From Armatimonadota bacterium (GTDB lineage: Bacteria; Armatimonadota; UBA5829), in NCBI GenBank assembly GCA_012522555.1, contig JAAYKG010000158.1, forward strand, positions 1 through 55,838: a stretch of 55,838 nt of DNA, written 5' to 3'. The translations under genes and the position numbers were made by a program. Numbering within the stretch: position 1 is the stretch's first letter; the number at the start of each line of letters is the position of its first letter. Positions 1-55,838 of this stretch are shown one piece after another. The notes below the pieces were generated by a model. That model worked only from the letters and a program-made list of their open reading frames with translations. It had not been told where the DNA came from and did no database searches.

Positions 1-1227
1 ACCTTCGCCCCACCAACCACCTCTCGGGTTCCATATCTCTAACGCCATCCCGCAAAATCGCCCTCGGCCTTCGGTTTTGAGGACGGTCCAATCGATGCTG
101 CGTTCTTTTTCGGTAGGCAAAAACGCATCTCTGTGCCACTTTGCATGGAAACGGCCCAGTTGGTCGATGGATTTGGTGAGCGGGGCGTATGTGATGACGA
201 GCTGGGATTTGAACGGCTCGCGGCCCTCGTTGGTGATTTCTACAACCGCCTCTTTTGCAAACGGCATATACCAATAGGAGTATGCGTCGCGGGCAGTGAC
301 GCCCATCGGCAGCGATTTGTATTCGCTTAGCCCCGGCGCTGTTCCGAAAAAGTCGCCGATGGGAGACCACACGCTGGGCTGCTTCTCATTGTCCCAATAT
401 ATTTTCAGAACCACGCTGCGCAGTTGCTCGTCGGAATACCGTCTGCCGTTTATCATCGCATGCAGACTGGTGATAGCGTTAGGCCCTTTGATCCGAGCGA
501 CAGTCGCAGTTTCTCCGGCGGCGAGATCGATCAAAGGCGCAATGATAGTCCGGTTCTCACGTGTAACAGGGTCGGTTCCGAGTTTTCTGGTTATAAAAAG
601 GCTCGTTTTCTTCAGCGCCGCTTTTTCTTTAGGTCCGAGGTTTCGTGTGAATGTGGGCACAACCGTTCCTTTGGGAAAGGTCGTATAGTTGAATTCATAA
701 TACGCTCCCCAATCGCCCTGCCCGACTATTTTGCAGGATTTTTGGTATGGAATCGGCACATAACAGTTCCGACCTTGAGCGGTATCGTGGACAAGCCCGG
801 GGTAGTCGAATGGTGGGTTTTGCAGATTGAAATAGCCATCAAACGGCATATCTACAACAGGCTCAGTCGCATCATCGAGGTAGATCTTCACGTGCCCCTG
901 CTTTGCCAGCGCGGACCAGATTCGCCAAATGCACCCAGGCCCCTGCATCTCCGCAAATACCAGATCATCACCCTCTTTGCGAATGACGCCGAGGCCGTCC
1001 CAGTTGGCATCCCAGCCGATGTATTTGTCGGCTTGAGCGTCATATCGGCTGGCCCTGTCGTAACTCGACCACTGCGCACCGGTTTCTCCCCGCACCGGAA
1101 GAATCGCGAGTGACTCGAGATCAGTAAGCCTGTTGACGAGGTCGACGTAACTGAGAGTCTGCGCCGACAAGGAAGTCGCCAATAATAATATTAAAACGCC
1201 GATTATAATCCAACTCGCCCTCGACAT
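1..1227 (-). CDS. DUF2961/GH172-family glycoside-hydrolase-like secreted protein, C-terminus beyond the window edge
   Basis: Absent from the ORF track because no stop lies in the window. My translation of the minus strand from ATG 1225-1227 (AGGAGG 5 nt upstream) stays open to base 1. It reads MSRASWIIIGVLILLLLATSLSAQ (signal peptide), LTDLESLAILP, GPGCIWRIW, YYEFNYT, IYWDNE, IGDFFG and WWGEG, blocks I recognise from DUF2961 proteins. Confidence 0.85.
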   Translation of the reverse strand, partial: MSRASWIIIGVLILLLATSLSAQTLSYVDLVNRLTDLESLAILPVRGETGAQWSSYDRASRYDAQADKYIGWDANWDGLGVIRKEGDDLVFAEMQGPGCIWRIWSALAKQGHVKIYLDDATEPVVDMPFDGYFNLQNPPFDYPGLVHDTAQGRNCYVPIPYQKSCKIVGQGDWGAYYEFNYTTFPKGTVVPTFTRNLGPKEKAALKKTSLFITRKLGTDPVTRENRTIIAPLIDLAAGETATVARIKGPNAITSLHAMINGRRYSDEQLRSVVLKIYWDNEKQPSVWSPIGDFFGTAPGLSEYKSLPMGVTARDAYSYWYMPFAKEAVVEITNEGREPFKSQLVITYAPLTKSIDQLGRFHAKWHRDAFLPTEKERSIDWTVLKTEGRGRFCGMALEIWNPRGGWWGEG

Positions 1228-1282
1228 CTTGTCCTCCTGTGCAAGTCAACAAAATTCGGGAAGATATTGGCCACGAAGACCT

Positions 1283-1310
1283 CCGGTGGCGACACTGAGA
1301 TCGCCACCGG
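1283..1310. terminator. candidate terminator hairpin downstream of the 1348..2457 gene
   Basis: Perfect 10-bp inverted repeat CCGGTGGCGA-N8-TCGCCACCGG about 40 nt after the stop at 1348. There is no clean U-tract on the minus strand, so this is only a candidate. Confidence 0.35.
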
Positions 1311-1347
1311 CTTATTTCATTCTCGAATCATTATAGCTTCCAGCTCG

Positions 1348-2457
1348 TTAACGCCCTTTTACAACGTCCTTGATGACCGCACCGGCTTTGGGCTGGGCTG
1401 CGTTGTAATCCTCTCCGAGCAGGGCAGCGATTGTGGCTGCGATGTTGCTGGAGGTAACTTCGGGCGCGTTTTTGCGCTCCCCTAACACCGGAGTATCCGG
1501 CCCCATAAACGCCATCCAGGTCTTTTCCGAGCCAGGTATGCTGGCCGCATGACTCTTCCACCCTCCGCCCGCCTCGCCGCGGCCGTGGTCGGTACTTAAG
1601 ATCAACGTCGTTGTGCCTCTATATTCCGGCATCGCCTGCGCAGCATACCAAAGCTGTTTTACATAATCGTCAAAATATCGGGCAGCGTCAAGATATTCGT
1701 CATATCGGTTTTTGTGGGGAGCTACGTCGGTGTGGCCAACCATCACGAAGAACACACGAGGTTTGTTCTGTTTGAAATACTCAAGAGCGCTGTAGAAAGT
1801 GAGCGAATCCGGCGGCGCTCCTCCGCTGAGGCCAAAGGTTTCGGCTTTAATTCGATTGAGCAGTTCTTGTCGATCGGAGAGCTTGCCTGTTACAAGATCG
1901 AGTCCGCCGTTCACCAAAAACCCAGCGCGCTCACTGTTGAGAATATACGACATGGCATTCCACGAACCAAACGCGGCAACTTTACCTTTGAAAGCAGGCT
2001 TTCGATTCAGCCACTCAAATACACTGACATTGGGATTGTTTATGAGATCGTTGCTGTTTACTCCGGGATCGACATAGCCGCAGAATATCTCGCTATAACC
2101 CGGAAACGAGAACCAATACGGATTTTCCACTCGCGACGGGCTTTTAAGGTCTCTGTTGCCGTAGACTTGCCCTTTCTGAGCCACTGCAGTCCAAAAGAAC
2201 GGCATCAATACGCGGCGACGCTCGCTTGGAGTCTCCCGCCAATACTTCTGCCTGTAGGCAGCTTCGTCGCTGACGCCATTTTCTTTATTCAGCAATTCAT
2301 CGCTGGCGCCTCGGAAGACTTCTTCCCAGCGCATCCCGTCGGTCATCACAAAAATGATGTTTTTGGTCTTCATCTTCGCTGCAAATGCAGCGCCGCATAC
2401 CACAAACACCAACAGGGCCATCAAAAGCCCTCTCACGAAAAGAATTCTCTGTCTCAT
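1348..2457 (-). CDS. alkaline-phosphatase-superfamily enzyme (type I phosphodiesterase/nucleotide pyrophosphatase-like), secreted
   Basis: 369-aa ORF with AAGGAGG 5 nt upstream and an N-terminal signal peptide (LLMALLVFVVCGAAFAA). Metal-ligand-type blocks FVMTDGMRWEE, HTDVAPH and STDHGRG are present. Confidence 0.75.
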   Translation of the reverse strand: MRQRILFVRGLLMALLVFVVCGAAFAAKMKTKNIIFVMTDGMRWEEVFRGASDELLNKENGVSDEAAYRQKYWRETPSERRRVLMPFFWTAVAQKGQVYGNRDLKSPSRVENPYWFSFPGYSEIFCGYVDPGVNSNDLINNPNVSVFEWLNRKPAFKGKVAAFGSWNAMSYILNSERAGFLVNGGLDLVTGKLSDRQELLNRIKAETFGLSGGAPPDSLTFYSALEYFKQNKPRVFFVMVGHTDVAPHKNRYDEYLDAARYFDDYVKQLWYAAQAMPEYRGTTTLILSTDHGRGEAGGGWKSHAASIPGSEKTWMAFMGPDTPVLGERKNAPEVTSSNIAATIAALLGEDYNAAQPKAGAVIKDVVKGR

Positions 2458-2488
2458 TTCAGCCTCCTTATAGAGTATTACAACACTA

Positions 2489-3370
2489 TTACAAGAACAC
2501 TAGTTCGCCGGATTGGCCGGATAAGAATTTCTCCACTCTACGGCAGGATTCCTCGAAATACTCCGGCGTAGTCTCGAATCCTACAAAAGGTAAGTTCAAA
2601 GAACAAGCGGCTATGGCGCTGGAACCTATGCCTAAAAATGGGTCTATCACCAGCCGCGCGCGATCGACTCCGTGCAATCGAATGCATCGCTTTGGAAGTT
2701 CCACGGGAAATGTGGCGGGGTGCGGTCGCTCTTTGTCCCTGCTTTTTATTGTCTCATATGGAATGAACCACGTATTGCCACGGCAGTGTAGATCCGCTCC
2801 GTTGTTTGCCCAACGCGACACATTGGTCTTGTCTTGGTATGGCACACCTACTGCGAGCCTGTCCAATGGGGTCTTGGCGTGTTTAGTGAAGTGGAATATA
2901 TATTCGTGACAGTCGTTGAGAAAACGGCCGCTGTTGATGGGCTTATAGTGTCCGACCACTATATCCTGCGTGATGCCGGGGTAGTCCCCAACCTCGCTTT
3001 TCATAATCGCAATCGACTTCACCCAGTGGATGACATTTTGCAAAGCGAAGTATTGGTTCATAACTCGCAGAATCTGAAACGGCACTAGGGGGTCAGTCGG
3101 TTTCGAGCCGATGTTCAGGAACAACGAGCCATCATCGGACAGCACTCGCTTGGTTTCCTGTGCCCAATCGCCCATCCAACCCAGATAATGCTCACGTGAA
3201 ATGGCATCGTTATAGCCATTGTAGTTTATGCCCAGATTGTAAGGAGGCGAGGTTACGACGACATCCACACAGCCATCGGATAAATGTTCACGCATCCCAG
3301 CGACGCAATCGCCGAGATGCAGCTTGATCTGCACACCGTTCGTCTCAATAACTCTGGTTACTTCGTTCAC
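2489..3370 (-). CDS. beta-class N4-cytosine/N6-adenine DNA methyltransferase (orphan)
   Basis: 293-aa ORF with a GTG start. Catalytic motif IV TSPPY lies near the N-terminus and AdoMet motif I DPFLGIGSS near the C-terminus, which is the beta-class motif order. SPPY rather than DPPY favours m4C (inference). Confidence 0.8.
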   Translation of the reverse strand: MNEVTRVIETNGVQIKLHLGDCVAGMREHLSDGCVDVVVTSPPYNLGINYNGYNDAISREHYLGWMGDWAQETKRVLSDDGSLFLNIGSKPTDPLVPFQILRVMNQYFALQNVIHWVKSIAIMKSEVGDYPGITQDIVVGHYKPINSGRFLNDCHEYIFHFTKHAKTPLDRLAVGVPYQDKTNVSRWANNGADLHCRGNTWFIPYETIKSRDKERPHPATFPVELPKRCIRLHGVDRARLVIDPFLGIGSSAIAACSLNLPFVGFETTPEYFEESCRRVEKFLSGQSGELVFL

Positions 3371-3381
3371 ATTGACTGACT

Positions 3382-3675
3382 CTACTCGCGGGTTTTCAAT
3401 TTAGCGGATGCCAGCATTTTACCGATGAGCTTGGCATCGATTTCCCCTTCGTGTTTGCTCAATACTTTTCCTTCGGGAGTCATCAGCACACAAGCGGGCG
3501 CACTTGTGATTGAATATTCTTTCATAGCCTGTTTGCCGTCTTGATCGGCGGACTCCAACCCAAACATAGCGACCTCCCCTGAGGCTATCGGTTTGAGTTT
3601 GCTCAGTTGATCGGCGATCTGTGAGGCCGGGTTCTTATCTGACCCAACCAATAAAAGACCCAGTTTCGGAGTCAC
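3382..3675 (-). CDS. thioredoxin-fold protein without a CxxC motif (conservative GTG-start call; see 3715..3837)
   Basis: 97-aa ORF with a beta-alpha-beta pattern (GLLLVGSDKNPASQIADQL ... PACVLMTPEGKVL) typical of thioredoxin-like folds. The usual CxxC position reads SDKNPAS. Confidence 0.6.
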   Translation of the reverse strand: MTPKLGLLLVGSDKNPASQIADQLSKLKPIASGEVAMFGLESADQDGKQAMKEYSITSAPACVLMTPEGKVLSKHEGEIDAKLIGKMLASAKLKTRE

Positions 3676-3685
3676 AGCAGCTTTG

Positions 3686-3706
3686 TCCGTCGCAACCTGC
3701 GTCGGA
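3686..3706 (-). promoter_or_regulatory. mRNA hairpin 8 nt downstream of the in-frame TGA (SECIS-like candidate)
   Basis: The minus-strand RNA reads UGA GGGCCUAA UCCGaCGC-AGGUU-GCGaCGGA. The stem has seven base pairs (six G:C and one U:A) plus one A.A mismatch. The 5-nt loop contains GGU at nt 21-23, counted from the U of UGA. Confidence 0.3.
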
Positions 3707-3714
3707 TTAGGCCC

Positions 3715-3837
3715 TCATCCATCTCCGGGGCTGCAGATATGAGGCCCGCTCGGCTGCGCCACAAAAAGAGCCTGTGCTCCCACCCACAGCGCAATGAGCA
3801 CAACGGCGACCAAGACCAGCTTTACAGTATTGTTCAA
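3715..3837 (-). CDS. signal-anchor (single TM helix) segment ending at a TGA that is in frame with the downstream thioredoxin-fold ORF
   Basis: Below the 60-aa ORF-track cut-off. TTG 3835-3837 lies 6 nt after GGGAGG. Translation is LNNTVKLVLVAVVLIALWVGAQALFVAQPSGPHICSPGDG-TGA, and codon-by-codon counting shows the same frame as GTG 3675. Confidence 0.45.
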   Translation of the reverse strand: MNNTVKLVLVAVVLIALWVGAQALFVAQPSGPHICSPGDG

Positions 3838-3998
3838 CTCACGCCTCCCGACTAGTGCTATATCACTTATCTTATTCAGATAAACGAAAGTTCCTCCAGC
3901 ATTGGTTTATCTCCCTCAAACCCAATCAACAGGCTCACAATTTACCGAATATTTGCCGATAATAGCAATGACAATACTCAATAGAGAAGCGAGAGCAA

Positions 3999-4913
3999 AT
4001 GAACCACCCCATCCAGACAGAGAATCTTCGCAAGGTGTATAATCTTGGCCGTCGCAAAGGAACCCGTATAGCCGTCGATGCGTTGAATATCACCGTGCCT
4101 GATGGTGTAGTATTTGGTTTTCTTGGCCCAAACGGCGCCGGAAAGACCACTACTATCAAAATGTTGTTGGATTTCGTGCGGCCGACTGCCGGGTTAGCGA
4201 CCATATTTGGCAGCCCCACAACGTCGGCTTCGACGCGGAAACTGATTGGATACTTGCCGGAACAACCCTATTTTCACAAATTTCTTAGACCCATCGAAGT
4301 GGTATCAATGCACGCTTCGCTGGCGGGGGTTCCTCGGCAAGAGATCAAAAAGCAGTCACTGGCAGTCCTCGAGCGGGCAGGCATAGCTGAGTATGCCGAC
4401 ACCCCGATTGCCAAGCTATCCAAAGGCCTGACGCAAAGAGTCGGCTTGGCGCAGGCGATAGTGGGAGACCCCAGACTGCTGATTTTGGATGAGCCGACTT
4501 CCGGACTCGATCCAATCGGCAGGCGTCACGCGCGTGATCTGATTTTACAACTCAAAAACGAGGGCAAAACAGTATTTTTAAGCTCGCATCTGCTCAGCGA
4601 GGTGGAAAACACCTGCGACACAGTAGCGGTGCTGAAACGAGGTGAACTTGTGGCTTATGGAACTCCTGATGAAGTGCGGGCCGGGGATAAGCAATTCTCA
4701 ATTTGGATCGACAAACTTAAAATTGAGACAAGAGAGTTGCTGCGATTTGCAAATGTCAGCATAGAAGAGGCCAATTCCGGCACTCGAATCACCGTGTCGC
4801 CCGAGATGCTCTACTACGCGATGCGGATATTGGACAAATCCGGCGTAAAAATACTTCGAATGCAAAGTGAGCGCGAATCCCTCGAAGAGGCGTTTTTGCG
4901 TCTCGCGGCATAA
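3999..4913 (+). CDS. ABC transporter ATP-binding protein (ABC-2 exporter type)
   Basis: 304-aa ORF with Walker A GPNGAGKTT, signature LSKGLTQR and Walker B LLILDEPTSGLD. Confidence 0.9.
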   Translation: MNHPIQTENLRKVYNLGRRKGTRIAVDALNITVPDGVVFGFLGPNGAGKTTTIKMLLDFVRPTAGLATIFGSPTTSASTRKLIGYLPEQPYFHKFLRPIEVVSMHASLAGVPRQEIKKQSLAVLERAGIAEYADTPIAKLSKGLTQRVGLAQAIVGDPRLLILDEPTSGLDPIGRRHARDLILQLKNEGKTVFLSSHLLSEVENTCDTVAVLKRGELVAYGTPDEVRAGDKQFSIWIDKLKIETRELLRFANVSIEEANSGTRITVSPEMLYYAMRILDKSGVKILRMQSERESLEEAFLRLAA

Positions 4914-4932
4914 CAATATAAAGGCGGATAGA

Positions 4933-5700
4933 ATGACGGGAATCTGGATAATTGCAAGGATGTCGCTTTTGGAGAACAGCCGAAAGCAGGTTTTTCACGT
5001 GATGTGCCTGCTGATGCTGGCGGTAATTGCAAGCTCGACGATGCTGTCGATCTTCACCGAAGGCGTGCAAATTAAAATACTGAAAGACCTTTGTATGACG
5101 TGTATATTGTTTGGCGGGGCGGCGCTGGCTATCGCACTTGGAGCGACGGGCGTGCCAAACGATGTGGAGTCTCGCACAATTCATCCGCTTATGGCCCGAC
5201 CACTGACCAGGGTGCAGTATTTGATCGGCAAGTTTCTGGGCACATTCATCACGGTGTCTCTCGGCGTTGGGGCGATGGCAATAGCGTTCGGCGGGCTGAT
5301 CTTGATGTATCAGCACAGCATCGACTCGTCGCTGGGAATGGCGGTGCTTTTCACCTTGCTCGAGGTTGCTATTATCGCAGCTATCGCGACTATGATATCA
5401 ACGTTTGCTTCGCCCGCGGTCACTACGGTGTTGACGTTCATGATCTATCTCGCCGGGACGATCAAAATCGGCTATATCGGCGGGCTAATCGAGAAATCGC
5501 AGGCCGGACTTTCGAAGGCGCTCTATCTGCTGATATATCACGCGCTTCCTAATCTCGAGTGCTTCAATCTCAAATCCTCGCTGATTCATAATGACGTGAT
5601 CCCCGGCGCGTATCTCGGTCAGGTGGCGTTTTATGGTGTGTGCTACATCGTCTTTGCCCTGGCTGCCGGGTCATTGTATTTTGCAAGCAGGGAGGTGTAG
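4933..5700 (+). CDS. ABC-2 family transporter permease
   Basis: ORF-track frame 4867..5700 trimmed to ATG 4933 (AAGGCGGA upstream), which avoids overlap with the ATPase gene. About six hydrophobic segments. Follows the ATPase by 19 nt. Confidence 0.8.
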   Translation: MTGIWIIARMSLLENSRKQVFHVMCLLMLAVIASSTMLSIFTEGVQIKILKDLCMTCILFGGAALAIALGATGVPNDVESRTIHPLMARPLTRVQYLIGKFLGTFITVSLGVGAMAIAFGGLILMYQHSIDSSLGMAVLFTLLEVAIIAAIATMISTFASPAVTTVLTFMIYLAGTIKIGYIGGLIEKSQAGLSKALYLLIYHALPNLECFNLKSSLIHNDVIPGAYLGQVAFYGVCYIVFALAAGSLYFASREV

Positions 5701-5701
5701 C

Positions 5702-5911
5702 GTGCGTATAATCTTCATCATCTCTGCATTACTCGCTTCCGGCGGCGCTGCGATGGCTCATGGGGCGGAGGAATTGGGCCACCATTGGGAGATGCCGGCT
5801 TATCGCACTGAAATGTATTTGCAGATAATCCTCATGGCGGCAATAGCCGTCGCAGCTTATGGGGTTTCCGTGATTAAAGACATGCTCCGGCAGCGGAGGT
5901 CGAAGCAATGA
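5702..5911 (+). CDS. small membrane protein with His-rich ectodomain (signal peptide plus C-terminal TM)
   Basis: Frame of ORF 5633..5911 trimmed to GTG 5702 (GGGAGG 6 nt upstream, 1 nt after the permease stop). Sequence VRIIFIISALLASGGAAMA-HGAEELGHHWEMP... then the TM helix LQIILMAAIAVAAYGVSV. Confidence 0.55.
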   Translation: MRIIFIISALLASGGAAMAHGAEELGHHWEMPAYRTEMYLQIILMAAIAVAAYGVSVIKDMLRQRRSKQ

Positions 5912-6474
5912 AAAGAAAGATTGTGACTGCCGCCGCTATGTTTGTGCTGTTTGCAGGAATGTGTATCATCGAAAATAGCGCAGTTCGAGCAAGACCTGCC
6001 GAGCCGAAGGACAACGCATCTGCCATCTATCAGTTAGCCGGAGAGTTTCGCACGGTGTTTGCCAATTTGCTGTGGATAAAGGCGGATAAATATCATCATG
6101 AGTTCATTCAGCACGACCCGAACTGGTGTAACAATAAAGACCTCATCGGCCTGTTTAAGATGATAACCGCGCTTGACCCGCGCTTTGTTGAGGCGTATTC
6201 GGCCGGGACGTATATTTTGATGAACGGTTACGGCAATAATATCAAGGCGATGGGGTATCTGATGCAGGGCATAGAGGCTAATCCACGATCCCGAGAGCTA
6301 AACCAACTCGCCGCCGTATTATATGCCTATAAACTTAAGAACCCAAAGCGCGCGCTGCCGTATGCTCAGAGGGCGGTATGGTTTGCTGAAGATGACTTTT
6401 ATAAGAATGTCACCACACGCAGCCTGCGCTCGATTGAACGGATGGCGCGCGAACAGGAAGATCAGGACAAATAA
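5908..6474 (+). CDS. TPR-like helical-repeat protein with N-terminal signal/anchor
   Basis: 188-aa ORF whose ATG overlaps the previous stop (ATGA). It has a hydrophobic N-terminus and repeated helix pairs (DPRFVEAYSAGTYILMNGYGN..., NPRSRELNQLAAVLYAYKLKNPKRALPYAQRAV). Confidence 0.6.
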   Translation: MKRKIVTAAAMFVLFAGMCIIENSAVRARPAEPKDNASAIYQLAGEFRTVFANLLWIKADKYHHEFIQHDPNWCNNKDLIGLFKMITALDPRFVEAYSAGTYILMNGYGNNIKAMGYLMQGIEANPRSRELNQLAAVLYAYKLKNPKRALPYAQRAVWFAEDDFYKNVTTRSLRSIERMAREQEDQDK

Positions 6475-7406
6475 TCCGATAACGCAACTGCGATCGCTCC
6501 CATCAGCCCGGCTAGATCACCATTTGCCGCCGGGATAATTTTTACATCATCCGCCAGCGCCTTCATGGCTCGCTTTTGAACGGTTCTCGTGACTGGCTCA
6601 AACAGCATATCCCCGGCCTTTGCTACCCCACCACCGATTATAACTAACCGCGGATTCAGCACATTTACCACATTAGCGACACCAAGACCAAGGTGATACA
6701 TCGCGTCAGACCAAACCTTCACCGCAAATCCATCCCCTCTCGATGCGGCTTTTGCCACGGATTCCGCGGTTATCGGTGTATCGAGATTGTTCAGCATAGA
6801 TTGCGGATTATCGGAGAGGCCCCCGGCGGCGATTCTGGCGATAGCAGTGCCCGAACAAAGAGTTTCAAGGCAACCGCGATCGCCACAGTTGCACGCCGGC
6901 CCCTCCGGTATTATTGTGATATGACCGATCTCACCTGCGTTATCTCCGAACCCGCGATAAGGTTCGCCACCAATGATGATACCTCCGCCGATGCCTGTAG
7001 ATACTGTGAGATAGACAAAATCATCGACCTCCGCCCCCGCCCCAAACCTGGCCTCGCCAATTGCCGCTGCGGTTGCGTCGTTGTCGAGATAGGCGGGCGC
7101 TTGAAAGCGTTCGCTGAAAATCTGTGTCAGGCACAATCCCTCCCAGCCCGGAAGATTGGCGACTTTATGCAGCGTTCCAGTTTTTCGATCTAACGGCCCT
7201 CCGCAGCCGATACCGATAGCCGATATGCCGCCTCCCGCCTGTTGGACAACTTCATCGGCGGCAAGCAGGATGTTTTGGAGGTTTATCGTGGGGCCGTGGG
7301 CATTTGGCGTAAGGATGCGGTTGTGTGCGATGAGGGTGCCGTGTTGGTCCGCGACGCCTGCTATCGACTTGGTGCCGCCGATATCAATACCGAGGATCTT
7401 CATCAT
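6462..7406 (-). CDS. ROK-family sugar kinase (glucokinase-like)
   Basis: ORF-track frame 6462..7553 trimmed to ATG 7404-7406 (MMKILGIDIGGTKS), which overlaps the xylB stop as TGATG. ROK zinc motif GHITIIPEGPACNCGDRGCLE is present. Confidence 0.85.
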   Translation of the reverse strand: MMKILGIDIGGTKSIAGVADQHGTLIAHNRILTPNAHGPTINLQNILLAADEVVQQAGGGISAIGIGCGGPLDRKTGTLHKVANLPGWEGLCLTQIFSERFQAPAYLDNDATAAAIGEARFGAGAEVDDFVYLTVSTGIGGGIIIGGEPYRGFGDNAGEIGHITIIPEGPACNCGDRGCLETLCSGTAIARIAAGGLSDNPQSMLNNLDTPITAESVAKAASRGDGFAVKVWSDAMYHLGLGVANVVNVLNPRLVIIGGGVAKAGDMLFEPVTRTVQKRAMKALADDVKIIPAANGDLAGLMGAIAVALSDYLS

Positions 7407-8941
7407 CAGTTGTCCATTAACGCAGCCACGGCGTCGAACTGACCAACGAGGGAATTGTATAGCGATCGGTAGATGGGGTAAAATCCATCGTAGATTCGTT
7501 TGGCCGCGGGATTTGTATTTGTTTGGGATGTGACCTTGATAATCGAACGGCACGCATCGGCGACTGTGGGATATATTCCCGTTCCGACCCCTGCCAGCAG
7601 CGCGGCTCCGAGAGCAGGCCCCTCCTCCACATTTATGGTTACATGGTTTTTACCAGTTACATCAGCCTGAATCTGCCGCCAAATTTCACTCCGGGCGCCT
7701 CCACCGGAAGCTCTAATTTGCGAAATTGGGATGTTCATCTCGTCTAGTATTGTAAACGAATCTCGCAGCCCGTAAGCTACTCCCTCTAGCACCGCTCGCA
7801 TAAAATGCGGCCTGTCGCTGCGGAGGGTGATGCCGAAGAAAACTCCACGCGCATGCGGGTTTGGGTGCGGTGTGCGCTCCCCGGTAAGATACGGCAAAAA
7901 GATTAACCCTTCACTGCCCGCCGGAGCTTTCGCGGCTTCTTTGCAGATTACGTCATAAGGGTCAACTCCCAGAGCCTTAGCTATGACGGTCTCGGTGTCG
8001 GCGAAGGTATCCCGATACCATCGCAGGCTGCCCCCCGCCGAAAGCATGACACCCATCATGTGCCATTTGTTCGGCATTGCATGGCAAAACGTATGCAGGC
8101 GGAGTTTTGGGTCCACAACGGGCTTATCGGTGAATGCAAATACTACGCCGGACGTGCCGACGGCCGATGAAACAATCCCATCTTCGACCACTCCATTGCC
8201 CACCGCCCCCGCCGCCTGGTCACCTCCGCCACCTACGCCCGGAGTGCCCTCGGCAAGCCCCGTTAAAGAAGCGGCCTCGCGACTGATTTTTCCGCTGATC
8301 TCGACACTTTCATAGGAGTGCGGCATCCAATGGCTCGGAATATTGATCGCATCCAGCATCTCCCACGACCATTCGCGTCTCTTTACATCGAATAGCCCCG
8401 TCCCGCTGGCGTCCGAGACCTCAGTTGCGAACTCACCGGTCAAGCGAAATCGAATGTAATCCTTTGGGAGAAGAACTTTTTTGACTCGACTATAGACCTC
8501 CGGCTCGTGATTGCGAGTCCAAATAATTTTGCCCGCCGTGAAACCAGTCAGGATCGGATTTGAGGTCAGTTCGATTGTTCTTTCGCGGCCGACTGTATCC
8601 ATAATCCAGTCGCACTCAGCCTGTGTCCGCTGGTCACACCAGAGAATAGCTGGACGCAGCACTGAGCCGTTTTCATCGAGAAATACCGAGCCGTGCATCT
8701 GCCCGGAAAGGCCGATTCCTTTTATCTCGGCGGCATCGATTTTGGAGGCGTTCAGCACATTGGAAACGGATGCGATAACTGCCTGCCACCAGTCCCCCGG
8801 CGACTGTTCTGCCCAAAGAGGTGTCGGCGTCGATAGTTCATAAGACTCAACCGAAGACGCGACTATCTCCGCCGTGTCTGCATTCACGAGAAGTGCCTTC
8901 GCGCCGCTGGTCCCTATGTCTATTCCGAGCAAATATCGCAT
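7406..8941 (-). CDS. xylB: xylulokinase (FGGY carbohydrate kinase)
   Basis: MRYLLGIDIGTSGAKALL N-terminus, FGGY C-terminal block ASGGGARSEIWRQIQADV. Start trimmed to ATG 8939-8941 (GAGGA 5 nt upstream); TTG 8953 is the longest option. Confidence 0.85.
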   Translation of the reverse strand: MRYLLGIDIGTSGAKALLVNADTAEIVASSVESYELSTPTPLWAEQSPGDWWQAVIASVSNVLNASKIDAAEIKGIGLSGQMHGSVFLDENGSVLRPAILWCDQRTQAECDWIMDTVGRERTIELTSNPILTGFTAGKIIWTRNHEPEVYSRVKKVLLPKDYIRFRLTGEFATEVSDASGTGLFDVKRREWSWEMLDAINIPSHWMPHSYESVEISGKISREAASLTGLAEGTPGVGGGGDQAAGAVGNGVVEDGIVSSAVGTSGVVFAFTDKPVVDPKLRLHTFCHAMPNKWHMMGVMLSAGGSLRWYRDTFADTETVIAKALGVDPYDVICKEAAKAPAGSEGLIFLPYLTGERTPHPNPHARGVFFGITLRSDRPHFMRAVLEGVAYGLRDSFTILDEMNIPISQIRASGGGARSEIWRQIQADVTGKNHVTINVEEGPALGAALLAGVGTGIYPTVADACRSIIKVTSQTNTNPAAKRIYDGFYPIYRSLYNSLVGQFDAVAALMDN

Positions 8942-8954
8942 TTCCATCCTCAAT

Positions 8955-9983
8955 TTACGCGCGCCCGGCGATAGCTGGTTCGATTAGCGCGAAATAATTG
9001 TCATCCGGAACATAATACGGAATCGAGTTGCCTGATCCCAGGCCGTATCCTCCGCGACCTGCGGTTCGGTCGAGCATAGCCTGCGCCCTGGCGGTAATCT
9101 TATCGGGAGTAGATCGGCACACAAAGTCGAGATCGATGCCGCCGAGGATCGCTATCCGACTACCCCATTTCTCATAAGCCTCTTCAAGCGGACATATTTT
9201 GTCCTCAAATGAGTGCTTGGCGTCGTAGCGCATGCCGTCGATTATATCATCCATCACCGCCTCGAGGTTGCCGCAGGAATGGAGGATCACTGGTTTGTCG
9301 TGCGCGTGGATTACCTCGACAATTCTTTCGTGCCAAGGGAACACATACCGACGCATATCAGCCGGACTGAGCATAGTCTGCGCACTGAAACCCCAGTCAT
9401 CATTTGAAATGAGAGCGCCTACGGCGGGATAGCGGGCCGCTATTCTGTAATATTCGACAAGCCGAGATCCCACATCGTCAAATATCTTTTCCACGAGTTC
9501 GGGATCGTCAGCCATCATCAACGACAATCCCTGGTATCCCACAAGCTGTATCACATTTTCCAGCACCCCGCCCGGCCCACAGGCGACTATTTTCATTCCG
9601 CTCGGCAACTCCCTGCCGATCACATCAAGCCTGGAATAGTCAAACGAAGTGGGATCCGGCCAGGAATATGACTCGTAGGTGGCTCTGTCCAATATGACCG
9701 CCGATTCGTCCATAGAATGGCTTGCGAGATGCTGCATATCGCCGGCCGGAAATGTCATATTAGAAGCGTGTAACGTGACATAGTCATAGCCAGCATGCAT
9801 AAATGCTTTGACCAACATGCGATGGTGGTCGAATTCGTCAAGTTCAGCGTCCGCGGCTGTTCCAGCAAGGCGCCGGTAGAGTTCTTCGTGCAAGAAAAAC
9901 TCAAAAAGGGTCGGCCGCGACGGGACATCTCGGCGCAGTACGGCAAGCAGATTGTTAAAATCAGGATCGGTGCAGACACGCAT
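8955..9983 (-). CDS. uroporphyrinogen-decarboxylase (URO-D)/MtaA-like family protein, function unknown
   Basis: Frame of ORF 8955..10040 trimmed to ATG 9981-9983 (AGGAG 8 nt upstream). Blocks PTLFEFF, VILHSCGN, AKHSFED and ILGGIDLDF resemble the URO-D TIM-barrel family. Confidence 0.65.
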   Translation of the reverse strand: MRVCTDPDFNNLLAVLRRDVPSRPTLFEFFLHEELYRRLAGTAADAELDEFDHHRMLVKAFMHAGYDYVTLHASNMTFPAGDMQHLASHSMDESAVILDRATYESYSWPDPTSFDYSRLDVIGRELPSGMKIVACGPGGVLENVIQLVGYQGLSLMMADDPELVEKIFDDVGSRLVEYYRIAARYPAVGALISNDDWGFSAQTMLSPADMRRYVFPWHERIVEVIHAHDKPVILHSCGNLEAVMDDIIDGMRYDAKHSFEDKICPLEEAYEKWGSRIAILGGIDLDFVCRSTPDKITARAQAMLDRTAGRGGYGLGSGNSIPYYVPDDNYFALIEPAIAGRA

Positions 9984-10061
9984 TTGACTGGCTCCTGTTA
10001 GGATGAGCATGTTATACACCAAAGAGCGCGATATCCGCAATGCCGCGCAGCAGACGGAAAA

Positions 10062-10466
10062 TCAGTAGAACGTTATTTTGATCCAGTCGACTATGGTTTG
10101 GGCCACCCTAAGGTGTAATCGGGCGGATTTGCGATCGTAGTTTTGAGCAGGCACCCCACTGACAGCTTCGGGGCTTCGCGTTGCCAGAAACTCCGGATTA
10201 AGCTCGGCCGCGGCATTCATCACTTCCGTGGGCGCGTCCAAAGCGTTGCACATCTGGATAAGATTATGGCCGCGAGGAACCTTTTTCAGCTTTTGTATAC
10301 TGGCAGCTTTCAAAGCCATCTCGGCGGCCTGCTGCGCGAAAAATACGCTGGCGAAATACACACCCGCATCCAACAGCGTGACCGCCGCCGCGTAGTTCGC
10401 CCTCGCCTGCGCCCAGCACGCCTCTGCGAGCTTTCTTTGTCCCGTCCAGTTTTCTGGTTGTTCCAT
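10062..10466 (-). CDS. HEPN domain protein (solo)
   Basis: 134-aa all-helical ORF. The block FFAQQAAEMALKAASIQKLKKVPRGHNLIQMCNAL matches the HEPN (PF05168-type) core with its R-x-H-x-L motif. Confidence 0.7.
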   Translation of the reverse strand: MEQPENWTGQRKLAEACWAQARANYAAAVTLLDAGVYFASVFFAQQAAEMALKAASIQKLKKVPRGHNLIQMCNALDAPTEVMNAAAELNPEFLATRSPEAVSGVPAQNYDRKSARLHLRVAQTIVDWIKITFY

Positions 10467-10588
10467 AGAATTGCTCAGAATCAGCCGATGTTACAGCAGT
10501 TCTTACCCGAATGCCCGGCTTTTTACTTCGATATTGAAATACCCGCCTGGCGTCCGGCTCAACCGCCTCAACTGCACAAAAAGTATAT

Positions 10589-11476
10589 TTAGCGTAACGA
10601 AAGAGCGGCGACTCTGCTCCGCAGCAGATTCTCGAATTTAACCGAATCTACTTCCACACACACATCAAGCGGCCCGCTCTCATCGGAAACAAACGCGATT
10701 TTGCCGTCGCCCAGCGCCTGAGCAGACATTTTTCGCACACTAACCAGACTCGGATCGACCTCCGTAGCGATGGCTAATGGGTCGTGCATAAATGTTTTCT
10801 CACGATTCCACAACCTGTAAACCTGCTCCGTCATCGCCGACAGGTAGCCGCCAAATGGCGTATTTTTTATCCCAGCCAGGTCGCTTCGACGAATCACTAC
10901 CTTGCCCGTCACATTAAGGCCGACCATTGTGGCCGGAATCCCGGATTCCAGCACGATTTTCGCTGCGTCCGGGTCACATCTGATATTGTGCTCCACCCCG
11001 GCGTTCTGTGCCCCATCGCCCTGATACGTTGAACCCATTACCGTAAGCCGCCGAACCTTTCGCATAGTTGCCGGATCACGAGAGATCGCTGCGGCGATAT
11101 TGGTCAGTGGGCCAATCGGCGCGACTACAACTTCGCTCGGATATTTGTCGATCGTGTCAAGAATGAAATCAACCGCATTATCCTTTGCCGACAGATCAGT
11201 AATATCGGAAAAATCGGTCTCGGTTCCCTCAAATCCTGCCCAGTGGCAGGCCCGATCGGGGGTCATCGGCTGTGAAATCCCTTTATAGACGGGAACTTCG
11301 ACGCGACGCGCTAACTTAAGCATTTTCAGAGCAATCCTGGCGCGAACGTCCAGATCGGCATGCACCAAAGTCACCCCCAACAGGTCGATCTCAGGGGACG
11401 CCAGACACAGAGCAAGCGCCCATGCATCATCAACGTCGGAACCTATATCGGTGTCGAGGATCAACTTAGTCGCCAC
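10589..11476 (-). CDS. nucleoside hydrolase (inosine/uridine-preferring family)
   Basis: Frame of ORF 10589..11545 trimmed to GTG 11474-11476 (AAGGAGAG upstream), which avoids overlap with serS. N-terminal aspartate cluster LILDTDIGSDVDDAWAL. Confidence 0.8.
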   Translation of the reverse strand: MATKLILDTDIGSDVDDAWALALCLASPEIDLLGVTLVHADLDVRARIALKMLKLARRVEVPVYKGISQPMTPDRACHWAGFEGTETDFSDITDLSAKDNAVDFILDTIDKYPSEVVVAPIGPLTNIAAAISRDPATMRKVRRLTVMGSTYQGDGAQNAGVEHNIRCDPDAAKIVLESGIPATMVGLNVTGKVVIRRSDLAGIKNTPFGGYLSAMTEQVYRLWNREKTFMHDPLAIATEVDPSLVSVRKMSAQALGDGKIAFVSDESGPLDVCVEVDSVKFENLLRSRVAALSLR

Positions 11477-11492
11477 GGCACTCTCCTTAAAA

Positions 11493-12767
11493 TCAGCTGA
11501 TAATATCGGTGCCGAGATACGGCCGCAGCGCTTCGGGAACCACAATCGTGCCGTCGCTTTGCTGATATGTTTCGAGGAGCGCGACCACCAATCTGGGCAA
11601 TGCGACCCCGGAACCGTTCAACGTGTGCAAAAACTCGGGCTTAGCCCCCGGCTCCGGGCGATACCGGATATTAGCTCTTCGTGCCTGGAAATCCTCGAAA
11701 TTCGAACAGCTCGAAACTTCAAGCCACTGATCCACACCAGGAGCATATATCTCGATGTCGTAGCATTTAGCCGCACAAAAGCTCAAATCACCAGTGCATA
11801 GCAGCACCACGCGATATGGGATATTCAGCTTTTGCAGAATCGCTTCGGCGTTCGCCAGCAGCCTCTCATGTTCGTCGTAAGAAGTCTCCGGAGCGACAAA
11901 CTTGACCATCTCGACCTTGTTGAACTGATGAACCCGCAGCAGACCTCGCGTGTCCTTGCCTGCCGAACCCGCCTCTCTTCGGAAGCAAGCCGTGAATGCG
12001 GTCAGATACTGCGGTAAATCCGATGCGTTCAATATCTCGTCCATATAGATATTGGTCACCGGGACCTCCGCCGTAGGGTCGAGATACAGATCGTCATCCT
12101 TATCGGTGTGATACATATCCTCGTCGAATTTCGGCAACTGGCCAGTGCCCACCATCGCGCGGCGATTGACTAAAAACGGAGGAAACACCTCGCGATATCC
12201 GTGTTCGGTTGTGTGAACATCAAGCATCCAGTTGAACAGTGACCGCTCCAGCCTGGCCCCCAAACCCTTATACAATATAAACCCGCTGCCCGCGATCTTG
12301 CTGCCGCGTTCGAAGTCGATAATATCAAGAGAAGAGGCGAGTTCCCAATGTGGAACCGGCTCAAAATCGAATGTTCTTGGCTCGCCCCAGGATCTGACCG
12401 TCACGTTGTCCGACTCGTCTTTGCCGACAGGCACGCTGGAGTGCGGGATGTTGGGCATATTGTATGCAATATCGGAAATTCGAGACTCGATCTCCGCGAC
12501 CTCAGAATCCATCTGCTTGATGCGAGACCCAACCTCCCGCATACGCGTTATCTCCGCAGTTGCGTCGAGTTTGGATTTTTTCATCTGCGCTATTTGTTCG
12601 GAGACACTGTTGCGCTCGGCTTTGAGAGCTTCGACCTCCCATAACGCCTTGCGACGCTGCTCATCGAGGTCGAGGAACAAATCGAGAACGTCCGTATCCG
12701 AATTTCGGTTTATAAGCGCCTGCCGAACTTTATCCGGCTCGCTTCGAATTAGTTTTGTGTCAAGCAT
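11493..12767 (-). CDS. serS: seryl-tRNA synthetase
   Basis: 424-aa ORF with an N-terminal coiled-coil arm ([18 protein letters not shown]...). Class II aaRS motifs [21 protein letters not shown] and GSGVALPR are present. Confidence 0.95.
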
Positions 12768-12853
12768 AGGGAGATCGCTCCATCAATCGAACGTAATATA
12801 GGACGTATCGGAGATGACAAAGCCACCCCCGATACGTTTGAAAACTATTGCGT

Positions 12854-14221
12854 TTAGCTTCTGATTTCTTTGAGCAGTTCTTCGACCTTCTCATCCATCT
12901 TAGCCCTGGTCTTGGCCTCGAGGTTCAGTCTGATGAGCGGCTCGGTGTTGGATGGGCGGACGTTGAACCACCAATCCTCAAACTCGGCTTTGTATCCGTC
13001 AATTTCAGTGATGCGCTTGGCCTGGGCGCCATATTTATCCTTCAGCCGCAGCAGCACCGCGGGAATGTCTTTGACCTCGGAGTTGATCTCTCCGGAATGA
13101 AAATAACGATGCAGCGGGGCTACTATCTCAGACATCGGCCGACCATCGGCAAGCAGCATCTTGATGATGTTGAGCATAGCCAAATCGCCATTGTCGGTCG
13201 TGTAGAAATCGCTGAAATAGTAGTGACTGGACAACTCCCCAGCGAAGTATCCGCCCTCCTCACGCATCTGTTTTTTGATCAAACCATGCCCGACCCGGCA
13301 TTCGATAGCCTTTCCGCCGGCTTTCTCGATCTCTTCAGGCACGATCCAACTCGAACGCAGATCATAGAGGATCTCCGCACCAGGCTTCTTTTTCAGCATG
13401 GCTCGAGCGATCAGCGCGGTGACGAAATCCCCGGGGATAATCGCGCCCTTCTCATCGGTGAATGCAACCCTGTCACCGTCGCCATCGAACGCCACACCCA
13501 GATCAGCCTTTTCATCAACCACCCGATCGCGCAGCGCCAGCATCGTTTCGGTCTTCAGCGGATTAGCTTCATGGTTGGGGAAGCTGCCATCCAATCGCCA
13601 GTAGAGACGCACGGGATCATTTCCGACTTTCGAGCACAGTGTGGGTAGAATATGACCACCCATCCCGTTGGCGCAGTCGATGACGAGCTTAAGTCCCTCG
13701 AAATCGTGTATGTCGGCGTTGTTCAAAACTGCGACGCAGTATGCATCCAGAACATCGACCTTTTCGTGCAGCGTGCCCTTCTTCTCCGGCTCTTCAAAAT
13801 TGCCCTCACAGGATTTTTTGTAGAGCGTTTCGTTGTCGACCAGCGCAATACTCGGAATCGCACCCGGGCCTGTCATCTTGTAGCCGTTATATTCGGCGGG
13901 GTTATGAGATGCGCTGCACTGCACCCCCGCATCCCCGTTAAGATGGTTTACTGCAAAATAATACATCGGCGTGGAAGCAAGCCCAATCGGCACTACGTCC
14001 GCGCCCTGGTCGATAAGCCCGCGAATAGTTGCCCCCGCAAACTGATCCGCGGATTCCCTCATATCGTGGCCCACAACCACTCGTTTGCATTTTATAATTG
14101 ACACATAAGCGCGCGCGATTCTGTATGCGGCGTCGTCATCGATCTCCTGCGGGTATAGGCCGCGAATATCGTATGCCTTAAATATATTCTTGTTGATCTC
14201 CCTGAACCCCAGTTGCATCAA
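12854..14221 (-). CDS. phosphomannomutase/phosphoglucomutase
   Basis: 455-aa ORF with the active-site serine loop SASHNPAEYNGYK, the Mg loop AFDGDGDR and the N-terminal FKAYDIRG. Confidence 0.9.
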   Translation of the reverse strand: MMQLGFREINKNIFKAYDIRGLYPQEIDDDAAYRIARAYVSIIKCKRVVVGHDMRESADQFAGATIRGLIDQGADVVPIGLASTPMYYFAVNHLNGDAGVQCSASHNPAEYNGYKMTGPGAIPSIALVDNETLYKKSCEGNFEEPEKKGTLHEKVDVLDAYCVAVLNNADIHDFEGLKLVIDCANGMGGHILPTLCSKVGNDPVRLYWRLDGSFPNHEANPLKTETMLALRDRVVDEKADLGVAFDGDGDRVAFTDEKGAIIPGDFVTALIARAMLKKKPGAEILYDLRSSWIVPEEIEKAGGKAIECRVGHGLIKKQMREEGGYFAGELSSHYYFSDFYTTDNGDLAMLNIIKMLLADGRPMSEIVAPLHRYFHSGEINSEVKDIPAVLLRLKDKYGAQAKRITEIDGYKAEFEDWWFNVRPSNTEPLIRLNLEAKTRAKMDEKVEELLKEIRS

Positions 14222-14268
14222 ACCACCTCCTGTTATCCATAACCAGAAGATTATACCACAATGGCAAA

Positions 14269-14296
14269 GGGGCAGCAGAACACAGTCCGCCGCCCC
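14269..14296 (-). terminator. rho-independent terminator candidate after the 14314..15534 gene
   Basis: Minus-strand RNA GGGGCGGC-N12-GCUGCCCC (8 bp including one G.U), followed directly by UUUGCCAUU. Confidence 0.5.
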
Positions 14297-14313
14297 TATT
14301 ATTGCAACATTTC

Positions 14314-15534
14314 TTATATCCGAGTTGCAGGTAGCAAGAAGAGTCGGCCTTCGCCGCTGTCGAGTGACAGTTGCAGGCCGGGGGTGTCCGGAGAGTCGTC
14401 CATGACGATTTTTTCCTTGCCGTTGGATTGGTCTACCTCTACGACTTTGTCATCAGGCAGGTCGAACTTAACCGTCGGCCACATACCGTAGTTAGCGTCG
14501 TAGTTGCACAGCAGCACCGCCCGGCGGCCATCGGAGTGCTTGAATACGCCGACCAAATAGTCTCCATCGGAAATGCTCTTGATCGGGGTGCCTTTCAGGG
14601 CCTCGGTGGAATCCTCACCCGGCTTTATGCGGATCACGTCGATGCTGGTCAACTGCATCAGCGTCGGGCCAAGATTGCCAATAGCTTTGTTGATGCGTTT
14701 TGCCTGTTCGTAGTGGCGCGTTTTGTGACCCTCGGCGGTTATAATCGCGCCGCCTTTCGGGAATTCAGGGCTTCTCGGAGTCCAATAACAGAAGTACAGA
14801 ACACCCTTTGCGCCGTAAGCCAAGGAAGCATATATCTGCCATCTCAGGTGCGATTCCGTGGGATCATTATGCGGGCCGAACGGCATAGTATTGAAGAAAT
14901 TCCAGAACGGAATATTTTGCTGCAGTGCGTATTTTCGCATAACGTCAAGATTGCCGCAATAACCGTCGCGACCGTCGGCGGTCGGTGTCAACATCGGATA
15001 ATAATCCATGCACAGTACGTCGCAGGTGGTCTCCTCGGCGAAGCGCTTGATGTATTCATCGTAACTTGAAGTGCCCAGCACGGATAACGGAGCATAATCA
15101 GGATTCAGATTAAAATATGCCAGCTTGCCCGGGCGCAGCTTACGAAGCTCCTCGATGCGGGTTTTTATACTGGGAATCGCACCTGCACCTGGCTCGTCCA
15201 CAATATAATAGCCCCAGCATTCAGGGGTGTTCGGCAGATTTTTCGAGTTGGTCAAATCACGAACAATAGCCGTCATACCATACTTCTTGCACAGCGCCAA
15301 CTGCTTCTTTACATCGCTCTCGGTCTTAGGCCCAAACGCGCCCAAGACAAACGTGAACCCGGCGTCGGCGATTTCTTTATATCGAGCATCGGTGATCTGA
15401 TCCGCAGGCGGATCGACCCAGAAACCAATGGCGAATCGATCCTGCACAAAACGGCCATCCGACTCAGCAGCCATCGACACGCCCACTCCCGCCAGAATAA
15501 GTCCGGCGATCGCAATAAGCACAATCATTCTCAT
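14314..15534 (-). CDS. secreted glycoside-hydrolase-like protein (TIM-barrel type, family uncertain)
   Basis: Frame of ORF 14314..15711 trimmed to ATG 15532-15534 (MRMIVLIAIAGLILAGVGVSMAA signal peptide); the longer form would overlap the NlpC/P60 gene. The functional call is weak and rests on general resemblance only. Confidence 0.5.
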   Translation of the reverse strand: MRMIVLIAIAGLILAGVGVSMAAESDGRFVQDRFAIGFWVDPPADQITDARYKEIADAGFTFVLGAFGPKTESDVKKQLALCKKYGMTAIVRDLTNSKNLPNTPECWGYYIVDEPGAGAIPSIKTRIEELRKLRPGKLAYFNLNPDYAPLSVLGTSSYDEYIKRFAEETTCDVLCMDYYPMLTPTADGRDGYCGNLDVMRKYALQQNIPFWNFFNTMPFGPHNDPTESHLRWQIYASLAYGAKGVLYFCYWTPRSPEFPKGGAIITAEGHKTRHYEQAKRINKAIGNLGPTLMQLTSIDVIRIKPGEDSTEALKGTPIKSISDGDYLVGVFKHSDGRRAVLLCNYDANYGMWPTVKFDLPDDKVVEVDQSNGKEKIVMDDSPDTPGLQLSLDSGEGRLFLLPATRI

Positions 15535-15562
15535 AAAATCCTCATTTCCTCTGTCTATTCGA

Positions 15563-16453
15563 TCAGTCTTCCGGCGCGCCTCCACCGACATCGAGCGTCT
15601 CATACCGCATCCTGCGCGCTCCCCAATATCTGTTGTAGTAACGCGACGTCGGGTCGTCGAATCGCGTAACCTGCACTCCGCCAGCCCCGCCGGAGTGGAT
15701 AAACCAGTCATTGTCCATCGCTATCCCGATATGTGTCACCGCGGATAGATCCGGATCCGGAGCCTTGCCAAAAAACACCAGATCCCCCGTGCGGACGTCT
15801 TCCCGGCTGATACGTTGACACCGCGGATCCCCTGCCTGCATATGAGCATCTCGGAGCAGGGTTATGCCGTGGATGCGGTGGACTAGCTGCACAAATCCTG
15901 AACAGTCGATGCCAAACGGGGAAGTTCCTCCCCACAGGTATGGCACTCCTATGAACCGGCCGGCAGTCTCCAGAAGCTTATCCGGATCAGGCAGCCAAAT
16001 AGTCTGCGCGAGCTGCTTGTCGACTAGTTTCGCATCTCGTTTGCAAACATAGCCGGTGCGCAGATCGGGGAGCTTCAGCTCCACCCAATCGTCTGTTGAA
16101 TCGACGATTTCCAGCTCGGCGCTAATGGTAGCTTTGGTCAGAATCGTGGATTGAGCGTGTGGCTTTTCGTGGATATCGGCCCACAAGGCTCGAATAACGG
16201 CGACCGGGCCGGTGGACGCGTAGGCCGGAGAGGATTGGTCGTCGAATAATCTAACATTTTGGCTGGGAACCCACCCGCGATAGGTATCCCACGTCTGAAC
16301 GTAATACCAGTCTTTTTGTCCGCCTTCGGCTATTATTGGCTGGCCGATAAGCGCCTGGGTCACGCACTCCGTATCGGAGTCAGCGGAGGCGCGGAGAGAG
16401 ACAACATTTGAAACAACTACACCGAGTTGGCCGGCGGCGGTTTTTCTGGTCAT
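15563..16453 (-). CDS. NlpC/P60 (C40) cell-wall peptidase with N-terminal SH3-like domains
   Basis: Catalytic block GVPYLWGGTSPFGIDCSGFVQLV, then THIGIAM. Two SH3b-like repeats (WYYVQTWDTYRGWVPSQNV, WVELKLPDLRTGYV). Start trimmed to ATG 16451-16453 (GAGGA 5 nt upstream). Confidence 0.85.
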   Translation of the reverse strand: MTRKTAAGQLGVVVSNVVSLRASADSDTECVTQALIGQPIIAEGGQKDWYYVQTWDTYRGWVPSQNVRLFDDQSSPAYASTGPVAVIRALWADIHEKPHAQSTILTKATISAELEIVDSTDDWVELKLPDLRTGYVCKRDAKLVDKQLAQTIWLPDPDKLLETAGRFIGVPYLWGGTSPFGIDCSGFVQLVHRIHGITLLRDAHMQAGDPRCQRISREDVRTGDLVFFGKAPDPDLSAVTHIGIAMDNDWFIHSGGAGGVQVTRFDDPTSRYYNRYWGARRMRYETLDVGGGAPED

Positions 16454-16561
16454 TGTTTTCCTCGCAGATCGAACATGAGATGTCACGGCTATTGTAGCAG
16501 CTTACCTTCGCTAATGGAACACCTCATCTGCGACAAAAAGGAGTCGACGATTTTGAGGGCT

Positions 16562-17206
16562 TCAAGAAAGAAAGGCTTCGGAAATCCAACATACCAGATC
16601 GGCGGCGGCTTTCCCGCTCATGACCTGCGAATAGATGATCGTTCTGGTCGAGTGAGGGTTTGAGCGGGCGGCTATTTTAAGAAGGTTATCTGTTCGTCGC
16701 TTTCGATCATCTTCCGAAAACATCAGCAGTGTGGGTTTATCAGCCATCCAGCGTAAGCAGCATTGCGATATATCAGTGGGAGATATTGCCGCTACCCCAC
16801 GAGCCGTACGACAAATGGACCCAGCGGCCAAAGCGACCGCACCTCCAAATGACCACCCGGCCAAGACCACATCAGTAACGCCCTCATCATCGAGATACTG
16901 GCACAACAGAAGCGCATCAATAGCACACTGGGCGCAGTCTCCGGGGACTCGATATTCCACACGCCCCGAACCTATCCCCAATGCCACCAGAGCATCGTCC
17001 ACAGATTGAAATTGTCTATCAAAGCGAGCGTCGAAATCATCGCCGAGCAGAATTACCGCTTTTCGCGTGCCGTTTTCCAGTCGACAATGCGCAATCATAT
17101 CGCCACGATTGGTGGAGAAAACAATCCGAGTGCGGCCGGCAGAAACCATCTGTTCTCGGACTTCTATCAAATATATATGATCGTCACGACAGCGGGTGAC
17201 TGGCAT
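16562..17206 (-). CDS. alpha/beta-hydrolase fold protein
   Basis: 214-aa ORF with the nucleophile elbow GWSFGG. Substrate unknown. Confidence 0.6.
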   Translation of the reverse strand: MPVTRCRDDHIYLIEVREQMVSAGRTRIVFSTNRGDMIAHCRLENGTRKAVILLGDDFDARFDRQFQSVDDALVALGIGSGRVEYRVPGDCAQCAIDALLLCQYLDDEGVTDVVLAGWSFGGAVALAAGSICRTARGVAAISPTDISQCCLRWMADKPTLLMFSEDDRKRRTDNLLKIAARSNPHSTRTIIYSQVMSGKAAADLVCWISEAFLS

Positions 17207-17287
17207 ATAGTATCCATCCTCGATAAGTCTTCGTGAAAATACCCCTTCTATTTGGCGACGAAACCGAGGATGAAAAGTTCGTTCGGA

Positions 17288-18193
17288 TTACGACTGCGCA
17301 GCGTCTACTTCAGCTCTTCCGGTGATGATCATACCGACAGCCACCAAAAGCGCACCCATGACGACCGTAGATGTGATCATTTCGTCGAGAAAGATGCGAG
17401 CGGCCAGAATGGTGATAACAGGCAGAATACAACTGGCCACCGCGACACTTGAAGCATCGAGAAATTCCAGGCTTTTTCCCATCAGCAAGTATGACCCCAA
17501 AGTCGCCGGGACTATCAGCACAAACATCCATATCCATACAGACGTCGATATCGGTGGGTTTATATGATAACCCGCAACCACCATCGGCGAGACAAAAACG
17601 GCTGCGACCGCGAAGATTCCGGCGAGGGTGGCAGTTACCGGAACGTCGCGCTCCACCAGCAGCTTCTGTCCAACGCCATATATCGCCCAAAACGGAGCGC
17701 AGGCGGCAATCAGCATATTGCCCAGAAAATATTTCGATTTGATTAGCGCACAGAACCCATCGCCTGTCCAGATAGCGGCAAAAACTCCGGCGAATGTGAT
17801 CAATGTCCCTGCCAGTTTCAGCCCGCCGATTCGTTCTTTCAACCAAAGTCGGCCCAAAATGACCAACCATACGGCCTCAAGGTTGACCACCACATTTCCT
17901 GCGGAGGCTGTGGTAAACTTGATGCCCAGCGTATAGAGCACGTAATTGAATCCGATGCCGCCCCCTGCAAGCACCATCAGCCAGACGTCACGTTTCTGCA
18001 GCCGCTTGATTTCGCCTTGAATGTACGCAAATACGAAAAATAACACCGCACTCACGGCAAATCTAAGCCAGGTGATGGTGTAGGCGTCGAATGTATTCCC
18101 GATTTTTTTCAGGCTGATAGGGATCACCGCCCAAAGAAAAGCGGCTCCCACAACTAAACCAAACCCAAACAGGGGTTTCCTTGACGCGTTCAT
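17288..18193 (-). CDS. EamA/DMT-family transporter
   Basis: 301-aa ORF with about 10 hydrophobic helices arranged as two EamA-like halves. Its start ATG overlaps the PHP gene stop (ATGA). Confidence 0.8.
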   Translation of the reverse strand: MNASRKPLFGFGLVVGAAFLWAVIPISLKKIGNTFDAYTITWLRFAVSAVLFFVFAYIQGEIKRLQKRDVWLMVLAGGGIGFNYVLYTLGIKFTTASAGNVVVNLEAVWLVILGRLWLKERIGGLKLAGTLITFAGVFAAIWTGDGFCALIKSKYFLGNMLIAACAPFWAIYGVGQKLLVERDVPVTATLAGIFAVAAVFVSPMVVAGYHINPPISTSVWIWMFVLIVPATLGSYLLMGKSLEFLDASSVAVASCILPVITILAARIFLDEMITSTVVMGALLVAVGMIITGRAEVDAAQS

Positions 18194-19026
18194 TTACGGC
18201 GCTGCGCCGCAGCTTCTTTAAGCTGATCGACTACATCCACAGACACCGTCACGCTCCCAATATCGGTGCGCTTTCCTCCCTGTATGCAATGCGAGTCGGA
18301 GCCGCCGGTGGCAATCAGGGCGCGTTTGGCGGCGAATTTTTCATAATAACGGGTCGTTACAGGGCCGTGGTCGGGGTGTCTGGCCTCAACGCCGCACATA
18401 CCTTGGTCGATCATTTCTACTAGAATCTCGTCACCTACCTGCTTGCCCGGGTGGGCGCAAACGGCCGCGCCGCCCGCGTTCAGAATAAGACGCACAGCAT
18501 CATTTGGGCTGATTTTATATCTCGGTACATACCCCGGCGCGCCTTCTTGCAGCCATCGTCCGAACGCCGCATCTATCGAGTTCACAGCGCCGATTTCGCA
18601 AAGTGCCCTGGCAACGTGAGGGCGGCCGATCGCCCCGCCCTGAGCCAATTCCGAAACACGCTCAAAAGTGATGTTCACCCCGGCTTCATTTAGCTGTTCG
18701 ACTATCTTTCGGCCTCTACTTTCGCGGCTATTTTTTAGTATATGCAATTGCTCGACAAGCTCGGCGTATTGGTGGTCGAAAAAATATCCCAAAACGTGGA
18801 CTTCGGTCTTGGCGCCATGAATGGCGCTTATCTCGAGGCCAGGGACGACTATAACGCCGGCCCGCCTGCCGGCTTCGAGCGCTTCGCTCAACCCATCGAT
18901 TGTATCGTGATCGGTTATTGCTATAGCGCCCAATCCTTTATCAGCGGCGGCCTGCACCACTTGAGTAGGAGTCCAAGCGCCATCGGAGGCCGTAGTGTGA
19001 ATATGGAGGTCTGCAAGGTCTTTCAT
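18190..19026 (-). CDS. PHP-domain metal-dependent phosphoesterase
   Basis: Frame of ORF 18190..19107 trimmed to ATG 19024-19026. Sequence MKDLADLHIHTTASDGAWTP (the PHP HxH motif) and later ITDHD and GGSDSH. Confidence 0.8.
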   Translation of the reverse strand: MKDLADLHIHTTASDGAWTPTQVVQAAADKGLGAIAITDHDTIDGLSEALEAGRRAGVIVVPGLEISAIHGAKTEVHVLGYFFDHQYAELVEQLHILKNSRESRGRKIVEQLNEAGVNITFERVSELAQGGAIGRPHVARALCEIGAVNSIDAAFGRWLQEGAPGYVPRYKISPNDAVRLILNAGGAAVCAHPGKQVGDEILVEMIDQGMCGVEARHPDHGPVTTRYYEKFAAKRALIATGGSDSHCIQGGKRTDIGSVTVSVDVVDQLKEAAAQRRK

Positions 19027-19179
19027 ATTAACCGACTTATGCACGAAGCGAGTCGAGTCCTGCGCAGGAATTGGTGCGGATGTTGTGGCAAAGCCTGATT
19101 GCCGCAAAGGTATACGGTATCCCGACTACAAACGGTCTGATTCGCGAGTTAAGGCACAACGGCCTCGATTGAGTGTTGT

Positions 19180-19208
19180 TTGACTTTTGAGGTTCGTGAG
19201 CTTATACT
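19180..19208 (+). promoter_or_regulatory. sigma70-type promoter candidate for the wzm/wzt operon
   Basis: TTGACT-17 nt-TATACT, ending 34 nt upstream of ATG 19243. Confidence 0.45.
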
Positions 19209-19242
19209 TTTGATGTCACATTGAGGGCCGATAGAACGCAGA

Positions 19243-20088
19243 ATGGTCAATGAACTTAGAGAACTGCTGAGGTATCGATACCTGCTCGCGCAGCTTGTAG
19301 TGCGCGATATCAAGGTCCGCTACAAAAACTCCTTTCTGGGATTTTTATGGTCGCTCGCCAATCCCCTGCTTCAAGTTGCCACGATGACTGTCGTCATCAA
19401 ATATGTTATGCGGCTGGATATACCCAACTACTCAGCTTACCTACTGGTGGGATATCTGCCGTGGATGTTTTTTCAGATGGCGCTGCTGGACTCCAGCCAG
19501 GTTGTGCTTGCGCACAGGGATTTGCTGCGAAAGGTTTATTTCCCCAGGGAGGTGCTGCCTGCGTCGGTGGTGGTGGCTAACCTCATACATTATGTGCTTG
19601 CGCTGGTGGTCTTTTTTGCGTATCTGTTGTTTTACCGATTTTTCATGCACGGTGCGCCGCTTCAATGGACGGTTCTATGGCTGCCTGTTCTGATGGCGAT
19701 GCAGACGGCGCTGATAATCGGTTTGGCGTTTTATATATCGTGTTTGAACGTGTTTTATGAGGATGTGAAATATCTTCTTACGGTTTTATTGAACGTGTTT
19801 TTCTATCTTACTCCGGTTATGTATCCTGCTGAGCTGGTGGCGGAGAAACTGAACTCGCCTTTGCTTTATAAGCTCTATCTGCTGCTGCCGATGAATGCGC
19901 TGGTGGATGCATATCGCAAGACCCTGCTGCCACCGATAACCGGCTTGACGATAAGGGACACCCCGATTCACAGCCAGCCGCTGGATTTTGGAACTATGGC
20001 GCTCGCGATGGGCATTTGCGTGCTCGTCGCGATAACGGGATACGCCTTTTTTAACGCCCGAAAATGGGTGTTCGCGGAGCGAGTATGA
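19243..20088 (+). CDS. ABC-2 polysaccharide/teichoic-acid export permease (Wzm/TagG type)
   Basis: 281-aa ORF with six TM segments and the N-terminal block YRYLLAQLVVRDIKVRYKNSFLGFLWSLANPLL typical of Wzm/TagG/KpsM permeases. Confidence 0.85.
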   Translation: MVNELRELLRYRYLLAQLVVRDIKVRYKNSFLGFLWSLANPLLQVATMTVVIKYVMRLDIPNYSAYLLVGYLPWMFFQMALLDSSQVVLAHRDLLRKVYFPREVLPASVVVANLIHYVLALVVFFAYLLFYRFFMHGAPLQWTVLWLPVLMAMQTALIIGLAFYISCLNVFYEDVKYLLTVLLNVFFYLTPVMYPAELVAEKLNSPLLYKLYLLLPMNALVDAYRKTLLPPITGLTIRDTPIHSQPLDFGTMALAMGICVLVAITGYAFFNARKWVFAERV

Positions 20089-20846
20089 CCAACTGCGCGA
20101 TCGAATTGCAAGGTATCAATAAGTCCTTTGCGCTGCTGCGTGAAAAGCACATGTCCCTCAAGTCAGCCGTGCTCTCTCTACGCCGCCGCAAACCGGAGCA
20201 AGTGCCGGGGTTATGCGACATTAACCTCTCGATAGCCAAAGGCGAAACCGTGGCAGTGGTCGGAAAAAACGGCTCCGGAAAGAGCACGCTGCTGAGGATC
20301 ATAGCACGGGTATATCGACCAACTTCAGGAACCGTCGTAACCAATGGCAGAATGTCTACGATGCTCGCGTTGGCTGCGGGGTTTCACCCCGAGCTGACGG
20401 GAAGAGAAAACATATATTTCAATGGGGCAATAATGGGCCTTAGTTCTGCCGATATAGCGGATAAGATCGACTCTATAATCGAGTTTTCCGAGCTAGACGA
20501 GTTCGTAGATACTCCGGTAAAGACATATTCAGACGGGATGCTGATGCGGCTGGGGTTTTCGATTGCGGTGGAAACCGATCCGGATATACTGTTAATCGAT
20601 GAAGTGTTGGCTGTTGGGGACGCCGGGTTTCAGGACAAGTGCTACAATCGCATCGAAGCGTTCCAGCGGCAGGGTAGAACTATCTTATTCGTAACACACG
20701 ACCTGGAAGCGGCGGCTAAAGTGGCTTCCAGATCCATTTGGATCAATTCCGGCAAAGTGGCTGCAGACGGAATAACTGCACAAGTTATCCAACAATACTT
20801 GAACAGTCTTAGACAGCGTGGGTCTGAAGAAAAGGAGAAAATATAG
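20085..20846 (+). CDS. ABC polysaccharide export ATP-binding protein (Wzt/TagH type)
   Basis: Trimmed to ATG 20085, which overlaps the permease stop (ATGA). Walker A GKNGSGKST, signature YSDGMLMRL, Walker B ILLIDEVLAVGD. Confidence 0.9.
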   Translation: MTNCAIELQGINKSFALLREKHMSLKSAVLSLRRRKPEQVPGLCDINLSIAKGETVAVVGKNGSGKSTLLRIIARVYRPTSGTVVTNGRMSTMLALAAGFHPELTGRENIYFNGAIMGLSSADIADKIDSIIEFSELDEFVDTPVKTYSDGMLMRLGFSIAVETDPDILLIDEVLAVGDAGFQDKCYNRIEAFQRQGRTILFVTHDLEAAAKVASRSIWINSGKVAADGITAQVIQQYLNSLRQRGSEEKEKI

Positions 20847-21052
20847 TGGCTGAACAATGCATATCCGAAAGATTGCTGAAGGTACTCGCTTGCCCGGCCT
20901 GCGATACACGGCCTAAAGTCAAGCTGATCGACGATTCTTTGCATTGCCCTTGCTGCGGGAGAATCTATCCAATCGAAAACGGCGTGCCTGTTATGCTGGT
21001 TGAAAGAGCGACGCTGGGGAACAATACGGAATGTGGGGAGAGAACCCAATGA
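20846..21052 (+). CDS. Trm112-family zinc-ribbon protein
   Basis: 68-aa ORF with [11 protein letters not shown]...[24 protein letters not shown], the Trm112/DUF343 pattern. Confidence 0.8.
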
Positions 21053-21486
21053 AGCTGCAGATAATACACGGCCCTAACTTAAACCTGCTTGGCTCTCGTG
21101 AGACATCGGTATATGGCACCGAGTCGCTGGATAGTATAAACAAAAAATGTGAAGCTCTGGCACAGGAGTTGGGCTGCGAGATTGCGACGGATCAATCCAA
21201 CTCAGAATCGGACATCATTGATATAATTCACGCGGCGCGACAGGGCGTCGATGGCATTTTGATCAATCCAGGCGCGTTTACCCACTACAGCTACGCGATT
21301 CGCGACGCGGTGGCTGCGGTGCAAATTCCTACGGTCGAAGTTCATCTGTCAAATGTACACTCACGAGAGAAATTTCGCCATAAATCTGTGATCGCGCCTG
21401 TGGCAGCCGGCCAGATCTCGGGCTTTGGCGCCGATAGCTATCTTTTGGGGATGCGTGCGCTGGTTGGGTTAATAAAAAATGCTTGA
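21049..21486 (+). CDS. aroQ: type II 3-dehydroquinate dehydratase
   Basis: Trimmed to ATG 21049 (ATGA overlap with the trm112 stop). Sequence [23 protein letters not shown] and [13 protein letters not shown]. Confidence 0.95.
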
Positions 21487-22561
21487 ACGGAGCAGGGTTG
21501 AGCAGCTTCGAGGATTGATGGCCGATAGTTCCGTCGATTCTTTGCTTGTAACCGATCTTTCCAACGTTTTCTATCTTACCGGGTTTACCGGTTCTGCCGC
21601 CAGTGTTGTTGTGACGCAAGGCGGGTTGTATTTGCTTGTGGATCCACGCTATACCATGCAAGCTCGCGCCGAATGCGCATCGAGCAGCGTGATCGAATAT
21701 TCCGGCGTACCGACATCGGCGGCAATAGCGGACTTGCTCAATGATCTGAACCCCAAGCGGCTGGGGTTTGAAGCTGACCAGATGAGCGTTTCGGTTTATC
21801 GCGCGATTCGCTCCGCGAGCAAATCATCGATATCTTTTCGCACAACAAGAGGGTTGGTGGAACGGCTCAGGCGAGTCAAATATCCTGGTGAAATTGCTAT
21901 AATTCAAAAGGCGTGCGAAATTGCCGACGATACTTTTTCGGCGCTGCTTGAAGAAATATCAATCGGAATGACCGAAAAAGAGGTCGCTTTGCTTGTCGAC
22001 ACGACACTTCGACGGCTCGGCGCTGATAAGGAATCGTTCGACACAATAGCGGCATCCGGACCGCGGGCGGCCTCCCCTCACGCCAGCCCCACCGATTCAG
22101 TTTTAGAGCCAGGAGCGATGCTCAAACTCGATTTTGGTGCGAGATATCGGAGATATAACTCCGACATCACCCGCACAGTCTGCCTCGGCGCTCCCGATAA
22201 AAAACAACAGCAAATATATGAAATCGTCCTTGAGGCGCAGATCAAAGCGATAGAGGCGATTGCTCCGGGCAAACCGGGTTGGGAGATTGATGCGACAGCT
22301 AGAGATCATATAGCGTCTGAGGGTTATGGGGACAATTTCGGCCACGGCCTGGGACATGCGCTTGGAATCTTAGTCCACGATGGGCCTGCACTATCCCAAA
22401 CGAGTGATGTTGTGCTGGAAAGCGGCATGGTGGTGACAGTGGAGCCGGGAATATATATCGAGGGATGGGGCGGGGTGCGCATAGAGGACGATGTGTTGGT
22501 TACGGATTCCGGACCAAAAATTCTGACCAGCGCAACTAAGGAACTGCTCAGTATCGGCTAA
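21479..22561 (+). CDS. Xaa-Pro aminopeptidase (M24B)
   Basis: 360-aa ORF with metal-ligand blocks [24 protein letters not shown] and [22 protein letters not shown]. It follows aroQ, a common arrangement. Confidence 0.9.
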
Positions 22562-23661
22562 AATACGATCCTGTGGCGGCGCATACTGATGCCTTCGAGC
22601 AACCCAATCGCTACCAGATTCGCGACGAGGCTGCTTCCACCGTAGCTGAACATAGGCAGCGGCACACCTGTGACCGGCATAATCCCGAGGGTCATGCCTA
22701 CATTTATCAGGATGTGAAACACAAACATGCCTAATATACCGGCGGCGATGGCGCGCGCCAGCGCGTCTTCGGTGACCGACATAATATACATCCCTCGCAT
22801 TATCAAAATCAAATATAAACCCACGAGAACAGCCGAGCCAACAAAGCCAAGTTCTTCGCCCACTACGGTGAAGATAAAATCCGTGTGCTGCTCGGGAATG
22901 AAACGCAGCTTGCTTTGCGTGCCCTGCAGATAGCCCTTGCCGACGAACTGGCCGGAACCGATTGCGATGCGCGATTGCCGAACGTGATATCCACTGCCCT
23001 GTGGGTCCGCGGCCGGGTCGACGAAGCTGATCAGGCGATTCTTTTGATAGTCTTTGAGCACTCCGTGAACGTGAAAGACAACGACTACCGACACGGCGCA
23101 AATGGCAAGAAACATCAGCACATTTTTCAGATTTGTGCCCATCACGAACATCATAAACAGCCATATCGCGAAAAGCGCCAGGCTGGTTCCCAGATCCGGC
23201 TGTTTGAATATGAGCAAAATAGGCGCAAGCATATATAGAAAAGACAGGACAAACACCTGCGGGGTTCGGATTTTTTCCAGTCGCTGCACTACAAACACTG
23301 CCAGAGCGACAATCAGGATGACCTTTACGAACTCTGATGGCTGGATTCGAAACGCCCCGTAGCCGATCCATCTTTGAGCGCCTTTTGATGTGTCACCGGT
23401 GAACAGCAGTATGATTAGAACCAACAGGCTGAATCCATAGAGCCTGCCGGATATGCGGTGTACGATTCCCGTGTCGACCGAGGCGACCACAATCGCGAGA
23501 ATGGCGCCTATTAGTGCAGCGGCGAGTTGACGTTCGACGTAGGCTCGGCCGATCTCCCCACCTTTTGCCGCGCTGTAGATCATTATGCAGCCAAAAGCCA
23601 CAATCGCAAGTGCGGAAAAAAGCAGCGTATAATCGAAGTTTCTAAGAAGTCGCTTATCCAA
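22558..23661 (-). CDS. rodA: SEDS-family peptidoglycan polymerase, probable RodA
   Basis: 367-aa polytopic ORF (TTG start) with the blocks PSEFVKV, TDFIF and GVPLPMFSYGGSS. It lies outside the dcw cluster, which has its own ftsW. Confidence 0.8.
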   Translation of the reverse strand: MDKRLLRNFDYTLLFSALAIVAFGCIMIYSAAKGGEIGRAYVERQLAAALIGAILAIVVASVDTGIVHRISGRLYGFSLLVLIILLFTGDTSKGAQRWIGYGAFRIQPSEFVKVILIVALAVFVVQRLEKIRTPQVFVLSFLYMLAPILLIFKQPDLGTSLALFAIWLFMMFVMGTNLKNVLMFLAICAVSVVVVFHVHGVLKDYQKNRLISFVDPAADPQGSGYHVRQSRIAIGSGQFVGKGYLQGTQSKLRFIPEQHTDFIFTVVGEELGFVGSAVLVGLYLILIMRGMYIMSVTEDALARAIAAGILGMFVFHILINVGMTLGIMPVTGVPLPMFSYGGSSLVANLVAIGLLEGISMRRHRIVF

Positions 23662-23686
23662 TGTTGACTCAGTCTCTCTATCCGAG

Positions 23687-25093
23687 GTGCAAGCAGTTGT
23701 GCCCGCTTACACGAACCATTATAATATAATCAACAAGTGTTGTAGAGTATCAATTCCCGCTAATCCGCTTCGGAGCAGACTTTTGCGCAAATTCGCCACA
23801 GCGTTTCTCTTATTATTTCTCACCGCATCGGCTGGGATGGCTCAAGTTCGCGCCCCATCGGTCACTCGATTGGGAAATGGTCTGACTGTTATTATGCAGG
23901 AAGATCACTCAATCGACCTGATCGGTATTGAGGTTTGGGTGAAAGCGGGAATCGCTAATGAGACTGCGGATAATAACGGAATATCGCATCTCGTCGAACA
24001 CTTGTTGTTTGCGGGCACGGAGAAGCGGCAGGCCGGGGATATGGATCGCGAGATTGAAAGCGTAGGGGCGACGCTCGATGCCTATACCGGGGTCGACTAC
24101 ATGCATTTCGGCGCCACGATCTGTTCGAGATATCTGAATAAATCCCTCGATATTTTCGCAGACGCGATCAACAATTCGCAGTTTCATGAGGATGATTTGG
24201 AGCGGGAACGGCTGGTGATCCTGGATGAATTGGCTCGCAAACAATCCAGCATTCGACTGGTTGCCCGGTCGCTTCTGGCTCAGAAAATATATGGCCCGCA
24301 CCCCTACTCTCTTACTCTTGAGGGAACTGCGGCAAATGTGAAAAATATCTCGCGCAATGATCTGCTTGCATACTATCGAGAGCATTACACGCCGACGAAT
24401 ATGGCTTTGGTCCTTGTCGGGGACTTCGACCCTAGCGCGGCTCTTGCCGAGATAAAGAAGCTCTTTCAGAGTGCGCCCCGCGAATATAAGACCAACCCTC
24501 GCCCGGAGATTCCACCGATCACAAAGCAAATCAGCGAATCTGTAAAAGCGTCGCTCGACGACGATTATCTGGCGATAGGCTTTCTTGGGCCTGATTCGTC
24601 TCAAAGTGAGGATGTTTGCGCTTTGGATGTGCTGATGAGCTACCTTGGGCAAGGGAATCGAGGCTGGATTTTTGAGGAACTGAAGACGAAATTCAAACTT
24701 GTGGATGATGCGTACGTCGATTTTGTCACATGCAAAGATAAGGGATTGATTAGCATAATCGTCTCGACCACGCCTGATAAACAGGCAAAAGTTCAAGAGG
24801 TTATCTTGGCCAAACTTGAACAAATTGGCTCAAAAGGCATGAGTGGATATGAACTGGAGAACGCGAAACGATCGGTATTGGGCCAGATAGCGTATGAGCG
24901 GGAGACGGTCTCGGGAAGAGCGAATGCTTTTGGGTTCTACTTCGCTGTTTCGGATGTCTCTTTTGCCGTCAAATATCAGGCTTGCATTAGCTCGTTGACC
25001 GCAGAGGCAGTCCGGCAGACGGCTAAAAAATACCTGATCGCTGATTCCGCGGTAATATTGAGACTGGAGCCGAGCCGGGAGGGGTCGAAATGA
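23687..25093 (+). CDS. M16-family zinc peptidase (active subunit, HxxEH)
   Basis: Contains GISHLVEHLLFAGT (inverted zinc motif HxxEH). The true start may be TTG 23783 (GGAG 7 nt upstream), giving a signal peptide RKFATAFLLLFLTASAGMA. Confidence 0.85.
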   Translation: MQAVVPAYTNHYNIINKCCRVSIPANPLRSRLLRKFATAFLLLFLTASAGMAQVRAPSVTRLGNGLTVIMQEDHSIDLIGIEVWVKAGIANETADNNGISHLVEHLLFAGTEKRQAGDMDREIESVGATLDAYTGVDYMHFGATICSRYLNKSLDIFADAINNSQFHEDDLERERLVILDELARKQSSIRLVARSLLAQKIYGPHPYSLTLEGTAANVKNISRNDLLAYYREHYTPTNMALVLVGDFDPSAALAEIKKLFQSAPREYKTNPRPEIPPITKQISESVKASLDDDYLAIGFLGPDSSQSEDVCALDVLMSYLGQGNRGWIFEELKTKFKLVDDAYVDFVTCKDKGLISIIVSTTPDKQAKVQEVILAKLEQIGSKGMSGYELENAKRSVLGQIAYERETVSGRANAFGFYFAVSDVSFAVKYQACISSLTAEAVRQTAKKYLIADSAVILRLEPSREGSK

Positions 25094-26433
25094 AATCAAA
25101 TGTCCGCCTCCGGCTCATTGTGATCGTCATAATTATGATCATTTGCTCTGTCACCTGCCAGGCGGATTCACAAAAGCCTGTGAAGAAAGTTCTGGAAAAT
25201 GGTCTGACTGTGGTGGTCAAATCTGAGCCGGGCAGTGGATTGGTGGCCATCGCGGCTATGGTGAAAGTCGGAGTCGGCCAGGAAAGTATTCAGACCGCCG
25301 GACTGGGCAATTTCGTTTCACGACTTTTGCTCGCGAGCACGCGGGCAAAATCCGCAGAGCAAGTCGCGTCGATAGCGGATTCGCTAGGCGGCAACATAGG
25401 CACTGAATGGGAACGCGATCTGACCAGCATTCGCACGGTTACGACCACGGCGGGCTTCGATCGGACAATGAACCTGATCGGAGAGTGCCTGGCGGAGGCT
25501 AACTTTGAGTATAAGTGGGTCGAACAGGTGCGTAAGGATCTGCTGTCATATATAAAATCGCAAAGCTCGGACCCGTTCGATCAGGCCTATGCCGACCTCA
25601 AGCAGCTTTTGTATGAAGATAACGGCTACCGACGCCCCAAGGACGTCTCCGAGCGCGCCATCAGCCTCGCTGCTCCGCAGGATCTGCAGAGATACTTTTC
25701 GCAGCATTATCCGCCCAATAATATCGTGCTTGCGATAGTTGGGGATGTTACCGCTGAGAAGGCAATCGAAAGAGCCGGGCGAGCTTTTGCAGGGGTTATG
25801 CCTCGCAGACTGCCGATTGACCGCAGCGTTCCGGATGAGAGGCTGCGCGAGAATAAATCCAACATGTTTGAAAAAAAGTTGAGCGCGGCGTATCTGCTCG
25901 TCGGTTGGCAAGCACCCGCAGCCGGTGATCGCGATTATGCAGCGGTCGCGGTTGCGGCTAATGCGCTTGGCGGGGGCAAGGGATCTTTGATGTTTCGTGA
26001 ACTGCGGCAAAAGCAAGGCTTGGGTTATGAGATAGGGGCGCTGTATCCCAAGCTGCGATATCAAAGCCACGTGGTCGCTTATCTCGTCACTGATCCGTAT
26101 AAAAAGTCGGCCGCCGAGCCGAGGCAGACGCTTGATGCAGCGTCCGCTGAGTTGATGAAGCTGGTCGAAGAGCTAAAGTCAAAACCTCTTTCGGGTGAGG
26201 ATCTGCAGCGAGCCAAGGGCTATACGATTGGCGCTTATGCACTCGGTCATCAGCATCTGCTCGAAAGAGCGGCGCTGTTAGGCTGGGCGGAGACAATAGA
26301 GCTGGGGTATGAGTTCGATAAAAATTATCCTGACCTGATCGATTCCGTCACCGCCGCCGACGTTCAGCGCGTGATGCAAAAGTATTTTACAAAATCCGCC
26401 AGCGTGATGCTGGTTCCATCCGCAAAAGAGTAG
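25090..26433 (+). CDS. M16-family peptidase-like protein (no HxxEH, probably the non-catalytic partner)
   Basis: 447-aa ORF whose ATG overlaps the upstream stop (ATGA). It has a signal peptide and the M16 fold pattern (LENGLTVVV...), but the zinc motif is absent. Confidence 0.8.
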   Translation: MKSNVRLRLIVIVIIMIICSVTCQADSQKPVKKVLENGLTVVVKSEPGSGLVAIAAMVKVGVGQESIQTAGLGNFVSRLLLASTRAKSAEQVASIADSLGGNIGTEWERDLTSIRTVTTTAGFDRTMNLIGECLAEANFEYKWVEQVRKDLLSYIKSQSSDPFDQAYADLKQLLYEDNGYRRPKDVSERAISLAAPQDLQRYFSQHYPPNNIVLAIVGDVTAEKAIERAGRAFAGVMPRRLPIDRSVPDERLRENKSNMFEKKLSAAYLLVGWQAPAAGDRDYAAVAVAANALGGGKGSLMFRELRQKQGLGYEIGALYPKLRYQSHVVAYLVTDPYKKSAAEPRQTLDAASAELMKLVEELKSKPLSGEDLQRAKGYTIGAYALGHQHLLERAALLGWAETIELGYEFDKNYPDLIDSVTAADVQRVMQKYFTKSASVMLVPSAKE

Positions 26434-26438
26434 CCCGG

Positions 26439-27119
26439 CTATTTCGTTTTCTGCGACATCCGTTCCTGCCCGCACGGACATAACGGCACAAGTGGGCAGA
26501 TTTCGCAGCGCGGTGTGGGAGCCTTGCATATCTCTCGACCGTGAAACACGATGATATGGTTGTAGTTGGTCATTTCCGACTCGGGAAGCAGCGCTCGCAG
26601 GTCGTTTTCGATTTTCTTAGGATCTTTATTTTCGGTAAGCCCAAGTCGACGAGATACCCTGGTGACGTGGGTATCGACGATCACCGCAGGGTGGCCAAAA
26701 CACACCCCAACGATCAGATTAGCGGTTTTTCGCCCCACCCCGCTCAACTTGACCAATTCGTCGATGCTATCCGGCACATCGCCGCCATAGTCGAGCACAA
26801 GCTGCCGTGCAGATTCAATGATGGCTTTGGTTTTGTTTCTGAAAAACCCGGTGGGACGAACTATCTCTTCGAGTTCGTTATAATCGGCATCGGCGAAGGA
26901 TTGGACGCTGGGATACTTTGCAAACAGGCCAGGCGTGACTTTATTAACGCGCTCGTCGGTGCATTGAGCGGCGAGAATGGCCGCCACCATGAGTTGATGG
27001 CAGGTTCTAAAATCCAACGTACACCTTGCGTCGGGATACAACCCTTTCAATATCGCGATTATAACCGATATTCGATCCTGCGGTGGTTCTTGCGAGCGAT
27101 CCGTTATTTTGTCCTGCAT
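26439..27119 (-). CDS. nth: endonuclease III (DNA glycosylase/AP lyase)
   Basis: HhH-GPD block LVKLSGVGRKTANLIV, catalytic-region VDTHVTRVSRRLGL, and a C-terminal 4Fe-4S cluster CKAPTPRCEICPLVPLC. Confidence 0.95.
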   Translation of the reverse strand: MQDKITDRSQEPPQDRISVIIAILKGLYPDARCTLDFRTCHQLMVAAILAAQCTDERVNKVTPGLFAKYPSVQSFADADYNELEEIVRPTGFFRNKTKAIIESARQLVLDYGGDVPDSIDELVKLSGVGRKTANLIVGVCFGHPAVIVDTHVTRVSRRLGLTENKDPKKIENDLRALLPESEMTNYNHIIVFHGREICKAPTPRCEICPLVPLCPCGQERMSQKTK

Positions 27120-27301
27120 GCTATGAATGCCTCAAATGAGCGATCGTAGGTCTTTTCAACCTCTGGCGGAAAACAACAAGCCGGCAATTCATTCATAGCC
27201 AAATGATAGGCAAGGCAATCACAACACTTGCCGTGTCGCGGGCATCCCGGATAAGTGCAGTTGCATCTCTTCGTGTTTTCAGCAAGCTTTTCGCAGGCCA
27301 T
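27104..27301 (-). CDS. small Cys-rich protein (DUF6485-like)
   Basis: 65-aa ORF with CNCTYPGCPRHGKCCDCLAYH...LPACCF. I recall this cysteine pattern from the DUF6485 family (recollection, not verified). It overlaps the nth start by 16 nt. Confidence 0.6.
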   Translation of the reverse strand: MACEKLAENTKRCNCTYPGCPRHGKCCDCLAYHLAMNELPACCFPPEVEKTYDRSFEAFIACRTK

Positions 27302-27375
27302 AATACCCCCCCCATGCTCAACGCCAAATGACTTATACAGATTCTAATCATAAGCCTCGCCGACGTCAAATATTC

Positions 27376-27404
27376 TTGACAGCCTTATCTGGTCTCCATA
27401 TAAT
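27376..27404 (+). promoter_or_regulatory. perfect consensus sigma70 promoter (TTGACA-17-TATAAT)
   Basis: TTGACA at 27376-27381, a 17-nt spacer, and TATAAT at 27399-27404, read directly from the sequence. Confidence 0.6.
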
Positions 27405-27435
27405 GTGTATAGCCTTTTCGAGGGGGTGAACGGAA

Positions 27436-27549
27436 CTGAGGATCAGAGCCAAAGAACTCCAGCGGACGCGAAAGCGTGCCAAGGAGCGATACAAAGAGCG
27501 TATGAAGGCTGAAGATAGCGCTACTCCAACTACCAAGAAAAAGAAATAG
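27436..27549 (+). CDS. candidate Lys/Arg-rich mini-ORF, or a small RNA, downstream of the consensus promoter
   Basis: The frame opens after TGA 27427-27429 and reads (CTG)RIRAKELQRTRKRAKERYKERMKAEDSATPTTKKKK-TAG. GAGGGGG lies 9 nt before the CTG. The only ATG gives 15 aa, so a non-canonical start is needed. Confidence 0.2.
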   Translation: MRIRAKELQRTRKRAKERYKERMKAEDSATPTTKKKK

Positions 27550-27557
27550 TTATCTGG

Positions 27558-29996
27558 CTACGTTAGTAAGCCGGCTTCAATCGAATCAACGCCATTCAAT
27601 CGATCGACGAGCCGGCTTATTTTAGTTTGCTCATCATACTCCACCCACAGACAGCTATCAGTCGCATCGTGAATATCTTCGATGTGAGTGATGACGATTA
27701 TCTGCTCGAATCGGTTCTTGAGGTTCTGCATCAAACCCACCACGTTGTCTCGCCTGATCTTGTCCAGTGAACCAAATACCTCGTCGAGAACCAGCAATGA
27801 AAACGATTGCCCAGCACGGTCGGCGATCATCTGCGACACCGCAAGCCGCAGCGCGAGGTTGACCACATCATTCTCGCCCCCTGAAATCACCGGCTTCAGT
27901 TCGCCATCGTCGCGGATTACGGCCGAATAGCTCTCGTTTATCTCCAGAACACTATAGCGACCATCGGTCATTGCCGCCAGAAATTCGCTGGCTACCGACT
28001 CCAACTCCGGTCGAATACGATCGTTCAGCTCGGCTTTCAGCTTGTCTAGTGCAGAGCATAAAGTCACCAAATAAAGCCGATCGGAGCGCCTGACGTTCAA
28101 CAAATTCGCTTTGGAGTTGTAGTCTGCTTCTTCGATATTTATCTGTTTCAATAAAGCATCGGCGGTGTTTACCCCGCCCTGCTGCTTTTCTACCCCCAAA
28201 GCTGCGTCGTTTAGCTGCTGTGAGGCCTGTGTATAGCTGTTAGACAATTCCTCGTGCGCTTCTTTTGAAAAGTCGAGTTCTTTAAGAATCTTTTCTGATT
28301 TCGATATCTCTTCGTTCTTGGATTGAAGCTGAGCTTGTTGATCGGATAGCTGCTCTTCGACTTTGCCTTGCCTTTGCAGTTCGCCTTTCAGCGAATTGTA
28401 TCTATCACGATCCGGCTGAAGGGATTCTCTTAGATTTTTAAGCTCTGTATGACGTTTTTCATCATAACCCTGAGGCAATTCTGCCAACCGCTCTTTGAGC
28501 GGGGCAATTTCTTGAGTTTTACTCTTTATATCACCGCTGATGCGCTGATATTCTTTGACATCCGCATCTGCTTGAGATTTTTCTGCTGTTAGCGCCTTGA
28601 TTTGATCCTTCAGCGATTCAAGGGACTTCAAGCTGCCGGCAAGTTCGCTGTCCTCATTCTCCGGCACAGGTTTGGTTTCAGACAAGGATTGTTGCTTGTC
28701 GGATATATCTTTAAGCTGCTGGCTGAAATTGGCCAGAACTTTGGGTAGTTCGTCCGCAAGGGGTCTCTCACACGTCGGGCATCGACCATCCTGCCCCGCC
28801 TGCTCGATTCGATCCTTTTTCGCCTTGATCTCTTTTGACAGTTTTTCTAATTGGCTGATCTCTGCCTCGATAGAGTGCAAGTTTTTGCTGCGAGTTGTTC
28901 GGCGGTCGTGGATGTTTTTTTCCATTTGAACCAAAGCAGACTCCGCCGCACTGAGAGCCGCCTGCCTGGCTGTTTGTCGATCAAAAGCATCCGATAGCTG
29001 CTTTTCTCTCTTAGCCAGCGTCTGTATATCCTTTAACAAAACGGATATTTTCGCGTCGAGTTTCTGCTTTTCAACTTCGTGTCGCTCAAGCTCATTGAGG
29101 CTTTTTAGTTCATCGGCTTCTTTTTTGTAGCTTTGCAGTCTGGCTGCGATGGTGTCGAATTCGGTGCGTTTAGTCTTTAGTTGTTCGCTTTCTGTTTGCA
29201 GATCATCGACGCGCTTTGCTATCTGTTTCGCATCGGTTTTATCGATTTCCAATCTGCGGGAGACATCTTCATACTGCCTTGCTTTCAGGTCGGAGACCTC
29301 TTTAAGAGGCTTAAGCTCATCTACAGTTGTTTTCAACTTCTTCAGAACAGCTTGAGCATCAGCGAGGGCTTTGGTTGCGGCCTCATATTGCGCTTGAGCA
29401 TCTTTCTTGCGCTGCTTAAGCGCCCCGGGGTCGGGCAAGCCTTTTTCCAATCCCTCAATTTCATGATGCAGGCCCTTTCGATCATCGTTGGCTTTCTCGC
29501 GAGCCTTAGTCAGTCGATCATACCCCAACATTCGAGCGATCGCGGCAGGACGATCCCGACCTTCCAGCGTGGCCATAAACTCCAGGCCTTTTTGTGCGGT
29601 GAAGAAGCTCGTAAAAAAGGCTTGATAGTCCATTCCCAGCAATTGAGGTATAGCAACATCCACTTCTTTTACGCCGGATCTAAGCGGCCGGCCGCCGACA
29701 CTCAACACCGCATTGTTCACTGAGCCGAGGTTTCGCTCAACGAGATATTTCTCTCCGCCTAATTCAAACTCCAGGGAAACCCTTACCTTCGAGCCGCCAG
29801 GCGCTGCGGTTGATTTCACCGTATCCAACACACCCCGCACTGCTCGCGCGCCATACAACGCCCACCCTATAGCTTCCAGAATCGTGGTTTTGCCTGCGCC
29901 GTTCGGGCCGACGATGCCTGTGACACCACTCGAAAAGTCTATGTTTGCATCAATATATTGCCGAAAGTTATACATTTCAAGGCGAACAAGTTTCAC
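27558..29996 (-). CDS. sbcC: Rad50/SbcC-family SMC-like ATPase with central zinc hook
   Basis: 812-aa ORF. Walker A GPNGAGKTT sits at the N-terminus. Long Lys/Glu-rich coiled coils flank a CPTC hook at residues 406-409 (nt 28770-28781), exactly mid-protein. Signature SGGENDVVNLALRL and Walker B LLVLDEVFGSLD lie at the C-terminus. The GTG start overlaps the sbcD stop (GTGA). Confidence 0.9.
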   Translation of the reverse strand: MKLVRLEMYNFRQYIDANIDFSSGVTGIVGPNGAGKTTILEAIGWALYGARAVRGVLDTVKSTAAPGGSKVRVSLEFELGGEKYLVERNLGSVNNAVLSVGGRPLRSGVKEVDVAIPQLLGMDYQAFFTSFFTAQKGLEFMATLEGRDRPAAIARMLGYDRLTKAREKANDDRKGLHHEIEGLEKGLPDPGALKQRKKDAQAQYEAATKALADAQAVLKKLKTTVDELKPLKEVSDLKARQYEDVSRRLEIDKTDAKQIAKRVDDLQTESEQLKTKRTEFDTIAARLQSYKKEADELKSLNELERHEVEKQKLDAKISVLLKDIQTLAKREKQLSDAFDRQTARQAALSAAESALVQMEKNIHDRRTTRSKNLHSIEAEISQLEKLSKEIKAKKDRIEQAGQDGRCPTCERPLADELPKVLANFSQQLKDISDKQQSLSETKPVPENEDSELAGSLKSLESLKDQIKALTAEKSQADADVKEYQRISGDIKSKTQEIAPLKERLAELPQGYDEKRHTELKNLRESLQPDRDRYNSLKGELQRQGKVEEQLSDQQAQLQSKNEEISKSEKILKELDFSKEAHEELSNSYTQASQQLNDAALGVEKQQGGVNTADALLKQINIEEADYNSKANLLNVRRSDRLYLVTLCSALDKLKAELNDRIRPELESVASEFLAAMTDGRYSVLEINESYSAVIRDDGELKPVISGGENDVVNLALRLAVSQMIADRAGQSFSLLVLDEVFGSLDKIRRDNVVGLMQNLKNRFEQIIVITHIEDIHDATDSCLWVEYDEQTKISRLVDRLNGVDSIEAGLLT

Positions 29997-31129
29997 GGCG
30001 TCCTCTCCAGTTTTCCCAAATATTGCCGGCCTAAGCTTGTCAATCTCTCCCTGTCGACACCACCTGGGATATCATAAGTTTTGGCGAAATCCGCCCACTC
30101 ATCTTCCAACGTCCTCACCGTGCCCGGCTCGTGCCTGCTTCCGTCGGCGGCGCGAGTCGCAGGCGGCCTCATCTGAAGCTCGAAATGGAGCGCCTCGGCT
30201 CGGATCGAGCGCATGAAAGCAAAGTCCATATCCGATTGCACACTGCGAGGCAAATTCTCAATAACCAACCGAACGATCTTGTTAACATGCCCCCCTGAAA
30301 TACCTTTTATGCGGTTGGTTATCATCGTATTAAGCTCTTCGGCAGTAAGCCCTTCGGCATCGATCTTGCGGATGTCGATCACATCGCGGGTTTCGACTTC
30401 ATGAAACTTTATCAACTCTCTATTGTCGAGGTTGTATTCTATGAACCCTTTTTTAACGTCTGCCTCGCTCCAGATATTTGTGGAGGAATATTCGAGCGAG
30501 CCTGAATAATAAGCGTTATCGGCGAGCTTCGTAAAAGTGTGGTAGTGACCAAAGGCAATATAGTCCCAGTCGTCGCTTATGACCTGCGACCGGCTTAGTT
30601 GCGCTTGATCGTAGGCGCTTTTCATCACCCCTTCCACCGTTCCGTGCGCAAGCAGAATATTGTATTTACTTGTCGTATCCGGCTCTATTTTGAGGGATGA
30701 CACCTGCGGCAAAGCGCGATGACACAAGCAAAATACAGACATGTCCAGGTTTTCTAGTTTAACTTGGATATATTCGCTGTGCACAACTCGTATCCCAGGC
30801 AAATTTGCAAAAAGATCGAGTATACAGCCCGTATCCGCCGAGCGCGGCGAGTCGTGATTCCCGCCTATAATTATGATAGGCGCATCGATCTGCTGCGTCA
30901 CCTTGGCCAGTTCAAGAAACGTATGCTGGATCGTTAGATTGCTCGGCCTCACCACATGAAACATATCCCCCGCTATCAAAACAATGTCCGGCCGAAGCTG
31001 CACCGTCTTTTTAAGCGCGGAACGAAATGCAATAAACACATCAGCCTCGCGGGCGTTTAGCCCCTGTGGGTTCACGCGATTATATGCGCGATAGCCAAGA
31101 TGAGGGTCTGCGAGATGGACTAAACGCAT
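29993..31129 (-). CDS. sbcD: Mre11/SbcD-family nuclease (calcineurin-like phosphoesterase)
   Basis: 378-aa ORF with phosphoesterase motifs HLADPHLG, GDMFH, GNHD, LLAHG and GHYH in canonical order. Confidence 0.9.
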   Translation of the reverse strand: MRLVHLADPHLGYRAYNRVNPQGLNAREADVFIAFRSALKKTVQLRPDIVLIAGDMFHVVRPSNLTIQHTFLELAKVTQQIDAPIIIIGGNHDSPRSADTGCILDLFANLPGIRVVHSEYIQVKLENLDMSVFCLCHRALPQVSSLKIEPDTTSKYNILLAHGTVEGVMKSAYDQAQLSRSQVISDDWDYIAFGHYHTFTKLADNAYYSGSLEYSSTNIWSEADVKKGFIEYNLDNRELIKFHEVETRDVIDIRKIDAEGLTAEELNTMITNRIKGISGGHVNKIVRLVIENLPRSVQSDMDFAFMRSIRAEALHFELQMRPPATRAADGSRHEPGTVRTLEDEWADFAKTYDIPGGVDRERLTSLGRQYLGKLERTP

Positions 31130-31132
31130 TGG

Positions 31133-33106
31133 TTATACCCCCTCAAAAGGGTCAACGCCAGCGTCAACGTCCTTAATGATGACGGGAGGCTCGTCATCGT
31201 CAAGAAGATTGGCTTTCTTGCGCACCTGCCGACGGAAATAAGCCATCGGATCATCGGGGTTCTTTTGTATCGTGATGTTCATCGCTCGCACCACTTCTTC
31301 GTCGTCCTGGGTCTCCGCGACCAGGTCTTTGACAGCGCTGCGGCTGAGGTTTCGGTCGATTCTCGACAGATTCTGCCATATGGCTTCCTCTATCGGCAAC
31401 TCGTCCGCGGGCGGAAAGATTTTGATTCCATCAGGCCCGCGCAGTACGTTGGGCCTGGGGAACTTCACGAATATGGGCTGGTTGAAATGCGGATGGCGGA
31501 TCATCAACTGTCCCTTGCTCAAAGTCGCCAGCTTCTCTTTGGTCGCCGGCGTCAACACCTGATAGCCCGGAGTAGCAAGCTCGTCCATATCCATTCGGCC
31601 ATACATACACGTTGCAGAGTTGCCAACGATGCGTTTGTGGACCTGACTTCGGAATTGTTGGGCTGAAAATAACACCAAACCCAAATATCGCCCACGCTCG
31701 GATATATCGAGCAGGGTCTGGCGGAGGTACGACTCCTGCCCATCCGACGGGGCATATTTATTAAGCTCATCGACCACAACAATAATATGCTTGACGCCTA
31801 GGTTGCCCTTCTCAAGGTGCTCGCGCAGCTTGCTCACGATTCGGGTAAACACCAGATCCTGCGCCTGTGCTTCCTGTTTTGCCACGTCGACTACGTATAT
31901 CCCGCGATCCTCGAAGCTTCCCCAAGGCAGATCCGAGGTGAACTCATCCGGGCTGATAAGCCCCCGATAGCGCCCGGACAGGTTGGTCAGTCGGTTGTAG
32001 ACCTTGCGAATCGTCGCGTAGTGATGAGTCTTCCATTCAGACCTGTTGGAGGTCTCCATCTCCCGTAAAACCGCGTCAAACCACTGATTCAGATGCTGGA
32101 AATTTTTGACTTCGAATGGCTGGCCGTTGGCTTCGCTTTTTTGCTCGAAGACCCTCTGGCGAATGAATTGTATCAGCGCATCGGCCTTCGCATCGACATC
32201 ATCTCGATTGAGGACAACCTCGGTATATTCCAGGATGTCTTTAAGGCCCCACGATAGAGGTTTGACGCTGCCGATGAGGTCGGGATGGGTGCGCAGAGTG
32301 TTCAAGTTTACACGATCAGGCTTATAGGGAGCGTAGTAGTTTACGTTGGCGAAAGGCTCGCACGGAACTTGGAGCTTTTCATACTTCTCCGCATCTTCCG
32401 GGGTGATGGTTTGTATATTATTGTCTAAGTATTTTTTTTCATACTTATACCCTTCAGGCGCACTTGCGGGGAAGTCTAAAAACAGCATATCACAGCCCTT
32501 GACATTGAAACACACAACAGCCACATCCTCGCGGAAACTCGCAAAAATGCTTTGCAGTATGAATTCGATCGAACTCGTCTTTGTCGCCAGGCCGGATACC
32601 CCGGTAATGTTCAAATGAGCCGCCTCCGGGCCCAACAAAAACTCCGAATCTAAATATACGGGAGCGAGCAGATCGCCGTTTTGATATAGACCGACGGGTA
32701 TTTCTGATCTGCCAACATAGGCATCCATTCGCAGCGCACGAGCGACAGCAGCATCGTCCGCCAAAAATACCGGCCCGATGGGAACGGGCTGGAGAGGCTC
32801 CTCAGGCTCAACCCTTAACACCGCCGCGGAATATAGCTTTATTTCCGGCCGAATAGTAGGCGGTTCGGCTTGCGGGTCACCCTCCGCCCCAATATAATCG
32901 TGAAGCGGCGAGCCAAGGTCGGTAAACCCAAAACCTTCCACAACAACTCCAAACACTTCGACTTTTTCGGTAACAACAACTACCAGCGTTCCGATTCCGA
33001 CCTTTGAATCATCCGCCGTCCAGAAGCTGAAGCTGTAGGCCGTGCTGGGTTTCGCCTCCGTCGCTACTACGCGGCCAATCTGCTGTAGTCCGTTTTCCAT
33101 GTTCAC
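31133..33106 (-). CDS. herA: HerA-like FtsK/HerA-superfamily ATPase (HAS-barrel plus ATPase) with a deviant Walker A
   Basis: 657-aa ORF. The N-terminal beta-barrel-like segment is IGRVVATEAKP...IGTLVVVV...VFGVVVE. The P-loop region reads HLNITGVSGLATKTSS and Walker B reads HIIVVVDELNKYAP. It starts 20 nt downstream of the NurA-like gene stop. The start may be ATG 33100 rather than GTG 33106. Confidence 0.7.
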   Translation of the reverse strand: MNMENGLQQIGRVVATEAKPSTAYSFSFWTADDSKVGIGTLVVVVTEKVEVFGVVVEGFGFTDLGSPLHDYIGAEGDPQAEPPTIRPEIKLYSAAVLRVEPEEPLQPVPIGPVFLADDAAVARALRMDAYVGRSEIPVGLYQNGDLLAPVYLDSEFLLGPEAAHLNITGVSGLATKTSSIEFILQSIFASFREDVAVVCFNVKGCDMLFLDFPASAPEGYKYEKKYLDNNIQTITPEDAEKYEKLQVPCEPFANVNYYAPYKPDRVNLNTLRTHPDLIGSVKPLSWGLKDILEYTEVVLNRDDVDAKADALIQFIRQRVFEQKSEANGQPFEVKNFQHLNQWFDAVLREMETSNRSEWKTHHYATIRKVYNRLTNLSGRYRGLISPDEFTSDLPWGSFEDRGIYVVDVAKQEAQAQDLVFTRIVSKLREHLEKGNLGVKHIIVVVDELNKYAPSDGQESYLRQTLLDISERGRYLGLVLFSAQQFRSQVHKRIVGNSATCMYGRMDMDELATPGYQVLTPATKEKLATLSKGQLMIRHPHFNQPIFVKFPRPNVLRGPDGIKIFPPADELPIEEAIWQNLSRIDRNLSRSAVKDLVAETQDDEEVVRAMNITIQKNPDDPMAYFRRQVRKKANLLDDDEPPVIIKDVDAGVDPFEGV

Positions 33107-33126
33107 CTCTATTGGCGCTCGAGATA

Positions 33127-34149
33127 TCAGCCTTCTCGACTCCGCGATATTTCACTCAACCGAAACAGCCTCGCATCCAGGCTGGTATGTGACGGTGCAA
33201 GGCTTTTCATATATAATTCGCAGTCGCGAATGGGGTAGATCATCTTGTCCCACCTCGAATCAGGCAGGCTCAAAGGGGCGCGCTCGGCCAGTATCCAGCG
33301 CGAAATGTCATCGATCATCGCAAGGGCGCGGGCGGAACGGGGAGCTTCCACTCGAATAAGACCGAAATATGGATCCTTGCCTTCGCTTGGGTGCATCCGC
33401 AAATACCAGCTATAAACCGGCCTGCGCCTTCCGTGAACAAGGGGAATAAAGGCTCCGCTTCGCTCACCTACCTTCATCGAGAGCACAACCCGCTGCTCAT
33501 CCCAAGTCAGATATTGCGTGCCGTGGCTTTTGGTGACGCCAACGACATTTGCCTCACCATAGTCTGATTGAAGGGAGCCATCGACCAACAGCCAGCCAGG
33601 CCCTTTGTTTTGATCGACCCATTTTGCGGCTAGTTCGCTTTCTAATGCGCCGCGAATCGTGCTTATCTTGTCGTAGGCAACCTGCGCTAGAGCTATCGGA
33701 TGCTCGATGGTGTCAGAGTCGCTTGTGTCCACGATTTTAACGCCGCTGATCGTCAATCCGTAACGCTCGGCCATCCCCACCGAAAAATAGAGGGATTCAT
33801 CGACCTTGTGGAAGCCGGGCAAAGTGCGCATCCGCCTATCGGAGCCTCTCACGCGAATCGCGGCGGCAACATATCCATAAAGGATCGGAACAGGCGAATT
33901 GACGTAGATTGGGCCGCGGGGGCGCTGCATGCCGTCCATAAAACAGCAAAACTCGCCCTTGCACGCTCCGCCGACGTCGATTGCCATTATGCCGCACTCC
34001 TCAGCCAGCTCACGCCCGCCCGGGATCACTTCGGACTCGGCTCTCATAGGCGTTTCGTCGGCGAGTGGGGAGTGGCTCAAGGTCACTCTGACATCGACTG
34101 CAGGCAGGGTTCGTATATAGGCTTCCAGGTTGCCCAGCAGATCGCTCAC
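33127..34149 (-). CDS. nurA: NurA-like nuclease
   Basis: 340-aa ORF (GTG start, GAGAAGGGA RBS). Blocks IMAIDVGG, WLLVDGSL, GVTKSH, WYLRM and GLIRVE match the order of the conserved NurA-domain motifs as I recall them. Its position directly upstream of a HerA-like gene supports the call. Confidence 0.6.
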   Translation of the reverse strand: MSDLLGNLEAYIRTLPAVDVRVTLSHSPLADETPMRAESEVIPGGRELAEECGIMAIDVGGACKGEFCCFMDGMQRPRGPIYVNSPVPILYGYVAAAIRVRGSDRRMRTLPGFHKVDESLYFSVGMAERYGLTISGVKIVDTSDSDTIEHPIALAQVAYDKISTIRGALESELAAKWVDQNKGPGWLLVDGSLQSDYGEANVVGVTKSHGTQYLTWDEQRVVLSMKVGERSGAFIPLVHGRRRPVYSWYLRMHPSEGKDPYFGLIRVEAPRSARALAMIDDISRWILAERAPLSLPDSRWDKMIYPIRDCELYMKSLAPSHTSLDARLFRLSEISRSREG

Positions 34150-34178
34150 AGCAAAATCCCTTCTCTAACCTCAGCTAG

Positions 34179-34208
34179 AATGTATCATTTATACTAGACA
34201 GGTGTCAA
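34179..34208 (-). promoter_or_regulatory. sigma70-type promoter candidate for the nurA-herA-sbcD-sbcC operon
   Basis: The minus strand reads TTGACA-18 nt-TACATT, ending about 30 nt upstream of GTG 34149. Confidence 0.35.
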
Positions 34209-34254
34209 TCGGCATAAGTGAAGCTACTTTTCGGCCAGCAGATCATTAGTAACT

Positions 34255-34282
34255 TTGCGCTTCTTATGGTTCGGGTTATAAT
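34255..34282 (+). promoter_or_regulatory. sigma70-type promoter candidate for the GH20-like gene
   Basis: TTGCGC-16 nt-TATAAT, ending 27 nt upstream of ATG 34310. Confidence 0.35.
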
Positions 34283-34309
34283 GGGGGTGCGGTATTTATT
34301 GGAGGATGC

Positions 34310-37162
34310 ATGATGAATGGCGTGAGCTTTATTGCACTAGCGATTTTGATGATTAGCACGGCGGTGAGTTGTTCGGCTGATCGTTATTTTTGTGATCTTA
34401 AGTCGGGCAAATTCAGCGCCAATTTTAATTGTGGCGCAGATGGCCTAGCGGTGTGGTATGACGGGGTTCGAGTCATCCGCAATTCTACAATGTGGCTCCA
34501 CAACCCGGCCTGGAACAAGCACTACTATGGGTTTAATCAACTGAAAGGCCCGATCGAGGTTCGCGATGTCGATGGCGGCAAAGAAGCTGTTCTTTCTCAT
34601 CGATCCGAATACTTCGAGGGAACCCAGCGAATTGCAGTGCGTGGAGATGAGCTTGTCGTCGAGCTAAAATGCAAATTGCTGCAAGATATCAAGGACGCCG
34701 ACATGGAATATGGCTTTGCCAAGATGTGCGCAGCCCCGATTCTGGGGCGGCCTTATACGGCGGTTACCAACACGGGTGAATCGGTCAAGGGGATAGTGCC
34801 GATTCGAGCGACCAGTTCAGATTCCTGGACGCAACCATTGACCCCAAACCCGTTCACAGAGCTTGTGATCGATACCCGAATCGGCAAGATGAAAATCGAG
34901 ACCAGCGGCAATGTCGGCAGCCTGACCGCGATAGACTACCGAATGAACGCATATCACGAGATCGACGACATCCCGTTTTTTTGGTGCGGAACGAACTGGC
35001 ATATGGATTTCGGCAAAGAATATACTCATAAAGTGGTCATCACCATGCAGCCGCACTCCAAACCCGCAGCCGTGAAACCGCCTACTGCCTCAACAAAAAT
35101 CGAGCAGGACAATGATTTGCGACTGGCGCAATATGGGCCTGTCTTTGTGATACCAGAGCCTCAGCAGATTAAGCTGACCCAACAGCCTTTTATGTTGACC
35201 GCGAATACAAGAATAGTTGTGGCAGACTCGGCGAAGCGGTCGGATTTGCGCGGAGCGAGGACTTTTGCCGAAGAAGTCGGTCTGCTTTATGGATTCCAAC
35301 CTAAAATCGTGCGCGAGCGAGAAGCAGGCAACGCGCCTGCAATTTTGGTGGGGGAGGCTGCAAGTAACAGACTTTTGGCTTCAGCCGCGGCACAAGAAGG
35401 CGTCTCGGCGCCTTTGAAAGCTGAAGGCTATGCGCTTAAGGTGACTCCCTCTTGTGTACTGGTTCTTGGTCATGACCAGCGAGGCTCATACTATGGCATG
35501 CAGACCCTTAAACAACTGCTCAGTTCAGACGCAAAGGGAGTGGTGATTCACGGCTGCGAGATCAACGACTGGCCGAGCCTGCCTTTCCGAGGGGTGCATC
35601 TCTTCACGTCGAATGAGGCGCTGGGCTTCCATAAAAAGCTGATCGACCGCATTCTGGCTCGATACAAGATGAACAACATCATACTGGAGGTCGATTTCTT
35701 GAAGTGGGATACGGATCCGACGATTGCGGTTCCTTGGGCGCAGGATCAGTCCGAAATCAAAGAAGAAATCGAGTATGCCAAGGAAAGCTTCATCGAGATC
35801 AATCCTCTGCTGCAATCGCTGGGGCATTGCGATTGGCTATTTATGACGGGCAAAAACAGGGATATCGCCGAGAACCCCGATCGGCCGTATGCGTATTGCC
35901 CAACTAATCCGCGCACTTACCCCTACATATTCAAGTTTTATGATGAGACCGTAAAGCTCTTCGATAATCCTCGATATGTGCATATAGGACACGATGAGGT
36001 GGAAGAGCCGGGCGGGTTCCCGCGCCACGAGGAGTGCAAAAAACGCAGCGCCGAGCAGATATTCGTCGATGACACCCTCAAAGTGCGGGAGCATCTCTCC
36101 AAATATGGCGCGAGGGTGATGATGTGGGGGGATATGCTGCTGGCTAAAGGAGACAGTCCCGACGCCACCAATGCGGCCGATGCGAAAACCGCGAAGTGGA
36201 TTCGCGATCAACTGCCGAAAGACATTGTCATCACAGATTGGCACTATGCCCCGGCTCAAGCTGAAGAGTATAAATCGCTGAAGCTGTTTATGGATGAGGG
36301 CCACGATGTGATAGCTGCGACGTGGGATACTCACGTCAATATCGAACAGTTCGCGCAGCAGGCCAAAAATGTGGGTGCGATGGGCTTGTTGCAGACAACC
36401 TGGGCTGGGTTCAAAAGCGCCGAAAGCAACCTGCGAGAGAGCTTCAAGCAATTCTCGGCGTTCGTCTTGGCGGCGGAATATGCCTGGAACAACGGCAAAA
36501 CCGACCTTGACCATCTGCCATATAACGCTGATGAAGAGTTCCGCCGACAATGGAACCCTAAATCTCTTGCGGCTGTCGATAAACCTGGCTTCACAGTGGA
36601 TTTATCGAAGGCTTATAACGTCAGCCTGGCGGATAACTCCCAGTTTACGGGATGGCTGGGGTTGGGACCCGAGCACGATCTGTCGGAGGCCCCGACCGGA
36701 GAGACTCGACTGAGGGGGGATCTCTACAAGCTGGCGCCCGACAACACGAAGCCATCTGCGATCAGGTTGGCAAGCTCGTTAGACGACAGAATCTATCCGG
36801 ATATGGTGAATATTTCGATCGATCGAAAAGCTGATGCGCTGCTGTTTTTGCACACGTGTGCCTGGACGGATCAAAGCAATCGGAAGATAGGCGCATACAA
36901 AGTACACTATTTCGATGGGACATCCGAGACGATAGACCTGTTTTATGGGGCTAACATCATATCGTGGCTCGATATGAGATCAATCGGCGGGGCCGAGAAG
37001 GTCTGGGGCGGGCGCACTAAAGAAAATCAACGAGTATCGCTGTCCCGCGTGCAATGGGACAACCCGCATCCACAAAAGACGATCAGCTCGGTCGAGTTCT
37101 CCACGCTTCGCACTGAGGCTGGGCCGACACTTATCGGTCTGAGCGGGCTGGAGTCAAAATAA
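34310..37162 (+). CDS. large secreted GH20-like (beta-N-acetylhexosaminidase-like) protein with extra N- and C-terminal domains
   Basis: 950-aa ORF with a signal peptide. EGYALKVTPSCVLVLGHDQRGSYYGMQTL resembles the GH20b domain, and INDWPSLPFRGVHLF and HIGHDEV (Asp-Glu pair) resemble the GH20 catalytic barrel. The roughly 290 aa N-terminal and 200 aa C-terminal parts are unassigned. Confidence 0.7.
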   Translation: MMNGVSFIALAILMISTAVSCSADRYFCDLKSGKFSANFNCGADGLAVWYDGVRVIRNSTMWLHNPAWNKHYYGFNQLKGPIEVRDVDGGKEAVLSHRSEYFEGTQRIAVRGDELVVELKCKLLQDIKDADMEYGFAKMCAAPILGRPYTAVTNTGESVKGIVPIRATSSDSWTQPLTPNPFTELVIDTRIGKMKIETSGNVGSLTAIDYRMNAYHEIDDIPFFWCGTNWHMDFGKEYTHKVVITMQPHSKPAAVKPPTASTKIEQDNDLRLAQYGPVFVIPEPQQIKLTQQPFMLTANTRIVVADSAKRSDLRGARTFAEEVGLLYGFQPKIVREREAGNAPAILVGEAASNRLLASAAAQEGVSAPLKAEGYALKVTPSCVLVLGHDQRGSYYGMQTLKQLLSSDAKGVVIHGCEINDWPSLPFRGVHLFTSNEALGFHKKLIDRILARYKMNNIILEVDFLKWDTDPTIAVPWAQDQSEIKEEIEYAKESFIEINPLLQSLGHCDWLFMTGKNRDIAENPDRPYAYCPTNPRTYPYIFKFYDETVKLFDNPRYVHIGHDEVEEPGGFPRHEECKKRSAEQIFVDDTLKVREHLSKYGARVMMWGDMLLAKGDSPDATNAADAKTAKWIRDQLPKDIVITDWHYAPAQAEEYKSLKLFMDEGHDVIAATWDTHVNIEQFAQQAKNVGAMGLLQTTWAGFKSAESNLRESFKQFSAFVLAAEYAWNNGKTDLDHLPYNADEEFRRQWNPKSLAAVDKPGFTVDLSKAYNVSLADNSQFTGWLGLGPEHDLSEAPTGETRLRGDLYKLAPDNTKPSAIRLASSLDDRIYPDMVNISIDRKADALLFLHTCAWTDQSNRKIGAYKVHYFDGTSETIDLFYGANIISWLDMRSIGGAEKVWGGRTKENQRVSLSRVQWDNPHPQKTISSVEFSTLRTEAGPTLIGLSGLESK

Positions 37163-37261
37163 CACTACTTCGGCGGCGGTCGGCGATGCCTGCTGCCGCC
37201 TGTGATGATTTGTGAAGGGATTGAGCTGCAAGGCGTATTAGCTATAAGTGGAGGGCTATTT

Positions 37262-37945
37262 ATGATACGAATAATGACCTACAACATACGCGGCGCGATT
37301 GGGATGGACAACGCACTCAGCGTCGAGCGTATAGCCGAAGTTATACGCAATGCCAATGCGCGGGTTGTGTGCCTGCAAGAAGTCCATACGCTTCGCAAGG
37401 TCTCCAAACTCGGAGATCAGCCGATTGAACTGGCGAAGCTGCTCAATATGCGAGCAGCATTTCAAGTGAATTATCGCGAGGGTGTCGGGGGGCTGGGCAA
37501 TGCCATTTTAACGACACTCGATATTGAACACACCCGATCTCACATCCTGACGAGCACGGGAGAGCAGCGAGGGGTGCTCGAGGTGGGGGTGCGCGCTCCG
37601 GAGGGCCCATTGACTATATTTTGCACCCACTTTGGCTTGAGCAATGACGAAAGAGTGCAGCAAGCCAAAGAGATGGCGGGCTGGATCAACTCCGCCAAGA
37701 CCGCGAAAGTGGCGTGTGGAGATTTGAATGCTACTGCTAAGGATCAGCCAATTACTGAACTGCTCAGCGCGACAGGGTTGTTTGACGCTGATGCCGATGG
37801 GCCGATGACTTTCGATGCGGGAAACCCACATAAACGAATCGACTTCATACTGCCGGATCCGACGATCAAGGTGTTGGGGACCGATGTAATAAAAACCATG
37901 GCCTCCGATCACCTGCCGCTGATCGCCGACTTGAGCCTGCTGTAG
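37262..37945 (+). CDS. endonuclease/exonuclease/phosphatase (EEP) family protein
   Basis: Trimmed to ATG 37262 (GGAGGG 6 nt upstream). Sequence MIRIMTYNIRG, VVCLQEV, and a C-terminal SDHLPL. Confidence 0.85.
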   Translation: MIRIMTYNIRGAIGMDNALSVERIAEVIRNANARVVCLQEVHTLRKVSKLGDQPIELAKLLNMRAAFQVNYREGVGGLGNAILTTLDIEHTRSHILTSTGEQRGVLEVGVRAPEGPLTIFCTHFGLSNDERVQQAKEMAGWINSAKTAKVACGDLNATAKDQPITELLSATGLFDADADGPMTFDAGNPHKRIDFILPDPTIKVLGTDVIKTMASDHLPLIADLSLL

Positions 37946-37965
37946 ATACCAATCTCACAAAACAG

Positions 37966-37995
37966 TCGAGCCCGCCTGGTTGTGGGCGGGCTCGA
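37966..37995. terminator. bidirectional terminator hairpin between the EEP gene and the small zinc-ribbon gene
   Basis: Perfect 11-bp stem TCGAGCCCGCC-N8-GGCGGGCTCGA. On the minus strand it is followed by CUGUUUUGUG. Confidence 0.55.
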
Positions 37996-38018
37996 TAGCT
38001 CTGATCTTGAATAGCTCG

Positions 38019-38195
38019 TTACGCGGCTTTCCTGCCTCCTCGAGAAGCCAATCGTTTCTGATTTATCTCCTCGCTCATCTGCAACGCCTCACGTTTGGGA
38101 GCCGTGTTGGTACATTCTCGACACACCCACTCCGCCATGCCGGCGAGGTGTTCGGGCACGTGATGTATCTCTTTTCCGCATCTGCTGCAACGCAT
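38019..38195 (-). CDS. 58-aa zinc-ribbon protein (CxxC...CxxC)
   Basis: Below the ORF-track cut-off. My translation is MRCSRCGKEIHHVPEHLAGMAEWVCRECTNTAPKREALQMSEEINQKRLASRGGRKAA-TAA. The terminator hairpin lies 24 nt downstream. Confidence 0.5.
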   Translation of the reverse strand: MRCSRCGKEIHHVPEHLAGMAEWVCRECTNTAPKREALQMSEEINQKRLASRGGRKAA

Positions 38196-38397
38196 GTTAT
38201 TGCTCTCTTTCTACTGCTAAGCCCGCTGCATCCGGGCCGCTCGCTGCAGTCGCGCAAAATATAGGAAGCCGCCTGCACAAATCGCAAGCACATCCTTAGT
38301 GATAATTACCCTAAATCGATAGTCGATTAATATACGATATTGAAAATATTTGCGTTCCCGGTATTATTAACAGGGTTTTGAGAGGAAGCGTATGAGG

Positions 38398-39399
38398 CTA
38401 GGCAAGTTCGTCGCGGTAGTCTCGTGTCATTAGCTCCATAACAGCAGTTTTTGGGGATTTTCCTTCAAAGAGCACTCCGTGTATCTGTTGAATGATCGGT
38501 GCGGAGACGCCAAGTTTTGCGCTGAGTAGATAAGCGGCTTTGCAAGTCGGCATCCCTTCAGCAACCTGACCGAGCGCACGAAGACTCTCATCTAATCCGA
38601 TCCCCTGCCCCAGCATTCGGCCAAGGCGCAGGTTGCGTGATAGCCCGCTTGCGCAAGTTGCCATCAAATCTCCAAAACCCGACAGGCCAATAAAAGTCTT
38701 TTCGTCGGCGCCAAGCATGACCCCCAGCCGGATCATCTCCACCAGGCCGCGAGTGACCAGCGTCGCCTTGGTATTGTCACCATAGCCAAGCCCGTCTGAT
38801 ATCCCAGCCCCGATCGCGAGCACGTTTTTGAGCGCGCCACCCAACTCGACTCCCGTGATGTCGCGGTTTCGATATAGCCTCAAACTCGGCGATGAGAATA
38901 ACTCTTGAGCGCGAGCGGCACTGTCCGGATTGCGCGATGCTACCACGGTTGCGGTTGGTATATCGTTTGCGAGTTCGACTGCGAGATTCGGCCCGGACAG
39001 CGCTACACAACAACAACCGGCCTCTTCTCCTAACATTTCGCGAATCACCTCGGAACCACGAAGCCCCGTCCCGCTCTCCAGCCCTTTTCCGGCATGCACA
39101 AGAAGCGCGCCCGGCCGGAGCTTATTTTTGATAAGAGACAGCACCTCACGAACCCCGGCGCTGGGAATCGCCAGCACAACGGTGTCGGCATCTGTGAGCG
39201 CTTCGGATATATCAGACGTGGGGGTGATGGTATCTGGCAGTTCAATTTTGGGCAAATATTGCACGTTCTCACGCTGACGCTCAATAGATTGAGCCAGAGG
39301 TTCTCTCCGCGCCCATAAAGTCACCGAACAGCCTTTTTTGCCTAGCAGCAAAGCCAGCGCCGTTCCCCAACTGCCTGCACCCATTACAGCGATCTTCAT
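38398..39399 (-). CDS. gpsA: NAD(P)H-dependent glycerol-3-phosphate dehydrogenase
   Basis: MKIAVMGAGSWGTALALLL Rossmann N-terminus and the GpsA block GALKNVLAIGAGISDGLGYGDN. Confidence 0.95.
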   Translation of the reverse strand: MKIAVMGAGSWGTALALLLGKKGCSVTLWARREPLAQSIERQRENVQYLPKIELPDTITPTSDISEALTDADTVVLAIPSAGVREVLSLIKNKLRPGALLVHAGKGLESGTGLRGSEVIREMLGEEAGCCCVALSGPNLAVELANDIPTATVVASRNPDSAARAQELFSSPSLRLYRNRDITGVELGGALKNVLAIGAGISDGLGYGDNTKATLVTRGLVEMIRLGVMLGADEKTFIGLSGFGDLMATCASGLSRNLRLGRMLGQGIGLDESLRALGQVAEGMPTCKAAYLLSAKLGVSAPIIQQIHGVLFEGKSPKTAVMELMTRDYRDELA

Positions 39400-39429
39400 C
39401 AGACACGCCCCTGGTTCACGAAGACTCTA

Positions 39430-40551
39430 TCATGCATTTATATATACCCTCGGGACTCGGTCGGTGATGGCGCAATATGTTTCGTCGCTAATTGTATGGG
39501 CCTTAGCCGCTACGGCATTTGCGCTGAGATAGTCATAGCCGCCGCCGAGAAGTATAACCTCGTCCCCTGTCGCGACATCATCGACATCGGTGACATCTAT
39601 CATAATCTGATCCATGCAGACCCTGCCCACGATGCCCACTCGGCAGCCTCGTACCGCCGCTTCACCGCAATTCGAGAGGGCGCGCTGATAGCCGTCGGCG
39701 TATCCGATCGGCAGGGTCGCGATCTTTGACGGTCGGCTGAGGCAATGGGTGCGGCCGTAACCGATAGTTTCCTTTGCTTGGGCGTCTTTGATGAAGACTA
39801 TGTGGGTCTTGAGAGTCATAGCCTCGCGCAATGGTACATTGTGGGGAACATGCTCGCACGGATCGCTGCCATAAATAGCGATGCCAGGTCGGACGGCGTT
39901 GAAATGCGATTCCGGGAAAGCCAGCACCCCTGCGCTGTTGGCCATGTGGATGGTTGGAATATTGATCGAATTGCTCCTCAGCGCACTGAGCGCCTTAGTG
40001 AATGCAGCTATTTGCAGCAAACTGAAAGAGCGATCGGGTTCGTCTGAACACGGAAAATGGGTGAAGATACCGTCTATATGCAGATCAGGCAGCAATCGAA
40101 GCATGCGGGCAAAGCCCAAAGCGTCTTCAGGCCGCACCCCGATCCTGCCCATTCCCGTATCGACCTTAATATGGACGGCTGCCTTTTTTGTGTGAGACTC
40201 GGCGGCGTGGGACAGAGCGCGAGCGAAACCGATGTCGCACACGGTGCTCATAAGATCATAACTGACTATTTCGCCGACAGCGTCGTTAGTCGAGCAGCCC
40301 AAGATCAAAATCGGTTGATCGAACCCGGCCTCGCGAAGCTGGATACCCTCCTCGGGAGTGGCAACCCCCAAAACCGATGCGCCAGCCTCGACGCACGCCT
40401 TACTCACTTCGACAACCCCATGACCATATGCGTTGGCCTTAACCGCCGGCATGATTGCGACATTGCGCCCGACTTTGGCTTGAATAGCTTTAATGTTGTC
40501 TCTAATCGCGGAAAGATCAATCTCCGCATAGGTCGGTCGTATTATTGGCAT
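39430..40551 (-). CDS. alr: alanine racemase
   Basis: PLP-lysine block MPAVKANAYGHG and the C-terminal VCMDQIMIDVT. Confidence 0.95.
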   Translation of the reverse strand: MPIIRPTYAEIDLSAIRDNIKAIQAKVGRNVAIMPAVKANAYGHGVVEVSKACVEAGASVLGVATPEEGIQLREAGFDQPILILGCSTNDAVGEIVSYDLMSTVCDIGFARALSHAAESHTKKAAVHIKVDTGMGRIGVRPEDALGFARMLRLLPDLHIDGIFTHFPCSDEPDRSFSLLQIAAFTKALSALRSNSINIPTIHMANSAGVLAFPESHFNAVRPGIAIYGSDPCEHVPHNVPLREAMTLKTHIVFIKDAQAKETIGYGRTHCLSRPSKIATLPIGYADGYQRALSNCGEAAVRGCRVGIVGRVCMDQIMIDVTDVDDVATGDEVILLGGGYDYLSANAVAAKAHTISDETYCAITDRVPRVYINA

Positions 40552-40603
40552 TTAATAAGCTGCGACTTGTAAGCGTTCGGCTCTTGGCGGGCCGTTTATA
40601 TCA

Positions 40604-40628
40604 AGGCGGCGATCTGCGATCGCCGCCT
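40604..40628. terminator. hairpin between htrA and alr (candidate terminator)
   Basis: Perfect 10-bp stem AGGCGGCGAT-CTGCG-ATCGCCGCCT, 41 nt downstream of the htrA stop. The U-tract is better on the plus strand (GAUGUUUUCG) than on the minus strand. Confidence 0.4.
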
Positions 40629-40668
40629 GATGTTTTCGTGTCTCTCTATTCTACTCTTTTCGAGCCAG

Positions 40669-42126
40669 CTATTCCAGCGGCACTTCGATTATGGCGCTGT
40701 TACCGCCTCGATGGATCACCATCACTGCCGTGTCATCGGCTTTAAGTTTGCTTATCGCATTGTTGAAGCTCGCAACGTTCGTGATGGTTGTGTTGTTGAC
40801 CCTCGTGATGACATCTTTGGCTTGGATGCCGGCTCTATCCGCGGCGCCGCCCTGCTCCACCGCGCTGACCACAACACCCGTAGTCTTCGGAATACCCAGC
40901 GATCTCGCCTTTTGCTCGTTGAGGTTTTCGACAGAAAGCCCCAGTTTACCGCCGGTCTCGCCCTTTGCCGTCTCAGCTCCACTCGGAGCCTCGCCGAGCT
41001 TGACGCTGATCGTCTTCTCCGCCTTGTCTCTGACCACAGTCAACGTAACGGATGAGCCTGGGGAGACGGCTTGGGTCAAACGGCGCAGGTCCAGCGCTGT
41101 GTCCACGGTTTTGCCATCGATCTTTGTTATAACATCGGCGACCTGAATCCCAGCCTTAGCAGCCGGAGAATCCGGCTCGACACTCTCAACCAAAGCGCCC
41201 TTATTGGCCCCATAAACCTGGGCCTTAACTGGGCTAAGGTCCACCGGCATCAATCCCAGATAGCCTCTGACAACTTTGCCCTTGGTTATTAACTGATCCA
41301 TAACAAACTTTGCGCTGTTCGCCGGAATCGCGAACCCGATACCAGCGCTCTGCCTGGTGCTGGAATAGATCATAAAGTTGATGCCGATAACCTTGCCATC
41401 CACATCAACAAGCGGCCCGCCGGAGTTGCCCGGATTAATGGCCGCGTCGGTCTGGATTGCCTCGGGATAGTCCAGGCCGTTATCCGCGCTGGAGTCAGCC
41501 TCTCTCCTGAGCGCGCTCACCACGCCCACAGTGACCGTATTGCGCAGGCCGAACGGGTTGCCTATGGCGATGGCCCATTCTCCAACCTGCACCTTGTCGG
41601 AATCCGCAAAGGAGACGGCAGGAAGATTACCAGCCTCGATCTTTATTAACGCGAGATCGGTTCTGGGGTCGAGAAAGACCTTGCCCTTGAAGTCTCGACC
41701 ATCGGCCAGCTTGACGGTGACTCTATCCGCACCGGCCACAACGTGGTTATTTGTTAGAATATAACCATCAGAGCGTACGACAAATCCCGTTCCTGTGGCT
41801 TTTTGTGTTTGCTTTTCCGTTTTTGGGGCTCGTCTGGGCTGATTGCCGAACGGCCAGCCAAAACCAAAGCCCTCGAAAGGGTCGATGGCCTGATAGGTAA
41901 CATCCTTTTCGCTGGTAATGAACACTACGCTGGGGGCCAGTTTATCGGCAATGTCGGCGAATGCAGTGCGCCAGTTGGATGTGGTGAGGTCTTTTGGCGG
42001 AGCTGCGATTGCAGTGCCGCCCGTGTTGTAGAAATGCGCGGCGAGGGAGAACCCAAGCGCTAAACTGAGAATACACACCAGCACGAGGCTGGGGTTCTTC
42101 ATTTTTGATTTCAAGTAAGATAGCAT
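40669..42126 (-). CDS. htrA: HtrA/DegP-family serine protease with two PDZ domains
   Basis: 485-aa ORF with an N-terminal TM anchor. Catalytic His in TNNHVV and Ser in GNSGGPLV, followed by two PDZ-like repeats. Confidence 0.9.
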   Translation of the reverse strand: MLSYLKSKMKNPSLVLVCILSLALGFSLAAHFYNTGGTAIAAPPKDLTTSNWRTAFADIADKLAPSVVFITSEKDVTYQAIDPFEGFGFGWPFGNQPRRAPKTEKQTQKATGTGFVVRSDGYILTNNHVVAGADRVTVKLADGRDFKGKVFLDPRTDLALIKIEAGNLPAVSFADSDKVQVGEWAIAIGNPFGLRNTVTVGVVSALRREADSSADNGLDYPEAIQTDAAINPGNSGGPLVDVDGKVIGINFMIYSSTRQSAGIGFAIPANSAKFVMDQLITKGKVVRGYLGLMPVDLSPVKAQVYGANKGALVESVEPDSPAAKAGIQVADVITKIDGKTVDTALDLRRLTQAVSPGSSVTLTVVRDKAEKTISVKLGEAPSGAETAKGETGGKLGLSVENLNEQKARSLGIPKTTGVVVSAVEQGGAADRAGIQAKDVITRVNNTTITNVASFNNAISKLKADDTAVMVIHRGGNSAIIEVPLE

Positions 42127-42194
42127 CGCTCGTCTATTCCTCCTGATACGTCATAGTTTTATTGTCGAAAGCTATCGCTTGGTACGGCTACTTT

Positions 42195-42220
42195 GACGAA
42201 GCTGAACTTTCCACCGTTCC
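42195..42220 (-). promoter_or_regulatory. ECF-type promoter candidate upstream of htrA (GGAAC-N17-CGTC)
   Basis: The minus strand reads GGAAC (42220-42216), a 17-nt spacer, then CGTC (42198-42195). This is the same architecture as the motif upstream of the ECF sigma gene. Confidence 0.45.
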
Positions 42221-42235
42221 ACTCCATAAGTGAGC

Positions 42236-42285
42236 AAAACGCCAGACAAAGCCCGGAGCTGGTGCGCCCGAGGTTTTGTCTGGCG
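42236..42285 (-). terminator. rho-independent terminator after the anti-sigma gene
   Basis: Perfect 11-bp stem CGCCAGACAAA-N24-TTTGTCTGGCG, followed on the minus strand by UUUUG. Confidence 0.65.
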
Positions 42286-42316
42286 CATCGTCTTATGACG
42301 CCAAACGTGTTTCGGT

Positions 42317-42844
42317 CTACCGAAAACTGATGCCCGCGAATCGAAGCGATCCCTGCGCGGATTCATTTGCCAAAACCAGCGGCCGAGAGTGTGAATACAT
42401 CACATTGTCCGGAATCTCCGGCACAAAAGAAATCTCCTGGCTGTGCAAGCTGAGTGGAGCATTGGCTACCACCACGTCCGTATTGGGAGTAAACTTATCC
42501 TGCCCACCCACAGTCAACAGCGCCAGGGCAACCCCAAACACCGCCAGCGCCGCCACGACCGGGCTGAGCTTGCGCCCGGCATAATTGTAGATTTGTGTTA
42601 GTAGTTTTTGATGCGACGGAATGCTGGTCTGATTGAGTGTCAACACCAGGTTGGCCGCAAAATCAGGCCTCGGCGCGATCACACCGAGACGTGCCACCAT
42701 CATTTTAGTGGCCCGCAGTGATTCGTATTCTTCCATGCAATCGGGACACTCACCGAGATGCCTTCGTATATCCAGCATCTCCACACCTGTTAGTTCGCCA
42801 TCCACATAGGCCGAAATTAGATTCACGACGCGACGGCAATTCAT
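42317..42844 (-). CDS. anti-sigma factor (zf-HC2 type, single TM)
   Basis: N-terminal zinc-binding anti-sigma motif ISAYVDGELTGVEMLDIRRHLGECPDCMEEYE and a central TM helix. It lies directly downstream of the ECF sigma gene. Confidence 0.85.
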   Translation of the reverse strand: MNCRRVVNLISAYVDGELTGVEMLDIRRHLGECPDCMEEYESLRATKMMVARLGVIAPRPDFAANLVLTLNQTSIPSHQKLLTQIYNYAGRKLSPVVAALAVFGVALALLTVGGQDKFTPNTDVVVANAPLSLHSQEISFVPEIPDNVMYSHSRPLVLANESAQGSLRFAGISFR

Positions 42845-42859
42845 AGTATTACACCTGCC

Positions 42860-43438
42860 CTATATCAACTGATGTTCATACTTTTTGAGCTTATCCCTTA
42901 AAAGACGTCTTCCACGATGAAGCCGGGATCTCACAGTGCCGATATTTGTGTTCGTAGCCTCGGCGATCTCTTCATACGAAAGACCCTCAATATCGGCATA
43001 AATCACGGTCATCCGAAACGCCTCGGGCAGCTTGTCTAAAGCCGCTTGTATGCGGCTATCCACTTCCATTGCCAGGACAGCGTCCTCCGGCCCTGAGGTC
43101 GGGTCGGCAACATCGAACTCAACCTCACCTTCGGAGGTCTGTATCGGCTGGTCCAGCGACCTGATCTTCGCTTTGGGTTTTCTCCTCAGTCGGTCGATAA
43201 AAACGTTAGACATAATCTTATACAACCAACTATCAAAAGGAAGTTCCCTGCGGTATTGACCAAAAAATCTGAATGCTCGAATGAATGCTTCCTGGGTCAA
43301 GTCTTCCGCATCAGCGTGATTGCCTGCCATTCGATACGCGACGTTATACGCCTGCTTGTGATAGCGTTCCACAAGCCGATCAAACTCTCGTCTGTCTTTA
43401 TCCTGTGCCCCCTCAATAACGGTGTCTACAAGTTCCAC
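42860..43438 (-). CDS. ECF (group IV) sigma-70 family RNA polymerase sigma factor
   Basis: 192-aa ORF (GTG start, GGAGG 6 nt upstream). Region 2 reads YHKQAYNVAYRMAGNHADAEDLTQEAFIRAF. Region 4 reads LSYEEIAEATNTNIGTVRSRLHRGR. Confidence 0.9.
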   Translation of the reverse strand: MELVDTVIEGAQDKDRREFDRLVERYHKQAYNVAYRMAGNHADAEDLTQEAFIRAFRFFGQYRRELPFDSWLYKIMSNVFIDRLRRKPKAKIRSLDQPIQTSEGEVEFDVADPTSGPEDAVLAMEVDSRIQAALDKLPEAFRMTVIYADIEGLSYEEIAEATNTNIGTVRSRLHRGRRLLRDKLKKYEHQLI

Positions 43439-43469
43439 CAGGGACCTCCACCTCTGTTCCTAGATTTAT

Positions 43470-43496
43470 GTACGCTGATCGGCCGCTAATAGTTCC
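43470..43496 (-). promoter_or_regulatory. ECF-type (probably autoregulatory) promoter candidate upstream of the sigma gene (GGAAC-N17-CGTAC)
   Basis: The minus strand reads GGAAC (43496-43492), a 17-nt spacer, then CGTAC (43474-43470), about 30 nt upstream of GTG 43438. Confidence 0.45.
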
Positions 43497-43674
43497 CGTG
43501 CCACAATTTTTTGTCCACCACAAGTACTATATTATCGCCGTCGCACTACTCCATTATAGAGTAATGGTTTATTTAACTCAAGTCTAAGCTTGGTCGGCAA
43601 TGTGACTTTATTATTATGCGGGCTTGATGGCCGATCGCGTAGTTTGCGCGAAAAGAGCCTAGGGGACAATTATC

Positions 43675-44019
43675 ATGACGGTGAAAGCCGTTAATAGCGC
43701 GCGTAGAAGGTGTACTGCAATGCACTGGCAAGACAGAGGCCCCGAAAAAACAGGACATAGTGAACGGGACTTCAAAGTCTGCGGCCTCTGCGACGCGCTC
43801 AACCCGGCGGACAATGCACAATGCCATGTCTGCGGATGGAACGGGTGGTTCTATAGGGATAAGGAGACGGTTCGCGACGCGATCAGGCAGGTGGCCGAAC
43901 GTTACGGCTCCGTCGATGATTCCCTATTCGTAGAAGAGGTAGTGCCGAGCACACCCCCTAAACCCGGAGTTTGGGCGGATGTGTGGGAATCGCTGAGAAG
44001 GTTGTTCGGCCGGGCTTAG
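43675..44019 (+). CDS. hypothetical zinc-ribbon protein
   Basis: 114-aa ORF with CGLCDALNPADNAQCHVCG (CxxC-N11-CxxC). The start may instead be ATG 43720. Confidence 0.5.
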   Translation: MTVKAVNSARRRCTAMHWQDRGPEKTGHSERDFKVCGLCDALNPADNAQCHVCGWNGWFYRDKETVRDAIRQVAERYGSVDDSLFVEEVVPSTPPKPGVWADVWESLRRLFGRA

Positions 44020-44053
44020 TGCGGTCGCGACCGTGACTTTGATTGGCCATTAG

Positions 44054-44079
44054 CGGGTTTGTCGCAATCGACAAACCCG
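44054..44079. terminator. terminator hairpin between convergent genes
   Basis: Perfect 11-bp stem CGGGTTTGTCG-CAAT-CGACAAACCCG, followed on the plus strand by TTCATATTT. Confidence 0.6.
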
Positions 44080-44090
44080 TTCATATTTGT

Positions 44091-44924
44091 CTATACAACC
44101 GCGATGTCGTTTTCGGATAACGCCACCTGCGCCCGAGCATTGAGTTCGAAACGTATCGCTTCTTGAGCGCTTGCGGACACTGTGCCGGTGACGCGAACCA
44201 CGTTTGAAGCCGCGCTGATTTGCACCAACCCCCCGCAGACCATCGGCTCGTTGATATCGTCAGGAAACTCATCAGCAACAGATTTGGCTACGGCCATAAG
44301 CACACTTCTTGCCTTGTCGATATCAGCTGAGGCGGCTATCGCATAATCGACAGATAGGAGCAGATCCCCCCGAGACTGGTTGCAAACCTGGGTTATGTCC
44401 CCATTACTCAATGTATATAGTTTACCGACCGCATCTCGGATGCGAGTCGTGCGTATTTGCAAGTCCTCAACAACGCCCGTCACCAATCCAATGGTTACAT
44501 AATCGCCGATGCCGTACTGGTCTTCGATCAGGATAAAGAAGCCGGAAATAACGTCGCGCACCAGCTTTTGTGCGCCGAATCCTATGGCGAGACCCGCGAT
44601 ACTGGCAGTGGTCAATAACGGAACTATGTTAATCCCGGCGGCTTGCAGGATCATAATTGCAGCCAAAAAACCCAATATGAAACCGATCGCACTGCCGATC
44701 ATACTTCGCAAAGCATGCAAACGCGCTCTTCTGGCATGCAGCATCTCCCCGTCCAGCCTTGCCAAAGAGGACTTAAGAAGCCCGCCTATCACCCTGCGAA
44801 TCAAAAAGCGCAAGATCAGATAGGCCGTAACTATGACCGCGATTTTGATGGTCGCTACAAGAATTCTCTCAGCGTGACCACGCCAGAAAGTTGACCAATA
44901 AGCTATTGTGAACAAGTTACTCAC
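44091..44924 (-). CDS. MscS-family mechanosensitive channel
   Basis: 277-aa ORF with three N-terminal TM helices and the MscS core block GFGAQKLVRDVISGFFILIEDQYGIGDYV. Confidence 0.9.
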   Translation of the reverse strand: MSNLFTIAYWSTFWRGHAERILVATIKIAVIVTAYLILRFLIRRVIGGLLKSSLARLDGEMLHARRARLHALRSMIGSAIGFILGFLAAIMILQAAGINIVPLLTTASIAGLAIGFGAQKLVRDVISGFFILIEDQYGIGDYVTIGLVTGVVEDLQIRTTRIRDAVGKLYTLSNGDITQVCNQSRGDLLLSVDYAIAASADIDKARSVLMAVAKSVADEFPDDINEPMVCGGLVQISAASNVVRVTGTVSASAQEAIRFELNARAQVALSENDIAVV

Positions 44925-44948
44925 TGAAGGCTATCCTTGATATCCGTT

Positions 44949-45001
44949 CAAAAAACAAAGGCGTGGGGATAGAAAAGGCCCGCTTTTCTGTCCTTCACGC
45001 C
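44949..45001 (-). terminator. rho-independent terminator after ftsZ
   Basis: Minus-strand hairpin with base GGCGUG/CACGCC and an inner 7-bp stem AGAAAAG/CUUUUCU, followed directly by UUUGUUUUUUG. Confidence 0.6.
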
Positions 45002-45028
45002 CCTGTTAAATATACGGATATGCTATTT

Positions 45029-46129
45029 CTATCTTCTCCGCAAAAACGCCGGAATATCTAACTCTACTTCGGATGGATGACTGGACTCTGATGTGACAGT
45101 CGCGTCAGAGTTTCTCTGCGACCCGCCTTGCCCAGCCGCCGTCGCCGCTCTGGTGAGTATGGGCTGGGGCGTTCGTTCGGCAGCATCAAAGCCGGTAGCA
45201 AGCACTGTAATTCGTACTTCGTTGTTCAGGGACTCATCTACAACGGTGCCGAATATGACGTTAACATTGTCCGCATCGCAGGCCTTATAGATGATGTCGG
45301 CAGCTTCATAAACTTCAGTCAATGTCAGATCTACGCCGCCTGTGATGTTAATCAGAACGCCGCGCGCGCCGTCGATCGTTGTCTCCAGCAGTGGGCTGGC
45401 GCATGCCATTTCGGCCGCTTTAACCGCCTTGTCGTCACCAGATCCCTGGCCGATGCCCATCAAAGCGGTTCCCTGGTTTTCCATTATGGTTTTGACGTCG
45501 GCAAAGTCAACGTTGATCATTCCGGGGATGGTGATGATATCGGAGATACCCTGCACTCCCTGTCGGACAACATCGTCAGCCACTTTGAACGCGTCAACTA
45601 GCGTCGCGCGCTTTTCGACGACGCTCAGCAAGCGATCGTTGGGTATGGTGATAAGGGTATCGACACGATCCTTTAGTTCGTTGGTGCCTGCCTCGGCCAC
45701 AAGTCCTCGCTTTGGCCCCTCGAAAGTGAACGGCTTGGTGACAACCGCGACAGTTAGCGCGCCCAATTCTTTGGATAGTTCGGCGATTACCGGCGCCGCT
45801 CCGGTTCCAGTCCCGCCGCCCATTCCAGCAGCTATAAAGACCATATCCGCGCCCTCGAGAAGCCTGCGGATCTCCGGCCGACTTTCCTCGGCGGATGCAC
45901 GCCCGACCTCAGGATTGCCCCCGGCGCCCAGCCCTCTGGTCAGGCTGCCGCCAAGCTGGAGCTTGCTTTTGGCATCGGACATACCAAGCACCTGGGTATC
46001 GGTGTTCATCGCCATAAAATCGACACCCGACACCCCAGCGTCTATCATTCGATTGACGGCGTTCATCCCACCTCCGCCGACACCGATCACTTTTATCTTT
46101 GCGTAATAATCAGAACCACCGTTTCCCAT
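45029..46129 (-). CDS. ftsZ: cell division GTPase FtsZ
   Basis: Tubulin signature GGGTGTG, N-terminal [17 protein letters not shown], and the C-terminal anchor peptide DIPAFLRRR. Start trimmed to ATG 46127-46129; TTG 46138 is the longest option. Confidence 0.97.
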
Positions 46130-46183
46130 CTCTCGCAAGCTCCTCTCACGCGATTAACACGATATAATTGCTTAGTTAGACCA

Positions 46184-47422
46184 CTACTGGTCTCGTCTTG
46201 TGAACAACTTAAAGAGTCCCCGCAACCCACCCTTTAGTTTAGCGGTTTTCTGCTTGCTCCGCAAGTCTAAATGCTGTTTTGCGGCATACATTGCCAGCCC
46301 AACAGCGGTGGTATGAATCGGAGTATTCACTGAATCGATCTGCCCGCCTACGCCGCGAGGCAGCCCGAGCCGGACCGGCATCGACAATAATTTTTCGGCC
46401 ATATCTACGACGCCGGGAAGTATAGCTCCTCCACCGGTGATGACCGCTCCACCCGGGAGCATGCCCTGATAACCGGATTTTATAAGCTCCTCGCGGATTT
46501 TCTCGAAAATTTCCTCCATTCGCGGCTCGATGATGCTTGCCAGCAAACTCCGAGGCAGCTCGCTCGGTTCATCCGCACTCAGTCTGGATACCTGGAACAA
46601 CTCGTCCTCGCCAACCATGTCCATCGACGCACAGCCATACTCGATTTTGACGCGCTCGGCTTCCTCGGCAGAGCTTCGCAAACCAACGGCGATATCCTTG
46701 GTCACGTGGCTGCCGCCGATTGGGAGAGCCGCAGTGTAGAGTATTACCCCATCAATAAATAACGCGACATTAGTCGTCCCGCCGCCAATGTCTATCAGCG
46801 CAACCCCCAAATCCCTTTCGGCATCCTGCACAGTAGCTATGCCCGTCGCTATCTGCTCGAGCACCTCTCGGTCGATGGCCAGATCAGCCTGCTGGACACA
46901 TTTGACGACGTTATCCAAAAACGCCGTCGAGCCGGTGACTATATGCGTTTCGACCTCAAGTCTGCCGCCAAACATTCCGACCGGATCTTTGATCCCATCC
47001 TGTCCATCGACAATGAATCCGCGAGGGATCGAGTGTATGATTTCGCGCTCCGGCGGCAACACTATCACCCTTGATGCCTCCACCACACGCTCGACGTCGA
47101 GGCTTGAGATTTCGTTGTCCTCCGATGCAATAGCTATCACTCCCCGGCTGTTGAGGGATGATACATGCTCGCCGGTCACTCCGACCACAACTGTCCTTAT
47201 TTGTATATTGCCTGCCTGTTTTTGAGCATCGTCGACAGCGGCTCGGATGGACTGGGTGGTCGAGTCCAGGTCGACGACGACGCCCTTTCGGACGCCTTCG
47301 GACGGAGCCAGACCGGCGCCGAGAATTTCGATAGCGCTTGAGGCCAGATCAACATCAGCCAACACACAGCATGTTTTTGTAGTCCCTATATCGAGACCGG
47401 CAATATATTCTTTTCGGTTCAA
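46184..47422 (-). CDS. ftsA: cell division protein FtsA
   Basis: 412-aa actin-fold ORF (GLDIGTTKTCCVL, DIGGGTTNVA), located directly upstream of ftsZ. TTG start. Confidence 0.95.
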   Translation of the reverse strand: MNRKEYIAGLDIGTTKTCCVLADVDLASSAIEILGAGLAPSEGVRKGVVVDLDSTTQSIRAAVDDAQKQAGNIQIRTVVVGVTGEHVSSLNSRGVIAIASEDNEISSLDVERVVEASRVIVLPPEREIIHSIPRGFIVDGQDGIKDPVGMFGGRLEVETHIVTGSTAFLDNVVKCVQQADLAIDREVLEQIATGIATVQDAERDLGVALIDIGGGTTNVALFIDGVILYTAALPIGGSHVTKDIAVGLRSSAEEAERVKIEYGCASMDMVGEDELFQVSRLSADEPSELPRSLLASIIEPRMEEIFEKIREELIKSGYQGMLPGGAVITGGGAILPGVVDMAEKLLSMPVRLGLPRGVGGQIDSVNTPIHTTAVGLAMYAAKQHLDLRSKQKTAKLKGGLRGLFKLFTRRDQ

Positions 47423-47423
47423 A

Positions 47424-47780
47424 TTAGCCCTCGCGCTTTCTGCTCATTGCCGTCTGAGTGAGCCAATATCGGCGGATAAGTGACAGGTTCAGAAACACCC
47501 TGCCGCCGAGAGCCACCACGGCCGCAAGCCACAAATCAACCCCGATCTTGTCACCTAGAAATGCAAGAAGAGCCGCCAGAACTGTGTTCGACACAAATCC
47601 TGAGATAAAGATGTCATCGTGGAATTTGCCTTCGATTCCAGCTCTGATCCCCCCAAAGATCGAATCGACTCCCGCAAGAGTGGCAAGCGACAGATAGCTG
47701 GCATAATCCGGAGGAAGCCGAAGCGGCAGCCAGTAGATGGAAAACCCAATTATCAGCCCTAAAATGGGCAGCCAAAGCAT
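47424..47780 (-). CDS. sbp: small basic protein (DUF1290, Sbp-like)
   Basis: 118-aa membrane ORF (MLWLPILGLIIG..., GVDSIFGGIRAG) between the DUF881 gene and ftsA, as in the Bacillus-type dcw cluster. Confidence 0.75.
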   Translation of the reverse strand: MLWLPILGLIIGFSIYWLPLRLPPDYASYLSLATLAGVDSIFGGIRAGIEGKFHDDIFISGFVSNTVLAALLAFLGDKIGVDLWLAAVVALGGRVFLNLSLIRRYWLTQTAMSRKREG

Positions 47781-47884
47781 TCAAAACTCCGAAGATTTAT
47801 AGTATCAGATATAGTTATTTGCCGCCAGCAGCCTTCCCTTCCGCCATTGGAAAAGAATTCCAAAGACTTCAACTGCCGGATGGG

Positions 47885-48634
47885 CTATTGAGCATTTTTG
47901 CTGGGCACTGCATATTTATATCGAGTACTGCCAGTAAAAGCCGGCACTACAATATTGGGCTGTCTAGTTATCTCGATCATATCGAGCAAGATCAACCCAT
48001 CCGCCACTCCTCCGGGTATTTTCAACCCGTTTTCAAGGGTCTCTGGCTTGCCAATCGCTTTAATGACAAACGGGGGAGCAATCTGGGTGGAGTTGACCAG
48101 CACTACCGGCCCCACGCAGCGAATGGACGACGTCGCCACCAAGCGTTGTCCGTTCAGAGAAATAGCCTCCGCACCGGAGGCAAACAGCTCGTTTACGATT
48201 CCCCGTATGTCCGAATCATGGATAATATAGTCGTTTACGACGTCCTGGCGGGTTTCGGACGGGTTTCTCTTAGGGCTGTCGTGCAGCAGCACAATAACCC
48301 CTGGCCCCTGAACAGCCACGGTCCCGGCGGCCATTTTTGTCTCGTCGAGTACGCGCTCGATTTCCTGGGTTCCGCCGATCTTGTTGGCCTGCTCTTTGAC
48401 GAGCTTTTCGATCCTGGTTTTATTTTCCGTCAGCTCTTTTTCGAGATCGATATTTTGTTGTTTTAGAATCCGATACGCCTTTCGCAGCGCGACGGGGCGT
48501 GCGGGTTCGTTGCTCTCTATCGCCTGGCGTTGGGTTTTGAGTGACAACGCAAGCAACATACCAAGGACAATACAAAGCGCAGTTATTTGCCAGAGCCAGG
48601 CTTTGCCACGCACCGGTGGCGCTAATGTCGACAT
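47885..48634 (-). CDS. DUF881-domain division-associated protein
   Basis: 249-aa ORF with an N-terminal TM, a coiled coil, and VQGPGVIVLLHDSP plus IHDSDIRGIVNELFASGAEAISLNGQR, which are typical DUF881 blocks. Confidence 0.8.
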   Translation of the reverse strand: MSTLAPPVRGKAWLWQITALCIVLGMLLALSLKTQRQAIESNEPARPVALRKAYRILKQQNIDLEKELTENKTRIEKLVKEQANKIGGTQEIERVLDETKMAAGTVAVQGPGVIVLLHDSPKRNPSETRQDVVNDYIIHDSDIRGIVNELFASGAEAISLNGQRLVATSSIRCVGPVVLVNSTQIAPPFVIKAIGKPETLENGLKIPGGVADGLILLDMIEITRQPNIVVPAFTGSTRYKYAVPSKNAQ

Positions 48635-48644
48635 TTTTCTCCCG

Positions 48645-49454
48645 CTAAGACGCAGTCAGCAGGGTCGCCTTACGTTTCCACACGGGCGCGGAAGGGCAGC
48701 TTAGGTCGATATACTCCCCTTCGCGAGCAATCGACGGCCTTTCCAGCAGCGCATGTCGCAATAATGACATTTTTCGTGCAATCTCGTCCGGCTGACCCAG
48801 CTTAACGCATAAATCGCTGTCCATATTTAAGCATATATCACCGAACTGGTCAACGATAATCTTGCGAAATTCAGTCTGGTGCTGGGCGGCTATCCGGATT
48901 ATCTGCAAAACGCTGCTAACAGCCGGGGATTGGCAGCGCTGGCCAGGCTTAAGGGGTGTTGCCGTTGCAAGATGAACCATCGGAGCGCCTTTTGGAACTG
49001 CAGAAGTTTTATGAAACACAAAACCATCTGATTGAATGAGATACCAGTGACCGTCGTTGATTATAGCCGCACATGGCTCCCGTTCCCAGACTCTCACCCA
49101 AAGTTTATTTGGATATTTCCGCCCCATTTTAACGAACTGCACTTCGTTGTGGTCGGCGATTTTTCGCAACATTGAAGCCTTGCGGAATAGAACTATATTA
49201 GATCCGACTGCCGCGCCGGTGATTTTTTCGATCGCCTTGGCATCTGCCAATTTCGCGCCTTTGATCTCGACCGAAGTAATGTTCATCCTCGGATTTGTGA
49301 GAGCAAAAGTGATCGATCCAGCGGTCAAAAAAGCCATCACAAAAATGGAAAACAACAACAAATAGTTGGGTTTGCGCCGATTTCTTGGTCGTTTTCGACT
49401 AGTAGCACTGGTTCGCCGGGTTTTGACGCTTGTGGTTTTTGCCGTCCTTGACAA
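48645..49454 (-). CDS. ftsQ: cell division protein FtsQ/DivIB (POTRA)
   Basis: 269-aa ORF with a basic N-terminus, a single TM, and a POTRA-like segment NITSVEIKGAKLADAKAIEKI. Its dcw position lies between ddl and ftsA. Confidence 0.8.
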   Translation of the reverse strand: MSRTAKTTSVKTRRTSATSRKRPRNRRKPNYLLLFSIFVMAFLTAGSITFALTNPRMNITSVEIKGAKLADAKAIEKITGAAVGSNIVLFRKASMLRKIADHNEVQFVKMGRKYPNKLWVRVWEREPCAAIINDGHWYLIQSDGFVFHKTSAVPKGAPMVHLATATPLKPGQRCQSPAVSSVLQIIRIAAQHQTEFRKIIVDQFGDICLNMDSDLCVKLGQPDEIARKMSLLRHALLERPSIAREGEYIDLSCPSAPVWKRKATLLTAS

Positions 49455-49456
49455 CT

Positions 49457-50494
49457 CTACTCACCCTCCTCGCAAGCTAACTCGATCAACATATCCAGCA
49501 ACTGCCCAAATGAAATGCCCACGGCTTTTGCCGCTTCAGGCAGAAGGCTGGTCGGCGTCATACCTGGTATAGTATTCACCTCAAGAACGCGCATTCCTTC
49601 TGATCCGGCGATTAAATCAACCCGAGCCATGCCACTGCAGCCCAAGGATTTGAAAGACTTCACCGCGAGCTTTTGCGCCAGGGCAGTGTCGGAATCACTT
49701 AGCCGGGCGGGAATAATATGCTCCGAGCCGCCCAGCGCATATTTGGATTCGTAGTCATAATACTCGCTTTTTGGGATTATCTCGATTACCGGAAGCGCAT
49801 ACGCCTCGCCGTTTCCCAGAACGCTGACGGTCAATTCCGGCCCGGAGACGAATTGCTCAACGACTATCTGGTCGTCATATACGGCCGCTTTCTCAATAGC
49901 CTGGTCGAGCATATCGGCTGATTTCACTTTCGTCATCCCTATAGTCGACCCTTGCCGGCTGGGCTTCACCATCACGGGATAGCCTATGCGAGCGACCGAC
50001 TCCGCGACACCCCCACGATCCCATTCGCCATCGCCAACCGTGAAATCGACCGAATCCGGAACAGGGATTCCGTCAGCGGCCAGGACTTTTTTGGCCATCG
50101 ATTTGTCCATAGCAAGTGCGCTGGACAACACCCCCGAGCCGGTATATGGTATGCCGAAAAGCTCCAACATGCCCTGAATTGTGCCATCCTCACCATATTT
50201 GCCGTGCAGCGCTATGAAAACGCAATCGACTTTCGTATGAGAACCCGAACCTATTATGCTGTCGACTGCGGCTAACGCTGCCATCGCTTCCCTGGCCTGA
50301 CTTACCGCATCGATCTCCATATCCGCGCCCTTGAGAACGCTTCGGCTGCTGCCGGTAAGCAGCGCCGCATCGACCCCGAAAGCATCATATTTGTTTGAAT
50401 CAAGAGACTCAAGTATCTGTTTGCCCGTGGAAAGAGACACGTCTCTTTCCGATGATATGCCGCCCATCAGGACAGCGACCCGCTTCTTCACCAT
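49457..50494 (-). CDS. ddl: D-alanine--D-alanine ligase
   Basis: 345-aa ATP-grasp ORF with VAVLMGGISSERDVS, FIALHGKYGEDGTIQG, and the C-terminal VLEVNTIPGMT. Confidence 0.95.
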   Translation of the reverse strand: MVKKRVAVLMGGISSERDVSLSTGKQILESLDSNKYDAFGVDAALLTGSSRSVLKGADMEIDAVSQAREAMAALAAVDSIIGSGSHTKVDCVFIALHGKYGEDGTIQGMLELFGIPYTGSGVLSSALAMDKSMAKKVLAADGIPVPDSVDFTVGDGEWDRGGVAESVARIGYPVMVKPSRQGSTIGMTKVKSADMLDQAIEKAAVYDDQIVVEQFVSGPELTVSVLGNGEAYALPVIEIIPKSEYYDYESKYALGGSEHIIPARLSDSDTALAQKLAVKSFKSLGCSGMARVDLIAGSEGMRVLEVNTIPGMTPTSLLPEAAKAVGISFGQLLDMLIELACEEGE

Positions 50495-52752
50495 TCGCCT
50501 ACCAATCTGACCTCGTATTCCAGCTCGATTCCATGTTTTTCTCGCACCATAGCTCTTACGCGTTCGGAGAGGGTGCGCAAATCCGCCGCCGTCGCATTGC
50601 CGGTGTTCATTATAAAATTAGCGTGCACAGTGGAGACTTCCGCCCCACCCTCGCGCAGGCCCTTTGCTCCGGCAGATTCGATCAACCTGCCAGCGCTTTT
50701 GTCCGCCGGGTTCTTGAAGAAACAGCCCGCGCTCTTACCTCTAGGTTGGGTCTCAGCGCGATGCTTCCGCACACTGCTCAAATGCTCTGTTATCGCCGAA
50801 CCATCACCAGGCGACAAAGCAAATGTAGCAGACGTAATAATCAAGGAGTGATCCGTCTGGAAGCGGCTGTTACGATACGTAAAGCCGCATTCCTCTTTTG
50901 ACAAGGTCTGTATCTCTCCGGCGCTGCTGACAACCGTGACACTCCGCGTGACCGCGTCTATGTAGCCGCGATGGGTTCCGGCGTTCATGACAATCGCCCC
51001 TCCGACGCTGCCCGGCACCGTTCCGACTCCCTCCAAACCGGTCAGCGACCGCTCTGCGGCCACATCCGCCACTTTGGATATGTCAACCCCGCCGCCAGCC
51101 TTTATAACGCTGCCGTCGACCTCGATGCCCGTCAGGGAGCCGCGCATCCGTATGACAACCCCACGAATTCCCTTGTCGGAAACCAGCAGATTCGCGCCGT
51201 CGCCGAGGATCATCCAGGGCAGGTCATGGGATGAGATATATTTCATCAAACCGGCGAGTTCTTCTTCGGATTCCACTTCGATATAATAATCAGCAGGCCC
51301 GCCGACCCCGAGGGTAGTATGGCTCGCCATCGGCTCGTTTTTTGTGAACTTCAGCGGAAAATCCATCGAGCGAGCAGATAGAAGCTCGGCTAAACGCTCG
51401 CTGGCGCGACGGATATCCCCTGCCCCGAGCACTATAACCATGTCTCCGTCATTGAGGGACTCGGCTAGTTCATCGGGGAGCGCGTCTATGTCCGCAGAGT
51501 AACGAGCGTTTTTATAGCCTTTTTGCGCCATCAAGCCGATAATAGACTCGGAGCCGACACCCTCGATTGGTTGTTCTCTGGCGGCGTAAATCGGCGCGAC
51601 TATAACCTGATCCGCGATGGAGAGCGCTTCGGCAATATCAGCCTGAAAAATCTGCGTGCGCGAATATAAATGAGGCTGAAATATCGCGATTATGCGCTTG
51701 TCGTATGCCGAGCGGGCTGCGGACAGTGTAGCTTTGATCTCCGATGGGTGGTGCGCATAATCGTCTACTACTAAGACCTTGCCGTCGTCATATAGCACTT
51801 CGAAGCGCCGCCCCGCGCCTCGAAAATCGGACAGCGCGCGAGCCACCACCTCAAATTCAATGCCCATCTCGAAAGCTGCCGCAGCAGCCGACAAGGAGTT
51901 CAGCACATTATGCATGCCGACGACTCCAAGATTGACCACCCCCAGCGGCCTGCCGCTACGAACCAGGGTGTAGGAGGGCCGTGGGGTGGATGTGTTTATG
52001 TCTACAGCCATCACATCCGGATCGCCTTCCACGCCATACCGCACGACTCTTCGTCCGCTCCGCTCACAAATCTTGCGCGCTCTCGCATCATCCCAGCACG
52101 CAATCACGACACCATCACCAGTTACCTGGCTGACGAACTGCGCAAACGCATTCTCGATATTTTCGACAGTCTTATAGTAGTCGAGATGATCTGCGTCGAT
52201 GTTGGTTATAACCGCAATGGATGGGTGCAGGTGCAGAAACGATCCAAATGCCTCGCATGCTTCAGTGAGGATGATCGAATCGCGCCCCAGCCTTGCATTG
52301 CCGCCCAGGCTCTTGAGATCACCGCCGATAAGCGCAGTAGCGTCGAGAGCCGCGCACTCGAATATCGTGTCTATCATCGAAGTAGTAGTGGTTTTGCCGT
52401 GAGTGCCCGCGACTGCAATCCGATGTTTGTATGGCTTCATCAAACGCCCGAGCATCTCCGGGCGTTCTATTGCAGAAATCTCGAGGCGGCGGGCTTCCGT
52501 AAGTTCGGGGTTGTCCGAAGGTATCGCCGCAGAATATACGACGACATCAGCCCCGTGAACGTTTTCCGCTCTGTGCCCGATCGAAATGGTGACACCCTCG
52601 GAACGCAATCTGTGGACAGCGTCGTTTTCCTGCTTGTCCGAGCCTGTCACTACAACCCCACGCTGATGGAGTATGTGTGCAATAGCGCTCATGCCACTGC
52701 CGCCTATACCGATGAGATGATATTTAGATTTTGGATAATCGTTCATTGCCAC
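50488..52752 (-). CDS. murC/murB: bifunctional MurC (UDP-MurNAc--L-Ala ligase) fused to MurB (UDP-GlcNAc-enolpyruvate reductase)
   Basis: Single uninterrupted 754-aa ORF. The N-terminal approx 460 aa carry MurC motifs (HLIGIGGSGMS, GTHGKTTTT, NIDADHLD). The C-terminal approx 290 aa carry MurB motifs (MASHTTLGVGGPADYY, GSVGGAIVMNAG, SAGCFFKNP). Confidence 0.9.
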   Translation of the reverse strand: MAMNDYPKSKYHLIGIGGSGMSAIAHILHQRGVVVTGSDKQENDAVHRLRSEGVTISIGHRAENVHGADVVVYSAAIPSDNPELTEARRLEISAIERPEMLGRLMKPYKHRIAVAGTHGKTTTTSMIDTIFECAALDATALIGGDLKSLGGNARLGRDSIILTEACEAFGSFLHLHPSIAVITNIDADHLDYYKTVENIENAFAQFVSQVTGDGVVIACWDDARARKICERSGRRVVRYGVEGDPDVMAVDINTSTPRPSYTLVRSGRPLGVVNLGVVGMHNVLNSLSAAAAAFEMGIEFEVVARALSDFRGAGRRFEVLYDDGKVLVVDDYAHHPSEIKATLSAARSAYDKRIIAIFQPHLYSRTQIFQADIAEALSIADQVIVAPIYAAREQPIEGVGSESIIGLMAQKGYKNARYSADIDALPDELAESLNDGDMVIVLGAGDIRRASERLAELLSARSMDFPLKFTKNEPMASHTTLGVGGPADYYIEVESEEELAGLMKYISSHDLPWMILGDGANLLVSDKGIRGVVIRMRGSLTGIEVDGSVIKAGGGVDISKVADVAAERSLTGLEGVGTVPGSVGGAIVMNAGTHRGYIDAVTRSVTVVSSAGEIQTLSKEECGFTYRNSRFQTDHSLIITSATFALSPGDGSAITEHLSSVRKHRAETQPRGKSAGCFFKNPADKSAGRLIESAGAKGLREGGAEVSTVHANFIMNTGNATAADLRTLSERVRAMVREKHGIELEYEVRLVGEW

Positions 52753-53850
52753 TCAATTTTTCGCGATGTTGAGCACTATGCTCGCCACTTTATCCGCCGC
52801 GTCGGGTTTGCCGAGGGCCGCGCTCGCCTGCGCCATCGCAGATAGTTTATCAGGATTTCCACGCAGATCCGAAATTATGTCCGCCAGTTGGGCCGGAGTC
52901 GTCGATAAATCATCACACAATACCGCCGCGCCGTGCTCGACTAGATGCTCGGCGTTGCGTTTTTGGTGCTGATCCTTATGATAAGGGTACGGAAACAAAA
53001 TGCTCGGCTTGCCGGCGGCTGTTATCTCCGCCACCGTGCCGCCGCTTCGGCTGATCACCAGATCCGCACTCGCAAGAGCCGCAGGCATATCTAAATATGC
53101 TTCGACACGATAGCGTGGATGTTCCTCCGGATCGCCGAGGGTGCAGCGCATTTCTTCGATATTTCGCTCGCCGACCTGATGCAGCAATTGGGTGGATTCG
53201 TTATCCACAAGAGGCCACGCGGAAGTGATTATCTCGTTCGGTTTTTTTGCGCCCTGGCTGCCCCCAACGGCAACGATGGTAAATAGATCGACATCCAGCC
53301 CTAATTTTTGCCTGGCATCCGATTTGGCGGGAAGCGATCGAAACTCTGCGCGAATCGGGAGCCCTGTTACCTCGGTTTTTCCTTCCGGCAGATAAGCTGT
53401 TGAGCTATCGAACGTCACACAAATCTTGTCTGCGATTTTGGCAAGAAGTGTGTTGGTGCGGCCGGGGCGGGCGTTTTGTTCGTGGATGACGATTCGGCCC
53501 CCAAGGGTGCGCTGTGCGGATAATATAGCGGCCGTAACATATCCGCCGGTGCCGACGACTACGTCGGGCTTGAATTGCTTCAGCGCTCGCCTGGCTCTGA
53601 ATATCCCCACAATCAATTTAGCCAGTGAGTTCATATTTCGCGCAGACAAGCTTTTCGTAAGTGGGCCGCTTGGGATGGGGACAAACTCCAGCCCTGCCTT
53701 GCGCGCTATATCACCTTCAGGCCCGTGTGAACTGCCGATGTAAAGTAGTTCGACCTCCGGGCTTGCCACTTTCAACGCCTGGGCTATACTGATTGCGGGA
53801 TACACATGTCCGCCGGTCCCCCCGCCTGTTAGCACGATTTTGCGTCTCAT
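52753..53850 (-). CDS. murG: undecaprenyl-PP-MurNAc-pentapeptide GlcNAc transferase MurG
   Basis: Frame of ORF 52753..54069 trimmed to ATG 53848-53850 (ATGA overlap with the ftsW stop). Sequence MRRKIVLTGGGTGGHVYPAISIA. Confidence 0.93.
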   Translation of the reverse strand: MRRKIVLTGGGTGGHVYPAISIAQALKVASPEVELLYIGSSHGPEGDIARKAGLEFVPIPSGPLTKSLSARNMNSLAKLIVGIFRARRALKQFKPDVVVGTGGYVTAAILSAQRTLGGRIVIHEQNARPGRTNTLLAKIADKICVTFDSSTAYLPEGKTEVTGLPIRAEFRSLPAKSDARQKLGLDVDLFTIVAVGGSQGAKKPNEIITSAWPLVDNESTQLLHQVGERNIEEMRCTLGDPEEHPRYRVEAYLDMPAALASADLVISRSGGTVAEITAAGKPSILFPYPYHKDQHQKRNAEHLVEHGAAVLCDDLSTTPAQLADIISDLRGNPDKLSAMAQASAALGKPDAADKVASIVLNIAKN

Positions 53851-54968
53851 CGACTCGCCCTCGAGGCGGTTCTCGACACTGCCAGCAGTATCCCGACTGA
53901 GACCAAAGTGACAACAAGCGACGATCCGCCGTAGCTCATAAACGGCAGAGTAACCCCCGTGGCGGGGATAAACGAGCTGACCACGGCGACGTTGATAAGA
54001 GCCTGCAGGCCGATCATAGATGTAATCCCGACCGCCAGTAGATCGGCATACACGCTGGCCGATTTGCATCCGACATCCAATCCTTTGAATATGAAAAGCA
54101 CAAAGAGAGTGAGCAGCGCAAGCCCTCCGAGCAAGCCGGTTTCTTCACCTAGTGTAGAAAAAATAAAATCTGTCGAAGTTGCAGGGAGATATAGCTTTTC
54201 CAGCCCTTCACACAGGCCGCAGCCGAGAATATTGCCTCTGGCGAGGGCGATCAAAGAATGGACGACCTGATAACCGTCATCATATCTGTAATGCCATGGA
54301 TCAAGCCACACCTTAACCCTGTCGAGGCGATACGGAGCCACCGTGATGAGCAGCAACAGCAGCCCGCCCATACCGGCGACCACCAACGCGATATGCCGTT
54401 TTCGTGCGCCCGCTGCAATCCACATAGCAAGGCAGGTCGCCACTATAGCTAGAGCTGTCCCCAGATCGGGTTGAGCGGCTATCAAACATATCACCGCAGC
54501 CACCAGCATCAACGGCATTGCCCATCTGGAATCCAGATTGCGCAATATTTTTTTGCCCTGCGAAAAGAAATCTGCCAGATAAATCACAATGGCGAGCTTG
54601 GCCAATTCGCTTGGCTGAACGGTCAGGGGGCCGAATTTATACCATCTCAGTGCGCCGTTGACCTTTGTGCCGAACCCGTATAACCCGATAAGCAACACAA
54701 TGGACACAAGAAGCAAAGGAGCCGCTATCTTCGACAGCCAACTGAGGCGAAGCCACGAAGCAACATACATAAGCACAAGGCCGATTAGCGCGAAGACCCC
54801 CTGCCTTTTGGCGAAGTATGCCGCATCGTTGTTGGCCTGGGCGGATTCGACCGTTGTGGCAAAACTCGAGTCGTAGACCAGCCAGATGCCGACCATCACC
54901 AAAACCATCACCAACAAGACCAGCCACAAATCGATCTGGCCCGGTTTTGCGTCGGATTTTTTTCTCAC
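53847..54968 (-). CDS. ftsW: SEDS-family lipid II flippase/polymerase FtsW
   Basis: 373-aa polytopic ORF with PSELAKL, TDFIFS and GVTLPFMSYGGSS, located between murD and murG. The GTG start overlaps the murD stop (GTGA). Confidence 0.9.
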   Translation of the reverse strand: MRKKSDAKPGQIDLWLVLLVMVLVMVGIWLVYDSSFATTVESAQANNDAAYFAKRQGVFALIGLVLMYVASWLRLSWLSKIAAPLLLVSIVLLIGLYGFGTKVNGALRWYKFGPLTVQPSELAKLAIVIYLADFFSQGKKILRNLDSRWAMPLMLVAAVICLIAAQPDLGTALAIVATCLAMWIAAGARKRHIALVVAGMGGLLLLLITVAPYRLDRVKVWLDPWHYRYDDGYQVVHSLIALARGNILGCGLCEGLEKLYLPATSTDFIFSTLGEETGLLGGLALLTLFVLFIFKGLDVGCKSASVYADLLAVGITSMIGLQALINVAVVSSFIPATGVTLPFMSYGGSSLVVTLVSVGILLAVSRTASRASR

Positions 54969-55838
54969 GTCCGACCACGCTCCATTTCTGTCACGATTTG
55001 CTTAAAGGTGGTGCCGCGATGCTCGAAGTTGTCGAACATATCGAAGCTTGCAAGCCCAGGGGTCAAAACGACCACATCCCCAGGTTTTGAGAGCGTGCGT
55101 GCGAGGTAAACGGCATCGTACATAGATTCGACATCAGAAAGCTTATCGAAGTTGGCCCGGATTGCAGCATCGCGCAGCACATAAGAATCATCGCCAATCA
55201 AAATCACGTGTTTTGCCCTTCGGCTAAACGCCTCTCCGACAGGCGAAAAGTCCTGAGCATCGCCCTTGAGCTTGCCGCCTGCGATAATTATCTGCGGCCT
55301 TTCGATAGCATCGATAGAACACACCACAGCGTCAAGATTAGTACACATAGAATTGTTTATATACAATACCCCATCGATTGTGGCGACAGGCTCGAGCCTA
55401 TGCTCAACAGGAGTCATCTTCAGCACGGCGTTTCGGATGCTGTCCGGGGATGCACCAAGCAATCTCGCCCCACAGGCCGCTGCCAGCACGTTTTCTATGT
55501 TGTGTGCGCCGATCAAAGGAATCTCGTCCCTCTTGCAGATAAACTCTTCACGCCCATCGATTTTGATATATAGCTCATCGGCCCGGAGAAATCCACCCTC
55601 ATCCACTTCGGATTTAGTAGAAAATCGCAGAACTCGTCCGGCGAGTGTGGGGATCACTGACGCCGCGAGTGGGTTGTCCGCATTGACTACGGCGAAGTCT
55701 TGCGCTGTTTGATTTTCGAATATTCGGGCCTTGAGTGCGGCGTAGTTGGCAACCGATTTGTGCCGGTCGAGGTGATCGCTTGTGATATTCAGCAGCATCG
55801 CGACCTTTGGCTGAAATTTATGCACCCATTCGAGTTGA
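54965..55838 (-). CDS. murD: UDP-N-acetylmuramoylalanine--D-glutamate ligase MurD (N-terminus outside the window)
   Basis: The frame is open to the window end. It has the Mur ligase block LLNITSDHLDRH and a C-terminal domain, and sits in the dcw position upstream of ftsW. Confidence 0.85.
   Translation of the reverse strand, partial: QLEWVHKFQPKVAMLLNITSDHLDRHKSVANYAALKARIFENQTAQDFAVVNADNPLAASVIPTLAGRVLRFSTKSEVDEGGFLRADELYIKIDGREEFICKRDEIPLIGAHNIENVLAAACGARLLGASPDSIRNAVLKMTPVEHRLEPVATIDGVLYINNSMCTNLDAVVCSIDAIERPQIIIAGGKLKGDAQDFSPVGEAFSRRAKHVILIGDDSYVLRDAAIRANFDKLSDVESMYDAVYLARTLSKPGDVVVLTPGLASFDMFDNFEHRGTTFKQIVTEMERGRT

Follow-up and report, generated by a model that had tools for sequence, protein, structure and literature searches.

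A chromosomal nurA-herA-mre11-rad50 operon of an Armatimonadota bacterium, a probable DNA double-strand-break end-processing system

A contig stretch of 55,838 nt from an Armatimonadota bacterium (GCA_012522555.1, JAAYKG010000158.1; the whole stretch is referred to below as the window) contains the genes nurA, herA, mre11 and rad50 in what is probably a co-transcribed chromosomal operon encoding a machine that processes the ends of DNA double-strand breaks. The four protein families and the archaeal operon formed by them are known; here, HerA and NurA of bacterial type are joined to mre11-rad50. Direct support for the proposal is provided by the sequence and fold families of the four proteins, the catalytic motifs kept in two phyla, the geometry of the operon, the position of its promoter, the linkage of the genes and their housekeeping context.

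Gene layout and promoter

The four ORFs are all on the minus strand, with nurA first and rad50 last. The nurA gene (33127..34149) encodes a predicted 340-aa RNase H-like nuclease of the NurA family, bacterial type, and herA (31133..33106) a predicted 657-aa hexameric ATPase/translocase of the HerA clade. They are followed by the sbcD homologue mre11 (29993..31129), whose predicted product is a 378-aa Mn-dependent phosphoesterase nuclease, and by the sbcC homologue rad50 (27558..29996), which would specify an SMC-like ABC ATPase of 812 aa that contains a coiled coil and, at its centre, a CPTC zinc hook. The tight packing described in the initial annotation was verified for all coordinates and junctions. 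As read directly from the letters, the TGA of nurA is separated by 20 nt from the GTG of herA, the TAA of herA by 3 nt from the ATG of mre11, and the mre11 and rad50 ORFs overlap by GTGA. An alternative herA start, the ATG at 33100 two codons past the GTG, is preceded by a GAGGTG Shine-Dalgarno sequence and would yield the 655-aa form found in databases.

A sigma-70-type promoter-like site (34208-34179, minus strand; TTGACA, 18-nt spacer, TG-extended TACATT) precedes the nurA start by ~30 nt and scores 10 of 12 matches with the TG present. The candidate promoter claimed for this position does exist, and an equivalent pair, TTGACA with an extended -10 (TGnTAnnnT), occurs at the same place 5' of nurA in at least nine other Armatimonadota loci (L001, L002, L003, L007, L008, L009, L011, L013 and L014). 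No damage-response operator was found within the window. Judged by sequence, the four genes form an operon-like unit whose predicted promoter is kept in position.

The HerA and NurA proteins

The 657-aa HerA gave no match to Pfam or NCBIfam at E<=0.01, including the HerA/DUF87 profile PF01935 suggested in the initial annotation, and a precomputed PF01935 match was present in just one of 120 homologues. In contrast, comparison of the HerA family profile with the PDB identified D. radiodurans HerA (7f6d_B) at E=8e-58, therefore the failure of the curated profiles reflects a gap in profile sensitivity. With the AF2 model (pLDDT 79.5), Foldseek ranked D. radiodurans HerA first (2e-31, TM 0.61-0.68, aligned over ~600 columns), followed by archaeal HerA, including 9x1l and 4d2i (about 1e-20 to 1e-21), and then by HerAs of defence systems (about 1e-16 to 1e-18). 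An N-terminal HAS-type beta-barrel is followed in the protein by a RecA-like core and then by a helical extension of ~100 aa at the C terminus that is specific to the clade. Both HerA features noted earlier were recovered, the barrel in the AF2/Foldseek match and the Walker B motif as VVVVDE (D446E447). The Walker A motif has the deviant form GVSGLATKTS, which is invariant throughout the family, and the alignment shows the P-loop SG(L/V)ATKTS to be common to the window HerA and D. radiodurans HerA. Sequence and model place the 657-aa protein in the HerA clade of the FtsK-HerA P-loop ATPases, and ATPase activity is predicted for it.

A similar picture was obtained for NurA. The PF09376 profile proposed for it scored 17.9 bits and did not pass the gathering cut-off of 21, the NCBIfam profile search yielded no match, and none of 120 homologues had a precomputed Pfam domain; all those among them that are named are called hypothetical protein. 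The AF2 model (pLDDT 91.8) nevertheless matched the RNase H-like fold of solved NurA structures: Foldseek returned D. radiodurans NurA (7f6d_G, E=4e-13) and Thermotoga maritima TM1739 (1zup, 5e-12) at the top, and further down Sulfolobus NurA (2ygk, 2.5e-6) and TdpB (8wfd_G, 1e-5). TdpB belongs to TdpAB, an example of a HerA and NurA-like pair that can also serve defence. Seven residues (D72, E118, E170, D190, K207, H209 and Y305) do not vary among 53 homologues. Two of the blocks previously read as NurA-like are conserved, LLVDGSL (D190) and KSH (K207, H209), whereas AIDVGG, with a variable D58, is not; at the N-terminal end, FMDG (D72) is the acidic motif that does not vary. In S. solfataricus NurA the acidic catalytic residues are D58, E116 and D133, with conserved K202 and Y298 (PMC3326311). 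Judged by secondary-structure position, D72 (strand 1), E118 or E170, D190 (end of strand 4), K207 and Y305 of the window protein may be their counterparts. On the strength of the modelled fold, we assign the 340-aa protein to the NurA family, bacterial type.

The Mre11 and Rad50 proteins

Mre11 matched Pfam Metallophos (3.8e-11; 44 bits, cut-off 21.5), and NCBIfam Mre11_Sulfo (2.5e-21) and sbcd (5.9e-18), in the latter two cases short of the model cut-offs (76 bits against 500 and 66 bits against 77.65, respectively). Its closest PDB sequences are the Mre11 proteins of M. jannaschii and P. furiosus, and comparison with E. coli SbcD gave E=6e-4. By these sequence scores it is a divergent lineage of the Mre11/SbcD family. 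All five phosphoesterase motifs claimed for it are present (DPH, GDMFH, GNHD, LAHG and GHYH), and conservation across 64 orthologues reaches 95% or more at D8, H10, D55, H58, H92, D93, H162 and H197.

In Rad50, the Pfam models AAA_23, SMC_N and SbcC_Walker_B were matched, the hook model only weakly (17 bits, cut-off 24.3); the Metallophos and AAA_23 searches proposed in the initial annotation were thus both positive. Among the NCBIfam models, the archaeal PRK03918 scored 220 bits, versus 116 bits for sbcc (TIGR00618) and 37 bits for sbcc_Bac, and the closest PDB sequences are again those of M. jannaschii and P. furiosus. The protein has the split ABC head (Walker A and B, Q-loop, signature, D-loop and H-loop), the coiled coil and the CxxC zinc hook at the apex that mark the family. 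The motifs that had been read in it, Walker A (G30-K36), the signature (S705GGE), Walker B (D738E739) and the hook (C406-P-x-C409), show conservation of 95% or more in 48 orthologues, as do Q135 of the Q-loop and H771 of the H-loop. The Mre11 and Rad50 assignments hold at the level of sequence, with every catalytic motif and the CPxC hook kept.

Linkage in Armatimonadota and Gemmatimonadota

Several hundred species genomes in the phyla Armatimonadota and Gemmatimonadota encode relatives of HerA, and the order and strand of the cluster are repeated in most of 80 related loci. Of the 64 informative loci, 58 have mre11-rad50 downstream of herA, either directly or with one or two genes in between (50/51 Gemmatimonadota-type and 8/13 Armatimonadota), and nurA is upstream of herA in 43 of 55 Gemmatimonadota-type and 15 of 18 Armatimonadota loci. 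This linkage was also found in a 41%-identical lineage. Each of the four proteins splits cleanly into phylum-specific clades, which fits co-inheritance. Linkage of the four genes is far beyond chance, and the cluster is the common arrangement in Gemmatimonadota and a frequent one in Armatimonadota. The initial annotation had allowed that it might prove common and already characterised; it is common, but no sign of earlier characterisation was found.

The linkage has exceptions. In 5 of 13 Armatimonadota loci nurA-herA occurs with no mre11-rad50 within 8 kb, and the pair stands alone in L009, L011, L013, L014, L081 and L083. There are also loci, such as L005 and L034, with herA-mre11-rad50 and no adjacent nurA, and in some Gemmatimonadota loci one or two unrelated genes separate herA from mre11. 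Moreover, the gene order looks like two ordinary bacterial pairs side by side, nurA-herA, presumably as in Deinococcus and Thermus, and then sbcD-sbcC in the usual bacterial order. The separability of the pairs, the intervening genes and this order would suit nurA-herA and sbcD-sbcC (mre11-rad50) being independent modules that share a promoter with no physical or sequential cooperation and act on different substrates, for example SbcCD in hairpin cleavage and HerA-NurA in a separate task. We consider this unlikely. The herA-mre11 linkage persists across two phyla and in the 41%-identical lineage, the two genes are just 3 nt apart in the window, and herA keeps adjoining mre11-rad50 even where nurA is not adjacent. 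Furthermore, archaeal herA, mre11, rad50 and nurA form one operon and their products cooperate in end resection (PMC3326311, PMC5715905), and binding of Mre11 to archaeal HerA is stated in the title of Quaiser et al. 2008, which is among the references of PMC5715905.

Genomic context

The four-gene cluster is surrounded by genes of the core chromosome (rodA/ftsW, M16 peptidases, nth, gpsA, alr, htrA and serS, together with the dcw cluster from murG to ftsZ). Its neighbours include nth, rodA and the genes of peptidases and a GH20 enzyme; no mobile-element genes flank the cluster, as had been claimed. On plasmids, phages and viral contigs, even the closest relatives reach no more than 40% identity, most of them ~30%. 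Taking into account the core-chromosome context and the lack of close relatives on plasmids and viruses, double-strand-break end processing is the most likely function and is favoured over phage defence, in agreement with the initial annotation. The adjacent nth gene, which had been used as an argument for repair, is weak evidence, since a 65-aa ORF and a separate promoter-like site precede it and it adjoins the cluster only in L001, the closest relative.

A role in destroying the ends of foreign DNA, as an anti-phage or anti-plasmid module, appears quite improbable. Such a module would combine a HerA motor and a NurA-like nuclease (cf. TdpAB) with an SMC-like ATPase and a phosphoesterase (cf. 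Lamassu/MADS-type systems), and partial PADLOC matches were indeed obtained for HerA (mad8, 5e-11; HerA model, 4e-4) and Rad50 (mad3, 1e-26; LmuB, 6e-26). The Foldseek matches include TdpB in the case of NurA and, for HerA, numerous chains of SIR2-HerA and DUF4297-HerA, viral contigs and a locus resembling a mobile element carry remoter HerA relatives (about 30-35% identical), and Blackwood et al. speculated that HerA-NurA might destroy foreign DNA (PMC3326311). However, the PADLOC matches reflect generic P-loop and SMC similarity, and in structure the HerAs of defence systems match least well, with 10-16% identity, far behind D. radiodurans HerA. None of the MADS, Lamassu, SIR2, DUF4297 or dnd partner genes is present at the cluster, which is flanked by housekeeping genes close to the dcw cluster. 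Nearly all sampled Gemmatimonadota loci have the four-gene cluster and, together with the phylum split of all four proteins, this distribution is what a core function passed on vertically would show rather than a patchy defence island.

It is very improbable that the whole four-gene block was gained from archaea by horizontal transfer: the scores of Rad50 (220 bits on the archaeal model against 116 on bacterial sbcc) and, slightly, of Mre11 are higher on archaeal models, the top PDB sequences of both are archaeal (see above) and herA-mre11-rad50 is the archaeal order, but at the sequence level HerA and NurA match no archaeal structure, their PDB matches being confined to the D. radiodurans pair and TM1739, the non-canonical P-loop is shared by D. 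radiodurans HerA, nurA is at the opposite end of the cluster compared with archaea, and the GC content of the cluster (0.49-0.53) is not anomalous against 0.50-0.56 across the window. The description "archaeal-style" thus applies to the composition of the cluster and the herA-mre11-rad50 order, but not to HerA and NurA, which are of the bacterial (Deinococcus) type.

Proposed mechanism and significance

In the envisaged end-processing machine, the promoter at 34208-34179 would give rise to a single mRNA, and translation of the four genes would be coupled by the short gaps and the GTGA overlap. A Mre11 dimer and a Rad50 dimer, with its ABC heads and with its coiled coils joined by the CPTC zinc hook, would attach to DNA ends that are broken or blocked and clean such ends through cleavage controlled by ATP. 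A HerA hexamer bearing a NurA dimer on its barrel face would then translocate on the DNA with ATP and feed it through the NurA ring, which would degrade the 5' strand or both strands. The expected outcome is 3' single-stranded tails for RecA-dependent recombination. The HerA6-NurA2 and Mre11(2)-Rad50(2) assemblies, the cooperation of the two sub-complexes, their substrates and the role in recombination are inferred by analogy. For D. radiodurans HerA-NurA (PDB 7F6D) the analogy draws on the general biochemistry of the pair. For archaea it draws on the published system (PMC3326311, PMC5715905), in which a hexameric HerA ring and a NurA dimer associate in 6:2 stoichiometry (PMC3326311).

As a tentative extension, a Deinococcus-like HerA-NurA might have been recruited in Armatimonadota and Gemmatimonadota into one operon with an archaeal-like Mre11-Rad50. 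The result would be a separate bacterial assembly of the four-part machine known from archaea, serving these phyla as the main system of double-strand-break resection in place of RecBCD/AddAB, with the C-terminal extension of HerA contacting Mre11-Rad50; we regard this as possible but doubtful.

To our knowledge, the Deinococcus and Thermus pairs are the only bacterial HerA-NurA pairs that have been studied. Their phenotypes are ambiguous and the pairs are not known to be linked to SbcCD. Loss of nurA/herA in Thermus thermophilus reportedly raised UV resistance, which weighs against the end-processing proposal. The conserved, phylum-congruent linkage of herA-mre11-rad50 in two large phyla that have received little study argues strongly, through guilt by association, for bacterial HerA-NurA acting together with Mre11-Rad50 in the archaeal manner, and indicates lineages in which this can be tested. 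There is also an annotation gap: current Pfam and NCBIfam models miss HerA and NurA of the cluster, and as a result hundreds of genomes label them "ATP-binding protein" or "hypothetical protein".

Comparison with known systems

The best match in sequence and fold for both HerA and NurA is the D. radiodurans pair (DR_0837/DR_0836; PDB 7F6D, 7WRW and 7WRX), which likewise consists of a HerA with barrel and RecA-like core and an RNase H-like NurA, with the P-loop SG(V/L)ATKTS. Identity is low (HerA ~25%, NurA 19%), and the window HerA has ~100 extra C-terminal residues (554-657) past the end of the alignment with D. radiodurans HerA. In D. radiodurans, too, nurA is presumably located directly upstream of herA. 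The window nurA-herA is in one operon with mre11-rad50; in Deinococcus and Thermus we take sbcCD to be encoded apart from nurA-herA.

The archaeal operon of Sulfolobus and Pyrococcus comprises the same four families in a tight arrangement, herA followed by mre11 and rad50, and it is archaeal models that give the window Mre11 and Rad50 their highest scores. In contrast to the window, nurA is last in the archaeal operon, HerA and NurA resemble their archaeal counterparts at the fold level only (10-16% identity), and the host is a bacterium for which the data give no sign of thermophily. The P-loop of Sulfolobus HerA is canonical, unlike the deviant bacterial form in the window HerA. The Walker A lysine of the Sulfolobus protein is K154 (PMC3326311). 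For archaea, PMC3326311 and PMC5715905 report the 6:2 HerA:NurA architecture and the cooperation with Mre11-Rad50, which are expected here too.

Bacterial SbcCD (E. coli, Bacillus, Staphylococcus) shares with the window Mre11-Rad50 the folds of the phosphoesterase and the ABC ATPase, a zinc hook and a gene layout in which the nuclease gene is first and the two ORFs overlap. The window proteins are, however, much weaker on proteobacterial and firmicute models (see the E. coli SbcD and sbcc_Bac values above), the window Rad50 is shorter (812 aa versus ~1050 aa for E. coli SbcC), and mre11-rad50 is linked to herA, unlike bacterial SbcCD. The HerA defence systems (SIR2-HerA/Nezha, DUF4297-HerA and TdpAB) similarly combine a HerA-fold hexameric ATPase with a nuclease or effector, which is NurA-like in the case of TdpB. 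Their HerAs are the least similar of the HerA matches and their SIR2, DUF4297 and dnd partners are not present, whereas the window cluster lies among housekeeping genes and is distributed throughout the lineage in congruence with phylum.

Gene organization and putative promoter

The four minus-strand open reading frames proposed in the initial annotation were recovered at exactly the same coordinates: nurA (33127-34149, 340 aa), herA (31133-33106, 657 aa), mre11 (29993-31129, 378 aa) and rad50 (27558-29996, 812 aa). The tight packing described there was likewise found when the junctions were read directly, with a 20-nt gap between the TGA of nurA and the GTG of herA, a 3-nt gap between the TAA of herA and the start of mre11, and a GTGA overlap between mre11 and rad50. 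The same reading revealed Shine-Dalgarno-like purine runs before all four starts. An alternative ATG, preceded by GAGGTG, lies two codons past the herA GTG and yields the 655-aa form present in the databases.

The candidate promoter at 34208-34179 (-) stood up to inspection: it consists of TTGACA, 18 nt, and a TG-extended TACATT. At least nine further Armatimonadota loci, whose surrounding sequence has otherwise diverged, have a TTGACA / TGnTAnnnT pair at the matching place before nurA. Scanning of the cluster revealed no convincing internal promoter, and the terminator scan after rad50 returned no convincing candidate, the count being that of the shuffled expectation.

A LexA/Cheo-type box (GAAC-N4-GTTC) upstream of nurA is absent from the window. 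Among the related loci found with the window HerA (designated L001, the closest relative, L002, etc.), 11 of 55 had the motif, with at most one mismatch, in the 220 nt that precede nurA, and 1 of 55 had it in a control region within herA; before nurA it was perfect in L036 and L070, and was also seen in L003, L007, L017, L052, L057, L077 and others. It may reflect SOS control in some lineages. The enrichment is mild and too weak to use, and the box was dropped as evidence.

Identification of the four proteins

Mre11 and Rad50 were recognized by standard profiles and by sequence matches to solved structures, in agreement with their original assignment. Mre11 exceeded the Pfam Metallophos threshold and gave scores with both the archaeal Mre11 and the bacterial SbcD models, and Rad50 matched AAA_23, SMC_N and SbcC_Walker_B (Pfam), scoring 220 bits with the archaeal Rad50 model versus 116 bits with the bacterial sbcc model. 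For both proteins the best sequence matches among solved structures were those of Methanocaldococcus and Pyrococcus; Thermotoga matched less well, and E. coli SbcD much less well.

The 657-aa protein had no match in Pfam or NCBIfam searches, and its designation as HerA was borne out by other means. A profile of its family matched D. radiodurans HerA (PDB 7F6D chain B) with E=8e-58 and nothing else meaningful in the PDB, and residue alignment revealed that the two proteins have an unusual P-loop in common (ITGVSGLATKTS in the window HerA, ISGISGVATKTS in D. radiodurans HerA). The AF2 model (pLDDT 79.5) had D. radiodurans HerA as its closest fold (E=2e-31), followed by archaeal HerA (Thermococcus, Sulfolobus) and then by the defence HerAs of the SIR2-HerA and DUF4297-HerA complexes. 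Where the alignment with D. radiodurans HerA stops, the protein continues at its C-terminus with a helical extension of some 100 aa (approximately residues 554-657; window 31133-31444), whose conservation in Gemmatimonadota reaches about residue 630 and which is found also in loci without adjacent mre11-rad50.

The 340-aa protein scored 17.9 bits with Pfam NurA, under the cut-off of 21, and it was the predicted fold that upheld its identity as NurA: the confident AF2 model (pLDDT 91.8) matched D. radiodurans NurA, Thermotoga TM1739 and Sulfolobus NurA, and more weakly TdpB. The invariant residues D72, E118/E170, D190, K207, H209 and Y305 appear to correspond in order and structural position to the set D58/E116/D133/K202/Y298 of Sulfolobus NurA (PMC3326311). 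The block AIDVGG, originally taken as NurA-like, is not conserved; the conserved N-terminal acidic motif is FMDG. In all four proteins the catalytic motifs are at least 95% conserved across Armatimonadota and Gemmatimonadota, and the analysis itself establishes this retention of motifs and the family assignments, as it does the operon geometry and the linkage.

Distribution, linkage and inheritance

More than 5,800 homologues of the window HerA were detected, and almost all organism-named entries among the best 120 were from Armatimonadota, which places the window in this phylum. Where HerA and NurA homologues bear a name in public databases, it is mostly 'ATP-binding protein' or 'hypothetical protein'; the JGI label 'DNA helicase HerA-like ATPase' is attached to a few HerA homologues. 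A scan using one genome per species returned at least about 550 stretches matching HerA, the best 80 of which belong to Armatimonadota (56-82% identity) and Gemmatimonadota (55-59%). Near a HerA of 41% identity from a further lineage there are once more a Metallophos gene and, downstream, a large gene.

Linkage was determined by tblastn with the four window proteins on the related loci. Among loci with at least 3 kb of downstream sequence, mre11-rad50 followed herA on the same strand in 50 of 51 of the Gemmatimonadota type and 8 of 13 from Armatimonadota. Upstream of herA, nurA was detected in 43 of 55 Gemmatimonadota-type and 15 of 18 Armatimonadota loci. Some loci contain nurA-herA only (L009, L011, L013, L014 and the more distant L081 and L083), and some, L005 (7983-13528) and L034 (7959-15401), have herA-mre11-rad50 without an adjacent nurA and with unrelated genes upstream, namely a glycoside-hydrolase-like gene and carB. 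It is unlikely that the cluster consists of two modules that are merely co-regulated.

In many Gemmatimonadota an extra gene lies between herA and mre11 (L035, L038, L045, L055, L063, L065, L068 and others), whose product of about 300 aa has a signal peptide at its N-terminus and belongs to no obvious family; some loci, L030 and L034, have two such paralogues.

Neighbour-joining trees of HerA, NurA, Mre11 and Rad50 all displayed a clean split between the two phyla, which fits inheritance as a unit within each phylum. Co-divergence measured by percent identity gave positive but modest correlations (Spearman 0.32-0.57), and the phylum split is the better evidence.

Genomic context

The window is ordinary core chromosome, with rodA/ftsW, M16 peptidases, nth, a GH20 enzyme, gpsA, alr, htrA, serS, a sigma/anti-sigma pair and a cell-division and cell-wall cluster extending from murG to ftsZ. 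Its gene content includes no integrase, transposase, methyltransferase or other defence gene, and the earlier statement that no mobile-element genes flank the cluster holds. A role as a defence module, for which the resemblance of the HerA model to defence HerAs might speak, appears improbable: relatives found in plasmid, phage and viral-contig sequences share at most 40% and mostly about 30% identity, and the lineage-wide, phylum-congruent pattern in a housekeeping setting fits core DNA metabolism rather than a defence island. PADLOC matches (mad8, mad3, LmuB, PbeC, PtuA) were rejected as generic ATPase similarity lacking system context; those to mad8, mad3 and LmuB were partial, and no system partners were found near them. 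ATPases resembling D. radiodurans HerA and sharing about 30-35% identity with the window HerA form a set apart (L082, L086-L102 and the phage records MT836743.1 and KP836355.1); they occur on viral contigs and in a mobile-element-like locus in which IstB and an N6/N4 methyltransferase are encoded as well.

The neighbouring nth, which the initial annotation had counted in favour of repair, loses this value: it is a separate unit, and among the relatives only L001, the closest, has it beside the cluster. Between it and rad50 are 256 nt, and it is preceded by a small Cys-rich ORF of 65 aa (27104-27301 (-), beginning MACEKLAENTKRCNCTYPGCPRHGKCCDC) that overlaps the nth start, and because the promoter scan placed a promoter-like site of their own at 27369-27341 (-), nth forms a transcription unit apart from rad50. 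A perfect 12/12 sigma-70 consensus, TTGACA-17-TATAAT, at 27376-27404 (+) is directed at the 3' end of rad50; behind it neither a convincing ORF nor an Rfam match was found, and it could drive a tiny peptide or an RNA, antisense or small. The window as a whole gave no match in Rfam and tRNA scans. The ORFs at 14314-15711 (-) (465 aa) and 16562-17206 (-) (214 aa) had no Pfam match at E<=1e-5. In the dcw cluster, a single 754-aa ORF (50488-52752 (-)) joins a MurC domain (Mur ligase) to a MurB domain (FAD_binding_4 and MurB_C).

Proposed function and comparison with known systems

The cluster probably encodes a DNA end-resection machine in which Mre11-Rad50 would recognize and trim DNA ends, after which HerA, as a hexamer bearing a NurA dimer on the face of its barrel, would use ATP to resect over long distances and so produce 3' tails that pass to RecA. 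We infer these assemblies, their cooperation and their physiological role from the homologous systems of archaea (PMC3326311, PMC5715905) and of D. radiodurans (HerA-NurA, PDB 7F6D).

The cluster is of use in two respects: it connects bacterial HerA-NurA with Mre11-Rad50 in a concrete way that can be tested, and it exposes a gap in profile-based annotation. The cluster is widespread in two phyla and unannotated, and is not categorically new. The bacterial HerA-NurA pairs characterized so far are not known to be linked to SbcCD, and we know of no previous description of the four-gene arrangement in bacteria.

The operon had been called archaeal-style, and in part this is so: its composition and the herA-mre11-rad50 order are shared with the operon of thermophilic archaea. 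Its HerA and NurA, in contrast, belong to the bacterial, Deinococcus-type lineage, and transfer of the whole block from archaea, despite the affinity of Mre11 and Rad50 to archaeal proteins, is very improbable. The order nurA-herA followed by mre11-rad50 can be read as two bacterial pairs joined.
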